Shown: positions 1 to 64,000 of the stretch, piece by piece
Layout: the number at the start of each line of letters is the position of its first letter
How positions within the stretch are numbered: the first letter of the stretch is position 1
Source: Spirochaetia bacterium
GTDB taxonomy: Bacteria; Spirochaetota; Spirochaetia; UBA9216
Reading direction: 5' to 3'
Length of the DNA stretch: 64,000 nucleotides
Assembly (NCBI GenBank): GCA_963675665.1
Contig: OY776510.1
Span: 2,784,001 to 2,848,000 of the forward strand
Position numbers and translations under genes: made by a program
Notes under the pieces: model-generated
Told to the model about the DNA's origin: nothing
The model's database searches: none
The model's input: the letters and a program-made list of their open reading frames with translations, nothing else

Positions 1-503
1 AGCTGGCGGAAGAGGCAGGGTATTCTCTCAGGACTCTTTACAAGCATTTCCGCAATATGGATGAGCTCTTCTGGCTTGTCAGAAATGCTGTTATTGAGGA
101 TTTTGTTGTGTATTTATCAGGTTTCAGCGAAAAAGAGGAAAACGGGAGTATAACTGATCCGGTGGAGAATTTAAAAAAGCAGTTTCACCGTTATATGGAT
201 TATTTCCTGAAAGAACAGAATTTTTACAGGTTTTTATACTTTTACAGGCTTGATTCGGAATATAAAACGGATCCTGCATATCATGAAACTCCGGATTTTC
301 CTGAAAAGATGGATACAGCGTTCAGGGATCTGATCTCATCCGGTAATCTCAAGGAAAAAGATATCCCTGCTGTTTCCGCAACCCTGATTCTTACGATTCA
401 GGGGCTTCTGACGTTGTTGTTGTCCGGTACTGAAGAACTGACTGATAATGAGGCCCGGATGCAATTAAATATGATTATACATTTTTTATTGGAGAAAAAA
501 TAA
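1..503 (+). CDS. TetR/AcrR family transcriptional regulator (5'-truncated by window)
   Basis: The frame is open from base 3 and reads LAEEAGYSLRTLYKHFRNMDELF, a TetR HTH. It is followed by a helical C-terminal domain. Confidence 0.85.
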   Translation, partial: LAEEAGYSLRTLYKHFRNMDELFWLVRNAVIEDFVVYLSGFSEKEENGSITDPVENLKKQFHRYMDYFLKEQNFYRFLYFYRLDSEYKTDPAYHETPDFPEKMDTAFRDLISSGNLKEKDIPAVSATLILTIQGLLTLLLSGTEELTDNEARMQLNMIIHFLLEKK

Positions 504-1228
504 TGGAAAAAATGAACAAAGTAATGGAAAAACAGGCAAAAAAAATATTTTATGCGGGAGCGGTAACCGCATGTCTTTTTCTGGCGTATTCGGCGGCATC
601 TATATTGATAATGATATTTCTCGAAGGCGGTTACCCGGAAACAGCCAAGGAATGTTTCCTGATGATTGAAGAAAACAGGCTGCTTGCACTTCTGCGGCTG
701 GATATTATCTCGGTTGCAGTTCTCCCGTTTTATGCGGTCTTGTTCTTCAGTATATATTATGCTGTTAAAAAAGATAGTCAATTAGCTTCGGGGGTTGCCC
801 TTTTCCTGGTGTTGGGCGGGATTATAGTCTTCATGTCGACTGTAAATCTTGCATCGATTTTAAATATAGCGGAAAAATATTTAAATACAGAATCAGAGGA
901 AATGCGAAACCTTTACCTGGCAGCCTGCGAAGGCATGCTTGCCGATGATATGTGGATTAACACGGGATATGTGTATAGAGGTCTTATGATTGAACTCGGA
1001 GCTATAATATTTTCGGTAATGATGATTCGCAGCTCATTATTTACGAAACCTGTCGGCTGGATTGGACTTGTTACACACTGTTTTGATTTCGGAAGCGTAG
1101 TTATGGGGTTATGGTTTCCTGCTGTTAAAAACATTTTTATTATAATTGCAGGTCCATTATATATCGTATGGTTTATACTGCTTGTTTTACAGCTGTCGAG
1201 ACTGCCTGAAAGAATGCAGACAGAATAA
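503..1228 (+). CDS. Multi-pass membrane protein (DUF4386-like)
   Basis: 241 aa with about 6 hydrophobic segments. Coupled to the TetR gene by a TAATG overlap. Confidence 0.6.
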   Translation: MEKMNKVMEKQAKKIFYAGAVTACLFLAYSAASILIMIFLEGGYPETAKECFLMIEENRLLALLRLDIISVAVLPFYAVLFFSIYYAVKKDSQLASGVALFLVLGGIIVFMSTVNLASILNIAEKYLNTESEEMRNLYLAACEGMLADDMWINTGYVYRGLMIELGAIIFSVMMIRSSLFTKPVGWIGLVTHCFDFGSVVMGLWFPAVKNIFIIIAGPLYIVWFILLVLQLSRLPERMQTE

Positions 1229-1375
1229 CAGGTTGCAGGTATCTTTTAAAATCTGATTTCAGTGAAAATCCGTGGAAGTTGAAATTAATCCGCAAATATG
1301 CGATTATCAGCCGAAGTTGAACATTTAAAATCGGAGCTTATATAATAAGGCTTCATTTGCCCAAGGAGACAATTA

Positions 1376-3151
1376 ATGCGGTTTTCCCAGATTTTCGGAC
1401 ACACCCTGAAGGAAGCGCCGTCAGATGCACAGGCGGTTTCTCATCAGTATCTTATACGCGGCGGCTATATTCACCAGGTTGCGGCAGGCCTTTTTTCGTA
1501 TCTTCCACTTGCCCGCAGGGTCCTGAACAAAATAGAAGGCATACTGCATGAAGAGATGGCCATGATTGGAGGACAGGAGGTTACAATGCCTGTTGTTCTT
1601 CCGGCTGATATGTGGCAGGAATCGGGGCGCTGGTATCAGATCGGTTCCGAGATGACCAGGCTGAAAGACAGAAAAGACCACGATATGGTTCTTGCAATGA
1701 CTCATGAAGAGGCATTGTGTGATCTTGCCCGCAAGTATATCCGTTCTCATAAGGAATTGCCGCAGCTTGTATATCACATACAGACAAAGTGGCGCGATGA
1801 TCCCAGGCCGAGGGCGGGGCTTATACGTGTGCGCGAGTTTAAAATGAAAGACTCATACAGTCTTGATACAAGCTGGGAAGGTCTGGATAAGCAGTACAGG
1901 GCCCATTACCAGAGTTATTTCAATATTTTCAATCGCTGCGGTTTGGATGTTCTGGCTGTAAAGTCCGATACCGGGATGATGGGCGGCAAAGTGGCCCATG
2001 AGTTTATGTATCTCACCCCGATTGGTGAAGATACAATCATATACTGCGACAGCTGCGGGTATAATTCCAACCGCCAGGTAGCCGAGTTCATGAAACCGGA
2101 AGCGGTTAAGGAAGAACCTGCCGAGATTGAAAAGGTTAAAACTCCGGATTGTAAAACAATTGAGGATCTTGCAAAATTTTTGAGTATTCCTGAAAGCAAA
2201 ACCGCCAAGGCGGTTTTTATGGTTGCAACCATACAGGAAGATAATAACACCGAGATTGAAAAATTTATTCTGGCCATACTCCGCGGGGATATGGATCTTA
2301 ACGAAACCAAGCTGTCCAATGCCGTAAAGGCAAAAGAGCTCAGACCTGCACATGAAGACGAAATCAAGGCTGTAGGCGCAGTTCCGGGTTACGGATCGCC
2401 GGTCGGCGTAAAAAATGCGTTTGTTGTTGTCGATGAACTGGCGGCTGAATCGACAAATCTTGTCGGCGGAGCCAATGAAGAGGGTTATCACCTTCTCAAT
2501 GTAAACTGCGGACGGGATTTTAAACCGAATCTTGTTACTGATATAGCTGCAGCCGAAGCAGGGTATAAATGCATCAACTGCGGTTCCGAACTGAAGTCGG
2601 AGAAAGCTGTAGAGGTTGGAAATATCTTCAAGCTCGGCACCCGGTATTCCGAGGCCATGAACGTTACTTACCAGGATGAAAACGGCAAACTGCTGCCCGT
2701 GATTATGGGTTCTTACGGAATAGGAGTCGGCCGGCTGCTGAGCTGTGTTGTCGAGCAGCATCACGACGACTACGGTATTATCTGGCCTGTCAGTATTGCC
2801 CCTTTCCATGTGCATATTGTACTGCTGCATGATAAAAAAGGTACGGAGGCCCAGGAGACAGCCGAAGCTCTTTATTCTGATCTGCAGGCTGCCGGAATTG
2901 AAGTTCTTATCGATGATCGAAAGGAAAGCCCCGGTGTGAAATTCAACGATGCTGATCTTGTCGGAATTCCGGTGCGACTTACCGTCGGACGCCGTTCGCT
3001 TGATAATGGCGGGGTAGAATTCAAAATTCGCGGAGAGAAAGACAGTGAAATTATTCCGGTAGACCAGGTTGTTGATAAACTCCAGGGTGTGCTGGACATG
3101 CTGAAAAATGATATACGCGACAGGATTAAAACCGTAGAATATAAAGATTAA
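1376..3151 (+). CDS. proS: Proline--tRNA ligase (bacterial type with INS editing domain)
   Basis: Motifs THEE, QTKWRDDPRPRAGLIRVREF, EVGNIFKLGTRYS and MGSYGIGVGR, plus an anticodon-binding domain. SD AAGGAG upstream. Confidence 0.97.
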   Translation: MRFSQIFGHTLKEAPSDAQAVSHQYLIRGGYIHQVAAGLFSYLPLARRVLNKIEGILHEEMAMIGGQEVTMPVVLPADMWQESGRWYQIGSEMTRLKDRKDHDMVLAMTHEEALCDLARKYIRSHKELPQLVYHIQTKWRDDPRPRAGLIRVREFKMKDSYSLDTSWEGLDKQYRAHYQSYFNIFNRCGLDVLAVKSDTGMMGGKVAHEFMYLTPIGEDTIIYCDSCGYNSNRQVAEFMKPEAVKEEPAEIEKVKTPDCKTIEDLAKFLSIPESKTAKAVFMVATIQEDNNTEIEKFILAILRGDMDLNETKLSNAVKAKELRPAHEDEIKAVGAVPGYGSPVGVKNAFVVVDELAAESTNLVGGANEEGYHLLNVNCGRDFKPNLVTDIAAAEAGYKCINCGSELKSEKAVEVGNIFKLGTRYSEAMNVTYQDENGKLLPVIMGSYGIGVGRLLSCVVEQHHDDYGIIWPVSIAPFHVHIVLLHDKKGTEAQETAEALYSDLQAAGIEVLIDDRKESPGVKFNDADLVGIPVRLTVGRRSLDNGGVEFKIRGEKDSEIIPVDQVVDKLQGVLDMLKNDIRDRIKTVEYKD

Positions 3152-3166
3152 TCAAGGTCGGTTGTA

Positions 3167-4279
3167 TCAGCCGGTCTCGATATCGTCGAATGATATGCCT
3201 TCGCCGGATTCAACCCGGCGGACAAGACGGCGCCCTAACAGGGCATCATAGAACTCAGGTCTGATTCCGGGCCTGAGTTTTTTTTCTGTTCTAAGCAGGG
3301 CTGTATTTTCAGCAGTAAGCGCAGTTCCTGCCGGCAGTTCAAACAGCGCGTGGATTGAACGGTTTGTCCGCCCGTAGCTGTCTCTTTCAGACGGGGTCAG
3401 TTTCTTTATCCCGTCGCCCAGAATTTTTGCTACCCGCTCAGGGCCGAATTCAATTCTCAGTCCGGCAAGAGGATCCGGAGATTTTTCAGTTTCTCGAATT
3501 TTTCTGACCATTTTTTTAAAATCGTCAGGTTCAAGGGCAATCGGATCATCCAGACCGCTGTCGCGATTGTCAAGCGTTATATGTTTTTCTATACATACGG
3601 CCCCGAGGGCAGTCGCAATTGCGGGGACACAAAGCGGATCACGGCTGTGATCGGATACGCCTGTTTTTATGCCGAAAGTTTCACAGAGTACAGGAAGTAA
3701 TTTAAGGTTATATTCTTCTTCAGGAGCAGGGTAGGCCGTAATACAGTGCAGCAGAATGAGGTTTTCATCGGAAGCTTCAGGAACCCTCAGTATTACATTA
3801 AGGGCGGCTTCAATATCATTAAGGCAGGAAACCCCGGAAGATAATATAATGCTCTTTCCCGTTGCCGCGGCTGCTTTCAGAAGAGGAAAATGGTTCAGCT
3901 CCGGAGAAGCTATTTTTATTGAATTGCAACCGGTCTTTAAAAGCCATTCGAGGCTCTTCAGTCCGAACGGGGAGGCAAGAAACTCAAGGCCGGCCTGTTC
4001 GGCAAGCTCTTTCAGTCTGAGATAAAAATCAAAATCCTGTTCAAGTTCCCTGAATCTGTCGTAAAGTCTTATCCGGCCTCCGGGCAAATCCACTTCACCG
4101 GTGGCCGGATGAATAATCTCATCAGCAAATACAATCTGGGTTTTTATGCAGTCGGCCCCGGCAGAAGCCGCTGCATTTACCAGTTCAGCAGCCCTGTTCA
4201 GGCTGCCTTCGTGGGAAGTCCCGATTTCGGCTATAATATAAGTCCGATCAGCCGCCATTGGATTCTGCCCGTTCATCAA
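3167..4279 (-). CDS. N-acetylneuraminate synthase family protein (NeuB/SpsE-like, C-terminal SAF domain)
   Basis: Motifs IIAEIGTSHEG, KIASPE, LLHCITAYP, GVSDHS and IEKHITLD. Confidence 0.88.
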   Translation of the reverse strand: MMNGQNPMAADRTYIIAEIGTSHEGSLNRAAELVNAAASAGADCIKTQIVFADEIIHPATGEVDLPGGRIRLYDRFRELEQDFDFYLRLKELAEQAGLEFLASPFGLKSLEWLLKTGCNSIKIASPELNHFPLLKAAAATGKSIILSSGVSCLNDIEAALNVILRVPEASDENLILLHCITAYPAPEEEYNLKLLPVLCETFGIKTGVSDHSRDPLCVPAIATALGAVCIEKHITLDNRDSGLDDPIALEPDDFKKMVRKIRETEKSPDPLAGLRIEFGPERVAKILGDGIKKLTPSERDSYGRTNRSIHALFELPAGTALTAENTALLRTEKKLRPGIRPEFYDALLGRRLVRRVESGEGISFDDIETG

Positions 4280-5684
4280 GCATGGAGAATTTTAATTCCG
4301 CGAGATTTTCGGAAAGCGCCACCTTGTAGATATGCGGGTTGATAAGTCTTTTAAATGTACGATCAAGGCCGGAAATATCTGAAATAACATTATTCCGTAT
4401 ATGTTCGATGTCCGGAAGATCACAGCAGATACGTCCGTTTTCAAGGCATTTAACAAGAAGCGGTTTTACCGTTGCGTGCTCTCTGCTGACGAATGATCTG
4501 TACCTGTACATCGGGTGTACGAAACGGTAGGATTTTCCCGTAGTAATTTCATCTTCAAAAAAAGTCATAAGATCCGCAAGCGGCGACTGCTGGCAGTCGT
4601 AAAAACGGTAAACCTGTTTGAATCCGGGATTTGTGGTTTTTTCAGGATTATTGGAGAGTTTGATTGTAGGAACCATTGAATCTCCCTGCTGGCGCGCTAC
4701 CATTTTATATACGCCGGTAAGGGAAGAATCTTCTCCGCCTGTAACAAGCTGCGTCCCTACGCCCCATGAGTCAATCGGGGCTTCATCCCTGACAAGTTGT
4801 CTGATTATATGTTCATTAAGATCGTTCGACACGGCAATCAGGGCATCCGGCAGTCCGGCGGCATTAAGCTTTGCTCTTACTTTTTCGCTGAGGTACTGCA
4901 GGTCTCCGCTGTCCAGCCTGACTCCGAAATTAAGGCCTTTCTTCTGAAGTTCTTTTCCTACAATAATTGCATTGTCGATGCCGCTGCCCAGGGTGTCGTA
5001 TGTATCTATCAGCAGTATTACCTTTTCCGGGTAAAGCTCGGCATATTTTCTGAACGCTTCCAGTTCGGATTCAAACGACATTATCCATGAGTGCGCCATG
5101 GTCCCGGTTACGGGTATCCCGAATTTCTGTCCGGCCAGCGTATTCGAGGTGGCTGAAGCCCCGCCTATATAGGCAGCGCGTGAAGCCGATAGTGCTCCGT
5201 CGATTCCCTGGGCCCGTCTCAGTCCGAATTCCATAATATTTGCGCCGCCGCTTGCCGCAAAAATGCGGGCAGCCTTGGTCGCTACAAGTGTCTGAAAATT
5301 CACTGTATTCAGAAGCATACTTTCAATAAGCTGTGCTTCCATCAGATTTGCTTTGACAGTGATGAGCGGCTCGTAAGGGAAAACAATCGTTCCTTCAGGC
5401 ATTGCATAGATATCACCGCTGAATTTGAAATCTTTGAGATAATCAAGAAAGCTGTTTTTAAATATTCCCGTGCTGCGAAGGTATTCAATTGCTTCATCGG
5501 AAAATGCAAGATTTTCCAGCCGTTTAAGAAGATCTTCAAGCCCGGCAAAAACAGTGTACCCTCCGTTAAACGGATTGCGCCGGAAAAACATTTCAAAAAC
5601 AACATCGGGGTTATTCTGTTTATAAAAATACCCCTGCATCATGGTCAGTTCATAAAGGTCGGTCAACAGGGCGGAATTGTACAT
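4248..5684 (-). CDS. pncB: Nicotinate phosphoribosyltransferase
   Basis: Motifs LLTDLYELTM, EFGLRRAQG, GTMAHSW, LIDTYDT and VRLDSGDL. Confidence 0.95.
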   Translation of the reverse strand: MYNSALLTDLYELTMMQGYFYKQNNPDVVFEMFFRRNPFNGGYTVFAGLEDLLKRLENLAFSDEAIEYLRSTGIFKNSFLDYLKDFKFSGDIYAMPEGTIVFPYEPLITVKANLMEAQLIESMLLNTVNFQTLVATKAARIFAASGGANIMEFGLRRAQGIDGALSASRAAYIGGASATSNTLAGQKFGIPVTGTMAHSWIMSFESELEAFRKYAELYPEKVILLIDTYDTLGSGIDNAIIVGKELQKKGLNFGVRLDSGDLQYLSEKVRAKLNAAGLPDALIAVSNDLNEHIIRQLVRDEAPIDSWGVGTQLVTGGEDSSLTGVYKMVARQQGDSMVPTIKLSNNPEKTTNPGFKQVYRFYDCQQSPLADLMTFFEDEITTGKSYRFVHPMYRYRSFVSREHATVKPLLVKCLENGRICCDLPDIEHIRNNVISDISGLDRTFKRLINPHIYKVALSENLAELKFSMLDERAESNGG

Positions 5685-5685
5685 A

Positions 5686-6963
5686 TTATTTTCGCTTTAT
5701 GGTATCGAACCCGGTATAGGGTACGAGTTTTTTCGGAATTCTGATTGAACCGTCTTCAGTCTGGAAATTTTCCATAACTGCAATTATGGCCCTTGAAACA
5801 GCAATGGCGGTGCCGTTAAGCATGTGAACATTTTTATTCTTCCCGTCATCATCCTTGAAGCGCACGCCGAGGCGTCTTGCCTGATAATCGGTACAATTTG
5901 ATGTTGAAGTAACCTCTCCCCATTCTCCGTTTTCTCCCCGGCCGGGCATCCATGCTTCAAGATCATATTTACGGTATGCAGGGGCTCCCAAATCTCCGGT
6001 GCAGGTGTCTACTACGCGGTACGGTATCTCAAGGCCGGTAAAAAGTTCTTCTTCAATGGCAAGAAGCTCCTGGTGAATCTTTCCGGAGTCTTCCGGTCTG
6101 CAGTAAACAAACATTTCAACCTTTGAAAACTGGTGAACACGATAGAGTCCTCTTGAATATTGCCCGGCGGCGCCTGCTTCACGTCTGAAGCAATGTGAAA
6201 GACCGGCCATCTTTACCGGCAGCTTTTCAGCATCGATTATCTGCCCGGCATGGTAGCCTCCGAGAGTTATTTCCGCCGTTCCGACAAGACAGGTCCCTGT
6301 ATCTTCGATGTTGTAAATATTGGATTCGTCTCCGCGCGGGTTAAACCCTATTCCTTCAAGAATCTCCTCTTTTGCAATATCCGGGGTAATGGTGGGCATA
6401 AATCCCTTGCTTATAAGCAAGTCAATAGCATAACGGCTGAGCGCCAGTTCAAGTATGACTGCTTCGTTTTTAAGATAATAAAACTTGGTGCCTGAAACCC
6501 TTGCCGCCGTATCAAAATCAATTAAATCAAGTTCCTCGCCCAGTTCTACATGATTTTTAGGAGTAAAACCGAATTCCGGAATTTTGCCGGAACGACTGAT
6601 TTCAAGATTATCTTTGTCCTCTTTTCCTACAGGCGCATCCGGATGCGCCATATTGGGGACCCGCGAAGCTTCGGCATTGAGGTGCGTCTCTACAGAAGAA
6701 TATTCTTCTTCCAGGGCTGCTATATCCTCTTTAAGCTTTTTACCTTCATCGATAAGTTTTGTACGCTCATCCTGATCCATCGGCCCTTTCATTTTTTTTG
6801 CGTTTTCATTACGACGCTGCCTGAGGGCATCTATATCACTTATAAGAACATTACGTTTGTCATAAAGTGCAATTACACGATCTACATCAACCGACATGAA
6901 ACGATCTTTAACATTTTGCCTGACCGCATCGGCATTTTCCTTGATAAATCTTAAGTCCAACAT
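5686..6963 (-). CDS. serS: Serine--tRNA ligase
   Basis: Starts [10 protein letters not shown] (ATG 6963). Motifs [26 protein letters not shown] and HMLNGTAIA. Confidence 0.97.
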
Positions 6964-6969
6964 GGTTAG

Positions 6970-6998
6970 AGGATACAAGAGTAAGCATTTCCAGTCAA
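6970..6998 (-). promoter_or_regulatory. Sigma70 promoter of serS (predicts a leaderless transcript)
   Basis: Minus strand reads TTGACT-N17-TATCCT-N6-ATG, with no SD. Confidence 0.65.
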
Positions 6999-7036
6999 TA
7001 TGGTCAAAAAATGACAACTATGATAAGCTTAATCTG

Positions 7037-7492
7037 ATGATTAAGCTTAAAGCAGAAGATGTTATAAAAAAACTGAAACTGGCTCCTCTTCCTGTTGAAG
7101 GCGGATGGTTCAGACGAACATGGGCGGACAACTCAGGCACTGTCATTTACTACCTGATAACGCCGGAAACCTGGTCGGCATTTCACAGGCTGACTATTTC
7201 CGAAACCTGGCATTTCTATGCAGGAGATTCGGTCAGACAGCTGCAGCTGTTCCCCGACGGCAACAGTAAAATTATGGAACTGGGCTGCAGACTGGAAGAG
7301 GGTGTAATGCCCCAGCTTGTTTGTCCTGCAGGCGTCTGGCAGGCTACCAGGCTGTCCGAAGGCGGCGAATGGGCACTTATGGGAACGACAATGTCCCCTC
7401 CGTACACCGATGATTGCGTGGAATTTACAATGCTTGATGATTTGAAAAGAAAGTATCCCGATAAAACGGCATTAATAGAGGAGTTTGAATGA
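7037..7492 (+). CDS. Cupin domain protein (DUF985 family)
   Basis: Motifs LKLAPLPVEGGWFRRTW, IYYLI, FHRL..SETWHFYAG and PAGVWQA. Start chosen at ATG 7037. Confidence 0.85.
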   Translation: MIKLKAEDVIKKLKLAPLPVEGGWFRRTWADNSGTVIYYLITPETWSAFHRLTISETWHFYAGDSVRQLQLFPDGNSKIMELGCRLEEGVMPQLVCPAGVWQATRLSEGGEWALMGTTMSPPYTDDCVEFTMLDDLKRKYPDKTALIEEFE

Positions 7493-8322
7493 AGCATTTA
7501 AATCTGAATTCAGGAATGGGAGAAAATCTCAATCTGGCCGGAAAAACTGCGGTTATTACCGGTGGAGCTGTTAATATCGGAAAGGCTGTAAGTACCCGGC
7601 TTTCAACGCTTGGAGTGAAGACGGTAATAGTCTACAACCACTCGGCAGCTGAAGCTGTTGAATTATCGAAAGAGATAAATTTTTCCGGCGGCACATCAGC
7701 TGCTTTTCAGGCCGATATAAGCGATGAGTTTCAGGTAGAAGCACTTTTTAAATCAATTTCACAGGATGATCGTTTCGGCAGGGTGGATATTCTGGTGAAC
7801 AATTCCGGAGTCTTCAGCCTGTCGGAACAGATTGATTTGCCGGCCTCAGAATGGCAGAGATTATTTAATATTAATGTAATGGGAACGTTTCTCTGTTCCC
7901 GTGAAGCCGCAAAGCTGATGAAAATGCAGCCGGTTCTTGAAGACGGGAACTGCAGGGGTTCTATAGTTAATATAGCGAGCATAAATGCCGTTCATCCGGG
8001 ATTCGGCAAAACGGTACATTATGATGCGACAAAAGGCGCAGTTCTGTCGTTTACAAAATCACTGGCTGCCGAACTCGGACCTGAAGGAATAAGGGTTAAT
8101 GCGGTTGCTCCCGGACTGGTGGATTCCGCAACTCTCAGGAAAGACTCTGCGCCGCTTGCAGAGATGGTGGAAACACGGAACCCTCTTGCATCTCCCGACG
8201 GAACCAGCAGGCTTGTTGAGACCGGCGATATTGCCGACACGGTAGTATTCCTGGTATCAAATCTTTCAACATCGATAACAGGCGAGATGATTACAGTTGA
8301 CCGGGGATATTTACTGACCTGA
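7489..8322 (+). CDS. SDR family oxidoreductase
   Basis: Motifs TGGAVNIG, LVNNSG, YxxxK (YDATK) and VNAVAPG. Confidence 0.92.
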   Translation: MKHLNLNSGMGENLNLAGKTAVITGGAVNIGKAVSTRLSTLGVKTVIVYNHSAAEAVELSKEINFSGGTSAAFQADISDEFQVEALFKSISQDDRFGRVDILVNNSGVFSLSEQIDLPASEWQRLFNINVMGTFLCSREAAKLMKMQPVLEDGNCRGSIVNIASINAVHPGFGKTVHYDATKGAVLSFTKSLAAELGPEGIRVNAVAPGLVDSATLRKDSAPLAEMVETRNPLASPDGTSRLVETGDIADTVVFLVSNLSTSITGEMITVDRGYLLT

Positions 8323-8327
8323 CATGG

Positions 8328-9383
8328 TCAGCTGTTCTGGGCGCGGTGTCTGAGAATATGGTCGACAATTACAATTGCCGCCATTGATTCGACGACCGGT
8401 ACGATTCTGGGCGTAAGACACGGATCATGCCTGCCTGTAGTGCTTATCTCGGTTTCTTCGCCGTTAATATCGACAGTCTGCTGAGGATGTTCGATTGAAG
8501 AGGTCGGTTTAACGGCTATTCTGAATAATATATCCTGCCCGGTGCTTATTCCTCCCAGAACTCCGCCTGCATTGTTTGTAATAAAACCGTTTCTGTCCAT
8601 CCAGTCATTGTGGAAGCTTCCCAGCATTTCTGCAGCCGCGAACCCTGAGCCGAACTCAATCCCCTTGACTCCGCCCAGTGAAAGAACTGCTTTTGCAAGG
8701 TCCGCATCAATTTTATCAAAAACAGGTTCTCCGAGGCCGGCCGGAACACCCTTGATTATGCATTCAATGATTCCGCCAGCGCTGTCGCCTTCCTCAGCCA
8801 GCTTTTCTATTTTTTCAGTCATCTTCCAGGCAGCCGACGCATCGGCGGCCCGCATGGGATTATTTTCAATGATATCAAGATCGATAGTCTCACAGCGGAT
8901 TCCGGCGGCTTCTAGCGTATACGCCTTTATATCTATCCCTTCCGCAGACAGGATTTTCTTCGCTACTGCTCCCGCAGCCACCCTTCCGGCAGTTTCCCGT
9001 CCTGAGGCCCTGCCGCTTCCGCGGTAATCTCTGATTCCGTATTTATGATGGTAGGTAAAGTCGGCATGTCCCGGACGATAAAAATCCTTGATATTGGTAT
9101 ATGCCGACGGATTTGCATCTTTATTGTATAGTATTACGGCAAGAGGAGTACCGGTTGTTTTTCCTTCAAAAACTCCCGAGACAATGGTAACCTTGTCGCT
9201 TTCTTTTCGCGGTGTTGTAACAGTTGACTGACCGGGTTTCCGCCTGTTCATTTCAATTTGAATTTCTTCATCCGAAATCTCAATTCCCGGAGGTGTTCCG
9301 TCGATTATCACTCCCACGGCTGTTCCGTGGGATTCTCCAAAAGTGGTGATCCTGAATGCATACCCGAAACTGTTACCAGGCAT
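8328..9383 (-). CDS. aroC: Chorismate synthase
   Basis: Motifs [22 protein letters not shown] and GRHDPC. Confidence 0.97.
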
Positions 9384-9921
9384 AATCTGTTTCCTCCAGC
9401 TGTTTGATAATTTCGCTGCAAATTTCGGTAGCGGATCTCCGCTTTGAAATTATTTTCATATCAGATATTTTATCATAAATTGAGGTGCGCGTTTCAAATA
9501 AATGTTTAAACTCATCAAATGGATTATTACCGGACAAAAATGCCGGTATGCCTTTCTTTATAATACGGTTATAAAGAATTTCAGCTTCTTCATAAATGTA
9601 AATAATATAAAATGATTTACCCAGTATTTCGACAGCCTTTGGATTATCACATATTCCGCCGCCTGCAGCGCAGATTATTGATGATTCCGCAGCGGTTGAA
9701 ACGCATTCCTGTGAGGCCTTGTATTCATATTCCTGAAACAGCGATCTTCCTTTACGGTATATACCGCGCGAGTCTGACTTTTCGCCTGTTTCCTTGAAGT
9801 ATATATTTTCCAGTATAAGATCTATATCTGTAAATGGAAGTGAAAGTTCTTTAGACAGCATTTTCCCCAGAGTACTTTTACCACAGTGTTTCATGCCGGT
9901 TAATAACAGTGATTTTTTCAT
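9373..9921 (-). CDS. aroK: Shikimate kinase
   Basis: P-loop GMKHCGKST and AAGGG motif. Adjacent to aroC. Confidence 0.88.
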   Translation of the reverse strand: MKKSLLLTGMKHCGKSTLGKMLSKELSLPFTDIDLILENIYFKETGEKSDSRGIYRKGRSLFQEYEYKASQECVSTAAESSIICAAGGGICDNPKAVEILGKSFYIIYIYEEAEILYNRIIKKGIPAFLSGNNPFDEFKHLFETRTSIYDKISDMKIISKRRSATEICSEIIKQLEETDYAW

Positions 9922-9936
9922 TGTTTCCCGAAGCTT

Positions 9937-11049
9937 TTAATGCACCTTTTTATGAAGATCGGGGTGGGGATATATGACGCCGACTCTCAGTTCTTTATGA
10001 TCAAGAAGATCATCAGGTCTGAGTTTGATATGCACGTTCTTTCGGGGATAAGTGCACGACTCGCGTTCGATAAACTCGGTGTCCATCATTATCCTTTCCT
10101 TCGGTACGTCCGGATTTTCAATATTTTTAATAAGCAGTTCAACAGCCTTTTCTCCGATTGCTTCAAGCGGTTGTTTCATTGTGGACAGCGGGGGATTCAG
10201 GTATCCTGAATAGATAATATCATTATAGCCGAAAATTGAAAGATCTCGCGGTATTTCAAGGTTGTTTATAAATGCGGAACGCATTACACCCAACGCCATA
10301 TGGTCGTTGGCGCAGAATATTGCTGTAGGGGGGTCTGCAAGACCGAAAAAATAATTAAAAGCGCGTTGCCCGCTTTCAGGCTGCCAGTTTCCGTAATAGA
10401 TCAGTCTCTTGTCAATTTCCATTTCATTCTCTTCAAGAGCTTCAAGGTACCCGTTGATTCTGTCGCGTCCGCAAATCAGGGTAGTACTTCCGGTTATCAT
10501 TCCTATCCGTTTATGTCCAAGTTTTACCAGATAGTTGATTATTCTTTTTGCGCCGTTATGGTTGTCGGCATCAATGTAGTTAATGTCGATTTCATCATCA
10601 CGGCCGTAAACAACAACTGAAGGAACTTTGTCTGTTATAAGCTTTTTAAGCAGCCATTGATCTACCGAGGGCGCAAGAACTATTACGCCGTCCACCTTTC
10701 TTTCCATGTACAACTGTGAATAGTATGCCTCGCTTTTCATCGAAGCGGGAAGTTTGAAAACAAGATGATAGCCTTTTTTGTCAATATTATGCTCAAGACT
10801 TGTGATCAGATCCAGAAAATAGGGTGCAACGGTCATAAACTCCGCATGGGGAATAATAATGCCTATACCGTCGGTTTTATTATTGTTAAGGGCCCGTGCC
10901 GCTGCATTGGGGTAGTATCCAAGTTGTTCAATTGCTTTAAGTACCCTCTGACGGGTTTCTTTTTTAACGTTTTCCTTGCCGTTGATAACCCTGGAAACAG
11001 TCATAAAGGACACGTTGGCAAGTTTCGCAACGTCTGATTGTGAAGGCAT
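9937..11049 (-). CDS. LacI family transcriptional regulator
   Basis: HTH DVAKLANVSFMTVSRVIN, hinge YYPNAAARAL and a periplasmic-binding-protein-like domain. Confidence 0.93.
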   Translation of the reverse strand: MPSQSDVAKLANVSFMTVSRVINGKENVKKETRQRVLKAIEQLGYYPNAAARALNNNKTDGIGIIIPHAEFMTVAPYFLDLITSLEHNIDKKGYHLVFKLPASMKSEAYYSQLYMERKVDGVIVLAPSVDQWLLKKLITDKVPSVVVYGRDDEIDINYIDADNHNGAKRIINYLVKLGHKRIGMITGSTTLICGRDRINGYLEALEENEMEIDKRLIYYGNWQPESGQRAFNYFFGLADPPTAIFCANDHMALGVMRSAFINNLEIPRDLSIFGYNDIIYSGYLNPPLSTMKQPLEAIGEKAVELLIKNIENPDVPKERIMMDTEFIERESCTYPRKNVHIKLRPDDLLDHKELRVGVIYPHPDLHKKVH

Positions 11050-11116
11050 TTTTTCCTCTACTCCCTTTTCATTTTATGTAATTCTAATGTAGTATTATAT
11101 CCTAAAAGGAATAGAT

Positions 11117-12424
11117 ATGAAAGCAAATGAGTTTGATGTAACACAATTTTTAGACAGATATCATATTAGTTTGAATAATTACAATTTCAACAAAATCCTT
11201 GAAGAATACATAGATGAAATGCAGAAGGGGCTGGACGGTGAATCCTCAATCCCTATGCTTCCGACATATATTGAAGAGAAGGGTGAGATCCCTGCAGGAA
11301 AGCCGGTTCTTGTTCTTGATGCAGGAGGAACGAATTTCCGGGCTGCAATTGTCGAGTTTTCCGAAAGTAACAAGGCTGTAATAAGCAATTATCGAAAAAG
11401 AAAAATGCCGGGGCTTGAAAAGGAACTTGGTCGTGAAGAATTCTTTGATGCCATTGCGGATTTTGCTGCTGATCTTGCTGCTGATGTAGACCGGATAGGT
11501 TTCTGTTTTTCGTATCCGATGATAAAGACCTATGATAAAGACGGCAGGCTTATGAAATTCAGCAAGGAGATTAAGGCCCCGGAGGTAGAAGGCGAACTTA
11601 TCGGCGCCGGCGTTTTGGCAGCGCTGCGAAAGCGGAATATTAAAAATATTAAAAAAATAGTACTGCTGAATGATACGATTGCAACCCTGCTTGCGGGCAA
11701 GACTGCCGGAGATTCCGGTGTTTACGGAGCGTATATAGGATTAATTCTGGGAACAGGCGTGAATGCAAGTTATAATGAATCAAATTCCTGTATCGGCAAG
11801 GTGGACAATCTTCCCGGAAACGGGTATCAGCTGATAAATATGGAAGCCGGATCATGCGCTGTTTTCCCGTCCGGCAATATAGATGAGAAATTTCGCTCCG
11901 AAACTGCAAATCCCGAAGCATATAAATTTGAGAAAATGGTTTCTGGCGGTTATCTGGGGGCGTTGTGGATAACGGTTCTGAAAAGTGCGGCGGAAAACAG
12001 CGCTTTTTCCGAACAGTTCGGTGATGCGCTTAATGAGAATTATAAAGACGGTCAGGGTTATGATGCGTCCGTACTCAGCAAGTTTCTTGCTGAAGGGGTT
12101 TTGCCGGAGCCGCTGGCTGTCCCGGCGACGAAACCGGACACGGAGATTGTCCGGAAACTCAGCGAAGCAGTAGTAAGCAGAGCGGCATATCTTGCCGCAA
12201 TAATGCTTGCCGGGATAATCCGGAAATCCGCCGCCGCCTGCAGGTCGGACAAGCCTGTCTGCATTTGTGCAGACGGTTCCACCTTCTGGAAGCTGCATGG
12301 TCTTAAAGAGCAGATAGAAGAAAATTTACAGAAGTTTTCGGAACAATCGGGGCTGAAATATAAAATAACGGGAATAGATGATGCTCCGATAATAGGCGCC
12401 GCCGTGGCCGGGCTGACAAACTGA
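11117..12424 (+). CDS. Hexokinase (eukaryote-like family)
   Basis: Motifs PMLPTY, LDAGGTNFR, GFCFSYP, LLNDT, ILGTGVNA and FEKMVSGGYLG. Confidence 0.9.
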   Translation: MKANEFDVTQFLDRYHISLNNYNFNKILEEYIDEMQKGLDGESSIPMLPTYIEEKGEIPAGKPVLVLDAGGTNFRAAIVEFSESNKAVISNYRKRKMPGLEKELGREEFFDAIADFAADLAADVDRIGFCFSYPMIKTYDKDGRLMKFSKEIKAPEVEGELIGAGVLAALRKRNIKNIKKIVLLNDTIATLLAGKTAGDSGVYGAYIGLILGTGVNASYNESNSCIGKVDNLPGNGYQLINMEAGSCAVFPSGNIDEKFRSETANPEAYKFEKMVSGGYLGALWITVLKSAAENSAFSEQFGDALNENYKDGQGYDASVLSKFLAEGVLPEPLAVPATKPDTEIVRKLSEAVVSRAAYLAAIMLAGIIRKSAAACRSDKPVCICADGSTFWKLHGLKEQIEENLQKFSEQSGLKYKITGIDDAPIIGAAVAGLTN

Positions 12425-12440
12425 TTTAAACGAGGCTGTT

Positions 12441-14513
12441 TTATTTAACCAACAGGGGAATAGGGGTGGCTATTTCATACCCCTGTGCAAAATCGATGCC
12501 GAATTCTTTCAGCATCTCAATTATTCTGGCATTACAGACGAACTCAGCTATAGTTTTCTTTCCCATGATATGGCCCATCGTGTTGATTGCCTCAACCATA
12601 GCCCTGTTTTCATCATCTTCGTGCATATTCTTGACGAACATGCCGTCTATTTTTAGATAATCGACAGGAAGGTTTTTCAGATAATTGAACGATGAAAAAC
12701 CGCTTCCGAAATCATCAAGCGCAAAGGTGCATCCTGTCTGTTTAAGATCATTTATAAATTCGTGTGCGGACGACATATTGCTGATTGTAGCGGTTTCCGT
12801 TATCTCAAAGCAGACTGCTTCAGGTGAAATCCCGGAGGTTCTGAATGAGTTTTTAATGAATTCAAGAATACTGTCGTCCGAAATTGACTGGGCTGAAAGG
12901 TTAACTGATATTTCACGAATATGGTTAAGTTTTCCCTTCGCTTTGTTTTCCTGATACAGACGGATGGAATTCGAAATTACCCATCGGTCAATCTGGGGCA
13001 TCATGTTATACCGCTCGGCTGCCGGAATAAAATCGGCGGGCATTACCAGATTGCCTTTCTCATCCTTCATTCTTATCAGAATTTCACCCTTGCTGTAGGA
13101 AGAGTCTGTTTCTTTCAAGGGTTTGATTTCCTGAATATAGAGTTCAAACTGGTTTGAATCAAGGGCTTTCGAGAGTTTGCTTACCCATTCCATCTCGCCG
13201 CGCCGCTGCTGAAACTGGTTGCCTTTTCTGTCATAAAGTTTAATCCGGTTCCCGCCTTCTTCCTTGGCAACAAGGCATGCGTCATCAGCCTCGGCAAGGG
13301 CCTCTGATACGCTCTCTGAAGAATCATCGAGAAAAGTAATACCGATACTTGCGTCAAACGGAAAGACCTTCCCGTCCCATTTGAGTTTTTTGTTATGGAA
13401 TTGGGAATGAAGGTCTTTAATTTTTTCGAGTGCTTCCTTCCTGTTTTCGGTTCGTATAATAAGTCCGAACTGATCTCCTCCGAGCCGGGCGCTGTGATTG
13501 GTGTCTGAAGAAAAAGCCTTGATGATTGATGCAATTTCCACAAGCATGGTATCGGCGGTTGTATGGCCGCAGGTATCGTTAATTATCTTGAATCTGTCTA
13601 TATCAATGTATGCCAGCGCGGAACACTCCTTGCCGGTTGAAGGTTTTTCCAGTATCTGCTCAAGCTGAACAGAAAAGATTTCCCGGTTGGAAAGACCGGT
13701 CAGTTTGTCGTGGCTGGTATGATATTCCACTGCTTCGGAAAGTTTACCGACTGTCGTCATATCCCTGATTGCCAGAACAAGTCCTTCAAAATTGCCGGTT
13801 TTATCTGTTATCGAAGCAAGGCTTCCTTCAACCTGCAGTTTTTCACCGAATCTGTTGGCAAGATAGCAATTTTTAAAGGTGAAAGGTCTTTTCCTGATGA
13901 GAGAGTCGTCTCCCTGGGGCAGTACAAGTTGTGCATGGTTCGGATCACGCATGTCTTCAAGGGTTATTATATCCGAAATGTGTTTTCCAAGAAGATCCTG
14001 CTGAACCCACCCGACGATTTTTTCAGCAATCGGATTCAGTAGAATAATCCTGTCATCGGTATCAGTTGCAATGATGCCGTCACCGATGGAATGCAGAATG
14101 GCTGTTGACCAGCGCTGCTGGCGTTTAAGTTCCTGATCAACCCGGTATTTATAAAGGGAGATATCAATTGTTGTATAAAGTTCTTTGTCTTTGAAAGGTT
14201 TCAGGATATAACCGGAGGGTTCGGCAATCTTGGCACGCTCAAGTGTCTTTTCATCCGAGTATGCAGTAAGAAAAATGACCGGTATGGCATATTCATTTTT
14301 TATTATGGTGGCAGTTTCTATGCCGTCGATATCGCCGACAAGCATGATGTCCATTAAAATAATGTCCGGAGAATGCTGTTTGACTAGTTCGAGGGCCTGT
14401 GCTCCTGCTGCCGCTATAGCAACGACGGTGTAACCGAATCTTTCAAGTCTTCGCTGGAGATCAATTGCTATAATACGCTCATCTTCTACGACTAAAATTT
14501 TCTCATTTTTCAT
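12441..14513 (-). CDS. REC-PAS-GGDEF-EAL protein (likely c-di-GMP phosphodiesterase)
   Basis: Receiver domain (ILVVEDE, MDIML, KP), a PAS domain, degenerate GGDQF, and an EAL domain with EILIR and ALDDFGSG. Start is ATG 14513 or TTG 14528. Confidence 0.9.
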   Translation of the reverse strand: MKNEKILVVEDERIIAIDLQRRLERFGYTVVAIAAAGAQALELVKQHSPDIILMDIMLVGDIDGIETATIIKNEYAIPVIFLTAYSDEKTLERAKIAEPSGYILKPFKDKELYTTIDISLYKYRVDQELKRQQRWSTAILHSIGDGIIATDTDDRIILLNPIAEKIVGWVQQDLLGKHISDIITLEDMRDPNHAQLVLPQGDDSLIRKRPFTFKNCYLANRFGEKLQVEGSLASITDKTGNFEGLVLAIRDMTTVGKLSEAVEYHTSHDKLTGLSNREIFSVQLEQILEKPSTGKECSALAYIDIDRFKIINDTCGHTTADTMLVEIASIIKAFSSDTNHSARLGGDQFGLIIRTENRKEALEKIKDLHSQFHNKKLKWDGKVFPFDASIGITFLDDSSESVSEALAEADDACLVAKEEGGNRIKLYDRKGNQFQQRRGEMEWVSKLSKALDSNQFELYIQEIKPLKETDSSYSKGEILIRMKDEKGNLVMPADFIPAAERYNMMPQIDRWVISNSIRLYQENKAKGKLNHIREISVNLSAQSISDDSILEFIKNSFRTSGISPEAVCFEITETATISNMSSAHEFINDLKQTGCTFALDDFGSGFSSFNYLKNLPVDYLKIDGMFVKNMHEDDENRAMVEAINTMGHIMGKKTIAEFVCNARIIEMLKEFGIDFAQGYEIATPIPLLVK

Positions 14514-14582
14514 ACGTTGCCATTCCAAACCTAATGATATAAACTTTAAGTTGAAAAAGCAACAAAGTTTTCAGGATTTTTT

Positions 14583-15719
14583 ATGAACGGTCTATTTTTC
14601 GAGAATAAGATTCCGAATTCGGATTTAACTGCAAGGAAAACGGCAAGAAGCCGTGACCTTCGCTCTTCATACTTTCGGGACACCACCGCAATCATTCACA
14701 GTTATCCTTTCAGGAGGCTGAAGCACAAAACGCAGGTTTTCTTCTCTCCTCATAATGATCATATCTGTACCCGTATTGAGCATGTGATGCATGTAGCTTC
14801 TATTGCCGCGACTATCTGCAGGGCGCTTGATCTGGATGCAGACCTTGCCTGGGCAATAGGGCTTGGACATGATCTGGGACATACGCCCTTCGGTCATGTC
14901 GGCGAAACAATCTTGTCTTCAATGATGAAAGAGCAGGGCGGGTTCAAGCATGAGATATATTCCCTCAGGGTTGTGGATTACCTGGCAAATTACGGCAAGG
15001 GTCTTAATCTGACCTATGCTGTGCGTGACGGCATTCTCAATCACTGCGGTGAGAAATTCGAGCAGTCTATTGTTCCCGACCCGGAATTGAAGAACCTGTC
15101 CGGGATAACCACAAGAGAATATTATCCGGCAACATGGGAAGGCGTTGTAGTACGTGTTTCCGACAAGATTGCCTATATGGGACGCGATCTTGAAGATGCG
15201 CTTCAGCTAAAAATTATCAGCCGTGACGAACTGCCAGAAAATATTATCAGGGTATTGGGCAGCAGTAACAGTGAAATTATAAATACAATGGTGAACGACC
15301 TTATAACGACATCACTTGAAACAGGACGTATAGGATTCTCCGATGATGTTTTCAGCATGATGATAGCCCTTAAGGACTTTAACTACAGCAGAATATACAA
15401 GAACCCTATGCTTTCGTCATACCATCGCTATTTTGAAAGGGTGCTGACAACACTCTATAATTATCTTGATGATCTTTTCAGGACCGGCGGAGATGATGTC
15501 TCCGTTTACATGTCTGAAAATAATTTTCTTGCCGCCAGGTTTTGTGATTATTACCAGAAGATGAAACATTTCTACAATGAAGTTGACGGCGGTTATGATA
15601 TGATGATTTATGATTATATTGCCGGTATGACCGACAAGTATGCACTCAGCTGTGTAAACGAGGTAATGATTCCCAGAAAATTTGAATATCAGTTTAACGA
15701 GATTTTTCTTGATAATTGA
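14583..15719 (+). CDS. dgt: dGTP triphosphohydrolase-family HD protein
   Basis: Motifs FRRLKHKTQVF, TRIEH, GHDLGHTPFGHVGE and DYIAGMTD. Confidence 0.88.
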   Translation: MNGLFFENKIPNSDLTARKTARSRDLRSSYFRDTTAIIHSYPFRRLKHKTQVFFSPHNDHICTRIEHVMHVASIAATICRALDLDADLAWAIGLGHDLGHTPFGHVGETILSSMMKEQGGFKHEIYSLRVVDYLANYGKGLNLTYAVRDGILNHCGEKFEQSIVPDPELKNLSGITTREYYPATWEGVVVRVSDKIAYMGRDLEDALQLKIISRDELPENIIRVLGSSNSEIINTMVNDLITTSLETGRIGFSDDVFSMMIALKDFNYSRIYKNPMLSSYHRYFERVLTTLYNYLDDLFRTGGDDVSVYMSENNFLAARFCDYYQKMKHFYNEVDGGYDMMIYDYIAGMTDKYALSCVNEVMIPRKFEYQFNEIFLDN

Positions 15720-15746
15720 GGCTCTTTAAAACTCGTTCAGTAGTTT

Positions 15747-16448
15747 CTAATTATTATACCTGAGTTCGCAGGAGATTCCCTGTTTCTCAAACAGGTCTTT
15801 CATCTCTTCAAGAAGAGCAGGCGGCGGCGCGGGAAGCTCTGAAAAAGCGGGATCATAGGTGATTCCGGGTCTGAAGCCCTGCAGAACGAATTTTTTCTCT
15901 CCTTCGATCATGCCGATTATTTCTTTTATCACATCAATATCCACAAATCCCGGAACTACGGTTGTTCTAAAGTGATGCGGAATTCCCGACTCCTTGATAA
16001 TACGTATCGATTCGGTAATTCTTCCGCCTATCTCTGAATTATCCCCTGTAAATCCCAGCCTGGAGTATTTATTAAGTGAAGTCTTTATATCCATTGCAAT
16101 ATAGTCTGCTTTCATTGTCCGCAGTTTTTCAGGCAGCGCGCCGTTTGTATCGAGCTTTACGGCCAGGCCCAGGCTGTGTATATCATGTATTCTGTCCGGC
16201 AGATCATCATGAAGAAGCGGTTCGCCCCCTGTGATGCATACCCCGCCGAGAAGGTGCGCCCGTTTCTGAAGGTAGTCCGTAATCCCGGTCCAGGTAAAAA
16301 GATCCGGAACTTTGGAATTTTCGATAAATTCGGGGTTGTGGCAGTACGGGCAGCGCATATTGCATCCCCGGGTGAAGATTGTTGAAGCAACCTTCCCGGG
16401 GAAATCAATCAGGGTAGTTTTATTCAGTCCGTAAAGCTTTTCAGCCAT
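15747..16448 (-). CDS. nrdG: Anaerobic RNR activating radical-SAM enzyme
   Basis: CNMRCPYCHNP radical-SAM motif, GGEP and DTNG. Located in the nrd operon. Confidence 0.92.
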   Translation of the reverse strand: MAEKLYGLNKTTLIDFPGKVASTIFTRGCNMRCPYCHNPEFIENSKVPDLFTWTGITDYLQKRAHLLGGVCITGGEPLLHDDLPDRIHDIHSLGLAVKLDTNGALPEKLRTMKADYIAMDIKTSLNKYSRLGFTGDNSEIGGRITESIRIIKESGIPHHFRTTVVPGFVDIDVIKEIIGMIEGEKKFVLQGFRPGITYDPAFSELPAPPPALLEEMKDLFEKQGISCELRYNN

Positions 16449-16454
16449 TGGAAA

Positions 16455-16985
16455 TTAAACCGGAACTTTGGAAAAAAGCGCATCAAGCGCATCGATGTTT
16501 GTTGCCCTGTACATCTCACGGCCTTCGTTGTCAAGAAAGATGACGGTGGGAGAAACAAAAATCTGATATGAAGCTGCAAGCGCAAAGCCTTCCTTTTTAT
16601 CGACATTTACAGCTTCACCGTTTAGATGCGAGTTATCAAGCCAGTTTCTTACCGGAGGACAATTAGGGCATGTTGTCCGGTAAAAATAAATATATTCGGC
16701 CGGGTCGCTTGTGCTGTCCGAAAGGATGGCCCGTTTGGGTTCAGGGGTATCGTTAAAGGTTGCAGTACTTACCGCAGATTCTGCAACCTCTCTGAGCGAA
16801 ACTTTACCGGGCTGGGTGAACAGCTTTCTTTTATTGTACTCGTCTCTCTTGCCCTTGTTCCAGTTTTTTACCGCACGGTAATAACCTACTATTCTTGTGT
16901 AAACTTCGGTTTCAGTTCCCTTTACCGATGTCATTCGTTCCCTGAGCTCTTTGATTTCGTTATCGATTGTTTCAACAGTTCTCAT
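16455..16985 (-). CDS. Stand-alone NrdD glycyl-radical domain fused to a glutaredoxin/NrdH-like CPNC domain
   Basis: TEVYTRIVGYYRAVKNWNKGKRDEY is the NrdD C-terminal Gly-radical loop. A linker is followed by YFYRTTCPNC...VSPTVIF (thioredoxin fold). Confidence 0.85.
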   Translation of the reverse strand: MRTVETIDNEIKELRERMTSVKGTETEVYTRIVGYYRAVKNWNKGKRDEYNKRKLFTQPGKVSLREVAESAVSTATFNDTPEPKRAILSDSTSDPAEYIYFYRTTCPNCPPVRNWLDNSHLNGEAVNVDKKEGFALAASYQIFVSPTVIFLDNEGREMYRATNIDALDALFSKVPV

Positions 16986-19090
16986 TAATTTTCTCCCAGT
17001 TTAATTTTTTCTTTTTCCAGTTTTTCTATTTGAGCTGCAATAGCAGCCTTTTCTTCATCGGCGCATTTTGGGCAGTTGAAATGTTCGCCGTTCAGATAGC
17101 CATGTTTCGGACAGACTGAAAAGGTCGGCGATATTGTAAAAAACGGCAAATGATAGTTCGATGCAATGGTTTTTACAAGGTTCATGCAGGATTCCCAGTC
17201 TTCTACAGCTTCGCCGAGGAAGCCGTGGAACATTGTTCCGCCGGTATACTTCACCTGCAGTTCGTCCTGCAGATCCAGGGCCTCAAAGATATCGGCCGTA
17301 AAATCAACAGGCAGCTGCGACGAGTTGGTATAAAACGGCGCGTCTGTGCCTGAAGTAATTATGTCGGGGTATTTGTCCCTGTCGTGTTTGGCCAGCCGGT
17401 AACTGGTGCTCTCTGCCGGAGATGCTTCAAGGTTGTAAAGATCTCCTGTTTTTTCCTGGTAATCAGCAAGGCGGTTCCTCATGAAATCCAGAACCTCAAG
17501 TGCAAAATCCCTTCCTTCGTCGGCGACAATGTCCTTGCCGAGGAAATTAAGAAGCGCTTCATTCATGCCGCAAATGCCGATTGTCGAAAAGTGATTATTC
17601 AGGTGGGAAAGATATCGTTTTGTATACGGAAACAGCCCTGCTTCCATCAGCCTGTTGATAACCTTGCGTTTGATCTGCAGCGATTCGGCGGCAAGGTCCA
17701 TCAGGTTGGCAAGCCTGCTGTAAAAATCCTGTTTCGAATTGGCAAGATAGCCTATTTTGGGCAGATTAAGCGTGACTACACCTATTGAACCGGTAAATTC
17801 ATCTGAACCGAACAGACCTCCGCCCCGTTTGCGAAGTTCCCGCTTGTCAAGCTGAAGTCTGCAGCACATTGAGCGCACGTCGTTCGGATCAAGATCGGAA
17901 TTAATGAAGTTCTGGAAATTCGGAGTGCCGTATTTTGCGGTCATTTCAAAAAGCAGTTTGGAATTCTGGGTAGTCCAGTTGAAATCGCGCGTGAGGTTGT
18001 AGGTAGGGATAGGGTACTGAAATCCACGGCCGTTTGCATCACCGGTGAGCATGAGTTCAATAAATGCCTTGTTTATGATGTCCATCTCTTCCTGGCAGTC
18101 GCCGTAAGTGAAATCAAGTTCTTTTCCGCCGACTATAGCTTTTTTATCCTCAAGATCATGCGGGACCGTCCAGTCGAGAGTAATATTGGTGAAAGGAGCC
18201 TGGCTTCCCCACCTTGATGGTGTGTTAACGCCGAATATAAAACTTTGCAGCCCCTGTTTGACTTCCTTGAAGGAAAGCTGATCGGATTTTACAAAGGGTG
18301 CAAGGTATGTGTCGAAGCTCGACAGCGCCTGAGCGCCCGCCCATTCATTCTGCATTATGCCCAGAAAATTAACGATCTGCTGAATGAGGGTGGACAGATG
18401 GGCCGCAGGAAGCGAAGTGATTTTATCGGGCACGCCCCCCAGGCCTTCCTGGATAAGCTGCCTGAGCGACCAGCCTGCGCAATAGCCTGAAAACATGGAC
18501 AGGTCGTGAATATGGAAATCTGCATTCCTGTGTGCTTCGGATATTGCTTCGGAATAGATGTTCTTTAGCCAGTAGTTTGCCGTTATTGTCCCCGAGTTAT
18601 GAAGAATCAAGCCTCCCAGAGAGAAGTTGACGTTTGCATTCTCATTTACGCGCCAGTCGGACTGCTGAAGATAGCCGTCCATTGTTCCGTTAATATCAAG
18701 CATGAGTTTTTTCGTGTCACGCATTACCTCATGCCGGGCGCGGTAAATGATATATGCCTTGGCAATCTCAACTTCGCCTGATTCTATAAGTATCGATTCG
18801 ACAATATCCTGAATCTCTTCGATAGCGGGGGCCGAATTAGGGTGTCTCCCGCTCATGAATTCCGTCAGTGCGGTCTCTACCTTGACTGTTAAAGCCTCTA
18901 CAAGATCAAGATCTTCACTGTTTCTTGCTGCATGAATAGCCCGACCGATAGCGCTTGCAATTTTCCATCGATCGTATTTTTCAGTAGAACCGTCACGCTT
19001 AATTATCTGTCGTACGACGGATCTTTCAGCGGGCTTGTGTTCGACTCCCAGAAACTCTTTCCAGTCGTTGTCAGTCTGCCTGAAATCCAC
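16985..19090 (-). CDS. nrdD: Class III anaerobic ribonucleoside-triphosphate reductase, large part (ATP-cone, barrel and Zn site; lacks the Gly-radical loop)
   Basis: ATP-cone IIKRDG, HIHDL, YCAGW, finger loop SMCCRL, NLEASPAES and CPKH..CPKC. Ends in a helical tail with no RxxGY motif. Confidence 0.95.
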   Translation of the reverse strand: MDFRQTDNDWKEFLGVEHKPAERSVVRQIIKRDGSTEKYDRWKIASAIGRAIHAARNSEDLDLVEALTVKVETALTEFMSGRHPNSAPAIEEIQDIVESILIESGEVEIAKAYIIYRARHEVMRDTKKLMLDINGTMDGYLQQSDWRVNENANVNFSLGGLILHNSGTITANYWLKNIYSEAISEAHRNADFHIHDLSMFSGYCAGWSLRQLIQEGLGGVPDKITSLPAAHLSTLIQQIVNFLGIMQNEWAGAQALSSFDTYLAPFVKSDQLSFKEVKQGLQSFIFGVNTPSRWGSQAPFTNITLDWTVPHDLEDKKAIVGGKELDFTYGDCQEEMDIINKAFIELMLTGDANGRGFQYPIPTYNLTRDFNWTTQNSKLLFEMTAKYGTPNFQNFINSDLDPNDVRSMCCRLQLDKRELRKRGGGLFGSDEFTGSIGVVTLNLPKIGYLANSKQDFYSRLANLMDLAAESLQIKRKVINRLMEAGLFPYTKRYLSHLNNHFSTIGICGMNEALLNFLGKDIVADEGRDFALEVLDFMRNRLADYQEKTGDLYNLEASPAESTSYRLAKHDRDKYPDIITSGTDAPFYTNSSQLPVDFTADIFEALDLQDELQVKYTGGTMFHGFLGEAVEDWESCMNLVKTIASNYHLPFFTISPTFSVCPKHGYLNGEHFNCPKCADEEKAAIAAQIEKLEKEKIKLGEN

Positions 19091-19113
19091 AGATACCTCC
19101 CAGTATGTTTTTA

Positions 19114-19566
19114 TTATTTAAGCTTTTTAATCTCATCAATGAATTCCTGTACATCGCCGTAAGAACGATAGACTGATGCAAAACGAATATACGCCACACT
19201 GTCTATCCTGTAAAGTTTTTCAAGTACAATCTCACCGAGCTCTGCAGCCAAGATTTCATGTGTACTCTTTCCAATCATATAAGCCTGATCCTCGATATCT
19301 GCAAGAATTTCGCTGACTGTTTCGGCGGAAACAGGTCTTTTTTCAAGCGAACGCTCAAGCCCCCTCGAAATCTTGGTAATATCGAAAACTTCCCTGATGC
19401 CGCTGCGTTTTACAACCATCAGAGGGCGTTCTTCAATCCTCTCATAAGAAGTAAATCTGTATGAGCAGGCGCAGCATTCACGTCTTCTTCTGATTGAGGT
19501 TCCTGACGATGATTGTCTGGATTCTATAACTTTATCGTTATCTTCTCCGCACCGCGGGCATCTCAT
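19114..19566 (-). CDS. nrdR: Transcriptional repressor NrdR
   Basis: MRCPRC...RRRRECCAC.YRFTSYE, an ATP-cone and VAYIRFASVY. Confidence 0.97.
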   Translation of the reverse strand: MRCPRCGEDNDKVIESRQSSSGTSIRRRRECCACSYRFTSYERIEERPLMVVKRSGIREVFDITKISRGLERSLEKRPVSAETVSEILADIEDQAYMIGKSTHEILAAELGEIVLEKLYRIDSVAYIRFASVYRSYGDVQEFIDEIKKLK

Positions 19567-19602
19567 TTAATTAATCCTCTATTTTTATAATCGGATAAAA
19601 CA

Positions 19603-19661
19603 GCTCTACATATAGTGTTTTTAGACGATATGTTGACATTTTACCACGCAATATATGGTGT
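19603..19661. promoter_or_regulatory. Tandem NrdR boxes
   Basis: GCTCTACATATAGTGT (19603-19618) and ACGCAATATATGGTGT (19646-19661) match the consensus acaCwAtATaTwGtgt. A weaker AGACGATATGTTGACA (19623-19638) lies between them. Confidence 0.8.
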
Positions 19662-19821
19662 GGCAATGATCAGGGACGTAAAAAATCCAAAAAACGGAAA
19701 AATAAATTCGGGGTCGAAGGCGAATACAAAAAGGATAACCTTTTAATTATTGCACATCGCTGCGGGGATTTCAGGAAAAAAGAAAAAAGTTTTTAAAAAA
19801 ATTATTCAGCTTTTATTTCGG

Positions 19822-21438
19822 TCAAACAAGGGCTTTCGCCGAGCTCTCAAAGGCGGTGGAAGCAGGTCTGAACGGAAAACCGACAACAATTCCAAGGCCG
19901 CTGTTTATTGAATTATGAAGAAAGGTTGAAAGAAGTTTCAGATAAACATCCTTCTGAATTCCTTCGGCATTGTTAAAAAGAAGGCCTGCAATATTGAATG
20001 TTTCAACGACTGCGGCAATCTGCCTGAGCACAACAGGAAATAGAACGTCTATAAGTCTGAGATATTCCTTTTTATATGATGATTCCTCTTTTACCAGCTG
20101 AAGAATCTGGCTGTGCTTGTCGCGGATCTCTTCGCCGCGGTTGTTTGTTCTGACGGGTATAAATCCTTTAATGAGATCAGTAACGGTTTTTGATGAAAAT
20201 AATTTATAAAGCGAAAAGTCGAACAGAAGCAGCCCGGCAGTGCTTTTTATATATGTATTGTGATTGTTGCGTTCAGAGTGCAGGACCTCCAGCAGTCTGC
20301 TCAGGCGCTTATCAACCGCCTTAAGGCTTGTGGAGTCCGGGTTGGAAAAGAACAGTCTTGTAGAGTTACTCTGATCATCTACAGCAATTTTAAGCTGCGC
20401 TGAAGTTTTTATAAGTTCGGACATCAGTGCGTCTGCATGGAGCGATTCAATAAGCGCGGTAATCCTCTTTTTTTCTTCGTCCGAAAAGACATTCAGACCG
20501 CCGTTGACGATTTCGCTGAAATAATTTTCGGAACTGCGAAGAGTATTCGTATTCATGATAATGAAAATATATTCCGACAGTTTTCTGAAGGTGGTTTCAA
20601 TATCCCTGATATACGGATTGAGGTGGAGATAATGCCTTATCAGGCTTCCGGAAGGGCCCGGCAGAGATGCTGAAAAAGACAATTCGTCAATACGCTGTTC
20701 GATAAGAAAATCGAGTCTTTCACTCATTTGCGCAAGGATATTTACAGTTAAAGACGGATTGCTCTGAAGCAAATCCATAGCCGGATCATTCGGAATATAG
20801 GCAGCATCAGTCATACTTATTCGGGAAAAATCAAATTTATCTTCATCCGGGACGTTTTTATTATAGTTTCCCGGAAGATCATGGGGATCAAAGCCGGCTG
20901 TTGTTATTCCGGCGTATTTATTATGCCAGAGAAGATACTCAAGCTCGTTTCCACTGCTGTGGGCCTGTTTTATATAGTAACCTGAGGCGGTGTGCGAGGT
21001 GGGTTCATCGTTTGTAACAATAACAAGTTTCCCCGTATATTGCAGAAAAACAAGGTTTTCCTCATAAAGGCTGCCGGCCGGAAGATCCAGAATCAGTTTA
21101 TCGTATTCCGTTTCAAGTTCCGGGCTGAATTTAACAAGTTTTTCGTAAGAACCTGATTCCCTGTTTTCAAGAATTGAATCGGGAAAGATTAAATCCAGAT
21201 TCGGAAGGACACGTATCCGGTGCGAGTTAAAATCATCACTATCATCGGTTAATTCTGCGTTTCCCGCCTCGGTTATATCCAGAAGAGTGGCAATATCGGA
21301 AAGCGGATCAAGATCTATCAACCCGGTTTTAAGCCCGCTTCGGGCAAAGTAAACAGCAAGATTCACGCATGTTGTGGTTTTCCCGACGCCGCCCTTTCCA
21401 GAAGCAACAGCTATTGATTTGGTTTTAATAGAATCCAT
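19822..21438 (-). CDS. MinD/FlhG-family P-loop ATPase with a long extra domain
   Basis: Deviant Walker [17 protein letters not shown] and LDLPAG. Length 538 aa. Confidence 0.75.
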
Positions 21439-21480
21439 TATCCCCTCCGATGAAATTGAGTTCCGGACAGACCATAGTAA

Positions 21481-21515
21481 ATCTCTAATAACCCTGAAGT
21501 GGGGTTATTAGAGAT
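21481..21515. repeat. REP-like intergenic hairpin (sister of the IS110 target)
   Basis: ATCTCTAATAACCC-TGAAGT-GGGGTTATTAGAGAT closely resembles the reconstructed empty IS site at 34562/36092. Confidence 0.8.
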
Positions 21516-21583
21516 ACTCCATATTTTATTATCGGTACGGAAAACTGCTTTTTTCAGTTAAGCTTTTATATTATAATATCCTT

Positions 21584-22753
21584 ATGAGAAAATTTATCGG
21601 GGTTTTGATGATTCTGATACTATGTGTTCCGGTTCTGATTGCTGCAGATGCAGATGTCTCTGCAGATTCGGTGTCGGTGTATTCCGGGGCTTCCGCTGGA
21701 AAAGCCGGCCGGGCGCTTGACCGTCAAAATGTTCTGGAAATCTCACTTGAAGAGTTTCTCGGCAGCAGATCTGTTCGTACGGGTTCAGACGGTATTGCCA
21801 CGGCGATAATCGTTGACGAAAAGGTTAAAAATGCAGTTGAAAAGCTTCTGGATAAAAGTGATTACACGATTATCGAGGGGTCGGTTTTGGCCCGTAATTC
21901 GGATTATGATCGTGTAACATACAGTTTTATCTGGGAACAGTACGGGTTCGAGATTGAATTTGCCTTTGAGAAGGCCGACAAACTCCTGCTGGCCGAAATA
22001 GAAAAGGTATACGGTGATGACGCCTGGCTTTACGGCGAGTTGATGCGCAGTTATGATGACAATTACGTAATAAGGGTTTTTAAAGCGGAAAACCTGATTG
22101 ATCCTGAAGAGGATAAAATAGATTTTATCGAAGCAATGATATCGGCAACAGTAATAGGAAGTACTTTTCAGCCTTTGCTGGGCATTCACGACGGATTGGG
22201 AGTTCTTGATGATCTCGGGCTTGCCGTTGCAAGAAGCGACGTTATCGAGAGTGATGACTATATCGAATATCGCAGGTATGAATCGAACTCTGAAGAGCTG
22301 CAGTCGTTTATGCACACAATTAATGGTATGAGCGGTGATTTTATCGATAATCTTTACTCTTCCGTCGCCAGTATCAGTAAAAAGCATTCGGAGGATAACA
22401 AAATTCTGCTTCCGGAGGATTTTTTCAGTATGCGTGAGGGCGACAACACCGATTTTGCCTTTTTTTATTACGATATACTGAAACGAAACGGTTATCAGGT
22501 GAAATTTGTTGTAATTGATTCAGGCAGCGGAGAACTTTACAGTACGGTTTTTTTCAGAGAAAAGGGTACGGATCTCTGGGGCATAATTGACGGGAACACC
22601 CTGGAACGTGAAACGGCTGAAAACTGGCGCAGGCTTCCCGCACTTGTTTTTACTGCATCGGTTCAGTATTTTGAACCGGATTTGGAAGATATAATCGCGA
22701 AAGGAAAGATTGACCTGCCGTTGCCGTCCGCCTGGAATTCTTCGCTGTATTAA
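21584..22753 (+). CDS. Exported hypothetical protein with C-terminal transglutaminase-like region
   Basis: Signal peptide. EGDNTDFAFFYYDILKRNGY resembles the GDCxD motif with Cys replaced by Asn. Confidence 0.55.
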   Translation: MRKFIGVLMILILCVPVLIAADADVSADSVSVYSGASAGKAGRALDRQNVLEISLEEFLGSRSVRTGSDGIATAIIVDEKVKNAVEKLLDKSDYTIIEGSVLARNSDYDRVTYSFIWEQYGFEIEFAFEKADKLLLAEIEKVYGDDAWLYGELMRSYDDNYVIRVFKAENLIDPEEDKIDFIEAMISATVIGSTFQPLLGIHDGLGVLDDLGLAVARSDVIESDDYIEYRRYESNSEELQSFMHTINGMSGDFIDNLYSSVASISKKHSEDNKILLPEDFFSMREGDNTDFAFFYYDILKRNGYQVKFVVIDSGSGELYSTVFFREKGTDLWGIIDGNTLERETAENWRRLPALVFTASVQYFEPDLEDIIAKGKIDLPLPSAWNSSLY

Positions 22754-22763
22754 AGGACCATAA

Positions 22764-23636
22764 ATGGATAACTATTCGCTGAAACTGTTTCTTACCCTGG
22801 CTGAAAATCTTCATTTCGGCCGGACAAGCCAGCTGTGCAACATAAGCCGCTCTGCTTTAAGCCGGCAGATACAGAGGCTTGAAGATGAGGTGGGTCAGAA
22901 GCTGTTTGAGCGTGATAACAGAATGGTTTCGCTTACGACAGCAGGCGTCAGGTTTGCCGAATATGCTTCACAGGCAGTTGATCTCTGGAAGGAGATGAAT
23001 GAAGAGCTGCTCGAGGAGAAAACGGTTTTGAAAGGTGAGCTGAGTCTCTATTGTTCAGTCACTGCATGCTACAGTATTCTGCCCGACATTCTGACGAAAT
23101 TCCGGCGTAAATATCCCGAAATACATATAAAACTGAAAACCGGAGACGCTGCTGTTGCCGTTTCAAATGTTCAGGAAGGCAAGAATGATATTGCCATTGC
23201 AGCGAAACCCGACAGGCTTGCGTCAAGTATCGGTTTCAGGCAGATCACGGAAACTCCGCTGGTTTTTATTGTCCCGACCTGCGACTGGGCTTTTTCAGGA
23301 TATCTACCGGAAGACCTGCCCTGGGACAGGGTTCCCATGATCCTACCGGAGCGTGAACTTGCAAGACGAAGAATAGACCTGTGGTTCAGGGGGAAGGGGA
23401 TACGGCCCAATGTATACGCACAGGTGTCGGGTAATGAGGCAATCCTGGCAATGGTAAACCTGGGATGCGGCGCCGGAGTAATTCCGGAACTTGTGTTTGA
23501 TAAAAGACCGTTCGAGGTGGATGTCCGGCCCATAAAAGTAACGCCTCCGCTGAAACCCTATTCAGTAGGGCTTTGTGTTCAGCAGAGGCGGTTGAATTCG
23601 CCGTTGATAAAAGCTTTCTGGCAGATAATCAGGTAG
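22764..23636 (+). CDS. ilvY: LysR-family regulator, IlvY-like
   Basis: LAENLHFGRTS, LSRQIQRLE, CSVTACYS.LP, TGDAA, RRRIDLWFR and PLIKAFW track E. coli IlvY over the full length. Confidence 0.85.
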   Translation: MDNYSLKLFLTLAENLHFGRTSQLCNISRSALSRQIQRLEDEVGQKLFERDNRMVSLTTAGVRFAEYASQAVDLWKEMNEELLEEKTVLKGELSLYCSVTACYSILPDILTKFRRKYPEIHIKLKTGDAAVAVSNVQEGKNDIAIAAKPDRLASSIGFRQITETPLVFIVPTCDWAFSGYLPEDLPWDRVPMILPERELARRRIDLWFRGKGIRPNVYAQVSGNEAILAMVNLGCGAGVIPELVFDKRPFEVDVRPIKVTPPLKPYSVGLCVQQRRLNSPLIKAFWQIIR

Positions 23637-25626
23637 CCGGTTCAGATTCGGAGTCTTTGCCGCTGTCGGCAGAACTCTCTTTTTGAATTCCTGCTATTGC
23701 AAGGAATTCGGCTGCGGATATGGTTTCCTGGTCAAGCAGCCTGATTGTGATTTTTTCAAGGATATCCTTTTTGTCTCGAAGCATATTCAAAACCCTTTCA
23801 TAGCTGCTGCTGATAATGCGGGCTACTTCCTCGTCAACATACTGCTGCGTGGTCTCGGAATATTCGCGTGAAGACATCCCGGATTCCTGACCCAGAAAAC
23901 TGGCGGCCCGTTTTGTAAGAACCATATTCTCAAATTTATCACTCATGCCGAATTCCGTTATCAGGCTGCGGGCTATATCGGTCGCACGCGTTATATCGTT
24001 TGCCGCGCCGGTTGAAACTTCGTTAAAAATAATTTCTTCGGCAGCCCGCCCCCCGAGCAGCACGTCAATCTTGCCGAGCAGCTCGTCTTTGGTCATCAGA
24101 AAACGGTCTTCGGTAGGCGTCTGAATAGTATATCCCAGGGCCCCTATTCCACGGGGGATAATACTGATTTTCTGTACCGGATCAGAACCTTCGGTGAGCG
24201 CGGCAGTCAGGGCATGTCCGGTTTCGTGATAGGCTACTATTTTACGCTCTTTTTTGTTGATCAGCTTGTTCTTTTTCTGAAGCCCCGCAATGGCTTTTTC
24301 GATTGCTTCTTCGAGGTCCTGCTGTTCAACTTCTTTTCTTCCGGCCCTTACAGCCAGCAGAGCGCTTTCGTTGATTATGTTTGCAAGATCGGCTCCGACA
24401 AAGCCCGATGTGGCTTTTGCTATTTCATGCAGATCTACATTGCCGCCCATCTTTACATCAGTTGAATGAATTCTCAGAATTGCTTCCCGTCCGGTCAGGT
24501 CCGGTTTGTCGACTACAACCTGGCGGTCGAAACGTCCGGGTCTGAGCAGGGCCGCATCAAGAACTTCCGGCCTGTTCGTAGCGCCCAGGATAATAACTCC
24601 CGATTTTGCGCTGAATCCGTCCATTTCCACAAGCAGCTGGTTAAGCGTCTGTTCGCGTTCGTCGTTGCCCGCGGCAACGTTAAGACGGCTTTTACCTATT
24701 GCGTCCAGTTCGTCGATGAAAATAATACAGGGAGCTTTTTCCCTGGCCTGTTTGAACAGATCCCGTACCCGGGCTGCTCCCACGCCGACAAACATTTCGA
24801 CAAAATCGGCGCCGCTTATCCTGAAAAACGGTACGCCGGCGCTGCCTGCTACCGCTCTTGCCAGCAGGGTTTTTCCTGTTCCCGGGCTTCCGACCAGCAG
24901 TACTCCCTTGGGAATCTTGCCGCCGATATCCAGGTACTTCTTGGGAGTTTTAAGGAAGTCGACAACTTCGACAAGTTCTTCCTTGGCTTCATCCGCCCCG
25001 GCTACATCATCAAATGTCGTTCCGGTGTCTCCTTCGGCAACAAGCTGGGCGTTGTTTTTTCCGAAATTCATTACACCTGAACCTGTTCCGCCCATTTTAT
25101 TGAGCATGAATCTCCATACAATAAGTATTAATGCAAACGGAATTACCCAGCCGAGAAGCGTGCTTATCATATTGCCGGTGCGTTCCGATGCCGCGCTGTA
25201 TTTAACACCCTTGCTGTCAAGAAGGGGAATAAACCCGGAATCATCTACGGGAACGGTTCTGTATATTTTTATTGTTCCTCCGGGGATTTGCCCGTCGGCT
25301 GCGGCAACGCCAAGATAGTAATCGGATCCTATCTGTACTTCGGTTATCGTGCCGTTTGAGATCAGTTCCTTGAAAGCACTGAAGGATACAAGTTCCGAGG
25401 AATTTGTACTTACAAAAGAATTAATAAGCATAATGATTATTAAAGCGGCAATAAAATACCATAAGGAAAATTTAAACTGGCCTTTATTGAATTTGAAAAT
25501 AGGCTGCTGGTGATCATGATTCGGTCCGCTCTTTTTTTTATCGCAGTCCTCATCCCAGCAATCGTCTTTTTTCTTTTTACCGGCCATGTTCAGCTCATCC
25601 TTGTCCATTTCGTCATGTGAAGGCAT
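23629..25626 (-). CDS. ftsH: ATP-dependent zinc metalloprotease FtsH
   Basis: Two TM segments, [21 protein letters not shown] and HETGH. Confidence 0.96.
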
Positions 25627-25718
25627 AAATAACTCCTGTTTCTTAAAAAATAAACAGGATAACGTTCAAAGTAAAGTAAAAGAGTATAAACAGAAAATTT
25701 ATAATTGCCGCATGAATA

Positions 25719-26978
25719 TCAGGCTGTTTTGTTGAAAAAATCAGAGGCGATGGTGAAAACCTCATCAAATCCGCGGTTAACAGCCTCCCTGTCTCCTTCT
25801 GTGAGCGGAAACGGTTCTTCATGACAGTACTGGTAGGGAAAATCAAGTCGTTCCGTTTTTATATCAATATCGCCTTTAAAGCCTTTCAGTGTTCTGGATG
25901 TTGTTTCGGGCGGGAAAACGGTATCTTTTTCCAGGCCGGTTTCCATTATCATTCCGCCCGACCGTTTGAGCGAAGCTTCCCTGTGCTGCTGCATCTTGTC
26001 GTAAAAAAGAAAACTCTTAAAATTAACGATTTCGGGCAGTTCCTGAAAGAATATCTCTTTTACCCTTCTGCCCATATCCGTTACCGATTCGAAAAGGCTT
26101 CCAAGCCAGCTGAAAAGTTCGACATATGCTTCCTTGTCTATTATAGTTCTGCTGACCGGATCGGCAGTATCCAGGGCTGCCCCTCCGCAGAAAAGAAATG
26201 CCTTTGAGTCGGAAAAGTAGCTGTTAAAGTTACTTGTAAGAAGGACCTCGGTCAGAGATGCTCCTATTGAATATGAAAAGAAATCGAAACGGCAGTTTTT
26301 ATTGATAAACGGATGGCTGCCGAGTCTTATTTCATCAATAAACCTGATTATATCGTAATAGGTTTGCATTCCTGAAGAAAAGAACCGGTGGGGCGCAAAC
26401 TGGATTCTGTGGCTGATTGCGGCATTTACAAAACTTGTTTCGCCGCCTTCGGCTACAAACTTTTTCCTTTCGGCGGCTACCCGTATCATATCGCGGGGGC
26501 TGCTCCATGCTTCAGGGGCCCGGTTCATATGAAACGCAATAGGAAAGAGTATTACCGGCGAATCAGTTTCTTCCATTATCCGGAGAGCCCAGGGCAGGTA
26601 TTTTGTCCAGTGTTTTTCATTAAGTCCGTGAAGCAGGAATACCGCATTTGAAAAGGAACGGTTTCCGGCAGGCTTGAAGATGGGAATTCTGAACTTCATG
26701 TTTTCGGTTATTTCCCGGTCGGTATATTCAAGAGCGTTAAAGATAAAGTCATTGCTGTATTTATTGTTGCTGCAATAGTAACGCAGCAGAGATTTAAAAG
26801 TATTTCCTTTGCTTGCATAGTCTCCAGTTTCGGGGTAGACAAAATCAGCCTTGCTCAGGAAAGGGCAGGACACCAGTTCAAAATCCCGGTGACCATTCAG
26901 GCTTATGCATTTTTCGGTGATATTTAAATCAAAATCAGAAGCCAGCGCCCTGAAATCATATATGTAATCAGTTTTCAT
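25719..26978 (-). CDS. Alpha/beta-hydrolase-like protein (DUF6051-like)
   Basis: LLHGLNEK.W.KYLPWA, FPIAFHMNRAP, nucleophile elbow SYSIG and HEEPFP. Start probably ATG 26978 with SD GAGGAG. Confidence 0.7.
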   Translation of the reverse strand: MKTDYIYDFRALASDFDLNITEKCISLNGHRDFELVSCPFLSKADFVYPETGDYASKGNTFKSLLRYYCSNNKYSNDFIFNALEYTDREITENMKFRIPIFKPAGNRSFSNAVFLLHGLNEKHWTKYLPWALRIMEETDSPVILFPIAFHMNRAPEAWSSPRDMIRVAAERKKFVAEGGETSFVNAAISHRIQFAPHRFFSSGMQTYYDIIRFIDEIRLGSHPFINKNCRFDFFSYSIGASLTEVLLTSNFNSYFSDSKAFLFCGGAALDTADPVSRTIIDKEAYVELFSWLGSLFESVTDMGRRVKEIFFQELPEIVNFKSFLFYDKMQQHREASLKRSGGMIMETGLEKDTVFPPETTSRTLKGFKGDIDIKTERLDFPYQYCHEEPFPLTEGDREAVNRGFDEVFTIASDFFNKTA

Positions 26979-27684
26979 CTGTTTCTCCTCTGTTGACACG
27001 CTTTTTGTTTTTTTCTTTCAGTGCGGATATCTGTTTTCGCTGCTTTTTCAAAAGGTCTTCCCATCTCCTGATTCCGTTTTTAAGCTGCCCGGTTTTTTTA
27101 AAAAGAAGTTGAATCTCATTCTCCATGGCTTCGAGTTTAAAATCTACAGTCTCGGTATCGGCAACTTCCATGTTGTCCCTGATGCCTATGAAATCTCGGA
27201 AAAAATCGGAGATGGTTTTTATCTGTTCCAGGCTGTAACCGAAAAGCTGAAGATCCTTTATCAGATTACAGAAAAGAACATAGTAATCCCTGTAAAGTCT
27301 GAATCCTCCCTGACTGCGGAGATCCGGTTCGATTATACCTTTTTCTTCCCAGTGCTTAATGGTCCTCGGACTGACATCGATCTTTTCCGCAAGAGTCCCG
27401 ACAGTAAGATAACTATTTTTCTCGTTTGAGGTTTTTTTCGGGTTTTCAGACGGAAGGCCTACTTTCCTGATTATTTTTTTTATTTCCGGGTTGTCATATC
27501 CTACATCAATAAGAGATTTTATCTTTTCAATTGTTTTAAGACTTTCAATTGAAAAAATCGGGGTTGAATCGGAGGCTTTTCCGTCGGGAATGAAAATCCC
27601 GTCGGAGACCCATGCTTCGATTGTTGAAAGGGGCGTACCGCTTTTTTCAGCAAGTTCGTCGATATGAAAAAAATTGATCTTCAA
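26968..27684 (-). CDS. MerR-family regulator with two HTH domains
   Basis: IDELAEKSGTPLSTIEAW and VGTLAEKIDVSPRTIKHWEEKG...GGFRLY, followed by a coiled coil. Confidence 0.85.
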   Translation of the reverse strand: MKINFFHIDELAEKSGTPLSTIEAWVSDGIFIPDGKASDSTPIFSIESLKTIEKIKSLIDVGYDNPEIKKIIRKVGLPSENPKKTSNEKNSYLTVGTLAEKIDVSPRTIKHWEEKGIIEPDLRSQGGFRLYRDYYVLFCNLIKDLQLFGYSLEQIKTISDFFRDFIGIRDNMEVADTETVDFKLEAMENEIQLLFKKTGQLKNGIRRWEDLLKKQRKQISALKEKNKKRVNRGETDEN

Positions 27685-27715
27685 AATGTACCTGCACGTA
27701 TACTAAATATTATAA

Positions 27716-27733
27716 CTAAACGTATACGTATAG
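27716..27733. promoter_or_regulatory. Palindromic operator in the promoter spacer of the MerR gene
   Basis: CTAAACGTATACGTATAG (16/18 palindromic) lies just upstream of a minus-strand TATAAT (27709-27714). Confidence 0.55.
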
Positions 27734-27764
27734 GTTAATATTGTTTAATATTTATGTCAAGGTC

Positions 27765-28140
27765 TTAATTCTTTTTATTCATATTGGAGCAGTATACGGC
27801 AATTGAATCGCGCATAAATACTGCAAGCCCGGGCTTGATTTTATCTATATTTTCAGTAAAACGTTCATCTTCAGCGTACATCTGTCCAGGACCTTTTAAA
27901 ACATCAGGGCTGCAATCTCGCCGAGAACAGCATTGCCGCTTTCTGTAATACGGGTCCAGTCCGCGTCCGTATATTTTGATGTTTTTTTATACTCTCCGTC
28001 CATGCATCGGTTCCGGCATATTTGCTTTCGGCTTCGACTGCGTATTTCTTTTTGTGCGTTTCTATTTCCAAGTTGTCGAAGGCTTTAAATCTCTCACTGT
28101 TAGTTACTGGTTTTCCCTTCATCATTGACTGTATTTTTTT
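27765..28140 (-). pseudogene. TipAS-domain (MerR/TipA) remnant
   Basis: Three frames together give KYAVEAESKYAGTDAWTESIKK / TSKYTDADWTRITESGNAVLGEIAALM / CSPDVLKGPGQMYAEDERFTENIDKIKPGLAVFMRDSIAVYC. Confidence 0.8.
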
Positions 28141-28735
28141 CCATGCCCGGATTATAGCCGCGGGAATACCAGGAATCCGCCATTTCATCGGTTTTTAGAA
28201 ACATGGTAATTATAAGAGGGACTGAAGATATTTTTATTGTTCGGAAAGGGTTCTTCCCCGGTCTGAAGCAGCGGGAATACCCGGCTTCGCTTTGTTCGCT
28301 GATTGTCCTGAAAATTATGGGAAGCACAGCGATTGCCATAACGGAAAGCTCTGTAAGCCTTGTCTTCGGAAGATTTCTCCGCAGATTCGACAGTCTTGTG
28401 CTGGTGTAAAAAAGCAGCCCGCTGTAGGTCATGCCGAGCATTCGCATTGCAAGCGCGGCGCCTTCGGAAAAGAACCCGGATGTCAAATACCTGATTAAAC
28501 CCGTAACCAGGAAGAAGATGTAGATCTTCCATAATGCAACAAGCTGAAACTTTACCGCAGAAGGGGAAGACAGAAGCAGCGGAATCAGTACTGCAAACGG
28601 AATCCATAAAAATCCGAACGGCAGTAAAGCCAAAGCAATACAGAATATAAAAAGAAAAACCAGCTTGATTGCCGGGTTCAGTCTGTACAGAATTGACTTG
28701 CTGTGGATAAATTCAAAAAGGCAGACTTCTTTCAT
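28100..28735 (-). CDS. ECF transporter transmembrane T component (BioN/CbiQ-like)
   Basis: Motifs SILYRLNPAIKL, YSRCF and YSRGY. Located in the bioY operon. Confidence 0.85.
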   Translation of the reverse strand: MKEVCLFEFIHSKSILYRLNPAIKLVFLFIFCIALALLPFGFLWIPFAVLIPLLLSSPSAVKFQLVALWKIYIFFLVTGLIRYLTSGFFSEGAALAMRMLGMTYSGLLFYTSTRLSNLRRNLPKTRLTELSVMAIAVLPIIFRTISEQSEAGYSRCFRPGKNPFRTIKISSVPLIITMFLKTDEMADSWYSRGYNPGMEKNTVNDEGKTSN

Positions 28736-29505
28736 CTAAGCCAGCTCATTCTGTTTATTTCGCAGCCTGAAGGAATACGAAGTTCATGCTCTTTTGCGGT
28801 ATCGAGCAGTTTCCCGGGATCCCCGTCGGCAACAATGTTTCCGCCGGACAGAATAATAAGGCGATCCGCGTGCGCAAGAACCTTTTCCAGATCATGAGTT
28901 ATTACAATTACCGATGTGCCGTTTTTATGAACTTCAAGCATTTTTTTCAGAAGTATCTTTACGCCGCTGTAATCAAGGCCGGTGAACGGTTCATCAAATA
29001 CAATCAGTTCCGGATCCATCGCAATTATTCCCGCAATGGAAACCCTTTTTTTTTCACCTCCGGATAAACGGTGAGGCGAATGTTCCAGTATATGGCTGAT
29101 GTCCATTGCGGTTGCGGCAGCATTTACCGTTTCGGCAGTTTCAGTTCTGCCGTACCCGAGGTTTTCCGGACCGAATGCTATATCATCTCTGACGGTCTGG
29201 GCTACAATCTGCGTGTCGGGATTCTGGAACACAAAGCCTATCCTTCGCCGGGCGTTCCACGGATCTTTTTTTACATCGATCCCGCAAACCGATACTGTGC
29301 CCGAAGTGGGGGCAAGAATGCCGTTCAGGTGTTTCATCAGCACAGTTTTTCCGCTGCCGTTTTTCCCTGCAATTACTGTGAAGCTTTCCTTCTCTATCTC
29401 AAGATTGATGCCGTTAAGCGCGGTAGTTCCGTCGGGAAAGCGGTGGCAGAGATTTGAAATGCTGATTAATGGATTTTCGTCTGCCTGTTTCATATGATTT
29501 TGCAT
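28732..29505 (-). CDS. ECF transporter ATPase (BioM/CbiO-like)
   Basis: Motifs GKNGSGKT, FQNPDTQ, LSGGEKKR and FDEP. Confidence 0.92.
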   Translation of the reverse strand: MQNHMKQADENPLISISNLCHRFPDGTTALNGINLEIEKESFTVIAGKNGSGKTVLMKHLNGILAPTSGTVSVCGIDVKKDPWNARRRIGFVFQNPDTQIVAQTVRDDIAFGPENLGYGRTETAETVNAAATAMDISHILEHSPHRLSGGEKKRVSIAGIIAMDPELIVFDEPFTGLDYSGVKILLKKMLEVHKNGTSVIVITHDLEKVLAHADRLIILSGGNIVADGDPGKLLDTAKEHELRIPSGCEINRMSWLR

Positions 29506-30089
29506 TATTCTGTGCTTTCGGCCGCCCGATGTTTACGCCGGGGCAGCAGTTCTCCTGCCCTGCGGACGAGTATCTGCCTGATTATTACAGCCGACGCAGC
29601 TTTCAGCGCGTCTCCGGGTAAAAACGGCAGCATTCCTGCTGAAAAAGCACTGCTCCATTCAAGTCCAAGCCTCCACTTAAGCCATGGAACGCCTGCAGCG
29701 TACAGAATCAGGGTGGCAGCAGTAACGGCTGCAATATCGCGGGCGGATATCCGTCCGGACAGGACCCTGTCGGTATCGGCCGACAGCAGTCCGCAAACAA
29801 GGGCGGCCGGAATATAACCGATCAGAAAGCCCCCGGTAGGCCCGGCAAAGACGGCGGGCCCGCTGCCTCCGGCAAAAGCCGGCAGACCTGCCGTGCCTAT
29901 AAGCATGTAAACAACAACTGAGAGTACACCCCCGAAAGGGCCGGCAAGAAGAGCGCTCATAAGCAGGAAAAAAGTGGTAAGCGTTACAGGAACCGGTCCG
30001 ACAGGTATTCGGATAAAGGCTCCGGCCGCCATCAGTGCGGCGAACAATGCTATTATCAGATTTCTTTTAATTGCGTCTTTGGTATTCAT
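29505..30089 (-). CDS. bioY: Biotin transporter S component
   Basis: Motifs PVPVTL, GLPAFAGG, GPTGGFLIG and FLPGDALK. Confidence 0.92.
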   Translation of the reverse strand: MNTKDAIKRNLIIALFAALMAAGAFIRIPVGPVPVTLTTFFLLMSALLAGPFGGVLSVVVYMLIGTAGLPAFAGGSGPAVFAGPTGGFLIGYIPAALVCGLLSADTDRVLSGRISARDIAAVTAATLILYAAGVPWLKWRLGLEWSSAFSAGMLPFLPGDALKAASAVIIRQILVRRAGELLPRRKHRAAESTE

Positions 30090-31035
30090 ATTTAATTATA
30101 TCTCCTGAATATACCGAAACAACAGCCTGACCGCGTACGTCAAGCCTGACCGAACCGTCCCGGTTTAAACCCGAAGCTGTTCCGTTAAGTATTGAATGGT
30201 CTGAAAATCTGACTTCAATTTTCTTTCCCATAAAGGTTAGGTTTTTCCCGCATTTGCTGATAAGAGAATCGACTTGCCACGGAATTAAACGATCGTATTG
30301 TTCTATTAACTCAATAATCCGGGCTGTAAGTTTCCGGACTGACAGTGTACAGCCTGCAAGTTCGCATATGCCGGCAGCACCGGCGGGAAGGAAGGTTTTT
30401 TCAGTATTGATGTTCAGCCCGACTCCTGCAGCAACTGAGGTGGTCATACCGTTTTTACCCCTGAACTCGGTAAGCACCCCTCCGACTTTTTTCCCGTTTG
30501 AACAGATTTCTGCAGGCCACTCAATTCCGGTTTCAATTCCTGACTGTTCACGGATTGCATCCAAAACAGCACAACAAACGGCAAGCGGATATAATCCGGA
30601 AAAAGCAGCGGGAAAGGGTATAGTCCGTATCCTGGTAAAATAAAGCCCGCCGTCGGGAGAGCTCCATCCGCGGTCGTATGAAGCCCTTCCCGCGGTCTGG
30701 GTTCCTGCTATTACGGTGGTACCGTCGGCACAGCCGGATTCGATCAGCACGGCTGCCCTGGCCATGGTGGAATCAAGTTCTGTGAAGTATTCAATCTCGG
30801 CTCCTGTACCCGCCATTTCCCACGGAAGCGGTATATCAGCAGATGATACAAGCCTGTAGCCTGATTTTGAAGATTCGATTATATAGCCTTTTTCATTGAG
30901 CCTGCTGATAATCTTCCATACGGCAACCCTTGAAACTCCTATTGCTTCTGCCATCCTTTCACCTGAAACCGTATCCGGTGCATTTTTGAGAATATTCAGT
31001 ACTTTCGTTATTTTAGCAGTACTATCGTTAACCAT
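30067..31035 (-). CDS. birA: BirA-like biotin ligase/repressor with N-terminal HTH (divergent catalytic motifs)
   Basis: HTH SGERMAEAIGVSRVAVWK, plus QTAGR..W.SP and KKVGGVL. Start reassigned to ATG 31035. Confidence 0.85.
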   Translation of the reverse strand: MVNDSTAKITKVLNILKNAPDTVSGERMAEAIGVSRVAVWKIISRLNEKGYIIESSKSGYRLVSSADIPLPWEMAGTGAEIEYFTELDSTMARAAVLIESGCADGTTVIAGTQTAGRASYDRGWSSPDGGLYFTRIRTIPFPAAFSGLYPLAVCCAVLDAIREQSGIETGIEWPAEICSNGKKVGGVLTEFRGKNGMTTSVAAGVGLNINTEKTFLPAGAAGICELAGCTLSVRKLTARIIELIEQYDRLIPWQVDSLISKCGKNLTFMGKKIEVRFSDHSILNGTASGLNRDGSVRLDVRGQAVVSVYSGDIIKYEYQRRN

Positions 31036-31074
31036 TGTAATACGGAGGTTAACGAAATGGACATACCGTGTCAA
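31025..31074 (-). promoter_or_regulatory. BirA operator and sigma70 promoter of birA-bioY-ECF
   Basis: TCGTTAACC-N13-GGTTAACGA (GTTAAC-N15-GTTAAC) at 31025-31055 overlaps the ATG. The minus strand reads TTGACA-N17-TAACCT. Confidence 0.8.
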
Positions 31075-31106
31075 GCGGAGGTTGGAAAAGCTGCCTGCCT
31101 GCAGGT

Positions 31107-31649
31107 TTATTTAACTGAACAGATAAAGTCGGCAGCGGTGATGATGTCGTCCCGGTGAATCAGAATCCTGTGCTTTTTTTTCGTTGTTTTCCCATCCGCC
31201 GGGTTGGTTTCCGATAGCATTTCGATCAATTTATCATTAGCGCAGACAATAATATCAGCTTCGGATGCCGGATTTTTCATTTCTTCGGTAGAGGCAGCTT
31301 CGCCCGCAACCTCGATTCTTAATGCTCCATCCGCCTTGAACCCTTCGGCTATTATGAAGTCGGCTCCGGGGAAAATAGCCGGCAGCTCATCTCCCGACTC
31401 GATTCTGCGGTGAAAAAAAAGCGTCATTGAGTTGTCCGCATTAAGGCAGACCGATTCGGCCCCGGCATCAAAAAAACGTTTGCTGTCGCTGCCGGGCTTG
31501 TCCGTCTGAAGACTGCGGTGCGAGTTTTTGGCTGCAGCGGTTTTAAATCCCCGGCCGGCAAGCTCGGCGATCAGTTTCTCGCAGAAGGTCGTTTTCCCGC
31601 TGCCCGACCAGCCGGTGACGGAAATAATCAATGGGCTGTTGTTTTTCAT
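31107..31649 (-). CDS. mobB: Molybdopterin-guanine dinucleotide biosynthesis protein B
   Basis: Motifs GWSGSGKTT, DKPGSDS.RF..AGA and EGFK. Confidence 0.85.
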   Translation of the reverse strand: MKNNSPLIISVTGWSGSGKTTFCEKLIAELAGRGFKTAAAKNSHRSLQTDKPGSDSKRFFDAGAESVCLNADNSMTLFFHRRIESGDELPAIFPGADFIIAEGFKADGALRIEVAGEAASTEEMKNPASEADIIVCANDKLIEMLSETNPADGKTTKKKHRILIHRDDIITAADFICSVK

Positions 31650-31671
31650 GATTAAATTATATTATCAGCTT

Positions 31672-32190
31672 ATGGCTTTAGTAAAGATTATTACAGGTGA
31701 AAATGATTCGGGAAAAACAACAACAGCGGAAAAAATCATAGCTGAATGCAGAGCTTCGGGGCAGCGCGCCGCCGGTTTTATTTCCGAAGCAGAATATATT
31801 GAAGGTAAAAAGGACGCATATTTTATACGCGATATTACAACCGGGCGGCGGGTTGCGGCCGTCAGTGCGGTTAATCCCGGCAACAGCGGCTGGCGAAAAT
31901 ATGATTTCAGCAGGTTCTGGTTTTCTGATCAGGCCTTCGCGTTTTCTGCGGAGATAATAAAAGGAATAATCAGTGATTGTAAATCCGGCGCAGGGCCTGA
32001 TCTCGTCATAGTCGATGAGTTGGGGCCTCTCGAACTTGCGGGGCAGGGGCATTTTTATCCGGTATACGGACTACTCCGTAATTTCGACAATACAGTCTGT
32101 CTTGTAATACGTGAAACTGTTGTTGAAGAGATACTTGATAAACTTTTTGTCGATATTAAAAAAACAGAGTTTATCAGGCCCAGTAGTTAG
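31672..32190 (+). CDS. P-loop nucleoside-triphosphatase (THEP1/DUF2478-like)
   Basis: Motifs ITGENDSGKTT and VIVDELGPLEL.GQG. Confidence 0.75.
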   Translation: MALVKIITGENDSGKTTTAEKIIAECRASGQRAAGFISEAEYIEGKKDAYFIRDITTGRRVAAVSAVNPGNSGWRKYDFSRFWFSDQAFAFSAEIIKGIISDCKSGAGPDLVIVDELGPLELAGQGHFYPVYGLLRNFDNTVCLVIRETVVEEILDKLFVDIKKTEFIRPSS

Positions 32191-32416
32191 CCTTTTTCCT
32201 GCTTACCTTCATTCTGAACATACAGCCCGCTATGGAACAGGCCATTTTAAGTTCTGCTTCGGGATCCCTCGACGATGTAACGGAAACCAGACCGGAGTTG
32301 AGTTTAATGGATACATCGGAGATTTTTTCACTTACCAGAACCGCTTTACGAAGTTTTTCGGCTTTTTCGGAAGTGATGCCGTCTACAAGAAATAAATAAG
32401 TTGTCGCTTTAGCCAT
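32174..32416 (-). CDS. Small HMA-fold-like protein lacking CxxC
   Basis: 80 aa with a beta-alpha-beta-beta-alpha-beta pattern. Upstream TTGACA-N17-TATCTT-N6-ATG. Confidence 0.6.
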   Translation of the reverse strand: MAKATTYLFLVDGITSEKAEKLRKAVLVSEKISDVSIKLNSGLVSVTSSRDPEAELKMACSIAGCMFRMKVSRKKANYWA

Positions 32417-32550
32417 ATCACTAAGATAGACAAATACGATATTTTTGTCAAAAGGTTTCTTATTCCTCTTCTTTTTTTCTTTTTAGGATTGAAATATTGG
32501 TATATTGAGGTTAAATTTAACTAAATGAATATCAATTCAGGAGTATAAAA

Positions 32551-33096
32551 ATGAAAAGGCTAATTTTGACAGTAATTGCAGTTGTTTCGGTTCTTTTGTT
32601 ATTTTCATGCGGATCCGGCAGTTCGGATTTACCTGATTTCGTAATGGAACCGCCCATTTCTGATGATGCATTTTATGGTGTAGGATATGGCAAACAAGCG
32701 AAAGAAAGCCTGTCCATTACCGTTGCGAAAACAAATGCAAGAGCTGATATCGCCAGGCAGATCAGCACCACAATTCAGGCTTCCGTAACTGATTATGCAC
32801 AGGAAGCAGGAGTGGATGACAATACTCAGGTAATCAGTTTCGTTGAATCGGTAACAAGAGAAATCACTGATCAGAAATTATCCGGCGCCAAACAGATCCA
32901 GATGGAAAGAGATAAAGACGGCGGTTTCTGGGTACTTATGCAGTATGATAAAGCTGCAATGATTGAGATGGTCTCAGAATCTTTCCAGAGAAACGAAGAC
33001 GCTGCTTTTGCTGAATTCAAGGCTGCACAGGCAATTGAGAAACTGGACTACCAGCTCCAGAATAATCCTACTGTTTCAGAACCTGTAGGTAAGTAA
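32551..33096 (+). CDS. LPP20-family lipoprotein
   Basis: Lipobox LFSC, plus FYGVG and ARADIARQI. Confidence 0.8.
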   Translation: MKRLILTVIAVVSVLLLFSCGSGSSDLPDFVMEPPISDDAFYGVGYGKQAKESLSITVAKTNARADIARQISTTIQASVTDYAQEAGVDDNTQVISFVESVTREITDQKLSGAKQIQMERDKDGGFWVLMQYDKAAMIEMVSESFQRNEDAAFAEFKAAQAIEKLDYQLQNNPTVSEPVGK

Positions 33097-33114
33097 AAAA
33101 ATACAAAAAACCTG

Positions 33115-33150
33115 AAAGCTGATCAGTCTCTGATCAGCTTTATTCTTTTT
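33115..33150 (+). terminator. Intrinsic terminator or stabilising hairpin
   Basis: AAAGCTGATCAG-TCT-CTGATCAGCTTT followed by a T-rich tail. Confidence 0.65.
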
Positions 33151-33164
33151 TCTACGGGGGGATT

Positions 33165-34532
33165 ATGTTAAAAAGAAATCAACACGGAATCGGGATCATT
33201 ATGTTATTAACGACGGTTGCGGCCGCCGTTTTGCTGTTTATTACATCATGTGCTTCAACACCGGATAAGCCCGAATGGATGATCAATTATCCGATTGATA
33301 ATGCCTACTATATCGGAATCGCCGGATCGAACACGGGTAATCAGGCTGAAGATAATGAAATTGCCAAACAGCTCGCCATGTCGACGCTTTCCGCGGAAAT
33401 TTCTGTTGAAATCATCAGTGAGATCAATATTCGTACATCAGAAGACAATAAAGGAAATGCCGAACAGGCGGTAGAAGAAGCAATCTCACAACACGTAGCA
33501 CAAAACCTCAAGGCTGTAGAAACTGTTGACGGGTTCTATTCTCCTGAGGACGGATACTGGTACTACCTGAGACTGAACAAGGCTGAGTGGATGGCGATTC
33601 AAAAGAAGGAAATGGCCGATATCGAACGCAGGGTCAAGAACCTTGTAGAACCGGTGCTTGGTAATGCAGATCGCACAATGGCTGAGATTCTTCCCGTGCT
33701 TGTGGACGGCTGGTCGATTGTGAATGAATCCACATATCCCGGCATGATTGAAACCAGTCTGATGGGTGAAAAAGGTATGCTGATAGACCTTCTTGAACGG
33801 CAGATTGCACTCCAAATAGGTTCGTTATCCATAAATCTTTCGAGTGAAGAAATGGCAGCTGAAGCCGGACGGCCGGTCCCCCTTCAGTTTACAGTGAATA
33901 CATCCAAAGATAACAAACCAGGGCAGCTTCAGATAGATCTTGTCGATAGAAACAGCGGCAGGCCTCTGGTAAGCTGTACAACCCCCTCGAGCGGCAGATA
34001 CGACGATAATATTGATTTATCCGGCCTTGTTCCGGGCAAGAATTATATTACGGCAGTTCTGAACACAGACGTTCTCGGATATGAAGGAAAAGCAATTCAG
34101 CTCAACCCTCCGAAAACCGATTTTATGATCGATTTGCAGAAGATAAAAACCGGTTTATCTGTCGATTATACCGGCGATCTAGATGAATTTGAAAATGAGG
34201 CCGGAATCTACGGAACAATCAAGGCTATGCTTTCCGATTCTCTTCCGGTAAAGATCGAAAGCGGTGATGATTATACATTCGGAATTGACTTCAAGCTTAA
34301 TTACCGTGATGCCCCGCCGAATGATTACGGTTTCACTATCGTCTATATTAAGGCGAATATTTCAATACTGAGAAACGGTGCAAGCATTTACACATACGAG
34401 ACTGATGAAGCCAAAGGTGCCGGGTTAAACTGGACGCAGGCCAATACCAAGGGCCTTGAAAAGCTTTTTGAAGAATTCAGTTCAGACGGTGTTTTTGCTG
34501 AAGAAGCCGGCAAGGCATTCAGTATCGATTAG
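33165..34532 (+). CDS. LPP20-family lipoprotein, long form
   Basis: Lipobox ITSC, KPEW...YYIGIA and AMSTLSAEISVEI. Confidence 0.75.
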   Translation: MLKRNQHGIGIIMLLTTVAAAVLLFITSCASTPDKPEWMINYPIDNAYYIGIAGSNTGNQAEDNEIAKQLAMSTLSAEISVEIISEINIRTSEDNKGNAEQAVEEAISQHVAQNLKAVETVDGFYSPEDGYWYYLRLNKAEWMAIQKKEMADIERRVKNLVEPVLGNADRTMAEILPVLVDGWSIVNESTYPGMIETSLMGEKGMLIDLLERQIALQIGSLSINLSSEEMAAEAGRPVPLQFTVNTSKDNKPGQLQIDLVDRNSGRPLVSCTTPSSGRYDDNIDLSGLVPGKNYITAVLNTDVLGYEGKAIQLNPPKTDFMIDLQKIKTGLSVDYTGDLDEFENEAGIYGTIKAMLSDSLPVKIESGDDYTFGIDFKLNYRDAPPNDYGFTIVYIKANISILRNGASIYTYETDEAKGAGLNWTQANTKGLEKLFEEFSSDGVFAEEAGKAFSID

Positions 34533-34631
34533 TTTATTTTACTGAAAGAGTAAATAATGGTAACCTCTGATATGATGTGACCCATGTCAAGTTAAAATAT
34601 CCAGGTTTTATCTATAAGATCCCCCCCCTGT

Positions 34632-34830
34632 CCAGGACAGGAAGAAAGATAGAACAACGTTTATGCGGCGATAGACCACTCTGATATTCGCGGATTGGTT
34701 ACCGCAGGTCAATGGGATCGTCGGGAGCTGCCTCTGTCTAAAACCGAGGATCAATATTATTATTGCCTCATAGAGGTGCCGAGGGTTCTCCTTTATCACT
34801 GTTGTTGTTCTATCCATCCTTCTGTCCTGG
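34632..34830 (-). ncRNA. Putative bridge/seek RNA of the IS element
   Basis: An outer stem (34632-58 with 34804-30) encloses two stem-loop arms. These carry target-matching (TCTAAAA, TAGAGGT) and donor-matching (CTGATAT) segments. Confidence 0.75.
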
Positions 34831-34854
34831 TAGCTTATTAACCAACTATCGAAG

Positions 34855-35958
34855 TCATGCGACTTCTGTTCTACCTACCATCATTCCCCAAATAAATCCT
34901 GATAATTCTCTGGCAACTGCCGTAACAGTTTTCTGAGGGCATACCCCTCTACGAATCATCCTGAAATATTTCTTACTCAACCTTCTGCCGGCTTTATCAG
35001 CATAAGCTATTGTTTCAGCAGATTGTCCTTTCCTTCTCGCTGTCAGTCGTTTCGATGGCGAATACCTTTGGTAATGCCAGCTTGATTCCACTAACAGCCG
35101 TCGTAGCCTGGAGTTGCCGGCCTTCGTAATCCCGCCAAGCTTCCGGCCCTCTCCGCTTGAGTATTCTGACGGCACAAGTCCAAGATACGCCATGAAGGAT
35201 TCCGCTTTTTTAAATCTTCTGAAATCTCCTATCTCGCATACAAATGTTAATGCTGTTAATGTCTCTATACCTTTGAAACATCGAAGCCGGGATACCCTTT
35301 CTTTATATCTGTCTTCAGCAGCAATCTCTTCTATTTTTTCCTGCAACCGTTCAATCTTTTCCTCTAATTCCACAATCGCAAGATAATATTCTTTTAAAAC
35401 TTCTTTATGCATTACCTGTTCAAACTGCAAGTTTTTCAACCAGGTTCGATGCGCCCCTGTCCAGTACTTTTTCCCAATATCATATTTCTTCCCGTTCCTT
35501 AGCAGAAACTGTAAGAGCCTCTGTTTCTGTTTCCTCAAATCAATTTTCATATCGTTACACATCCTCATGTAATCACGAACTGATTCATCTGTGCGTGTCG
35601 GTATATTCACCGGTGTTATTTCCTGATTCCTTAATGCTCTGGCTAATTTGACTGCATCCCTCTTGTCTGTCTTTATTCGGTCTCCGGGTTTCCTCGGCAA
35701 TAATGATGGTGCTGCTACGTAACAGATAATTCCCATATCTTCAAGTAATCTATAAAGTGTAAATCCTGTAGGGCCTGCTTCGTAACAACACAGAATATTT
35801 TCTCCATTCTCTTTAAGTCGCTTGAAGAATCTTTTAATATTTCCGGGTTCGTTCCTGAGCTCTCTTTCAAACTCAGGATTCTGATAATTATCTCTGAATA
35901 CCGCTACTGCGATTGATTCCTTGTGGACATCCATCCCTACATAAATTACACTATTCAT
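34855..35958 (-). CDS. IS110-family DEDD recombinase/transposase
   Basis: Motifs YVGMDVHK, CYEAG, KTDKRDA, AYLGLVPSEYSSG and AVAREL. ATG 35958 with SD GGAGG. Confidence 0.95.
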   Translation of the reverse strand: MNSVIYVGMDVHKESIAVAVFRDNYQNPEFERELRNEPGNIKRFFKRLKENGENILCCYEAGPTGFTLYRLLEDMGIICYVAAPSLLPRKPGDRIKTDKRDAVKLARALRNQEITPVNIPTRTDESVRDYMRMCNDMKIDLRKQKQRLLQFLLRNGKKYDIGKKYWTGAHRTWLKNLQFEQVMHKEVLKEYYLAIVELEEKIERLQEKIEEIAAEDRYKERVSRLRCFKGIETLTALTFVCEIGDFRRFKKAESFMAYLGLVPSEYSSGEGRKLGGITKAGNSRLRRLLVESSWHYQRYSPSKRLTARRKGQSAETIAYADKAGRRLSKKYFRMIRRGVCPQKTVTAVARELSGFIWGMMVGRTEVA

Positions 35959-36303
35959 AGTGGCCTCCGTTCCTTTGTATGTGGCGTGTCTGCGCTTTGC
36001 CATTAGCCATTGTGTAGGCTAATCCACGATTTTGCAAACACGGCGGTCACTTCATATTGTCTAAAAACCCTGAATTGGGGTCTTTAGAGGTTTGAAACAT
36101 TCTGTGTTTTAGAAGTCCCCTTATCTTTCAGATTCTACCGGCTGTGAAAATTCGCCATTATCAGAAATATTACAACTACAGAAAATATCTGAAATTCCTC
36201 TCCGTAAACCGAACCGGGGATGTGCAGTCTCGCATACATCAGCAGGGCTGTACCGGTTTTCTGCGCTTGAATTCATGATGATTTTCTTATAATATCGGGT
36301 TTC

Positions 36304-36341
36304 GGCGGTCGCAGTTACCCGCCTTAACAAAACGACGGAGG
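36304..36341 (+). promoter_or_regulatory. PreQ1-I riboswitch
   Basis: GGCGG-TCGCAGTTAC-CCGCC-TTAACAAAACGA-CGGAGG has the same layout as the T. tengcongensis preQ1-I aptamer and abuts the SD. Confidence 0.9.
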
Positions 36342-36348
36342 CACATCA

Positions 36349-37032
36349 ATGAATGCTCTTCTATGGTTTATAATGCTTATTATAAACTTTGCGGCAATAA
36401 TGCTTGCATACAGGCTCTGGGGTAAAACAGGGCTGTTTATCTGGATCCCGATATCGGTTATTGCGGCAAATATTCAGGTTTTAAAAACTGTTGAAATCTT
36501 CGGCTTGATTGCTACTCTCGGAAATATCGTATATGCGACATCCTTTCTTGTAACCGATATTCTGAGTGAAAATTACGGAAAAAAAGACGCGTCAAAGGCC
36601 GTCGGAATGGGTTTCTTTGCCCTGATCTCCATGACGGTGCTGATGCAGTTCGCACTTAATTTTATACCTCATCAATCAGATTTTGCTCAAGGCAGTCTTG
36701 AGACTATTTTCGGTATAATGCCCCGAATTGCAGCAGGCAGCCTTGCCGCCTATGCCCTCTCGCAGTTGCATGATGTTTGGGCCTATAACAGGCTGAAGGC
36801 CCGCAAACCCGGGAAAAAATACATCTGGATAAGAAACAACGCCTCAACAATGATCAGCCAGCTGATCGACAGTGTAGTATTTACGCTTATTGCGTTTGCA
36901 GGCGTGTTTGAGTTCGCCGTACTTGTTGAAATTCTTTTAACAACCTACCTTTTCAAATGGATTGTGGCGGCAGCCGATACGCCGTTTATATACCTGGCCC
37001 GAAGCTGGAAAGACAGGGGGCTGGTAGAGTAA
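36349..37032 (+). CDS. Queuosine precursor transporter (YhhQ/DUF165 family)
   Basis: Motifs ANIQVLK, TDILSENYG, WIRNNASTMISQLIDS and DTPF. Preceded by a preQ1 riboswitch. Confidence 0.92.
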   Translation: MNALLWFIMLIINFAAIMLAYRLWGKTGLFIWIPISVIAANIQVLKTVEIFGLIATLGNIVYATSFLVTDILSENYGKKDASKAVGMGFFALISMTVLMQFALNFIPHQSDFAQGSLETIFGIMPRIAAGSLAAYALSQLHDVWAYNRLKARKPGKKYIWIRNNASTMISQLIDSVVFTLIAFAGVFEFAVLVEILLTTYLFKWIVAAADTPFIYLARSWKDRGLVE

Positions 37033-37047
37033 AAGTTGCCGGCAGGT

Positions 37048-38847
37048 TTATATTTTAAATCTGGAAGTTTGTTCGGCAAGGACTGAAATACAGGTTCGGT
37101 TTCTTGCCGACAGATCTGCAGAAGCTCCGGCTGCTTTATTTATCTCTATTGTACCGTTTTCGATTTCAGTGATACTGTTTGAAACTTCAAAAGATATCCT
37201 GTTCAGCTGCTCAAACAGGGCCGACAACTGTGTAGTTCCGCTCTGCATATTATCTGAGCGTTCTTTTACTTCAGATGTAATCACTTTTAATGAAGACAAT
37301 GCTTCAAGTATCTGACTGCTTCCGGCAGATTGTTCTTCCATCGCATTATTGATATGATCATTTATTGGTTTCATGTTGTTAACATGATCTATCATTCCTT
37401 CAAAAGCTTCGTCGGTGTTTCGTGTTGAACCAACAATATCGTTAATGGAATCGAGAACTGATTTAAGCGAGTTGCCTATGGATTTTGACTGTATTGCACT
37501 CTGTTCTGCTAGTTTCCTAATCTCGTCGGCTACAACACTGAACCCTTTGCCTGCTTCTCCTGCATGGGCGGCTTCAATTGCAGCATTCATTGCCAGAAGA
37601 TTTGTCTGCGCCGCAATGCCGGCAATTACTGAATTCGCCTGTTGCAGGATTTCCGATTGTCCTTCTATCCGGCCGGCCTGTGCCCCGACGGTTTCAATCA
37701 GCTGTTTGCCGTTTTCGGTTGCGGACTGCAACTGCTGAAATAGCTGGTCGGATCTTTTAACGCTGTTTGAGACCGAATTAATATTACTCAACATCTGTTC
37801 AATTGATGCGGAAGATTCTTCGATGCTTGAAGACTGGCTGTCTATGCTTTTATCGAGAGTTCCCACCTCATCGTTAATTTTTTCCAGGTTGTCTGTATAT
37901 CTTGTAAGAAACCCGAGTTGCTGCTCAATCAGGGATTTGACGCTGCTGATATTCGCGGAAATTTCAGTGATTGCGGCAGAAGTCTGTTCAACATTTGATG
38001 AAAGTTCTTCCCCTGTATTACCGAGTTCATTCTCGGATTCGATAATTTTTTTAACCAGAAAACTGATCTTATCCATAAAACTGTTATATGTTTCCGCCAT
38101 CCTGCCTATTTCATCATGCGAAACCTGTTTTATACGTTTTGAAAGATCCCCGTCTCCGGAGGTAATTTCCTCAAAAGCATTATTCATCAGGTTAATCGGA
38201 TCCGTAACCCTTCGGCCGATAATGAATGCCGTGATGAAGCATATACCCATAACTGAAAGAACGCATAAGGCATAAGTCAGAAAAGCTTTATTTTTGACTC
38301 CCTGGACAGATTCGGCTGAAATATCGGCTCCAAGAGCTATAATAAGTTTTCCCGAAGAATCTGTAACAGGCAGGCATGCGCTTTTAAAAGTTCCCCATTC
38401 GTCAGTATAGAACTCCCTGTCTATTACAATTTCACCCTTCTCGCAGGCTTCGTAAAGGCTGTTCCATTCCGTTACTTCGGATAAAAATGATGAATCTTCA
38501 GGAGGGTCGTCAATATCGCCGCTGTCCATGACAAAAACATATTTGCCGGAAGGATCTTTTATTATCCCGTAAATATATTCCGTTCCCATTGCCCTGTTAA
38601 GGGCACTCAGTCTGCTTATTGCATTTTGATAATATGCAGTCTCCCTTGCTCCCGGCAGAAGAAGCTTGTCTGCATCGTCGAATTCAAGCATTGTATTTGC
38701 TGAATTGACGGCATGTACAAGGTTTTCATCAATTGAATGTTCAATAAATTTTAAATAACTGTATAAAATTAATCCTCCGGACAGAACTGTACCGAATGAT
38801 GTGATAATTAGAATTGCAATTATAATTTTTACTCTAAATGATTTCAC
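37048..38847 (-). CDS. Methyl-accepting chemotaxis protein
   Basis: Two TM segments, a Cache-like sensor, HAMP and [35 protein letters not shown]. Confidence 0.95.
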
Positions 38848-39133
38848 AGACGCCTCCGTTAGAAAAATATGTTAACATAGCAGTGACGAATGTAAATATA
38901 ATTTTAGCTGTTCATACAAATAACATAAAATAATAACTGAAAAATCAGAGCCGGATCTTTTTAATGATGCTTGCTTTCACAAGTTAGTGGTAATGCCGGT
39001 TGGCGAAAGATGGTGCAAACATTACAGAAACATTACAATTTTGAAATGTGTATGCCTGCCGCGGTTAAAATATTGACGGTTTTCAGAAGACTTTTTATAT
39101 TAATAGGGAATTTAATAACATCAGGAGTGGTTC

Positions 39134-40135
39134 ATGCCAAACGTACAGACAGTATATTTAAGCGACGGTAAAACTGAATTGCCGGTTGAACTTGAAAAGA
39201 TACTTTCAATCGAAAAGGAAATGCGGAAAGTTCTTGTGGGTCAGGATTATCTTGTAAACAGGCTTCTGATTGGTCTGATCTGCAACCAGCATGTGTTGAT
39301 AGAAGGGGTGCCGGGGCTGGCTAAAACGCTCTCGGTTAATACCTTGGCAAAAACACTGGGCCTTGATTTTAAACGTATTCAGTTTACCCCTGATTTGCTT
39401 CCCGCAGATATTGTCGGAACTTTGATTTACAATCCCAAAACAGGTGAGTTTTCTCCGAAGAAGGGTCCGGTATTCAGCAATATTATTCTTGCCGATGAAA
39501 TAAATCGTGCTCCGGCAAAGGTACAGTCGGCATTACTGGAATCAATGCAGGAACGGCAGGTCACTATCGGGGATGAAACATGGCCGCTGGAACAGCCTTT
39601 TATGGTTATGGCAACGCAGAACCCAATTGAACAGGAAGGAACCTATCCGCTGCCTGAAGCTCAGGTCGACAGGTTTATGCTTAAAGTCAGAATTACATAT
39701 CCCGACAAGGCTGAGGAACTGAAGATTTTAAGGCTGATGGCCCGTTCGGTTCCGGTCGGAGAAATTGACAAAGTTGCTTCAGCAAAAGATATCCTTGTCC
39801 TGCGGGACTTCCTTGACAAAGTACATATCGAGCCTGTGATTGAGGAATATATTGTAGATCTGGTTCAGGCCGGCAGGAATCCTGACGTATACGGGATTGA
39901 TGCCGCACATTTAATCAAGTACGGAGCATCTCCGCGCGCGACAATTTATCTTACGCTTGCCGCAAAAGCCGTCGCCCTTCTTGAAGGCCGAAGCTATGTG
40001 ATTCCTGCTGATGTAGCCGGGATTGCATTTGACGTATTGCGTCACAGGCTTATCCCGAGTTATGAAGCAGAGGCTGAAGGTCTGAGTCCGGATGATATAG
40101 TCGGGATGATAATCGATAAAGTTCCGGCCCCGTAA
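39134..40135 (+). CDS. moxR: MoxR-family AAA+ ATPase
   Basis: Motifs EGVPGLAKT, RIQFTPDLLPAD, DEINRAP and GTYPLPEAQVDRF. Confidence 0.95.
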   Translation: MPNVQTVYLSDGKTELPVELEKILSIEKEMRKVLVGQDYLVNRLLIGLICNQHVLIEGVPGLAKTLSVNTLAKTLGLDFKRIQFTPDLLPADIVGTLIYNPKTGEFSPKKGPVFSNIILADEINRAPAKVQSALLESMQERQVTIGDETWPLEQPFMVMATQNPIEQEGTYPLPEAQVDRFMLKVRITYPDKAEELKILRLMARSVPVGEIDKVASAKDILVLRDFLDKVHIEPVIEEYIVDLVQAGRNPDVYGIDAAHLIKYGASPRATIYLTLAAKAVALLEGRSYVIPADVAGIAFDVLRHRLIPSYEAEAEGLSPDDIVGMIIDKVPAP

Positions 40136-40149
40136 GCTGCAAAGCCGCC

Positions 40150-41037
40150 ATGAACGTCACGATAGATAAAGAAATTCTTAAGAAGGTGGAACTCATCCGG
40201 ATAATGACCAGGCAGAGGGTAACGTCTGTCTTTGCCGGCGAGTTTGAGAGCGCTTTCAGGGGCGAAGGTCTTGAGTTTGAAGAAGTTCGTGAATATCAGC
40301 CCGGCGATGAGATAAGAACGATAGACTGGAATGTTACGGCAAGAACCGGCTTTCCGCATGTTAAACGATTTCGGGAAGAACGTGAGCTGTCGATTTACTT
40401 TCTTGTGGATGTTTCCCCTTCCGCCGGGTTCGGCAGCAGCGGCAGGAACCGGGCCGAAACAGCAGCTGAGATTGTTTCGATATTATCATTTTCCGCAACG
40501 CAAAATAACGACCGTACAGGTCTTCTGCTTTTCTCGGACCGTCCCGAGCTTTTCATTCCGCCGGGCAAAGGTACGACGCATACAATGCATATGGTTCGCG
40601 AGCTTCTGTCGTTTCGCCCCGAGGGAACCGGAACCTCTGTGGCCGCCGCGCTTGATTATCTCGGCAGTGTTGCGCATCGCCGCAGTATAATATTTCTTGT
40701 ATCGGATTTTTATGATCCCGGGTTTTATGACCAGTTGAAGGTGACGGCACAGAGACACGAGATTGTCAGTATGTATCTTTACGATCCTGCCGAAAAAAAA
40801 CTGCCTGTGTGCGGAATGGTTAATTTCACCGATATGGAGACGGGCCGAACCTCTACAATTGACACTTCGAATCGAAGGGTAAGAAACGAATACGAAAAGA
40901 GGTTTTCTCAAAGGCTGGATTCCATGAGGCAGGCATTCGGAAAATACGGATGTGATTTTATTGACCTTGACATATCTGAAGAATACATCCATACGCTCTC
41001 AAGGTTTTTTATTCAGAGGGAACGACGCAGAATATGA
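40150..41037 (+). CDS. DUF58 domain protein
   Basis: Motif G.GLEFEEVREYQPGDEIRTIDWNVTAR. Confidence 0.92.
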   Translation: MNVTIDKEILKKVELIRIMTRQRVTSVFAGEFESAFRGEGLEFEEVREYQPGDEIRTIDWNVTARTGFPHVKRFREERELSIYFLVDVSPSAGFGSSGRNRAETAAEIVSILSFSATQNNDRTGLLLFSDRPELFIPPGKGTTHTMHMVRELLSFRPEGTGTSVAAALDYLGSVAHRRSIIFLVSDFYDPGFYDQLKVTAQRHEIVSMYLYDPAEKKLPVCGMVNFTDMETGRTSTIDTSNRRVRNEYEKRFSQRLDSMRQAFGKYGCDFIDLDISEEYIHTLSRFFIQRERRRI

Positions 41038-41915
41038 AGCTGATGAAAAACATGAGGACACTTGTCTTTGTATTCCTGATGACTGTCTTAGTAATTGTTG
41101 TAACGGATTGTACGAAAAATGTTAACCGGGAATCCGCCGGCCAATTACTAATAACCGATACATATGAACAAGGTTCGTATAAACTTGAAATTTCCTATCC
41201 GTCGGGATCACTGGAATACGGCAGCACCGCCCGGATTGTGCTGCGGATTGAATATCCTGAAGAGGAAAAATATATCCTGCTGCCTCCGGAAATTAATGAT
41301 ACCGGGCGTTTTTCAAATACCGGGATTATAAGTATTGAAGAGGGGCGTCCCGTACCTGACGGAAACGGAAAGGCGGTGAGTACTGTTGTTTTCATGGTAG
41401 AGGCATGGCTGCCCGGAACGCTGGTATTCCCGCCGCTCACTGTTTCTTTCCCCGGGGAGTTGACAACCGACGAGTTTGAGATTTCGGTAGATTCGGCTTT
41501 TGATGAAGAAGCCGGTCATGAGCTTTCATCGATATATCTGCCTGAAGCTGAAGATAGTCCGATAGGAAAAATAATAATTATCATAGCTGTATCAGCAGTA
41601 TTTTCTGCAACCGCGGCGGTTCTGCTGTTTAAACACAAAAGAAAAGAAATGCGTAACCGGGCTGTTCCGGAAAAAAGCCGGGCGGAGCTGATTGAAGAAT
41701 TCAGAAAATGCTACATAGATACTGATGCCCGTATTGATTTGCGAAAAGCGTATGCAGAGCTTGAGCGTTTGATTGGGGAGAGCAAGGCTTCCAGGTATGG
41801 CAAATATATTGAGAAAGCAAGGTTTTCCGGCGAAGGAATTGATTATACTGAGGGATACAGGATCCTTATGCAGATTTTTGGACAGGAATTAGCGGAGGCC
41901 GGAGATGCAGTTTGA
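41034..41915 (+). CDS. Bat-operon membrane-anchored hypothetical protein
   Basis: Signal peptide, Ig-like region and one TM. Located between DUF58 and BatA. Confidence 0.65.
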   Translation: MKLMKNMRTLVFVFLMTVLVIVVTDCTKNVNRESAGQLLITDTYEQGSYKLEISYPSGSLEYGSTARIVLRIEYPEEEKYILLPPEINDTGRFSNTGIISIEEGRPVPDGNGKAVSTVVFMVEAWLPGTLVFPPLTVSFPGELTTDEFEISVDSAFDEEAGHELSSIYLPEAEDSPIGKIIIIIAVSAVFSATAAVLLFKHKRKEMRNRAVPEKSRAELIEEFRKCYIDTDARIDLRKAYAELERLIGESKASRYGKYIEKARFSGEGIDYTEGYRILMQIFGQELAEAGDAV

Positions 41916-42948
41916 TTCTCCGTGGGCTTTCGGTTTTATACCTCTTCTTGTTGTTATCGTGCTGATGTCGGCAAGGCGGAAAAACAGGAGTACGGGATTG
42001 AATTTCTCCAGTTCCTGGCCCTTTTCCGTAAAAGTAAAATCGTTAAGGCAAAGACTTCTCTGGATACCCCTTCTGCTCATCGTTGCCGGGAGCTTATTGC
42101 TGATTTTGGCGCTTGCCCGCCCGAGGGAAAGGCTGGATGAAACAAGAAAAGTTACAAACGGAGTCGCTATAGAGTTTGTAATAGATCGCAGCGGGAGTAT
42201 GTCTGCTGAGGTAGAAAACAACGGTAAGCTTGTACGAAGAATTGATATTGTTAAAAAGAATCTGCTTGATTTTATCAAGGGCGACGGGAATGAGCTGTCC
42301 GGCAGGCCGGACGACCTTATCGGTTTAATTGCCTTCGCGCGTTATGCAGATACCCTCTCCCCGCTGTCGCTGTCCCATGATGTTCTGGAAGCGTTCACCG
42401 AAAACCTTGATGTCGTTGTTTCAAAGGATGAAGACGGTACTTCGATAGGCGATGCGCTGGCGCTTGCCGCAGCCAGACTTCAGTCCGCTTCAGTGAATAA
42501 CGACCCGGCTAAAGGTTATGAAATCACAAGTAAAATAATAATTCTGCTCACCGACGGTGAGAATAATTCCGGAAAGTATTCTCCGCGTGAAGCGGCCGAA
42601 CTTGCAGCTGAATGGGGAATAAAGATATATGCCATTGGGTTCGGGGGAACAGCCTATTATGAAATGGACAGTCTGTTCGGCAAGAGGCGTATTCCTGTTG
42701 GCGCGGCAGTTGATGAAGCGACCCTGAGCAGTATAGCTGAAATCACCGGCGGCGCTTATTTCCAGGCTGATTCTGCCGAAGAGCTCGCAGGGGTTTATTC
42801 GGTTATAGACGATTTGGAAAAAACGGAGATTGTATCATACACGCAGTATAAATACCGGGAACTCTTTGTTAATTTTGCTCTTGCCGGCCTGTCACTGCTG
42901 GCCGCCGCTCTTGCGCTGGATCTGACTGTCCTGAGGAGGCTGCCGTGA
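41905..42948 (+). CDS. batA: vWA domain protein BatA-like
   Basis: LALARP, MIDAS DRSGSM, GTSIGDAL and LLTDGENN. Confidence 0.85.
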   Translation: MQFDSPWAFGFIPLLVVIVLMSARRKNRSTGLNFSSSWPFSVKVKSLRQRLLWIPLLLIVAGSLLLILALARPRERLDETRKVTNGVAIEFVIDRSGSMSAEVENNGKLVRRIDIVKKNLLDFIKGDGNELSGRPDDLIGLIAFARYADTLSPLSLSHDVLEAFTENLDVVVSKDEDGTSIGDALALAAARLQSASVNNDPAKGYEITSKIIILLTDGENNSGKYSPREAAELAAEWGIKIYAIGFGGTAYYEMDSLFGKRRIPVGAAVDEATLSSIAEITGGAYFQADSAEELAGVYSVIDDLEKTEIVSYTQYKYRELFVNFALAGLSLLAAALALDLTVLRRLP

Positions 42949-43970
42949 CCGATCAGTTTCAGCTTTTAAACCCTGCGGCCCTGAAATATCTCTGGCTTCC
43001 GATTGCCGCCGCTGCTGCAGGAATTTTCGGAATCATCAGGGCAGGCAGAGTTGTCCCGGAAGCCTGGAAAAACACCGCTTCAGGTTCAGGATTTTCAGCA
43101 AGACGGATTATGCTGCTTGTTATTTTAACCGCGGCAATGCTGCTGACTGTTTTTGCCGCAGCCAGGCCTAGCTGGAGCAGGACTGAAACTACAGTATCAC
43201 GCAGGGGCCGTGATGTTGTTTTTGTTATTGATGTATCCCGTTCAATGCTTGCCGAAGATCTTTATCCCAACAGGCTTGCCAGAGCAAAGCTGGCTGTTAC
43301 AGATGCTCTCTCGGTAATAGAGGGCGACAGGGTCGGGCTTGTAGCATTCGCCGGAACATCCGTCGTCAAATGTCCGCTTACGCTTGATTACAGCTTTTTC
43401 AGGCAGTCGGTTGAGCTTTTATCGACTGATGCAGTTTCCGTCGGCGGAAGCATGATAGGTGACGCGCTCAGAAAAACCCTGTCGGATGTGCTTGCCGGCG
43501 GTACCGGGGGCTACAGGGATATAATTCTGATTACGGATGGTGAAGATCAGGAAAGTTACCCTTTGAAAGCTGCTGAAATGCTGGCGGAATATGATGTCAG
43601 GCTGATTGCCATAGGTCTTGGAGATGAAAATACGGGAAAACGCATTCCGGTAACGGATCAGAACGGCAACAGTGTTTTTCTGACATATAACGGGCAGGAA
43701 ATCTGGAGCCGGCTTGATGCAGCCGTTCTCAGGCAGATGGCTTCCGCAACTCCGGGCGGCCGGTATCTGAACGTTTCAACCGGGACCTTTGATATGGGTG
43801 AGATTTACCTGTCCTTGATAAAAAGCCAGGAGTCCAGGTTTATTGAAGACGAGACATATGTGGAGAATGAAGAGAATTACCAATATTTTCTCACACCCGC
43901 AGTCATCCTTGTTTTGGTGTATCTGTTTCTGCGTTATTCCGCGGCATCAGGTTCAGGGAGAAAGAAGTGA
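42945..43970 (+). CDS. batB: vWA domain protein BatB-like
   Basis: DVSRSMLAEDL.PNRL.RAK, GDRVGLVAFAG, CPLTLD and ITDGED. GTG start. Confidence 0.85.
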   Translation: MTDQFQLLNPAALKYLWLPIAAAAAGIFGIIRAGRVVPEAWKNTASGSGFSARRIMLLVILTAAMLLTVFAAARPSWSRTETTVSRRGRDVVFVIDVSRSMLAEDLYPNRLARAKLAVTDALSVIEGDRVGLVAFAGTSVVKCPLTLDYSFFRQSVELLSTDAVSVGGSMIGDALRKTLSDVLAGGTGGYRDIILITDGEDQESYPLKAAEMLAEYDVRLIAIGLGDENTGKRIPVTDQNGNSVFLTYNGQEIWSRLDAAVLRQMASATPGGRYLNVSTGTFDMGEIYLSLIKSQESRFIEDETYVENEENYQYFLTPAVILVLVYLFLRYSAASGSGRKK

Positions 43971-44854
43971 AGAAGTTTTATACTGTATTAATACTGATTC
44001 TTGTTTCCCCGGCAGTATTTGCTTCAGGGCAGGCTGAAACAGCAGCGGCAGGTCCGCTTGAAAGGGGGGCGCAACTGTTTAATGACGGGAAGCTTGCTGA
44101 AGCGGCTGAAAGTTTCAAAACTGCGGCGGCTTCTGAAGATACAGTGATATCTGCGGCGGCTTATTTTAATCATGGAATTACACAGGCCATGCTCGCGGAG
44201 CAGGTCCAGTCGCCATCGGAAAAACGTGATCTGCTGGAGGAAGCTTACCAGTCGCTAAAACGCTCCGCGGAGCTGAATACATTGCCTGAGGACAGTAAGA
44301 ATGACGCGCGTCGAAATATGGAAGTAATCAGAGAGAAACTTTCAGAGCTGCCTGAAAAATCACGGGAAGATCGTCAGGATGAGAAGCAGGACAGTCAAAA
44401 CGGACAGGAAGGTAAAGATTCCCGGTCGGCTCAGGACGAAGGAAAGAACAGTCCGCAGCAGGACGGTCAGTCTCAGGACCGGAATAACGGCGGCAGTAAC
44501 AGCCCTGAAGAGCTGCTTCAGCAGCAGCGTGAATTGAGCCGCCGAACCGCCAACGAAGAAGAACACGGTGAAGAGCTTGCTGAACAGCAGAAGGCGCTGC
44601 AGCAAGCGTCTGAAGAGCAGGACCTGAATGAGGCTGCAGTCAACCAGGCAAAAGCGGCGGAAGCTCTGAAGAAGGGAGACAGGCAAACGGCGTCGGAATA
44701 TCAAAAGGCCGCCGAAAAGGCGCTTTCCGAAGCCGCAAACGGCGGGGACAACAGTGAACTGAATGATATCCTTGATCAGGAAGCAGAAAATCAAATTCAG
44801 CGCAACAGACTGGATAAAACAGGAGGCATTACTGATGCTGAGCGGAACTGGTAA
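43967..44854 (+). CDS. TPR protein BatC-like with Q/E/D-rich linker
   Basis: Signal peptide, TPR, low-complexity linker and a C-terminal ERNW. Confidence 0.7.
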   Translation: MKKFYTVLILILVSPAVFASGQAETAAAGPLERGAQLFNDGKLAEAAESFKTAAASEDTVISAAAYFNHGITQAMLAEQVQSPSEKRDLLEEAYQSLKRSAELNTLPEDSKNDARRNMEVIREKLSELPEKSREDRQDEKQDSQNGQEGKDSRSAQDEGKNSPQQDGQSQDRNNGGSNSPEELLQQQRELSRRTANEEEHGEELAEQQKALQQASEEQDLNEAAVNQAKAAEALKKGDRQTASEYQKAAEKALSEAANGGDNSELNDILDQEAENQIQRNRLDKTGGITDAERNW

Positions 44855-46583
44855 AAAACAACTTTTGTCGGTGGTGTTATTCCTGGCAGCGGTTACAGGT
44901 TTGCACGCCCGGGAACTGTCGCTCAGCGCGGAGCTTGAGCAGGATCAAATATGGCTGGGAGATTCGGTCAGGTTGACACTATACCTGCAGGGAAGCGAAA
45001 AGGCTATTTCACCGGAGCTGTTTATTCCGGATGTTGATATCGAACCGCTGGGTGGAACAGTTCGAAGCAGCAGATCCGTTACAAATATAAACGGGCAAGT
45101 AACCGAAACCGTTAGAAAAGCATATGTTTACAATTTCAGACTTACCCCGGAAACTTCGGGCAGAATTACTGTTCCCGGGATTGAGGTTGAAGTCGACGGA
45201 ATCAGGCTTGTAACAAGGGAGCTTAATCTGAATGTAAAACGACCTCAGGCAACGAATGATTTCAGCCTTGAGCTGCAGTTTGAAAAGGACAAGATATTTC
45301 TTGATGAGTTATGCCGTCTGAAGGTGAGTTTTTTCTACAGCCGGAGTCTTAGATCTCTGGATATAAGAATTCCGGGTCTTGAAGAAATTAATTATGAAGG
45401 TACATCAGGATCTCCGAATGATGAGAGATATGAGATCAGCCTGAATGGAAGCCCTGTAGTGTTCAGCAGGGACGACAGGGGAAATACAGCCGGATTATCT
45501 GCTGTTCTGGTGTTGCATCCCGATGAAGCCGGAGTAATCTCGCTATATAATGCTTCAGCTTCATTTGAAGGTGTTACCGGATATCAGAATGTCAGGGATT
45601 TTTTCGGAAGAATTCAACAGCAGGAAGTTTATGACCGGATGGTTATTCCCGGAAACCGCGCCCGGGCAGAAGTGGCGCCGTTCCCCATGAGAGGACAACC
45701 CGATGATTTTTTCGGGTTGTCGGGTAACATTTCACTTGATGTGAGCATAGAGCCCCGTGAGGTTCATATAGGTGACCCCGTGACTTTGAATCTGAAAGTA
45801 TCGGGAATGAATAACCCGGAAATCGTGATTCCTGAGCTTGGAAGTTATTTGGGCCAGGGTATTGATGTTCCCGATACGCGATCATCGGCAAAGATTGCGG
45901 GTAATACCTGTACAGTAACCCAGACCATAAGAATAAATGATATTTCGGTTGAGCAGGTTCCGCCGATAAAATTCAGCTATTTCAACCCGGAAACTGAAGA
46001 ATATGAATATGCAGTTTCAGCTGCTGTTCCGGTCAAGGTCCTGGATACCAGGGTTTTAACCGCTTCGGAACTCGAGGGCTCCGCCGTGACTGCTGATGAA
46101 GTTGATAAAGTATTGCTTGAGCGTAAGAGAGAGGGAATATATTACAACTACAGCGGAAAAGACCTGCTTGAACCCGATGTTATAATGATCGAAAGACTAA
46201 CCGGTTCTGCCGGAGTGAAAATTTTATTAATTATCCCGCCGATCATTTTCCTGATTATTATAATTTATACTGCCGTACTTCCGCAGGTTAAAGCCAGGGC
46301 CGCTGAACGGGCCAGCCGCGGAAAAGCGATCCGAAAACTCAAGAAATCCGCCATGAAAGGAAACTTTGATAATCCTTTAGAATCTCTGAGAGAATTTAAC
46401 GGAGCATTAAATGCGTTTTTAAAAATACACGGCACTTCGGAAGACAAAAAGAGTATAAAAGAATTTACTGAACGCATAAATTCTGTTCTTTACGGCAGGG
46501 TTGAAATAACTGCCGGGAAGGCACAGGAGATAGTCGCGGACACGGTTGTTACTCTTGAAAAACAGGAGGCGGTAAATGTTTAA
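44835..46583 (+). CDS. batD: BatD-family protein
   Basis: Signal peptide, repeated Ig-like units, FSYFNP and one TM. ATG 44835 follows AGGAGG. Confidence 0.8.
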   Translation: MLSGTGKKQLLSVVLFLAAVTGLHARELSLSAELEQDQIWLGDSVRLTLYLQGSEKAISPELFIPDVDIEPLGGTVRSSRSVTNINGQVTETVRKAYVYNFRLTPETSGRITVPGIEVEVDGIRLVTRELNLNVKRPQATNDFSLELQFEKDKIFLDELCRLKVSFFYSRSLRSLDIRIPGLEEINYEGTSGSPNDERYEISLNGSPVVFSRDDRGNTAGLSAVLVLHPDEAGVISLYNASASFEGVTGYQNVRDFFGRIQQQEVYDRMVIPGNRARAEVAPFPMRGQPDDFFGLSGNISLDVSIEPREVHIGDPVTLNLKVSGMNNPEIVIPELGSYLGQGIDVPDTRSSAKIAGNTCTVTQTIRINDISVEQVPPIKFSYFNPETEEYEYAVSAAVPVKVLDTRVLTASELEGSAVTADEVDKVLLERKREGIYYNYSGKDLLEPDVIMIERLTGSAGVKILLIIPPIIFLIIIIYTAVLPQVKARAAERASRGKAIRKLKKSAMKGNFDNPLESLREFNGALNAFLKIHGTSEDKKSIKEFTERINSVLYGRVEITAGKAQEIVADTVVTLEKQEAVNV

Positions 46584-47382
46584 GGGAATACGACTGTATC
46601 TTATTGCTTTATTTGTATTTATTCCGGCTGTTTTTGTCAGTTCCCAAAGCGAATATGATAATGAAAAGCTTCTGGCTCGTGCCGAAGCGGCATTTGCAGA
46701 GGGAAACGAGCAGCTTCAGAATGATCCGGCTGCTGCAAAAGAGTCATATCTGAAAGCAGTGAATTACTACAATTCAATTATTGAATCGGGAATTGAGAAC
46801 GCAAAGCTTCTTTATAATATCGCCAACGCATATGTAAGACTTGAAGAATACGGTAATGCAATTTTGAATTATCGAAAGGCGCTGCTGTATGCACCGAATG
46901 ATCAACAGATTAAATATAATCTGGAATATGCAAGATCGCTACAAAAGAACGGGTTCGTTATAAATACTGAAAATGAAGTTCTGCATATTCTGTTTTTCTG
47001 GCATTATTTAATGCCGCCGTTATGGAAATTTATTGTTCTCATTGCTGCAAACCTGCTCTTCTGGTCAACGCTTGTACTCGGACGGTTCGGGCGTTCTGTT
47101 TGGAAAGCAGCTGTTTTATCAGCAATAATCACGGTGATGATTGGCGGATCGCTTTACCTCGATACACGAAGTTTGAAAGAACTTCATGGAGTAGTCGTTT
47201 CAGATTCAACAATAGGGCGTCTGGGCGACAGCAGGAGTTATGAACCTGCATTCGACGCGCCTTTATACGATGGAGTTGAATTTACCGTCAGACAGCGCAG
47301 GGTAGGCTGGATTCTTGCGGAGCTTACCGACGGAGGACTTGTCTGGCTTGAAGAGCAGGACTGTGGTATTATAGAACGATGA
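46576..47382 (+). CDS. TPR/SH3 protein BatE-like
   Basis: LLYNIANAY...AILNYRKAL.YAPND, two TM segments and an SH3-like C terminus. Confidence 0.78.
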   Translation: MFKGIRLYLIALFVFIPAVFVSSQSEYDNEKLLARAEAAFAEGNEQLQNDPAAAKESYLKAVNYYNSIIESGIENAKLLYNIANAYVRLEEYGNAILNYRKALLYAPNDQQIKYNLEYARSLQKNGFVINTENEVLHILFFWHYLMPPLWKFIVLIAANLLFWSTLVLGRFGRSVWKAAVLSAIITVMIGGSLYLDTRSLKELHGVVVSDSTIGRLGDSRSYEPAFDAPLYDGVEFTVRQRRVGWILAELTDGGLVWLEEQDCGIIER

Positions 47383-48248
47383 AGATATCAGTTTTCTATT
47401 TTTCAGGAACAGGAAATACTCAACTGGTGTCTGAAAACCTGGCAGACCGTTTCAGGGAATTGGGTTATAAAACAGTCCTTAAAAGACTTGAAAAGGCTGA
47501 TTTGCCGGGAATAGTCGGGGATATTGCTGAAAGCGACTTAATCGGAATCGGATCTCCAATCTTCGGCGGCGGTACTCCGGGAGTAGTTTTTGATTTTATT
47601 AAACTGATGCCGGAAGTAAAATCAAAACCGTTATTCCTGTTCAGAACAGCTGCCGACTTTATAAATTTCAACCATGCGGCATCGGCAGGGTTGATCCGCA
47701 AGCTGAACAAAAAGGGTTATAACGTTTTTTATGAAAGAATTATTGTAATGGGTTCCAACTGGCTTATTGAATATGACTCTGCTTTTGTTAAGCAGTTATA
47801 CGAAGCGGTACCGGACAAAATTGTAAATATGGCCAAAGAGATTACCTCGGGAACAAAAAGGATGTATGAACCTTCGAAAGCCCTGGTCGTATTTACAACG
47901 GTCCTCAATTTCTTTGAGGAGAAAGTCGGCGCAAGAATGTTCGGGCTGACTCTTCATGCAGATAAATCCTGTATGAAATGCGGACTTTGCGCAGAAAATT
48001 GTCCTGTCGGGAATATCAGCTTCAATAATAGAATAAAATTCAACAGCAAATGTCTTATGTGCATGCGCTGCGTATACAGCTGCCCGGTAAATGCAATAAA
48101 ATCAAGAGGGATGTGCTATTGCATTCTTTCCGGGGGATACGATATTAACAAAATTATCAACAGTACGTATGATAATAAAAATTACAGCCCGGCGACAAGA
48201 CGGCTTATGAAACATTTCAGTGAATATCTTGCCGATCCTCGTCTGTGA
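47379..48248 (+). CDS. EFR1-family flavodoxin-ferredoxin fusion
   Basis: YFSGTGNT, plus CMKCGLCAENCP and CLMCMRCVYSCP. Confidence 0.88.
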   Translation: MKISVFYFSGTGNTQLVSENLADRFRELGYKTVLKRLEKADLPGIVGDIAESDLIGIGSPIFGGGTPGVVFDFIKLMPEVKSKPLFLFRTAADFINFNHAASAGLIRKLNKKGYNVFYERIIVMGSNWLIEYDSAFVKQLYEAVPDKIVNMAKEITSGTKRMYEPSKALVVFTTVLNFFEEKVGARMFGLTLHADKSCMKCGLCAENCPVGNISFNNRIKFNSKCLMCMRCVYSCPVNAIKSRGMCYCILSGGYDINKIINSTYDNKNYSPATRRLMKHFSEYLADPRL

Positions 48249-48252
48249 CTGA

Positions 48253-48299
48253 AAAGGCTGTGCCGGAACATTATGCTGTTAAACCGCAGCACAGCCTTT
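48253..48299. terminator. Hairpin between convergent genes (probable bidirectional terminator)
   Basis: Inverted repeat AAAGGCTGTGC...GCACAGCCTTT. Confidence 0.55.
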
Positions 48300-48318
48300 G
48301 ATTTCGATTAAAATTTTA

Positions 48319-49503
48319 TTAACAAGTTGTGACAGATTGAAATACCTTATTCCCGGTTTTGTAATCTACTCCCGGAACCTCGAAACCGTGCATATTCATA
48401 AAATCAGTATGATACCCGGCGATATCGCTGAGATTCTTAATATTATCGTCGGAAGCTTTTTGCCATATTTCATTTACAGCGTTCTGTACATCTTCACGCA
48501 TTTCAAGATCGTCCATTCTGACTCTGTGCTTTCTGTCGACAGTAAGGTTTCCGCCGAAAATACCGCGAAAGAAGCGGTCCATTTGTTCAATACAGCCTTC
48601 GTGAATGTTTTTATCTTTCATAACCTTGAAAAGTATTGATATGTATAACGAGATTGCCGGTATTACTGCAGCAGCCCTTGTTACAACAGCTTTGTTAACA
48701 GAAATAAATGCGCTTCCTCCAGATTTTTGGGAAAGTTGGGTATTCAGCCTGAAGGCGGTTGCCTCTAGATCTTTTTTCGCAGCCCCTATTGTTCCGTTTC
48801 GATAGATAGCCTTGGTAACCTCAGGTCCGATATATGAAAATGCTGATGTTTTAACGCCGTCATCCAGTACTTCTGCATCAAGAAGCGCATTAATCCAGAG
48901 CTGCCAGTCTTCACCTCCCATAACCTTTACCGTATCATTGATTTCGTCGTTGTTTGCCGGTTCAATTTCTATATCAATAATTTTACTGCTGACGGTATCA
49001 AGGGCAGGCGATCTGTATGTTGAACCTACAGGCTTGAGCGTCGATCGGTACATTTTCCCGTCTGCAGGATCAACTCTTACGCCGGAAGCCAGACTGTAAA
49101 TTACCAAATCAACTTTTCCGGGTCCGTTTTTTATTGCACGGATGGCTTCCTGTTTCACTTCATTCGAAAATGCATCGCCGTTAATGCTTTTTGTAAAAAG
49201 GCCTGCGTCAGATGCTTCTTTATCAAAGGCTTTCATATTATAGTATCCCGGGGTTCCTGATCGGTTTTCTGTATCAGCTCTTTCAAAAAAAACTCCGATA
49301 GTTGATGCGCCGCATCCGAATGCAGCGGCAATACGGCATGCCAGTCCGTATCCTGTTGAAGAGCCTATTATCAAGGCGCTTTTTGGGCCGTTGAAAGCCC
49401 CGTTATTTTTAACATAATCAATCTGCCTCTTTACCTCTGCTGCACATCCTTCCGGATGTGTTGTAAGACAGATATTATTCCTGATTTTGGGTTTGATAAT
49501 CAT
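48319..49503 (-). CDS. fabV: Enoyl-ACP/trans-2-enoyl-CoA reductase
   Basis: MIIKPKIR..IC.T.HP.GC, GSSTGYGLA, TVKVMGGEDW and SYIGP...Y..GTIG.AK. Confidence 0.93.
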   Translation of the reverse strand: MIIKPKIRNNICLTTHPEGCAAEVKRQIDYVKNNGAFNGPKSALIIGSSTGYGLACRIAAAFGCGASTIGVFFERADTENRSGTPGYYNMKAFDKEASDAGLFTKSINGDAFSNEVKQEAIRAIKNGPGKVDLVIYSLASGVRVDPADGKMYRSTLKPVGSTYRSPALDTVSSKIIDIEIEPANNDEINDTVKVMGGEDWQLWINALLDAEVLDDGVKTSAFSYIGPEVTKAIYRNGTIGAAKKDLEATAFRLNTQLSQKSGGSAFISVNKAVVTRAAAVIPAISLYISILFKVMKDKNIHEGCIEQMDRFFRGIFGGNLTVDRKHRVRMDDLEMREDVQNAVNEIWQKASDDNIKNLSDIAGYHTDFMNMHGFEVPGVDYKTGNKVFQSVTTC

Positions 49504-49517
49504 AATAATCTCCGAAT

Positions 49518-49542
49518 AAAAAAGGGCCGGCAATGCCGGCCC
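49518..49542 (-). terminator. Intrinsic terminator after fabZ
   Basis: Minus strand reads GGGCCGGC-ATT-GCCGGCCC-TTTTTT. Confidence 0.7.
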
Positions 49543-49559
49543 CATATTTTAGCTGTTTT

Positions 49560-49991
49560 CTAAAGATCGTCTGCGCTTCCTACAAGACACATCCACGATG
49601 CTTCAGCCGCCAGCTCGTCGCCAACCCAGGCTTTACCTGATTGTTTTATCATTGAGGCTGATATTCTTATGTTTTCAACCTCAATTCTGACTTTATCGTC
49701 AGGCCTCACCTGACGCCTGAACTTTGCTTTTTCTATTGTGGCCAGGAAAAACAATTTCCCATCGCCGAGCTTTCCGGCTTTTGCTATGCCGGCACCCCCG
49801 CACTGGGCCATGGTTTCCACAAGCACGACTCCCGGAACAACAGGATATTCCGGAAAATGTCCCTTGAAGAAGAACTCATTATTTGTGAAAGTCCTGTAAC
49901 CGGTTATAGTCTCATCATCGTTGATTTCCACTGAATCAACAAACAGAAACGGATCCCTGTGCGGTAATAATTTTTCAGTTTCTCTGGACAT
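49560..49991 (-). CDS. fabZ: 3-hydroxyacyl-ACP dehydratase
   Basis: Motifs LPHRDPFLFVD and FFKGHFP..PVVPGV..VE.MAQ. Confidence 0.96.
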   Translation of the reverse strand: MSRETEKLLPHRDPFLFVDSVEINDDETITGYRTFTNNEFFFKGHFPEYPVVPGVVLVETMAQCGGAGIAKAGKLGDGKLFFLATIEKAKFRRQVRPDDKVRIEVENIRISASMIKQSGKAWVGDELAAEASWMCLVGSADDL

Positions 49992-49994
49992 AAT

Positions 49995-51239
49995 CTATTC
50001 CGCGAATTTCTTGATAATCACAATTGAATTGTGACCGCCGAAACCGAGTGAGTTCGACATGGCTACATTGATTTCACCTTTGACACCCTTGTTCGGTACG
50101 TAATCAAGGTCACATTCCGGATCTGCCTCGTCGAGATTGATTGTCGGAGGGTAAAAGCCGTCATTTATGGCCTTGACGCAGACAATGGCTTCTACAGCTC
50201 CGGCAGCACCAATGCAGTGACCTGTCATTCCTTTTGTCGATGAAACTTTGACTTTGTAAGCATGATCGCCCAGAGCATCTTTGATTGATTTTGTTTCAAT
50301 CGGGTCATTTGTCGGAGTTGAAGTCCCGTGAGCGTTTACATAATCAATGTCTTCGGGCTTCATCCCTGCATCTTCAAGGGCGAGTTTAATGGCTCTTGTG
50401 GCGCCTTCTCCTTCAGGATTCGGCGCAGTAAGATGATAAGCATCACAGGTATTTCCGTAACCGGCAATTTCCGCATAGATTTTGGCTCCCCGTGCTTTTG
50501 CATGTTCAAGTTCTTCAAGAACCAGGCATGCAGCTCCTTCACCGATAACAAAACCGTCTCTGTCCTTGTCGAAGGGACGGCTTGCCTTTTGCGGTTCATC
50601 ATTATATCTGGTAGAGAGTGCGCCAATAACATTAAATCCTGCCACACCAAGCTGGGTAATGCTGGCCTCTGAACCCCCGGCCACAATAGCATCAGCGCGT
50701 CCGCACTGGATTGTCATAAGGGCGTTTCCGATGGCGTCGGTTGAAGATGCACAGGCTGTTGTTACAACCCAGCATGGGCCTTTCAGACCGTATGTGATTG
50801 CGACATTGCCCGGAATCTCGTTCGATATCAGTTTGGGAATTGTCATGGGTGGAGTTCTCTGCGGACCTTTGGCGAAAATTGTTCTATGTGAGTCTTCAGT
50901 TACCTCAAATCCCCCGATACCATTACCTATTATTGCGCCGACTCTTTCCGGATCAAAAGTCCCTTCGGTAAGTCCTGCGTCACGCACCGCTTCGCCTGCA
51001 GCAATTACAGCAAACTGGGTACAGAGTGCCATTTTACGGGCATCTTTTTTATCCATATGATCTGAAGCTTTGAAGTCCTTAACTTCTGCGGCAATCTTTG
51101 TAACAAGTTCTGAAGTGTCAGTTCTTGTTATAGGGCCGACACCGCATTTACCTTCTTTTATTCCCGACCAGAAATCATCGACATTATTACCAAGTGAATT
51201 AATTGTTCCTAATCCTGTAATTACAACTCTTCTCTTCAT
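49995..51239 (-). CDS. fabF: Beta-ketoacyl-ACP synthase II
   Basis: Motifs TACAS, NAHGTST, TGHCIGAAG and SNSLGFGGHN. Confidence 0.96.
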   Translation of the reverse strand: MKRRVVITGLGTINSLGNNVDDFWSGIKEGKCGVGPITRTDTSELVTKIAAEVKDFKASDHMDKKDARKMALCTQFAVIAAGEAVRDAGLTEGTFDPERVGAIIGNGIGGFEVTEDSHRTIFAKGPQRTPPMTIPKLISNEIPGNVAITYGLKGPCWVVTTACASSTDAIGNALMTIQCGRADAIVAGGSEASITQLGVAGFNVIGALSTRYNDEPQKASRPFDKDRDGFVIGEGAACLVLEELEHAKARGAKIYAEIAGYGNTCDAYHLTAPNPEGEGATRAIKLALEDAGMKPEDIDYVNAHGTSTPTNDPIETKSIKDALGDHAYKVKVSSTKGMTGHCIGAAGAVEAIVCVKAINDGFYPPTINLDEADPECDLDYVPNKGVKGEINVAMSNSLGFGGHNSIVIIKKFAE

Positions 51240-51261
51240 TATATTCTCCTTACATTTTATA

Positions 51262-51384
51262 CCGCCATGGAGGGCAGCTTTAGAAGGTAGTCAGAAAAGC
51301 TCTGCTTTTCCAACTAAATTTTAAACTCGCCCATGAACGGGCGAACCGGTATTTGAAGTTTGAAAGTTTTGCTTTTCAAACTTC
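51262..51384. repeat. Cluster of intergenic hairpins (REP-like)
   Basis: GAAAAGC-TCT-GCTTTTC, TCGCCC-ATGAAC-GGGCGA and GAAGTTTGAAAG...CTTTTCAAACTTC. Confidence 0.55.
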
Positions 51385-51411
51385 GGCATGTAATTGAATA
51401 TGGAGATTCAA

Positions 51412-52155
51412 TTACATCCCCATTCCACCGTCAATTCCTATCACCTGACCGGTAATATATGACGCCATATCTGATGCGAGAAACAAAACGGTATTTGCCA
51501 CTTCTTCAGGATTTCCAATCCTTCCGAAAGGAATTTTTGTTTTAAGTTCTTCTTTTGCCGCTTCGGGAATCGCATCGGTCATATCGGACTGGATAAATCC
51601 CGGTGCTATTGCGTTGACACGGACTCCCCGGGCCGCTGTTTCCCGTGCGAGACTTTTGGTAAAGCCGATTATACCGGCTTTTGCTGCAGCGTAATTACAC
51701 TGACCGGCATTTCCAATAATGCCTACAACCGAGCTGACATTAATTATGGAACCGCTGCGTTTTTTTGCCATTGACCTTGCAACTGGCCGGGACAGATAGA
51801 ACACGCTTGACAGGTTTGTTTCAATAACGTCGTTCCACTGTTCGTCCTTCATCATGAAAGAAAGACCGTCGCGGGTGATGCCGGCATTATTTACCAGGAT
51901 ATCTATCCGGCCCTTTTCCTTGAGAATGTCTGAGGCTATTTCGTTCATTTTAGCCGAATCACTGACCGAGCCTGGTTTCCAGATTACTTCTGTATCTGAT
52001 TCTGCAGCCACAGCCTTTAATCCTTCAGCTTCAGGGCATTCGCTTCGACTGATATAATAAACAACAGCGCCTTCTTTAAGAAATAACTCAACAATAGCTT
52101 TACCTATTCCTTTTGAACCGCCTGTAATAACTGCAATTTTCTCTTTTAATAACAT
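51412..52155 (-). CDS. fabG: 3-oxoacyl-ACP reductase
   Basis: Motifs TGGSKGIG, NNAGITRD, GNAGQCNYAAAK and DGGM. Confidence 0.96.
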   Translation of the reverse strand: MLLKEKIAVITGGSKGIGKAIVELFLKEGAVVYYISRSECPEAEGLKAVAAESDTEVIWKPGSVSDSAKMNEIASDILKEKGRIDILVNNAGITRDGLSFMMKDEQWNDVIETNLSSVFYLSRPVARSMAKKRSGSIINVSSVVGIIGNAGQCNYAAAKAGIIGFTKSLARETAARGVRVNAIAPGFIQSDMTDAIPEAAKEELKTKIPFGRIGNPEEVANTVLFLASDMASYITGQVIGIDGGMGM

Positions 52156-52199
52156 TCTTACTCCTATAAATCCTTCCGCCGGGGAAGGTTGTTAGCCTT

Positions 52200-53126
52200 T
52201 TAACTGATTACTTCTTCAATCTGTTCAACAGTACCGCAGAGTTGCACATTGATATCTGAAGTTATACTTTTCATAAGACCCGAAAGAACTTTTCCCGGTC
52301 CCGTTTCAATAATTCGTTCGTACCCGTCGGCCAGGATGCTGTTTTCCTCATCAACCCAGAGAACTGAGGACACAATCTGCATCAGCGCAAGATCTTTAGC
52401 TTCTGAACCGCTGGTTACCAGTTTGCCTGAAACGTTTGAGTATAAAGCTTTAACCGGATCTTTAAAAACAAGGCTGTCAAGATACCCGGTAAATTTCTCT
52501 TTTGCCTCATCAAGGAGGGGAGAATGGCAGGGTGCTGAAACTTTTAGTCGTATTACCCGTCTTGCCCCGGCTTCTTTCAGGGCGCTTTCGGCCTCTTCAA
52601 GTCCTTTCTGGGTTCCGGAAATTACAATCTGGGTAGGAGCGTTCCAGTTTGCCATGAATGCTCCGTCGATCGCACCTATAGCATCTTTAACCTTTGCCAG
52701 ATCAAGCCCTATAACGGCTGCCATACTTGAGTCTGCGCCTTCGCCGCAGGCCTTTTCTCCGGCCTCATGCATATATTTGCCGCGCAACGCTACCGCCTTC
52801 AGAACTTCCTTATCAGAAAGTACCCCGGCATCAGCATATGCAGCCCATTCTCCAAGACTGTGACCGGCACATCCGTCGGAAACAATATTGAAATCCGCCA
52901 GAACATTTTTTACGGCAAGGTTTACAACAGTAATTGCCGGCTGGGTATTGTCGGTACGGCCTAAAACTGCCGGATCACCCTGGAAAATGAGAGCTTCCAT
53001 GTCTCTTTCTAAAACTTCCGAAGCGGTTTTAAATATTTCTTTTGCTGCGGAATACTTTTCATAAAGATCCTTTCCCATTTCAGGATATTGTGCTCCCTGA
53101 CCGGGATAAAGAAAACAGGTTTTCAT
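52200..53126 (-). CDS. fabD: Malonyl-CoA:ACP transacylase
   Basis: Motifs PGQGAQ, TQPA, GHSLGE and VSAPCHS. Confidence 0.96.
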   Translation of the reverse strand: MKTCFLYPGQGAQYPEMGKDLYEKYSAAKEIFKTASEVLERDMEALIFQGDPAVLGRTDNTQPAITVVNLAVKNVLADFNIVSDGCAGHSLGEWAAYADAGVLSDKEVLKAVALRGKYMHEAGEKACGEGADSSMAAVIGLDLAKVKDAIGAIDGAFMANWNAPTQIVISGTQKGLEEAESALKEAGARRVIRLKVSAPCHSPLLDEAKEKFTGYLDSLVFKDPVKALYSNVSGKLVTSGSEAKDLALMQIVSSVLWVDEENSILADGYERIIETGPGKVLSGLMKSITSDINVQLCGTVEQIEEVIS

Positions 53127-53185
53127 TTATATACTCCCTTCAATGTTTAAACCAATCAATATACAAATTAATATCACAGATGAAC

Positions 53186-53206
53186 TTATCGGTCAATGGC
53201 CGATAA
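53186..53206. promoter_or_regulatory. Palindromic operator over the fabD -35
   Basis: TTATCGG-N7-CCGATAA. It contains the minus-strand -35 of TTGACC-N17-TATTAA. Confidence 0.6.
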
Positions 53207-53312
53207 CGAATTTTAAGTAAAATATCGGTTTTGGGCTGAAAGAAATGCTTGCAAATTGGGAAAATTTCAAATATCCTATATTCAACTTAAATAATACTTA
53301 AAGGGGTTAAGT

Positions 53313-53888
53313 ATGACTTATAATGAAAAACTCGGTGAAAAAATTAAATTAACCCGTGAAAAAAATGATATGTCAATAGAAGACCTGGCGCAGCGAGCCG
53401 GTGTGGATTCCGGCATGATCAGCAGTATTGAAAAGGGAGAGCTTGTTCCTTATCTAAGTCCGCTGGTAAAACTTGCAAGAGCTTTGGGCGTTCGTCTTGG
53501 AACTTTTCTTGATGATCAGGAACACCTTGGACCTGTTCTGACAAAGAAAGATGATATTGATCATGTAGAACGTTTCCGGGGTGCGGATTCAGATGAAAAA
53601 AGAAGCAGAATTTTTTATTCTCTTGCCCTTAACAAGACCTCTCGGCATATGGAGCCTCTGCTGGTTGATCTTGCCCCTGCAGATGAAGGCAGCCATAAAA
53701 AATCATCTCATGAAGGTGAAGAATTCATCTATGTTCTGGAAGGTAATATTACTGTTGAATACGGTAAGGACCTGTATAATCTCAGTGTCGGCGACAGCAT
53801 TTATTATGATTCAATCGTTGAGCATGATGTAAAAGCATCAGGCAATGCCCCTGCGAAGATTCTTGCTGTTATTCATGAACCGGCCTGA
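53313..53888 (+). CDS. XRE HTH-cupin transcriptional regulator
   Basis: HTH SIEDLAQRAG...P..SPLVKLARALGVRLGTFLDD and cupin HEGEEFIYVLEG. Confidence 0.92.
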   Translation: MTYNEKLGEKIKLTREKNDMSIEDLAQRAGVDSGMISSIEKGELVPYLSPLVKLARALGVRLGTFLDDQEHLGPVLTKKDDIDHVERFRGADSDEKRSRIFYSLALNKTSRHMEPLLVDLAPADEGSHKKSSHEGEEFIYVLEGNITVEYGKDLYNLSVGDSIYYDSIVEHDVKASGNAPAKILAVIHEPA

Positions 53889-53900
53889 CAGGGAGGGAAG

Positions 53901-55544
53901 ATGAATCTTATAGAAAAGACTCTGGGCGAAGTGCTGGAAGATAATGCTGCAGCATCTCCGGACAAGGAATTTATTGTTTATTCAGATCGCAATCTGCGGT
54001 TCACATATTCCGAATATAATTTGCGTGTTGATCAGCTGGCAAAAGGATTGATGGCTGTCGGCGTTAAAAAAGGTTCCAAAGTCGGAGTCTGGGCTACGAA
54101 TGTTCCGGACTGGCTGACATTCACGTTTGCGGCTGCGAAAATAGGCGCTATACTTGTAACGATCAATACAGAATACAAACTGCATGAGCTTGAGTACCTT
54201 GTTAAACAGGCTGATATTGATACTCTCTGTATTATTGACGGCCATAAAGATTCGGATTACGTGCAGATTGTGAATGAACTGGTCCCCGAACTGAAGAGCT
54301 CTCAGCGCGGTGAGTTGAAGGCTGAAAAATTTCCCGAGCTGAGAAATGTGGTCTTTATAGGACAGGAAAAGCACCGCGGTATGTTTAACACGCAGGAGCT
54401 GCTGCTTCTGGGACAGCATATAGACGATACGGAACTTCGAAAGGCGTTTGATGCCTGCGACTGTCATGATGTTGTCAATATGCAGTATACCTCCGGAACT
54501 ACCGGATTCCCGAAAGGCGTAATGCTGACGCATCATAATATTCTTAATAACGGCTTCAATATAGGGGAATGTCAGAAATTTACAGATAAAGACAAGCTTT
54601 GCCTTGCCCCGCCTCTTTTTCACTGTTTTGGAATCGTTCTTGGCGTTATGGCTATTCTTACGCACGGTGCTTCTCTGGCCATAATCGAGAAGTTCGATCC
54701 GCTTGTTGTTATGGCATCAGTGCAGAAAGAAAAATGTACAGCTCTCTACGGTGTGCCGACGATGTTTATAGCGGAACTGAACCACCCGATGTTTGATATG
54801 TTCGACTTTTCAAGTCTTCGTACGGGGATTATGGCCGGATCACCCTGTCCGATGGAGACGATGAAACAGGTTATGGATAAGATGAATATGACTGAAGTAA
54901 CCATAGCATACGGTCTTACCGAAGCCTCGCCGGTGATGACCCAGACTGTTACCGACGACCCGCTTGAAAAGCGTGTTTCAACAGTAGGCCGTGAACTTCC
55001 GGGAATAGCGGTAAAGGTACTTAATCCCGAAACCGGCGAAGAGTGTGCGATCGAAGAGCAGGGTGAACTGTGCTGCCGCGGCTACAATATAATGAAAGGT
55101 TACTATAAAAATCCTGAAGCAACAGCTGCCTGTATCGACAAGGACGGCTGGCTGCACTCCGGCGATCTCGGCATAAAAGACGCCGACGGGTACTTCAGGG
55201 TAACCGGTCGTATCAAGGATATGATAATCCGCGGCGGTGAAAATATCTATCCGCGTGAAATTGAGGAATTCCTTTATACCATGCCTGAGATAAAAGACAT
55301 ACAGGTCGCCGGTGTTCCCGACGAGAAGTACGGTGAACAGGTAGGCGCATTTATCATCCTTCACAACGGCAAGGAGCTTCATGAAGAAGATATAAAGGAT
55401 TTCTGCCGCGGCCAGATTTCCCGGCATAAAATTCCGCGCTATGTATTTTTTGTCGATTCTTATCCGCTGACTGCCAGCGGCAAGATACAGAAATACAAGA
55501 TGGGAGAAATTGCACTCGATCTTATAAAAGAAGGGCAGGGTTAG
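53901..55544 (+). CDS. AMP-binding acyl-CoA synthetase
   Basis: Motifs [24 protein letters not shown] and SGKIQK. Confidence 0.93.
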
Positions 55545-55578
55545 CTTAAAAATTTGATTGAATAATGAGAAAACACAG

Positions 55579-55610
55579 AGGCCGTCCAATAAGTATTGGA
55601 TGGCCTTTTT
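55579..55610 (+). terminator. Intrinsic terminator
   Basis: AGGCCGTCCAATA-AG-TATTGGATGGCCT followed by TTTT. Confidence 0.8.
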
Positions 55611-55698
55611 AAATTCCAAAAAATAACGATTTTGATTATTTAGAATATTGAACTATAATACTGTTATCTTAAGGTAATAAAAAATTAATAAGGGTATT

Positions 55699-57816
55699 AT
55701 GAAAAGTTCAATCTATTTCCCTATAAAAATCACAATTACCGTAAGTTTCTTTCTGACAATTTTGACCGTTGTTTCAATTATTATAGGTTTTAATTACATT
55801 GAAACGTCCAAATCAGCGCTGTTAACAGCAGAACAGCTTATGGAAAGTAAATCAAGGCGAATCTTTGTACAAATCGATAATCTTTACAAACCGCTGTCGT
55901 ATCTTGTTCAACAGGCATCGACACTTCCGGCGGTAGGGACAAAACCTACATTACAAACTCATCCTGCACAGGATTACATGATTAATGCCATGAAGATATA
56001 TAAGCAAATCCAGATTCAATACATAGGATTTCAGGATGGTGATTTCTATGGTATTTATTCGCTTAATGAAAATTATATAGGTTCCATGAGAGAAAATACA
56101 CATGCTCCGGAAGACGCCGCTTTTGCAATAGTAAGACAGTATACGCCGGCTACCCAAAATGCTCCTGTCAGATTGTGGCGATATTTAAATGACAAAGAAC
56201 AGACTATCGGGTCATATAAAGAAAGAAACGTCAGCTATGATCCTCGCAACAGGGGATGGTATCAGAGTGCAAATGAAAACGGCGGAATCAGGAAATCGGC
56301 TCCCTATTTATTTGACAACTCAAAACAGTTTGGGGTTACTGTTTCAACATGCATAGACGGCGCTACTCCCGGAGTATATGGAGTTGATATACTTTTAAGT
56401 GAAATCGCAGAATTTCTAAACAAAGTAAAGGACTCGGAAAATGAAACAATAATAATCTTTAATCAGGATCTGCAGATAACTGCAGCGCCCGATTCCGGAG
56501 ATCCCGTTTCAGATAGTCCTCTTCCTTTTTTAAGAAGCAGCGGTAATGAACTATTGTTGACAATCTCCGAGAAACTGGAAGAACTGGGTTTATCAGAGAA
56601 TATGACGCTCAATCTGAAAATTCAACGAAAAGAATATTTAATCAAAATTATGGAAATTCCTGATCTGTTTGAAAATAAAGAATACATACTGATAGGAATC
56701 CCGCAAGATGATATTTTAGGCCCAATAGCTCAAAATTCAATTTTGAACCTTGTCTATTCCTTTATTCTGTTTTTACTTGCCATACCGTTGATAATACTGA
56801 TTTCCGCCAAAATCAGCGGGCCTATTACAAAACTGGCCGCCGAAGCGAATACTATTCACCAATATGACTTTACCCGGGATATCCAGATTCAGAGTAATAT
56901 AAAAGAAATCCACGAGCTTACAACTGAAATGGCCAATATGAAGCGCGGATTAAGGTATTTTAATAAATATGTTCCGTCCCGTCTGGTAAGACACCTGCTT
57001 GAAAGTAATATCGATTTTGTTATCGGCGGAAGAAAACGTAATATAGCAATCATGTTCACCGATATTGAGAATTTTACTTCAATTGCCGAAGCGATGGAAC
57101 CGGAAGATTTGATGCAGCATCTGTCCGGTTATTTCGAGAAAACAACAAAAATTATTCGTTCATATAACGGCCTTGTTGATAAATACATAGGCGATGCGGT
57201 AATGGCATTCTGGAACGCTCCTTCTGATGACCCACATTATATAAAGCATGCCTGCCGGGCAGCAATGGATATAAACAGGGAAATCAATGGAAATGATAAA
57301 AATGAAGAGGGGCAGGCCGGGGTGGTATTTAAAACCCGAATTGGAATTGATACAGGAGAAGCGGTAGTAGGCAATGTCGGTTCAAGTGATCGAATGAATT
57401 ATACCGTAATTGGTGATACCGTTAATAATGCCAGCCGTTTGGAAGGTGTGAACAAGATTTATAATACACAGATACTTATTTCACAAAGAGTTGCGGACCA
57501 GATTGAAGACGAATTTCTGGTTTGCCCGGTTGCAAAAGTTCTGGTTAAAGGAAAATCCATTGTACAGGATATATATGAACTTGTTGATTACCGTCAGGAA
57601 GCTGATCCTTCAGAAATAAATTACACTTTTCATTTTATTAACGGTTTCCGTCTTTTTTATGGAAGGCAATGGATCGAAGCTGAAAAGGCTTTTAAAAAAG
57701 CGAATACCTATGGTCAGAGCCTCCTCGCATCACAGTTTATTAAAAGCTGCCAGGAATTTGTAAATGTTCCTCCGCCGCCGGAATGGACGGGTGTTCGGAT
57801 TATCAGGGGGAAATAA
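55699..57816 (+). CDS. Membrane Cache-HAMP class III adenylate cyclase
   Basis: Two TM segments, Cache (YDPRNRGWY), FTDIENFT, DKYIGDAVMAFW and TVIGDTVNNASRLEG. Confidence 0.9.
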   Translation: MKSSIYFPIKITITVSFFLTILTVVSIIIGFNYIETSKSALLTAEQLMESKSRRIFVQIDNLYKPLSYLVQQASTLPAVGTKPTLQTHPAQDYMINAMKIYKQIQIQYIGFQDGDFYGIYSLNENYIGSMRENTHAPEDAAFAIVRQYTPATQNAPVRLWRYLNDKEQTIGSYKERNVSYDPRNRGWYQSANENGGIRKSAPYLFDNSKQFGVTVSTCIDGATPGVYGVDILLSEIAEFLNKVKDSENETIIIFNQDLQITAAPDSGDPVSDSPLPFLRSSGNELLLTISEKLEELGLSENMTLNLKIQRKEYLIKIMEIPDLFENKEYILIGIPQDDILGPIAQNSILNLVYSFILFLLAIPLIILISAKISGPITKLAAEANTIHQYDFTRDIQIQSNIKEIHELTTEMANMKRGLRYFNKYVPSRLVRHLLESNIDFVIGGRKRNIAIMFTDIENFTSIAEAMEPEDLMQHLSGYFEKTTKIIRSYNGLVDKYIGDAVMAFWNAPSDDPHYIKHACRAAMDINREINGNDKNEEGQAGVVFKTRIGIDTGEAVVGNVGSSDRMNYTVIGDTVNNASRLEGVNKIYNTQILISQRVADQIEDEFLVCPVAKVLVKGKSIVQDIYELVDYRQEADPSEINYTFHFINGFRLFYGRQWIEAEKAFKKANTYGQSLLASQFIKSCQEFVNVPPPPEWTGVRIIRGK

Positions 57817-59120
57817 TGAAGAAAATTATTCTTTTATATTTAATAATATCCTCTCCGCTTTTAACAGCGCAGGAGACGATATACTTTCTGGATTCCAATC
57901 AGGATCTTGAGAGACAGGCGGTTATTCGTTATCTGATGGATGCTTTTGAACTTGAGAATCCGAATATAAGCATCAAACTTGAGCTGTATAAAGATGATGA
58001 TTCCCTTGAAAACATACTTTCGCCTGATGACGGCGCTTCTCCCCATCTGATTATGGCTGATTCAAAATTATTATATCGTTTGTCATATATTAATGATCTT
58101 GATTTATCTTTAACTGCGGAATTGATAGAAGAAGTATCAAATGACATGTACGCCGGAGCCCTCAAAGCTTTTCAAAAAAAGGAGATATTTCTGGGAATCC
58201 CGTATTCAGCCTGGCTGCAGGTCTTATGGTACAGGGAGGACTGGTTTCAACGGAACAATCTTAATCCGCCCGATGATCCAAACTCAATCCTGAAGGCTGC
58301 TGAAACCTTTTACAACAAGGAAGCCTCTCAGTACGGGATTATACTGGGCGAAAGGGAAGACAGTTACCTGGAACAGTGTTTTTTACATCTTGCCGGCGCA
58401 GAAGGCGCACTGTTGCTTTCGAAGGATAACAAAACCTGTGCTGTAGACAACGAAGTGTTTAGAAAAACGTTAAGACTGTATTCCAGGTTATGTCAGTTAA
58501 GCGTTCCGGGCAAAGATTACTGGAGAGCCAGGGATTATTTCTTTCAGAACAGGGCTTCAATGCTGTTTTATTCAACCTTTCTTATGGATGATCTCGCGCT
58601 GGAAAAGGTGATGGAAGATTCACTTGGTTCCCGGAATTTTACGGATTTAAACGGCTGTGATTATGACCCGGATTTCTTTAATAACGTAGGAATGATTACA
58701 ACAATATCGGAACAGAACCCTTCTGTCTTCGGAAGCATCTCCGGAATTGGAATCCTGGGCGGAGCGACTGAAACCGAAAAGGAAAGTATCAAGTCTCTTA
58801 TTCGGTTTCTGTTTAGGCAGGACGTCTATATAAGCTGGCTTCATATGTGTCCCGGAGGAATGCTCCCTGTAAAACGAGATATCCTTGAAAGTGATGCTTA
58901 CTACCAGGATAGCGGTGAGGTCTTCAAACGTTTCGGGCGCAAACAAATTATAGAATTGGTGCAGGGGTTGGAATATCTTCGGGTAACCAATCCTGAAGAA
59001 TTACTGGAATGCTCAGAGAGCGGTTATAAGGATAAAGATTTCCTCCGACTGCTGTTTGAATGCCTGGAAGCGCCTTTGTTTCAGGGCCAATTGATATCGC
59101 AGGAAAAATGGATAAAATGA
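57816..59120 (+). CDS. Extracellular solute-binding protein (sugar-binding family 1-like)
   Basis: Signal peptide, FELENPNISIKLE, GIPYSAWLQVLWYREDWF and PGGMLP. TAATG coupling to the cyclase. Confidence 0.8.
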   Translation: MKKIILLYLIISSPLLTAQETIYFLDSNQDLERQAVIRYLMDAFELENPNISIKLELYKDDDSLENILSPDDGASPHLIMADSKLLYRLSYINDLDLSLTAELIEEVSNDMYAGALKAFQKKEIFLGIPYSAWLQVLWYREDWFQRNNLNPPDDPNSILKAAETFYNKEASQYGIILGEREDSYLEQCFLHLAGAEGALLLSKDNKTCAVDNEVFRKTLRLYSRLCQLSVPGKDYWRARDYFFQNRASMLFYSTFLMDDLALEKVMEDSLGSRNFTDLNGCDYDPDFFNNVGMITTISEQNPSVFGSISGIGILGGATETEKESIKSLIRFLFRQDVYISWLHMCPGGMLPVKRDILESDAYYQDSGEVFKRFGRKQIIELVQGLEYLRVTNPEELLECSESGYKDKDFLRLLFECLEAPLFQGQLISQEKWIK

Positions 59121-59152
59121 TGCATGAAAGAAAGCTGTCAGGCCAAATACAT

Positions 59153-59184
59153 AAAAAAACAGGGGGCATCTGCAGAAGCCCCCT
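59153..59184 (-). terminator. Intrinsic terminator after fabH
   Basis: AGGGGGC...GCCCCCT stem with an A-tract on the plus strand (U-tract on the minus strand). Confidence 0.6.
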
Positions 59185-59216
59185 TAAATATTTCCGATCC
59201 GGCGTTATTTTTTATA

Positions 59217-60203
59217 TTACCATCTGATGAGATTTCCGCCGTATGTAAGCCCGGCCCCGAAGCCTGAAGTAAGTATCAGATCGCCTTTTTTAAGTTCTCC
59301 GCGTTCCAGCATCGCGTTAAGCGCAATTGGAATGGAAGCCGCTGATGTATTTGCAAATTCCTCAATTATCACAAAGAATTTTTCCATCGGGATATCCAGC
59401 CGTTTCGCCGCGGCCTGAATAATCCGGATATTGGCCTGATGCGGTACTATTCTGTCGAGATCATCAACCGTAATATTATTGCGTTTTAAAAGTGTATTGA
59501 TAATGGTTTCATTTACCTTGACGGCAAAACCGTATACCCGGCGGCCGTTCATGCTGATATATAGATCCTCTTCGGCATATTCACCGATATGAAACGGATG
59601 CTTGGCTCCGCCTGCTTTTCTCATCAGATGCTCATATCCGTCGCCTTCAGCGCCGAGCATTGAATCAAGAATGCCGCGGCCGTCGCCGCTTTCATTAAGT
59701 CCAAGCACCGCGGCGCCTGCTCCGTCTCCGAACAGCACGCATGTATCACGGTCTTTCCAGTTCGTTATTCTCGACAATGCCTCGACCCCGATTACAAGCG
59801 CTTTCTTTATTGAGCCGGCAATAAGCATGCTTCTTGCAACCTCAAGTCCGTATACGAAACCCGTGCAGCCGGCGCTTAAATCCATGGCGCCTGTATGTCT
59901 TATTCCAAGTTTATGCTGAACTACACAAGCTGTGGACGGGAAAGTGGAGTAATCTCCGGAAGCAGTTGCAACTATTATAAAGTCGATATCCTCCGCGTCG
60001 ATTCCGGCCATTTCAAGAGCTTTTTTGGATGCCTCCACGGCCATGTCAGATGTGGTTTTGTCTTCAGCTATAATATGACGTTTGCCTATTCCGGTATGAG
60101 ATCTGATCCATTCATCGCTTGTATCAACAATTTTTGACAGTTCTTCATTGGTTATTACTTTTTCAGGGACATGCGCCCCAAGTCCTAAAATTTCCGCAGT
60201 CAT
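59217..60203 (-). CDS. fabH: Beta-ketoacyl-ACP synthase III
   Basis: DTSDEWI, AGCTGF, LFGDGAGA, PHQAN.RI, NTSAASIP and GFGAGLT. ATG 60203 follows AGGAGG. Confidence 0.96.
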   Translation of the reverse strand: MTAEILGLGAHVPEKVITNEELSKIVDTSDEWIRSHTGIGKRHIIAEDKTTSDMAVEASKKALEMAGIDAEDIDFIIVATASGDYSTFPSTACVVQHKLGIRHTGAMDLSAGCTGFVYGLEVARSMLIAGSIKKALVIGVEALSRITNWKDRDTCVLFGDGAGAAVLGLNESGDGRGILDSMLGAEGDGYEHLMRKAGGAKHPFHIGEYAEEDLYISMNGRRVYGFAVKVNETIINTLLKRNNITVDDLDRIVPHQANIRIIQAAAKRLDIPMEKFFVIIEEFANTSAASIPIALNAMLERGELKKGDLILTSGFGAGLTYGGNLIRW

Positions 60204-60293
60204 AGTTATCCTCCTAATTGGAATTACCCGCACGGGCTGCAAGGCAGCACCATAGTTATACGGGAACAAAAGTGAATGCGTTAGAACATCATA

Positions 60294-60312
60294 TATCGGT
60301 TATCGACCGATA
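60294..60312. promoter_or_regulatory. Palindromic operator in the fabH promoter
   Basis: TATCGG-N7-CCGATA lies within minus-strand TTGATT-N18-TATGAT. Confidence 0.6.
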
Positions 60313-60376
60313 ATCAAGTAAATTAGTAACGAATAAGGCAGAAAAACCTGATGTTAGCGTAAAAAAGGATAAAATA

Positions 60377-60892
60377 TTACTCTTTTCTGGATTCGGCGGT
60401 TTCCAGGGAATGGATTCGGTAACGTTCTCCCGCCGCATCTATTTCACGGATATCTTCATCTGTAAGTTCTCGGATGAGTTTTGCGGGGGAGCCTAAAATA
60501 AGTGAACGGGGCGGAAATTTCTTTCCCTTGGTAACAAGCGCACCGGCACCGACAATACTGAAATCTCCTATTTCTGCGTCATCCAGTACAATAGCGCCCA
60601 TTCCGATAAGGCAGTGGTTTCCGATTTTGCAGGAATGCGCGATTGCGTTATGTCCGACCGTAACCCAGTCTCCGATTGTTAACGGATTGCCTGTGCTTAT
60701 ATGGCAAACAGCTCCGTCCTGGATATTGCTGAAATTTCCCACTCGTATCGGTGCAATATCTCCCCTGAGCGTTGCACTAAACCATACTGATGATTCTTTT
60801 CCCAGAACAACGTCTCCGCTTATATCGGCATTCCATGCAATAAAATTTGCGCCGGAAGTATCAGGTTCTTTATCCAAAAAGTTTTTAATCAT
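60377..60892 (-). CDS. Gamma carbonic anhydrase-family hexapeptide protein
   Basis: SVWFSATLRGD, SNIQDGAVCH, VTVGHNAIAHSC and GSPAK. Confidence 0.9.
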   Translation of the reverse strand: MIKNFLDKEPDTSGANFIAWNADISGDVVLGKESSVWFSATLRGDIAPIRVGNFSNIQDGAVCHISTGNPLTIGDWVTVGHNAIAHSCKIGNHCLIGMGAIVLDDAEIGDFSIVGAGALVTKGKKFPPRSLILGSPAKLIRELTDEDIREIDAAGERYRIHSLETAESRKE

Positions 60893-60943
60893 GATTGCAA
60901 CTCCATTAGTAAAAGTAGTATGATATTATCAGGAATAATAATA

Positions 60944-62002
60944 ATGGACAATCAGAAAGCCAATACGGTATTTCTCGGAGTAATCGCAGTAGCAGCGGCA
61001 ATAGCAATCCTGAAAATCGCCAGTTCTGTAATGCTTCCAATTTTTTTCTCTGTTCTGCTTGCGTTCACACTTTCTCCGGTTGTAGACGGGCTGATGAGGG
61101 TCAAGGTGCCCAGGGGTATTTCAATTGCTCTTGCCATGCTGATTCTTTTCGGTATCGGATATCTGGTTGGATTGTTTCTGATTTCAAGCATAAACTCATT
61201 TATAGAAGAAGCCCCGAAATATTATAAACGGTTTGAAGAAATAACAAGTCAGATTTCCGGATCGCTTAATGCGAGTTTCTCAATGGAATTGCCGGAGAAT
61301 CCGATGGCAGAACTTAATCTGACTTCCACTTTCATAGGTTCAATAAATGCCATATCACAGAATTTTATGTCTTTTATAAGCGCGCTTGTTATTGTAATTC
61401 TGTCTACAATATTCCTGTTGCTTGAATCGCCCTATATTCAGGTGACTATCGCCAAGGCATTTCCCCGAAAAACCGGCAAGCGTATTGTAATAATAATGCG
61501 CCATACCATAAGACAGATCGGACGATATCTGTCGGTAAAATTTATCGTCAGCGCTGCAACCGGCGTGCTTGTGTGGTTTTTTCTCCAGATAATCGGGATG
61601 GATTTCGCCCTTATCTGGGGGGTTATGGCTTTTATTCTGAATTTCATTCCGAATATAGGGTCCGTTATAGTAATGGCTGTTACGATAATAATGGGATTCA
61701 TACAGTTTTTCCCTCTGCCGGGACCGATTATTGCGGTGTTTGTGTCAATGATTGGGGTGCAGGTTGTAGTGGGCAACTTTTTTGATCCGAGGATGCAGGG
61801 GCGCAGACTGAATCTTAGCCCTATAATAATAATCTTTTCCCTGTTCTTATGGGGATGGATGTGGGGCCCGGTCGGCATGTTTATCGCTGTTCCCATCACC
61901 GCCGTTATAAAAATAATCTGCCAGAATATTCCACAGCTTAAACCCCTGTCCATGCTTATGGAGAACGGCCGCAAAGTTCTTAAAGGCCGGAAATTCTTTT
62001 AA
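60944..62002 (+). CDS. AI-2E family transporter
   Basis: Multi-TM protein with LNFIPNIGS and W.WMWG..GM.IAVP.T. Confidence 0.88.
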   Translation: MDNQKANTVFLGVIAVAAAIAILKIASSVMLPIFFSVLLAFTLSPVVDGLMRVKVPRGISIALAMLILFGIGYLVGLFLISSINSFIEEAPKYYKRFEEITSQISGSLNASFSMELPENPMAELNLTSTFIGSINAISQNFMSFISALVIVILSTIFLLLESPYIQVTIAKAFPRKTGKRIVIIMRHTIRQIGRYLSVKFIVSAATGVLVWFFLQIIGMDFALIWGVMAFILNFIPNIGSVIVMAVTIIMGFIQFFPLPGPIIAVFVSMIGVQVVVGNFFDPRMQGRRLNLSPIIIIFSLFLWGWMWGPVGMFIAVPITAVIKIICQNIPQLKPLSMLMENGRKVLKGRKFF

Positions 62003-62078
62003 ATATACCTCTTTGAAAGTAGAATATTTTTAAAAGGTTCCCTTGTTTAAAAGGGTCTTCATCGGTATTATATCACCC

Positions 62079-63146
62079 ATGGAAAGAAAACGAATACTTA
62101 CCGGTGACAGACCAACCGGAAAACTGCATCTGGGTCACTATGTAGGTTCTCTTAAGAACAGGGTCAAATTGCAGGAGGAATACGACTGCTTTTTTATAAT
62201 AGCTGATCTCCATATGCTGACTACCAAACCGGATGCGGATGCGATTGCTCAAATTGGGCAGAATGCCAGGGATATGGTGCTTGATTATATTGCCTGCGGA
62301 ATCGATCCGGTGAAATCAAAGATATATCTTCAGTCCGCAATACATGAAGTATATGAAATGAACCTCTTTTTTGAAATGATGGTAAGCGTGCCGCGTCTTC
62401 AGCGGATGCCCAGCATAAAGGATATGGCGAAGGCCGCCAATATAAACGAAATGCCGCTGGGACTGCTCGGCTATCCGGTTCTACAGGCTGCCGACATTCT
62501 TATGCCCCGGGCAAATCTGGTGCCCGTAGGAAAAGACAACGAGGCCCATGTTGAGCTTACCCGTGAAATTGCAAGGCGTTTCAACAGCATGTACGAAGAA
62601 GTTTTCCCGATACCGGATGTTATGGTAGGGGATGTGCCTACGCTTGTAGGCACCGACGGAGATGCAAAAATGTCCAAGTCATTGGGAAATGCGATTATGC
62701 TGTCGGACGATGAAAAGACCGTAATTAAAAAAGTCCGGGGAATGTATACCGATCCGAACAGAATAAGAGCCGATATCCCGGGCAAGGTAGAAGGCAATCC
62801 CGTATTCATCTATCATGATATTTTCAATACTGACAAAGCTGATGTTGAAGATTTAAAATCCCGGTACCGGCAGGGCAAGGTGGGTGATGTTGAAGTTAAA
62901 GACAAGCTGGCTTCAGCCATAAATGCATTTCTTGATCCGATGCGGGAGCGCCGGTCGGAGTATGAATCCAAATCGGGGTTTGTAGAAGAAGTACTTTTCG
63001 ACGGAACCATGGTTGTACGGGAAGAAGCAAGACAGACCTTATCAGCAATGAAAAAGGCCATGGGGCTGACGGGGGTCTGGAATTCAATCAGCCGGAAGGC
63101 CGAGAAAACAAAGAAAAACCGCGAAAAAGAATCGGTTCAAAATTAA
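62079..63146 (+). CDS. trpS: Tryptophan--tRNA ligase
   Basis: [26 protein letters not shown] and KMSKS. Start at ATG 62079. Confidence 0.96.
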
Positions 63147-63218
63147 AAATTTACTGGAAGTCGGGGCTTCTATGTACTACAATTATACATAGAATATGGT
63201 CTTGATTTGGAGGGTAAA

Positions 63219-64000
63219 ATGAAAAAGTTTACCGTTTTATTGATAATAATGCTTCTTTTTACAGGAGCAGTTTCTGTAACAGCCGAAGAAGTCCCGGCTG
63301 AACTTCTGAATACGCTTGTCGGAGCAATGGAGTCTGATTTTGAACTGCTGCTGGACGGACTTGGAAATGATATCGACACAATTTTGCTGCAGAACTCAAT
63401 TTCAGGGCTGAATATCGGGCAGGCTGAGCTCGGCAGTGAACGGTTCAATCATTTTTATATAGGTCTGCCGGCATTGGGAGCTACAGTCGCCAACGGATTT
63501 TTGACGTTTCGAAACGACGACGATTATTTTGAGCTTTTGAACCTTAACAGTCTGCTGGAAGAGATGATACTGGATAAGATTTATGAATTGGCCGGATCGG
63601 AAAGAGAAACCCTGATCGACACTGCGCTTGACAAGGCTACGCCTATTCCCGGCATCAAGGGCAATTTCGGAATTGCATTACCGGCGGACCTTGAGATTCT
63701 GTTAAGCTTTACAGGCGTTCCTGCAGCGGCAATGGACATTCTTGCGGAAAATGTGGATCTTCCGGGAGGCCTCTCAATGTCTTACTTTAACATCGGAGGA
63801 GTTCTCAGGTATGTTCTGCTGCGCGACAGTAATCAGACCCCGGGAGTATCAATTGGCCTGGGCGGCGCATATAATAACCTGACACTGGATATGGATATCG
63901 GAGATATGCTTTCCGGAATGCTCCCTGAAATCCCCGGCGATGTTAATCCGTTTGAAGATGCTGCCGTCAGTATCGGGGCAAAGACAACTGCTTTCGGTCT
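63219..64000 (+). CDS. Exported/outer-membrane hypothetical protein (3'-truncated by window)
   Basis: SD GGAGG, signal peptide MKKFTVLLIIMLLFTGAVSVTA and amphipathic beta-strand-like segments. Open to the window end. Confidence 0.7.
   Translation, partial: MKKFTVLLIIMLLFTGAVSVTAEEVPAELLNTLVGAMESDFELLLDGLGNDIDTILLQNSISGLNIGQAELGSERFNHFYIGLPALGATVANGFLTFRNDDDYFELLNLNSLLEEMILDKIYELAGSERETLIDTALDKATPIPGIKGNFGIALPADLEILLSFTGVPAAAMDILAENVDLPGGLSMSYFNIGGVLRYVLLRDSNQTPGVSIGLGGAYNNLTLDMDIGDMLSGMLPEIPGDVNPFEDAAVSIGAKTTAFG

Follow-up and report, generated by a model that had tools for sequence, protein, structure and literature searches.

A class III ribonucleotide reductase encoded as two polypeptides in Spirochaetota, with the predicted glycyl-radical loop on a redoxin-bearing small chain

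The window, i.e. the whole stretch of 64,000 nt that was analysed, covers positions 2,784,001-2,848,000 of contig OY776510.1 from a Spirochaetia bacterium (UBA9216, assembly GCA_963675665.1). Its minus strand, which also carries all other features described below, contains an operon with the order nrdR, nrdD-large (701 aa), nrdD-small (176 aa) and nrdG. The first gene of the cluster, nrdR (19114..19566), encodes the transcriptional repressor of ribonucleotide reductase (RNR) genes (TIGR00244, 173.6 bits against a cut-off of 124.65; Pfam Zn_ribbon_NrdR and ATP-cone), and a promoter-like site of the cluster is found at 19666-19638 (10/12 match, a consensus match only). The large NrdD subunit (16985..19090) comprises an ATP-cone, a 10-stranded barrel, a finger loop, a Zn ribbon and a helical tail. 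The small subunit (16455..16985) consists of a docking helix, the glycyl-radical loop, a linker and a thioredoxin-fold domain. Immediately 3' of the small gene lies nrdG (15747..16448), the gene of the radical-SAM activase (TIGR02495 NrdG2, 186 bits against a cut-off of 131.15).

The two nrdD genes meet in a TAATG overlap (16983-16987), where the stop codon TAA (16987-16985) and the start codon ATG (16985-16983) have one base in common. The ribosome-binding site of the small gene, GGGAG (16993..16997), is located 7 nt ahead of the ATG, within the 3' end of the large gene; both elements were read directly from the junction sequence (...ctgGGGAGaaaatTAATGaga). A contig from a separate study covers all of 16400-17400 with 10 substitutions and 0 insertions or deletions, and a third run crosses the junction of the large and small genes without any difference. 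The preliminary description of this DNA had listed the TAATG overlap, the motifs and a separate small gene, and every one of these sequence features was found in place. The split of NrdD is a confirmed observation.

The large protein represents the catalytic body. Positions 1-532 of the 562 in Pfam NRDD (PF13597) match it with an E-value of 1.3e-172, as do positions 2-652 of the 684 in NF006126 (1079 bits against a cut-off of 548). The best sequence matches in the PDB are the structures of Thermotoga maritima NrdD (4COI/4U3E, E 4.5e-37). The ATP-cone occupies residues 28-121 (18728..19009; PF03477, E 1.1e-20), and the motifs SGYCAGW, RSMCCRL, NLEASPAES and SVCPKHGYLNGEHFNCPKC can be recognized in the ORF. 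The finger-loop motif M408-C409-C410-R411 (17858..17869) is of the double-cysteine type. It is invariant in 22/22 aligned large subunits and aligns to SCCR 328-331, the finger-loop positions named for T. maritima (PMC9669993). E555 in NLEASPAE (17426..17428), a putative proton-donor glutamate, is likewise invariant in the 22-sequence alignment and aligns to T. maritima E495, which serves as a marker residue (PMC9669993). The Zn ribbon is formed by C660-x2-H663 ... C673-x2-C676 (17063..17113); all four residues are invariant in 22/22 sequences and are predicted to bind the metal. The chain terminates about 25 residues past the Zn ribbon (...ADEEKAAIAAQIEKLEKEKIKLGEN), with a C-terminal amphipathic tail helix (residues 677-701, 16988..17062) that was delineated from heptad conservation and model contacts. 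Over the whole ORF of 701 aa, the RxxGY motif is absent.

The missing part of the family profiles is found in the small protein: Pfam NRDD positions 532-562 match its residues 25-56 (E 6e-8, 32.2 bits against a cut-off of 26.2), and NF006126 continues there with positions 648-682 of 684. The protein starts with MRTVETIDNEIKELRERMTSVKGTETEVYTRIVGYYRAVKNWNKGK, of which residues 2-20 constitute the N-terminal docking helix (16926..16982; AF2 helix 4-20, pLDDT 82). The glycyl-radical loop region spans residues 21-60 (16806..16925) and contains the predicted radical site G34 (16884-16886) in R31-I-V-G-Y-Y36. In this region G23, E27, Y29, R31-R37, W42, N43, G45 and K46 are invariant in 24/24 small subunits. 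Because the large chain is devoid of a glycyl-radical loop, the small protein would be obligatory for the radical; this had been claimed before and is borne out by the point at which the profiles are cut. The PFL-type Gly_radical domain (PF01228) has no match in the small protein. At E <= 1e-3, the small subunit is matched by 1540 cluster representatives of 96-308 aa.

A variable linker of about 35 residues (61-95; 16701..16805) follows, which is little conserved, differs in length between relatives and is modelled with a pLDDT of 44-62. The C-terminal domain (residues 96-176, 16458..16700) had been described as a thioredoxin fold with a CPNC motif, and the structural data agree. AF2 predicts a beta-alpha-beta-alpha-beta-beta-alpha arrangement with a pLDDT of 85-90, in which the active site C106-P-N-C109 (residues 106-109, 16659-16670) is positioned directly ahead of helix 109-118. 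The top Foldseek matches in the PDB are thioredoxins (E 5e-5 to 3e-4, TM (target) 0.47-0.70). The CxxC motif is present in 23/23 relatives with a redoxin domain, and it reads CPNC in 71/75 split loci. The conserved Pro loop typical of the fold, ahead of strand 3, is present as well, P146, T147 and V148 each showing a conservation of at least 90%. The domain scores below the Pfam gathering cut-offs (Glutaredoxin 19.1 against 22.9 bits, Thioredoxin_2 17.4 against 27 bits) and is a member of the thioredoxin fold at fold level only.

The same split was observed throughout the relatives. All 23 fetched loci of relatives are split; of 41 relatives' genomes, 32 bear NrdD, with two separate matches in 27 of these, one piece in 4 and a fragment in 1. 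Among the 80 best loci from one-genome-per-species contigs, the split was seen in 75 and a fused gene in 0; the other 5, at contig ends, are unclear. The split loci include the cultured Treponema bryantii, T. porcinum, T. lecithinolyticum and Treponema sp. OMZ 840, and a CX3CX2C gene (nrdG) lies 3' of the small gene in 71 of the 75. The search of relatives for both the split and the two helical extensions, which had been suggested as a check, thus found the split in 23/23 and 75/80 loci and the helices across 94 pairs. A single fused ORF, named beforehand as the finding that would count against the split, occurs only in rare forms that differ at the junction, and not in the lineage of the source organism. 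No RNR catalytic subunit besides the split NrdD was found in G026 (99% complete) or G036 (98% complete), as a profile search of these genomes with PF02867 returned no match. The source genome also contains a class I/II-type RNR, so the split enzyme is not essential there.

That a single chain is produced after all, by readthrough, frameshifting or selenocysteine, or that the split is an artefact of sequencing or assembly, or marks a pseudogene, is extremely improbable. It is true that the frames are in phase in 13/23 relatives and in 21/75 loci, and that the stop is TGA in 17 of the latter. However, all three stops are used by the large genes of the 75 split loci (TAA 53, TGA 17, TAG 5) and the three phases are nearly equal (21, 24 and 30 loci). 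The distance between the two genes varies from -26 to +346 nt, two in-frame stops occur at some loci, and the small gene mostly starts with ATG behind a Shine-Dalgarno (SD)-like motif, which was seen in 88/94 distinct relatives. At the source locus, moreover, the phase differs (1-nt overlap), the junction is identical and free of indels in contigs of two studies, and both halves are highly conserved. Sequencing error and a recoding event were rejected on the same grounds: all stops and phases, a ribosome-binding site at most loci and independent assembly. It is very probable that the two chains are separate and that the small one bears the radical glycine.

Both ends that flank the cut had been described as heptad-like helices, and a conserved heptad spacing was indeed found in 94 distinct pairs. 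In these pairs, most of the a/d columns of both helices are 95-100% L/I/V/M/F. In the tail helix, hydrophobic residues occupy +8, +12, +15 and +22 after the CxxC in 81-99% of the 94 distinct relatives; in the docking helix they are found at -27, -24, -20, -17, -13 and -10 ahead of RIVGY. A model of the complex obtained a score of 0.83, compared to 0.00 for the best of 3 controls. This mark was reached by 116/157 solved complexes and 2/215 mismatched pairs, counts that hold only roughly here, the model having been built on our own alignments. The runs share at least 76% of the contacts, with a partner pLDDT of at least 69. In line with the docking by a coiled coil that had been proposed, the model pairs the tail helix with the docking helix, and the contacts are heptad-spaced on both (676/677, 680/681, 684/685, 687/688, 691/692, 694/695 and 698/699 in the former; 2-4, 7-8, 10-11, 14-15 and 17-18 in the latter). 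It is likely that the helices act as a tether of the two chains. As read from the alignments, the heptad conservation shows selection on this presumed tether, not on the split itself.

The contacts with the lowest error connect residues 656-660 and 668-673 of the large chain (Zn ribbon) to residues 24-30 of the small one, and small-subunit residues 21-37 and 41-60 are part of the modelled interface with the barrel and the Zn ribbon. When the small subunit is folded alone, the Gly loop has a pLDDT below 50 (residues 25-39); it is ordered only in the complex model. The modelling that had been suggested as a check thus returned the coiled coil and a Gly loop at the Zn ribbon and barrel, but not the contact with the finger loop: residues 408-411 are absent from the confident contact list, and closeness of the Gly to the Cys is thus unsupported. 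No confident contact of the redoxin domain was present in the complex model either. The modelled placement of the Gly loop may reflect a memory of solved one-chain NrdD structures. The helix pairing is the only modelled part without a solved precedent.

One-chain relatives allow the junction to be compared. The junction could be measured in 50; exactly 8 residues separate the CxxC from RIVGY in 44 of these, and 13-14 in 4. The helices are missing in 48 of the 50, which indicates that they go with the split. The remaining two (P0122 and P0151) keep both helices with a short loop between them, the former intergenic piece being read in frame. P0122 is sister to a split form (100* support, 85% identity), so the helices can be joined by a short loop, which is what an antiparallel hairpin would predict. 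The catalytic residues and the redoxin tail are common to one-chain and two-chain forms. In fact, 36 of the fetched one-chain NrdDs carry the redoxin, 35 of them without junction helices; these are metagenomic (one source is given as a Margulisbacteria bin, others as archaeal bins), and the branches of the sampled ones lie both within the spirochaete clade and outside it. Conversely, one split relative (G039) has a small subunit of 71 aa without a redoxin, so the redoxin is not essential to the split design. Because of these two observations the redoxin is separable from the split, and the fusion is also older than it. Of the preliminary interpretation, the two pieces, the helices and the redoxin fold are supported. 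In a quick single-matrix tree, helix-less one-chain forms sit within the spirochaete clade and a single clade for the helix-bearing forms, a group named after the tree was seen, is rejected (p-AU 1.2e-5). At least 6 changes between the split and the one-chain state are forced by well-supported branches.

Overall, the locus is best explained by a working class III RNR made of two polypeptides from one operon (probability about 0.8). In the proposed mechanism, the loop of the small chain would lie against the Zn ribbon and enter the barrel, thereby completing the radical domain. The tail helix and the N-terminal helix would form an antiparallel two-helix coiled coil that replaces the missing peptide bond; both proposals draw on the model and on conservation. 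Following what is known of the family, NrdG would generate the radical at the small chain's G34, and the radical would move to a finger-loop cysteine (C409/C410). Substrate reduction would cost a disulfide with C204, which the thioredoxin-fold domain (C106/C109) on its flexible linker would re-reduce. The active site had been assigned to the thiol-using class III RNRs, and C204, M408-C409-C410 and E555 at the position of T. maritima E495 fit this assignment. With M408 the enzyme falls into the majority group, which is described as able to use formate or thioredoxin, and a methionine ahead of the CC has been read as compatible with formate use (PMC9669993). Since M408 is kept, formate may, to judge by this residue, serve as a second reductant. 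The fused redoxin is favoured, with some reserve, as the physiological reductant. It could be recharged by a cellular reductase, a candidate for which is the TrxB encoded in the genome (388 bits against a cut-off of 343). The NrdD locus itself has no neighbouring TrxR-like gene.

To our knowledge, every studied example of class III RNR, a textbook case of a glycyl radical enzyme, has the radical glycine on the catalytic chain. The spirochaete NrdD is a variant of this architecture, with the RxxGY motif on the next polypeptide instead of the barrel chain. It resembles the one-chain NrdD/NrdG systems (T. maritima 4COI/4U3E, phage T4 1H78/1H79, Prevotella copri 8P23) in its barrel, ATP-cone, finger loop, Zn ribbon, RxxGY loop and NrdG. 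Unlike these, however, it is interrupted after the Zn ribbon and ahead of the radical loop, an extra helix is present on either side of the cut (about 25 residues in the large protein, about 20 in the small one), and the radical loop is followed by a thioredoxin-fold domain. Thiol-dependent 'NrdD2' class III RNRs were reportedly described by Wei et al. (2014) for Neisseria bacilliformis and T. maritima. They have in common with the spirochaete enzyme the two adjacent cysteines of the finger loop, the glutamate that corresponds to T. maritima E495 and a redoxin as the likely reductant. The spirochaete enzyme differs in keeping the methionine before the CC (MCCR, not SCCR) and in having its redoxin fused to the radical-bearing chain, whereas NrdD2 uses free thioredoxin. 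The one-chain NrdDs with a C-terminal CPNC redoxin are alike in radical loop, linker and CxxC fold, but unsplit. A catalytic subunit in two polypeptides from adjacent genes is also said to exist in the class II RNR of Pseudomonas aeruginosa (NrdJa/NrdJb). Compared by description only, that enzyme depends on adenosylcobalamin, has no glycyl radical and is cut at a different point. GrcA/YfiD, finally, is likewise a small separate protein with a glycyl-radical loop that is activated by the enzyme's own activase (PMC13450708, PMC8683613). It duplicates an existing domain of pyruvate formate-lyase (PFL) and replaces it after damage, whereas the spirochaete small chain is a constitutive subunit, and GrcA has no counterpart of the docking helices and the redoxin. 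For the two-piece layout with radical Gly and redoxin on a small chain and paired helices, no description was found in the literature searched.

The reason for the split can be read in several ways. It may be neutral or nearly so: a helical hairpin that followed the Zn ribbon and preceded the Gly loop could have tolerated a stop and restart, after which the split drifted to dominance in the spirochaetes with occasional reversion. The lability of the state and the rejected monophyly of the helix-bearing forms speak for this, as do the natural one-chain hairpin forms, the tight coupling of the two genes, and the likeness of catalytic residues and redoxin tail with and without the split. On the other hand, helix-bearing one-chain forms are rare (2/50) and no long-lived hairpin-first stage is visible, the split is retained in 75/80 species-level loci with strongly conserved heptad residues, and the supporting tree is only a quick one. 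The odds of a neutral origin are put at somewhat less than even. Alternatively, the small chain might be an adaptive spare part, i.e. a 20-kDa cartridge of radical and reductant. Cleavage by O2 at the radical glycine (G34) would cost only this cartridge; the cleaved copy would leave via the coiled coil and a fresh, NrdG-activated copy would dock. Any cleavage must hit the small chain, as the large one is without its own Gly loop, and a non-covalent coiled-coil tether could in principle permit exchange. Spare parts are known so far only for formate lyases and are an open matter for other glycyl radical enzymes (PMC13450708, PMC8683613). In some relatives 100-346 nt between the genes leave room for a separate promoter. 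However, the 1-nt overlap and the ribosome-binding site inside the large gene point to coupled, roughly equimolar synthesis. Each genome has a single small-subunit gene: no second one was found among the 41 searched, where double listings are two halves of one gene. Helix-less one-chain forms within the spirochaete clade and the rejection of a single helix-bearing clade weigh against the idea as well. In the source genome, each of the other 10 glycyl radical enzymes consists of one chain, and nothing resembling GrcA was found, all 10 PF01228 matches being located in frames of 759-852 aa. Such an exchangeable cartridge is considered unlikely.

The split might instead serve activation or turnover, in that NrdG acts on the free or loosely tethered small subunit or the loop undocks so that the redoxin reaches the disulfide. 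A precedent is provided by PFL, where the radical domain must exit the barrel for activation and the N-terminal half of YfiD promotes radical installation (PMC13450708). The disorder of the Gly loop outside the complex and the position of nrdG behind the small gene in most loci would suit this analogy, but the redoxin tail also occurs on one-chain NrdDs, which do without a split, and a role of this kind appears quite improbable.

The two-polypeptide enzyme itself is of interest irrespective of its origin. A radical supplied naturally in trans is the usual form of NrdD in Spirochaetota (75/80 species-level loci), cultivable Treponema included, and provides a ready-made system to separate radical installation, docking and catalysis. 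Its tethered redoxin bears on the electron supply of the common double-cysteine class III enzymes. It also offers a natural test of the spare-part logic beyond PFL, which is undetermined according to a review of June 2026 (PMC13450708). If the cartridge were real, it would for the first time bring a built-in spare-part system to a glycyl radical enzyme other than pyruvate formate-lyase, and it would be the standard enzyme form across a whole bacterial phylum, host-associated Treponema included. Surveys that demand near-full-length profile coverage would miss the split, e.g. by a 90% rule (PMC6187632). Annotation pipelines label the small protein 'anaerobic ribonucleoside-triphosphate reductase', 'glutaredoxin' or 'hypothetical'.

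On the minus strand, nrdR (19114-19566) is followed by the gene of the NrdD large chain (701 aa, 16985-19090) with its Pfam ATP-cone and NRDD matches, by the small-chain gene (a 176-aa ORF, 16455-16985) encoding the end of the NRDD profile, and by nrdG (15747-16448). In Pfam, the NRDD match of the large chain ends at profile position 532 of 562, and positions 532-562 are found on residues 25-56 of the small chain (E 6e-8, above the gathering score). The NCBIfam model NF006126 is cut equally clean (2-652 on the large and 648-682 on the small chain, of 684 positions), and a search of the whole genome reproduces the NRDD cut between the two chains. At the junction, ...CTGGGAGAAAATTAATGAGA..., the stop codon TAA of the large gene and the start codon ATG of the small gene have one base in common, and a GGGAG is located 7 nt 5' of this ATG. 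A consensus scan of the minus strand found no terminators between the two genes, and the promoter-like matches within the large gene are weak (9/12 only). All of the motifs quoted in the preliminary description were found in the window sequence.

An assembly error that hides a single fused ORF is not what the reads point to. A 3.3-kb contig from another study spans 16400-17400 with 10 substitutions and 0 indels, and a third run reads across the junction with zero differences. In none of the four runs compared over the junction region are insertions or deletions listed; the perfectly matching run may itself be the source of the genome. Recoding was judged from 75 split loci, which are among the best 80 of at least 595 relatives. 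In these loci the large gene is terminated by TAA (53), TGA (17) or TAG (5), the three phases between the large and the small frame occur 21, 24 and 30 times, and the gap between the genes ranges from -26 to +346 nt. Furthermore, an SD-like motif precedes the ATG of the small gene in 88 of 94 distinct sequences. Because stops, phases and gaps are mixed and the small gene has its own SD-like motif upstream, no readthrough or frameshift scheme fits. Selenocysteine insertion or readthrough at TGA is likewise ruled out by the mixed stops and phases.

One database protein of 476 aa (P0121) merges the end of the large subunit with the small subunit. It was rejected as a fusion: the gene call is out of frame, the second CxxC is missing and the residues at the junction are nonsense. 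In Treponema lecithinolyticum (L090), the frame that precedes the small gene contains the same string. P0121 is a gene-calling artefact that could pass for a fused form.

The same split is found in related genomes. The small protein occurs in 29 of 41 genomes of the same class, and among the 32 genomes with an NRDD match this domain is present as two separate pieces in 27, as one piece in 4 and as a fragment in 1. From the 25 loci that were fetched, 23 are split and two encode an ordinary one-chain NrdD (genomes G038 and G015). A pattern scan of species-representative genomes yielded at least 595 relatives, of which the best 80 were classified: 75 are split, none is fused and 5 could not be judged, mostly due to contig ends. 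The large gene is located directly 5' of the small gene in all 19 of these loci that were inspected. All but two of the 80 titles are spirochaetes, including Treponema bryantii, T. porcinum, T. lecithinolyticum, Treponema sp. OMZ 840, Marispirochaeta and Oceanispirochaeta. Two bins (L059 and L094) that bear the titles Collinsella sp. and Bacteroidaceae bacterium also contain a spirochaete-type split locus; these titles are probably binning or labelling errors rather than signs of transfer. In the protein database, relatives of the small protein amount to 1540 cluster representatives of 96-308 aa.

Both chains are highly conserved. The alignment of relatives gives a mean column identity of 76% for the large chain; in the small chain, the residues G23, E27, Y29, R31-R37, W42, N43, G45 and K46 do not vary. 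The relatives G026 and G036 (99% and 98% complete) gave no match to a class I or II catalytic domain, and the split NrdD is the only RNR detected in them; a PF02867-type RNR is also present in the window's own genome. The two-chain enzyme is a real and conserved variant of class III RNR which, from its sequence and the structure models, is predicted to be functional, to be held together by a purpose-built coiled-coil tether and to have a redoxin tethered to the chain that bears the radical.

The tether is predicted from a helical extension on each chain. In the 75 split loci, the large chain runs 23-38 residues (median 27) past the final CxxC of its Zn ribbon, and 29-49 residues (median 32) precede RIVGY in the small chain. 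From 103 loci examined, 94 distinct pairs could be parsed. In the tail helix, L/I/V/M/F occupies positions +8, +12 and +15 in 99% and +22 in 81% of the pairs; in the N-terminal helix it is found in 95-100% at -27, -24, -20, -13 and -10, and in 61% at -17. The hydrophobic residues follow a 3-4-3-4 spacing with charged residues in between. The heptad-like helices first noticed in the window are conserved across the 94 pairs. For comparison, all 52 longer database matches were inspected as one-chain forms, and the junction could be measured in 50. The distance from CxxC to RIVGY is exactly 8 residues in 44 of them and 13-14 in 4, while both helices, connected by a short loop, are present in only 2 (P0122 and P0151). 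In the tree, a split form is sister to P0122 (support 100, 85% identity), and in P0151 a former intergenic piece is translated in frame. The helices go along with the split. An antiparallel hairpin is expected to allow a short connecting loop, which fits with P0122 and P0151 tolerating one. P0151, one chain with the hairpin, also lacks a redoxin.

The modelled complex of the two chains scored 0.83, compared to 0.00 for the best of three controls; 116 of 157 solved complexes, as against 2 of 215 mismatched pairs, score this high, a calibration that is rough here, own alignments having been used. The contacts agree between runs for at least 76%, and the partner pLDDT is at least 69. In the large chain, confident contacts are made by the Zn ribbon (654-662 and 666-674), by each third or fourth residue of the tail from 676 to 699, and by the barrel (355-361, 387-389, 558-568, 580-604 and 620-638). 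In the small chain they involve 2-4, 7-8, 10-11, 14-15, 17-18, 21-37 and 41-60; the redoxin domain makes none. Coiled-coil docking with the Gly at the active site, as proposed beforehand, is borne out in part by the model: there the helices pair and the Gly loop lies against the Zn ribbon and the barrel, but the finger-loop residues 408-411 are absent from the confident contacts. The docking of the Gly loop may be remembered by the model, since one-chain NrdD structures have been solved, and it indicates likeness rather than binding. For the pairing of the large-chain tail with the small-chain N-terminal helix, we know of no solved precedent.

When the small protein is folded alone, residues 4-20 form a helix and 97-172 a thioredoxin fold that is predicted with confidence (pLDDT 85-90); confidence is low for the Gly loop, and the linker is disordered. 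Thioredoxins are its best matches in the fold search (E 5e-5 to 3e-4). By sequence, only marginal thioredoxin-like matches in the PDB are obtained (E 0.013 and worse), and the Grx and Trx profiles score below their cut-offs. Each of the 23 relatives with a redoxin domain has a CxxC, and CPNC is found in 71 of the 75 split loci. In the large chain, YCAGW holds the beta-A cysteine (C204), the finger loop reads MCCR, and E555 aligns to E495 of T. maritima. In the parts of PMC9669993 available here, CC plus Glu is the mark of thiol-dependent chemistry, as in N. bacilliformis, with the Glu set by its alignment with residue 495 of T. maritima; among the CC enzymes, the 83% in which the Met is retained might use either formate or thioredoxin. 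TrxB is encoded in the window's own genome.

The redoxin tail is also found on 36 one-chain NrdDs, and the sampled ones branch both inside and outside the spirochaete clade. Conversely, the split relative in G039 (L032:966-1178, minus strand) has a small subunit of 71 aa with docking helix and Gly loop but without redoxin, directly followed by nrdG. Judged from these sequences, the redoxin fusion predates the split and is separable from it. The distant one-chain NrdD of G015 (L037, minus strand, 912-aa frame) has a small separate gene just downstream, beginning MEQTPYQIVIFGKEGCQKCH, which looks like a free CxxC redoxin placed where the spirochaete relatives have a fused one. Four one-chain NrdDs related via the radical loop (P0153, P0154, P0167 and P0170) contain intein/Hint-type Pfam domains (PF14890, PF14528), and P0153 and P0154 have a C-terminal redoxin in addition.

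A quick maximum-likelihood tree was built from 75 catalytic bodies (44 split, 29 one-chain with redoxin, 1 plain one-chain and 1 distant outgroup), with the one-chain sequences trimmed ahead of the radical loop. The model contained no mixture. The base of the tree is occupied by one-chain redoxin forms, and its branches there are long. The 44 split forms are intermixed with 16 one-chain forms in a 60-row clade (support 100), and at least 6 changes of state are needed to account for the well-supported branches. When the 45 helix-bearing rows, a group named after the tree had been seen, are forced into one clade, the log-likelihood drops by 249 units (p-AU 1.2e-5). The changes may reflect chains re-fused repeatedly by deletion, genes split more than once, or gene ends exchanged by recombination.

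It had been suggested that the split makes the small subunit exchangeable after O2 damage, like the spare part GrcA/YfiD of pyruvate formate-lyase (PFL). Only the small chain is open to cleavage, the tether is non-covalent and in some relatives the two genes are separated by a long gap, all of which would suit such an exchange. Nothing computed shows a benefit of the split. We consider the exchange rather unlikely: translation of the two genes is probably coupled in the window's genome, no more than one small-subunit gene per genome was found among the 41 searched, and helix-less one-chain forms are nested among the split forms in the tree. Moreover, the 10 PFL-like glycyl radical enzymes of the same genome are all one-chain, each with its Gly_radical domain inside one frame of 759-852 aa, no stand-alone GrcA-like protein was found there, and the RNR is its only split glycyl radical enzyme. 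In the accessible sections of PMC13450708 and PMC8683613, spare-part proteins are known solely for formate lyases, and other glycyl radical enzymes are left open.

In the full-text literature covered, subscription journals being outside this coverage, neither a split class III RNR nor a glycyl-radical NrdD subunit acting in trans nor the spirochaete layout was found to be described. A RefSeq survey of Grx-RNR fusions gives one grx::nrdD case in the portion available (PMC6187632). By the rules given there (RNR matches of at least 90% of the profile, Grx matches above the gathering score), the small protein would be dropped. A split RNR is reported for class II (PMC4520616), another RNR class than that of the split NrdD.

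A gene for a dGTP triphosphohydrolase-like HD protein (14583-15719, plus strand; TIGR01353, 170 bits versus a cut-off of 152) is divergent and adjoins nrdG. It is also located beside the operon in relatives of the same genus and family (frames in the loci L001, L002, L005 and L008), and this dNTP-degrading HD enzyme may be functionally paired with the dNTP-making operon next to it. The region is further flanked by a response regulator of 695 aa that contains GGDEF and EAL domains (12441-14528, minus strand) and by a 538-aa protein (19822-21438, minus strand), in which an N-terminal MinD/ParA-type ATPase domain is followed by a long C-terminal part.

Follow-up and report, generated by a model that had tools for sequence, protein, structure and literature searches.

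Insertion sequences of the RNA-guided IS110/IS1111 kind have been described since 2024, and the IS1111-type systems among them are less studied than IS621. In the account given by Siddiquee et al. (2024, PMC11187229), IS1533 of Leptospira is a member of the IS1111 family, and GL-P----S(t)G is the C-terminal motif of IS1111. For the subterminal inverted repeats of IS1111 elements, the text of Durrant et al. (2024, PMC11208160) gives lengths of 7-17 bp. The element analysed here has as its nearest named relative an IS1533-like Leptospira element on plasmid NZ_CP136246.1 (47% protein identity over 362 residues), a label based on by-eye comparison of the translation with the IS1533 sequence in the source data of PMC11187229.

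The window, i.e. the whole stretch of DNA that was analysed, comprises 64,000 nucleotides from a Spirochaetia bacterium, and all positions below refer to it. At 34567-36062 its minus strand carries an element of 1494 bp plus one core copy, an insertion sequence of the known RNA-guided kind that is intact and has been active recently. Its parts are listed from left end to right end, followed by the interrupted target.

34567-36062, minus strand: whole element, including one CT/AG core copy per junction (set by seven copies with flanks diverging outside)
36061-36062, minus strand: core dinucleotide at the left-end junction (AG in element sense, CT on the plus strand)
36045-36057, minus strand: left subterminal inverted repeat ATATGAAGTGACC, separated from the core by 3 nt
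34855-35958, minus strand: recombinase gene, 367 aa from an ATG after GGAGG (35964-35968)
34632-34830, minus strand: predicted bridge/seek RNA core, with the outer stem formed by a 5' strand (34801-34830) and a 3' strand (34632-34658), from the MFE fold and 32 homologues
34771-34780, minus strand: 5' side of the target loop, GGCACCUCUA, in which ACCUCUA pairs with TAGAGGT
34745-34770, minus strand: inner hairpin of the target loop, with compensatory changes in 6/6 aligned pairs (helices 5 and 6)
34735-34744, minus strand: 3' side of the target loop, GUUUUAGACA (left flank UUUU, core AG, then ACA)
34706-34716, minus strand: 5' side of the donor loop, CCCAUUGACCU, in which AUUG matches the left end CAAT and the remainder is imperfect against AUUGUCU
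34690-34705, minus strand: donor-loop hairpin GCGG-UAACCAAU-CCGC (helix 8, 98% paired and nearly invariant)
34673-34689, minus strand: 3' side of the donor loop, GAAUAUCAGAGUGGUCU, in which AUAUC plus AG equals right end plus core
34585-34590, minus strand: TTGACA in the right end, resembling a -35 box and 17 nt away from the core G (read by eye)
34570-34582, minus strand: right subterminal inverted repeat GGTCACATCATAT, separated from the core by 1 nt
34567-34568, minus strand: core dinucleotide at the right-end junction (same CT/AG core)
36063-36093, plus strand: rest of the interrupted target hairpin, which together with 34562-34568 reads AACCTCT|AAAAACCC-TGAATT-GGGGTCTTTAGAGGTT

The ends proposed in the preliminary description are confirmed by the copies in the genome: seven are 100% identical over 1496 nt, and their flanks diverge directly outside 34567 and 36062. 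Loose ends at 34562/34567 and 36067 in the contigs of four public runs are consistent with these boundaries. One further copy, the paralogue L008, is 68% identical and has an in-frame stop, while the open reading frames are unbroken in 7/7 of the others. The repeated CT that had been reported could be made more precise: the repeat is TCT at the window copy, and only CT/AG is common to L008 and the homologues, all of which carry this core at both junctions. As the two junctions have only the core in common, there is no target duplication. The subterminal inverted repeats (ATATGAAGTGACC against ATATGATGTGACC, the reverse complement of the right repeat) are equal at 12/13 positions, and their length of 13 positions lies within the IS1111 range. 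The ends are asymmetric, the left one being short and the right one long, with 288 nt of non-coding sequence 3' of the recombinase gene against 104 nt 5' of the ATG. With regard to the strand bias of the copies, same-strand copies were found on both replichores (origin at ~0.83 Mb and terminus at ~3.53 Mb by GC skew); the bias is therefore unlinked to replication, which was ruled out as its source.

The longest open reading frame begins at 36003 and comprises 382 aa; alignments with homologues start at the ATG of the 367-aa recombinase. Pfam reports PF01548 (E 2.7e-13) and PF02371 (E 3.5e-22), and the N-terminal DEDD RuvC-like domain and the C-terminal Tnp domain are both present according to Pfam and NCBIfam, where the 240 bits obtained with the model NF033542 ("IS110 family RNA-guided transposase") exceed the cut-off of 140. 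The catalytic DEDD and Ser residues align with those of IS621 (8wt6), with VGMD, CYEAG, KTDKRDA and EYSSG opposite IGID, IEAT, KTDTVDA and RYESG (residue numbers as given for IS621 in PMC11208160 and in Hiraizumi et al. 2024, PMC11208158). The stretch GLVPSEYSSG fits the IS1111 C-terminal pattern. Identity amounts to 43.7% with ISEc45 and 47% with the IS1533-like protein; the canonical IS1111 members IS4321 and IS5075 align over residues 198-293 only (E 1e-8), and the length of 367 aa compares with 330-350 aa quoted for IS1111. By these signatures the recombinase is a member of the IS110 family, and the architecture, as read from the layout (subterminal inverted repeats, short left and long right end, RNA 3' of the gene), is of the IS1111 type. 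The assignment to IS110/IS1111 made earlier is thus backed by the domain models, the catalytic alignment and the layout.

All seven independent insertion sites have TAGAGGT in common, which on the element-sense strand spans the core, with one T of the left flank before it and the right flank after it. Their left flanks read TTTT (n=3), TATT (n=3) or CTTT (n=1), and 6/7 sites lie within one arm of a hairpin repeat. Excision in silico at the repeated CT yields the palindrome AACCTCTAAAAACCC-TGAATT-GGGGTCTTTAGAGGTT; this restoration had been claimed before, and uninterrupted hairpins of the same type indeed exist elsewhere in the genome, for instance near 386,500. The target for insertion would be TTTTAGAGGT. 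L008 uses a different target (CCCGT-AG-CTTTTTT), with UAAAAAGCU and UCCGUAG in its loops. The genes flanking the window element are syntenic in three same-genus genomes, with no element between them; the intergenic DNA of these genomes was discarded as a base-exact empty site, being unalignable and lacking the hairpin. Neither an empty site nor a circle junction was seen in the contigs of the four public runs (window positions 34200-36400). One contig (depth 5) joins 34715 to 35919; a deletion derivative was weighed as its origin and rejected, as the contig probably belongs to an L008-like paralogue, matched to two conserved patches at 90% likeness. A second joint, in which 34590 and 34661 are linked through 65 intervening letters, fits an L008-like paralogue too.

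Downstream of the recombinase gene, the predicted RNA consists of two arms enclosed by an outer stem. This fold had been proposed in the preliminary description, and both the positions of the motifs and the MFE fold agree with it. On the plus strand of the window, TCTAAAA (34737-34743) and TAGAGGT (34771-34777) stand on either side of the inner hairpin of the first arm, whereas the second arm has CTGATAT (34681-34687) adjoining the GCGG..CCGC hairpin and AGGTCAAT at 34706-34713. One clarification concerns the strand: the RNA corresponds to the minus strand, i.e. the recombinase sense, in which the guides read ACCUCUA, UUUUAGA, AUAUCAG and AUUGACCU. Invariant G-U pairs (columns 160/196, 207/219 and 24/239) are compatible with this strand only. 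The structure proves to be conserved: among the 32 distinct homologous RNAs compared, 92.2% of cells in the 45 scored pairs are paired (38-46% with slid partners), and both sides have changed in 25/45 pairs. None of these measures was reached in 500 shuffles. The closing stem of the donor arm (helix 7) is 87% paired, with no compensatory change and an A-C mismatch in the clade. A profile of the RNA finds eight copies in the genome, 8/8 inside elements, by which orphan RNA genes outside elements were ruled out. Among the 16 sequencing runs listed, none is recorded as RNA.

In the target arm, ACCUCUA and UUUUAGA face each other in a 10 x 10 loop. Of the two guides, the one that can pair with the top strand comes first (5'), followed by the one for the bottom strand; the same 5' placement of the top-strand guide is described in Siddiquee et al. 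(PMC11187229). Any particular 7-mer is expected, by calculation, ~0.017 times in 288 nt of one strand, and the three 7-mer matches fall at structurally equivalent loop positions. The matches are beyond chance, given this expectation, the presence of TAGAGGT at 7/7 sites and the covariation in homologues. For the right flank (28 elements) the mean contiguous match is 4.39 with the cognate guide against 0.53 with non-cognate guides; four or more contiguous matches are found in 21/28 elements and fewer in 7/28, with L012, L042 and L093 essentially failing. For the left flank (21 elements) the means are 2.71 and 0.69, and the match fails in L105 and L054. The observed sum was reached in 0/20000 permutations for either flank, with rows that are partly non-independent (L017, L091 and L105 predict an identical right flank, L031/L042 nearly so). 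L010, L048, L086 and L101 were excluded from the counts, as a right end was absent from the DNA available or was not found by the rule used; the automatic left end of L043 was dropped (three mismatches), and the right flanks of L043 and L079 were entered by hand. An absence of guide-target covariation had been named beforehand as refuting the guide reading, which survives since the guides track the insertion sites in homologues. Guides for both target strands, located in an internal loop, are thereby supported.

Taken together, we observe an intact DEDD/Ser gene, subterminal inverted repeats, a covarying two-arm RNA, seven guide-matching sites and guide-flank covariation, and consider it very probable that the element is an active, RNA-guided IS1111-type member of the IS110 family. 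The earlier wording "intact and natively programmed" holds in that the copies are near-identical with open frames, and every site matches the guides. The following mechanism is modelled on the published relatives IS621, ISEc11, ISKpn4 and ISPa11. The element would be excised as a circle, with right and left ends abutting at the CT/AG core. The circle junction would form a promoter, TTGACA-N17-GACAAT, from which the recombinase and the downstream RNA may be transcribed; 24/27 homologous right ends contain TTGAC[AG], and in 19 the spacer measures 17 nt. The RNA would then bind the recombinase, its target loop pairing with both target strands (ACCUCUA with TAGAGGT, UUUUAGA with TCTAAAA) and the 3' side of its donor loop (AUAUCAG) with right end and core. 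Recombination at the core would insert the element without duplication into one of the arms of a hairpin repeat that lies downstream of genes.

The donor loop is where another reading deserves most attention. Its right-end guide AUAUCAG, which the preliminary description correctly placed beside the GCGG..CCGC hairpin (there as CTGATAT), reproduces right end plus core exactly over 7 nt. The left-end guide, already called imperfect, matches at 5/7 positions (AUUGACC against ATTGTCT) and is imperfect throughout the clade; L011-type relatives reach 6/7 with AUUGUCA. Its triplet varies among relatives (ACC, UCA, GCC, GUC, CAC), whereas the left end is constant, reading AGACA in 19/21 homologues with a left end found. 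It might be argued, as in a seekRNA that is specific for the target only, that the first arm picks the target while the recombinase reads the ends through the inverted repeats, the donor-loop matches being structural or protein-binding nucleotides. Such an arrangement fits the behaviour of the left-end guide, the single mismatch between right-end guide and constant right end in seven homologous RNAs, the lack of covariation between target flanks and the two donor-loop nucleotides past the core, the long inverted repeats that distinguish IS1111, and the report that an RNA of 82-96 nt with target matches alone sufficed for ISEc11 (Siddiquee et al., PMC11187229). Nonetheless, we regard it as improbable: AUAUCAG occupies the loop position equivalent to that of a target guide, right end and guide have changed in concert in L099 (ATATA in both), L043 (ATAGG in both) and partly L079, and the passages on IS1111 RNAs in Durrant et al. 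(PMC11208160) report donor-binding nucleotides, often in a multi-loop. Within the preferred, two-arm guide reading, no more than 4-5 RNA pairs (AUUG..C), together with protein contacts at the inverted repeats, probably account for left-end recognition.

The other two alternatives concern activity and the RNA itself. That the copies are fossils, recently active and now immobile because they lack RNA expression or a host factor, would agree with the lack of a strong promoter in the left end (consensus scan), with the contigs of the four runs, which yielded neither circle junction nor empty site, and with the stop in L008. We hold this to be very unlikely, as the seven copies are identical with frames open and their guides still fit their sites, whereas contigs lose rare forms, which makes absence from them uninformative. 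It is scarcely credible that the 3' structure is a mere mRNA 3' end or stability element with guide matches by chance. The single-sequence fold has a modest z-score (-2.6), and Rfam gives 0 matches at E up to 1 (34000-36600, both strands); against this stand the guides that follow the flanks in homologues, to a degree that no permutation reached, and variability that is confined to the loops between invariant stems.

A refinement of the two-arm guide reading can be put forward tentatively. The last 9 nt of GUUUUAGACA match the left junction (target TTTT, core AG, left end ACA): past the core, this strand continues with ACA, identical to the opening 3 nt of the left end. Likewise, AUAUCAGAG is identical to the right junction, made up of right end, core and target AG, and the right flank of the window copy begins with that AG. 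In this clade, the 3' strands of both loops might be written as post-recombination junctions, their extra nucleotides (up to three) serving as handshake guides as in IS621, with left-end recognition cut to ~4-5 pairs and the inverted repeats taking over; we think this rather doubtful. The AGACA in the target loop equals that of the left end in 14/21 homologues, though the left end hardly varies. On the donor side the handshake was rejected: the match of AG to the flank may be due to chance (1 in 16), because in the homologues listed the two nucleotides after the core do not follow the flanks. If true, IS1111-type RNAs would share the strand-exchange trick of IS621, and the "bridge" and the "seek" model would be combined in a hybrid.

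Overall, the element is a well-documented natural RNA-guided recombinase of the IS1111 type from a spirochaete lineage, with seven fresh copies and a clear target code in a short 10 x 10 loop. As a new and clean example of its kind, it leaves the known mechanism unchanged. The family of at least 32 RNAs, naturally retargeted to many sites, offers a data set for IS1111-type guide rules, and the element is a candidate for tool development: judging from published relatives, the recombinase could be reprogrammable.

Compared with known systems, the IS1533-like element stands closest. It has the same layout, its 3' non-coding region matches the RNA profile (nhmmer E 2.8e-27), and its left end starts AG-ACA and its right end closes CATATC-AG as in the window element; it differs in having less than 50% identity, another host and another target. 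ISEc11, ISKpn4 and ISPa11, as portrayed in PMC11187229, resemble the window element in the downstream non-coding region, the subterminal inverted repeats and the absence of target duplication, as well as in two overlapping target matches (the top-strand-complementary one 5'), a circle-junction promoter (putative in the window element) and palindromic or REP-like targets. In contrast to these seekRNA systems, the window recombinase exceeds the 330-350 aa of the family. ISPpu9 of Pseudomonas putida KT2440, with its Ssr9 RNA, is similar in having several copies in repetitive extragenic palindromes and a small RNA gene 3' of the transposase; according to the description in PMC12288879 it has extra stand-alone RNA copies, whereas those of the window element all lie inside elements. 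With the IS621 bridge RNA, as presented in PMC11208160 and PMC11208158, the window RNA shares two loops and a CT core; in each loop one guide reads like one strand, core included, and the other is antisense to the opposite flank, and nucleotides past the core on the antisense guide could serve as handshake guides. Unlike in the window element, the IS621 RNA lies upstream, in the left end, the inverted repeats measure only 2-3 bp, and protein similarity to the window recombinase is local only (E 2e-10); the handshake reading in the window element comes without covariation support, and its donor side sits in a larger loop.

The element is 1494 bp long and occupies window 34567-36062 on the minus strand, which we take as element sense. 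Its parts, including the arms of the folded RNA, are as follows.

36062-36061, minus (element sense): core AG, left junction
36057-36045, minus: left inverted repeat ATATGAAGTGACC, with a 3-nt extension between core and repeat
Ahead of 35958, minus: leader of 104 nt, GGAGG 5 nt ahead of the ATG at 35958
Start at 36003, minus: longest ORF, 382 aa
35958 (ATG) to 34855, minus: recombinase ORF, 367 aa
3' of the ORF, minus: non-coding region, 288 nt
34830-34801 with 34658-34632, minus: long outer stem (from the fold)
Target arm, minus: closed by GGAG/CUCC and CCUC/GAGG, with a 10 x 10 internal loop around an inner hairpin (from the fold)
Target loop strands, minus: GGCACCUCUA on the 5' side, GUUUUAGACA on the 3' side (from the fold)
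Second (donor) arm, minus: CGACGAU/AUCGCCG enclosing CCCAUUGACCU, a GCGG..CCGC hairpin and GAAUAUCAGAGUGGUCU (from the fold)
34582-34570, minus: right inverted repeat GGTCACATCATAT, then one C
34568-34567, minus: core AG, right junction

The inverted repeats are identical at 12 of 13 positions. All motifs named in the preliminary description were found where it had placed them, and excision at the shared core indeed restores the hairpin AACCTCTAAAAACCC-TGAATT-GGGGTCTTTAGAGGTT. Directly past the outer stem lies a run of eight C (G in RNA sense; 34620-34628), which is one base shorter in one metagenome run.

The recombinase matches the Pfam families DEDD_Tnp_IS110 and Transposase_20, and scores 240 bits against NCBIfam NF033542 ('IS110 family RNA-guided transposase'; cut-off 140). 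Among solved structures the protein is most similar to the IS621 recombinase (8wt6, E 2.2e-10); in the alignment to it VGMD, YEAG, KTDKRDA and YSSG fall opposite the catalytic Asp, Glu, Asp-x-x-Asp and Ser-Gly of IS621, residue roles that are described in excerpts of Durrant et al. (PMC11208160) and Hiraizumi et al. (PMC11208158). The motif GLVPSEYSSG corresponds to the IS1111 pattern quoted in an excerpt of Siddiquee et al. (PMC11187229).

Read as a minus-strand RNA, the non-coding region has a predicted fold with z = -2.6, made up of the outer stem and the two arms listed above. In the target loop, ACCUCUA is the complement of TAGAGGT in the element-sense strand and UUUUAGA that of TCTAAAA in the opposite strand, the two overlapping in the core; the guide for the top strand is the 5' one, the same order as in the IS1111-type seekRNAs of Siddiquee et al. 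(PMC11187229, in part). In the donor loop, AUAUCAG has the sequence of the right end followed by the core, while the putative left-end guide AUUGACCU departs in part from AUUGUCU, the sequence expected for it.

For comparison we gathered four full relatives from a scan of genome contigs and two more from the window's taxonomic order. Searching metagenome contigs with a pattern made from a conserved part of the RNA gave 121 matching stretches, of which 80 were examined: 30 are true RNAs as judged by an upstream GGAGAAYCCUYG motif, and the others were rejected as chance matches in coding DNA. After merging same-locus repeats 32 distinct RNAs were left, in which the stems are conserved and the variability lies in the loop strands. 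Scored on the RNAalifold consensus plus the closing stem of the second arm, 92.2% of 1416 cells are paired (against 38-46% with partners slid 1-3 columns), 25 of 45 pairs show changes on both sides, and none of 500 shuffles reaches any of the pairing measures. Compensatory changes are located in the outer stem and inner hairpin; the donor hairpin and the stems that close the two arms hardly vary and are thus uninformative either way. Invariant G-U pairs are compatible with the recombinase-sense strand only.

By the test that the preliminary description had set, guides should covary with insertion sites in homologues, and they do so on both flanks. The right end was defined by the donor-loop guide and core beside the inverted repeat, hence independently of the target guides. 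The 5' loop strand, reverse-complemented and matched to the right flank outward from the core, gave, for 28 elements, a cognate mean of 4.39 nt (median 5) against 0.53 for non-cognate pairs, with at least 4 nt in 21 elements; for the left flank (compared with the 5 nt that precede the core in the loop's 3' strand) the mean was 2.71 against 0.69 in the 21 elements with a left end. In each case 0 of 20000 permutations reached the observed sum, although the rows are not fully independent since one target (AATTGCTG) is common to several RNAs. On the right flank loci L012, L042 and L093 fail, L060 and L075 are weak, and L047 and L070 have a single internal mismatch; on the left the match is missing in L105 and L054. 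Some of these loci are on short contigs that may be chimeric assemblies. A similar guide asymmetry is described for IS621 (PMC11208160 and PMC11208158, in part); here the guide is longer on one side and 2-5 nt on the other. Five metagenome loci (L017, L031, L091, L105, L047) differ in stems and recombinases, but their RNAs specify almost identical right flanks (AATTGCTG or AACTGCTG), which suggests a widely conserved target.

On the donor side the right-end guide is exact in the window element, and guide and end change together to ATATA in L099 and to ATAGG in L043, and in part in L079; seven RNAs have one guide mismatch to a constant right end ATATC. The putative left-end guide keeps AUUG in 32 of 32 RNAs, followed by three variable nucleotides: ACC in the window element's clade, and UCA in RNAs of the L011 type, which agree at 6 of 7 positions. 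As ACC persists throughout the clade and the left end is near-constant (AGACA in 19 of the 21 homologues where it was found), the imperfect left-end partner noted earlier is a trait of the clade.

In IS621, once strands have been exchanged, the antisense guide's post-core nucleotides pair with the other DNA (PMC11208160 and PMC11208158, in part). Here the target-loop 3' strand runs on with ACA, the start of the left end, and the donor-loop 3' strand with AG, the start of this copy's right flank, so that both read as junctions of the inserted element. On the target side ACA is identical to the left end in 14 of 21 elements, but the left end hardly varies; on the donor side the post-core nucleotides of relatives do not follow the flank. 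By analogy these nucleotides might act as IS621-like handshake guides, but we consider this rather unlikely.

Read by eye, the right end contains TTGACA (34590-34585), 17 nt from the core G, so a circle junction would give TTGACA-N17-GACAAT upstream of the recombinase, a predicted promoter for gene and RNA. Of 27 homologous right ends, 24 contain TTGAC[AG], and in 19 the spacer is 17 nt. A scan of the integrated left end for a strong promoter found none; a junction promoter transcribing gene and downstream RNA is the account given for both families in an excerpt of PMC11187229.

The genome, a single 5.15-Mb contig, holds seven copies of the element with 100% identity over 1496 nt and open frames in all seven, plus one further paralogue (L008, 68% identical). 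The sites have the element-sense consensus (T/A/C)(T)(T/A)TT-AG-AGGT(T/G), with TAGAGGT invariant in 7/7 and TTTT (three), TATT (three) or CTTT (one) 5' of the core. In six of the seven the insertion point falls within one arm of a hairpin repeat, and 19 free sites of the form T[TAC]TTAGAGGT exist, including intact hairpins of the same type. Target hairpins (window 36063-36115; flanks of copies L002, L005 and L007) form a repeat family 3' of genes; some adjoin a second small palindrome (AAACACAGAATGTTT-like), resembling composite REP elements.

All seven copies and L008 lie on the chromosome's minus strand (0.55, 2.05, 2.62, 2.82, 3.73, 4.46 (L008), 4.98 and 5.03 Mb). Of the free sites, 13 are on the plus strand and 6 on the minus. 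As judged by GC skew copies occur on both replichores, so the bias is independent of replication direction; it could reflect chance (about 1 in 64 for seven copies, two-sided) or an oriented repeat family.

L008 (G000:C1:4456572-4458050, minus) has a retargeted RNA: its site is CCCGT-AG-CTTTTTT and its loop strands are UAAAAAGCU and UCCGUAG. Given an in-frame TAA in the recombinase gene and a C in place of U in the right-end guide, it is probably decaying.

Beside the element, a leader (GGTTTCGGCGGTCGCAGTTACCCGCCTTAACAAAACGACGGAGG, 36299-36343, plus strand) lies directly 5' of a Vut_1/YhhQ-type transporter gene (36349-37032, plus; PF02592, E 3e-52) and is kept in three same-genus genomes. It may be a divergent preQ1-type riboswitch; over 101 nt PreQ1 model RF00522, with a gathering score of 39, gives it a sub-threshold 11.5 bits (E 3.4).

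Overall, family matches, conserved fold and guide-flank covariation support, at the level of sequence, the initial reading of an IS110/IS1111 RNA-guided recombinase, and by its architecture the element is of IS1111 type. The best annotated plasmid relative is a Leptospira interrogans IS110-family gene (47% identity over 362 residues). By eye its translation is near-identical to the IS1533 sequence that Siddiquee et al. supply as source data; an excerpt of that paper calls IS1533 an IS1111 family member (PMC11187229). The 3' region of this IS1533-like element matches our RNA profile (E 2.8e-27). For ISEc45 the identity is 43.7% and the RNA match is weak; alignment to the textbook members IS4321 and IS5075 is confined to residues 198-293, and the 367-aa recombinase exceeds the 330-350 aa quoted for the family (PMC11187229, in part). 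As publications of 2024 describe IS110/IS1111 recombinases guided by bridge or seek RNAs (PMC11187229, PMC11208160, PMC11208158, in part) and excerpts of Durrant et al. (PMC11208160) give such RNAs as predicted in 93% of IS1111 elements, the element belongs to an already described kind, of which it is a tidy example with fresh copies and a family retargeted in nature.
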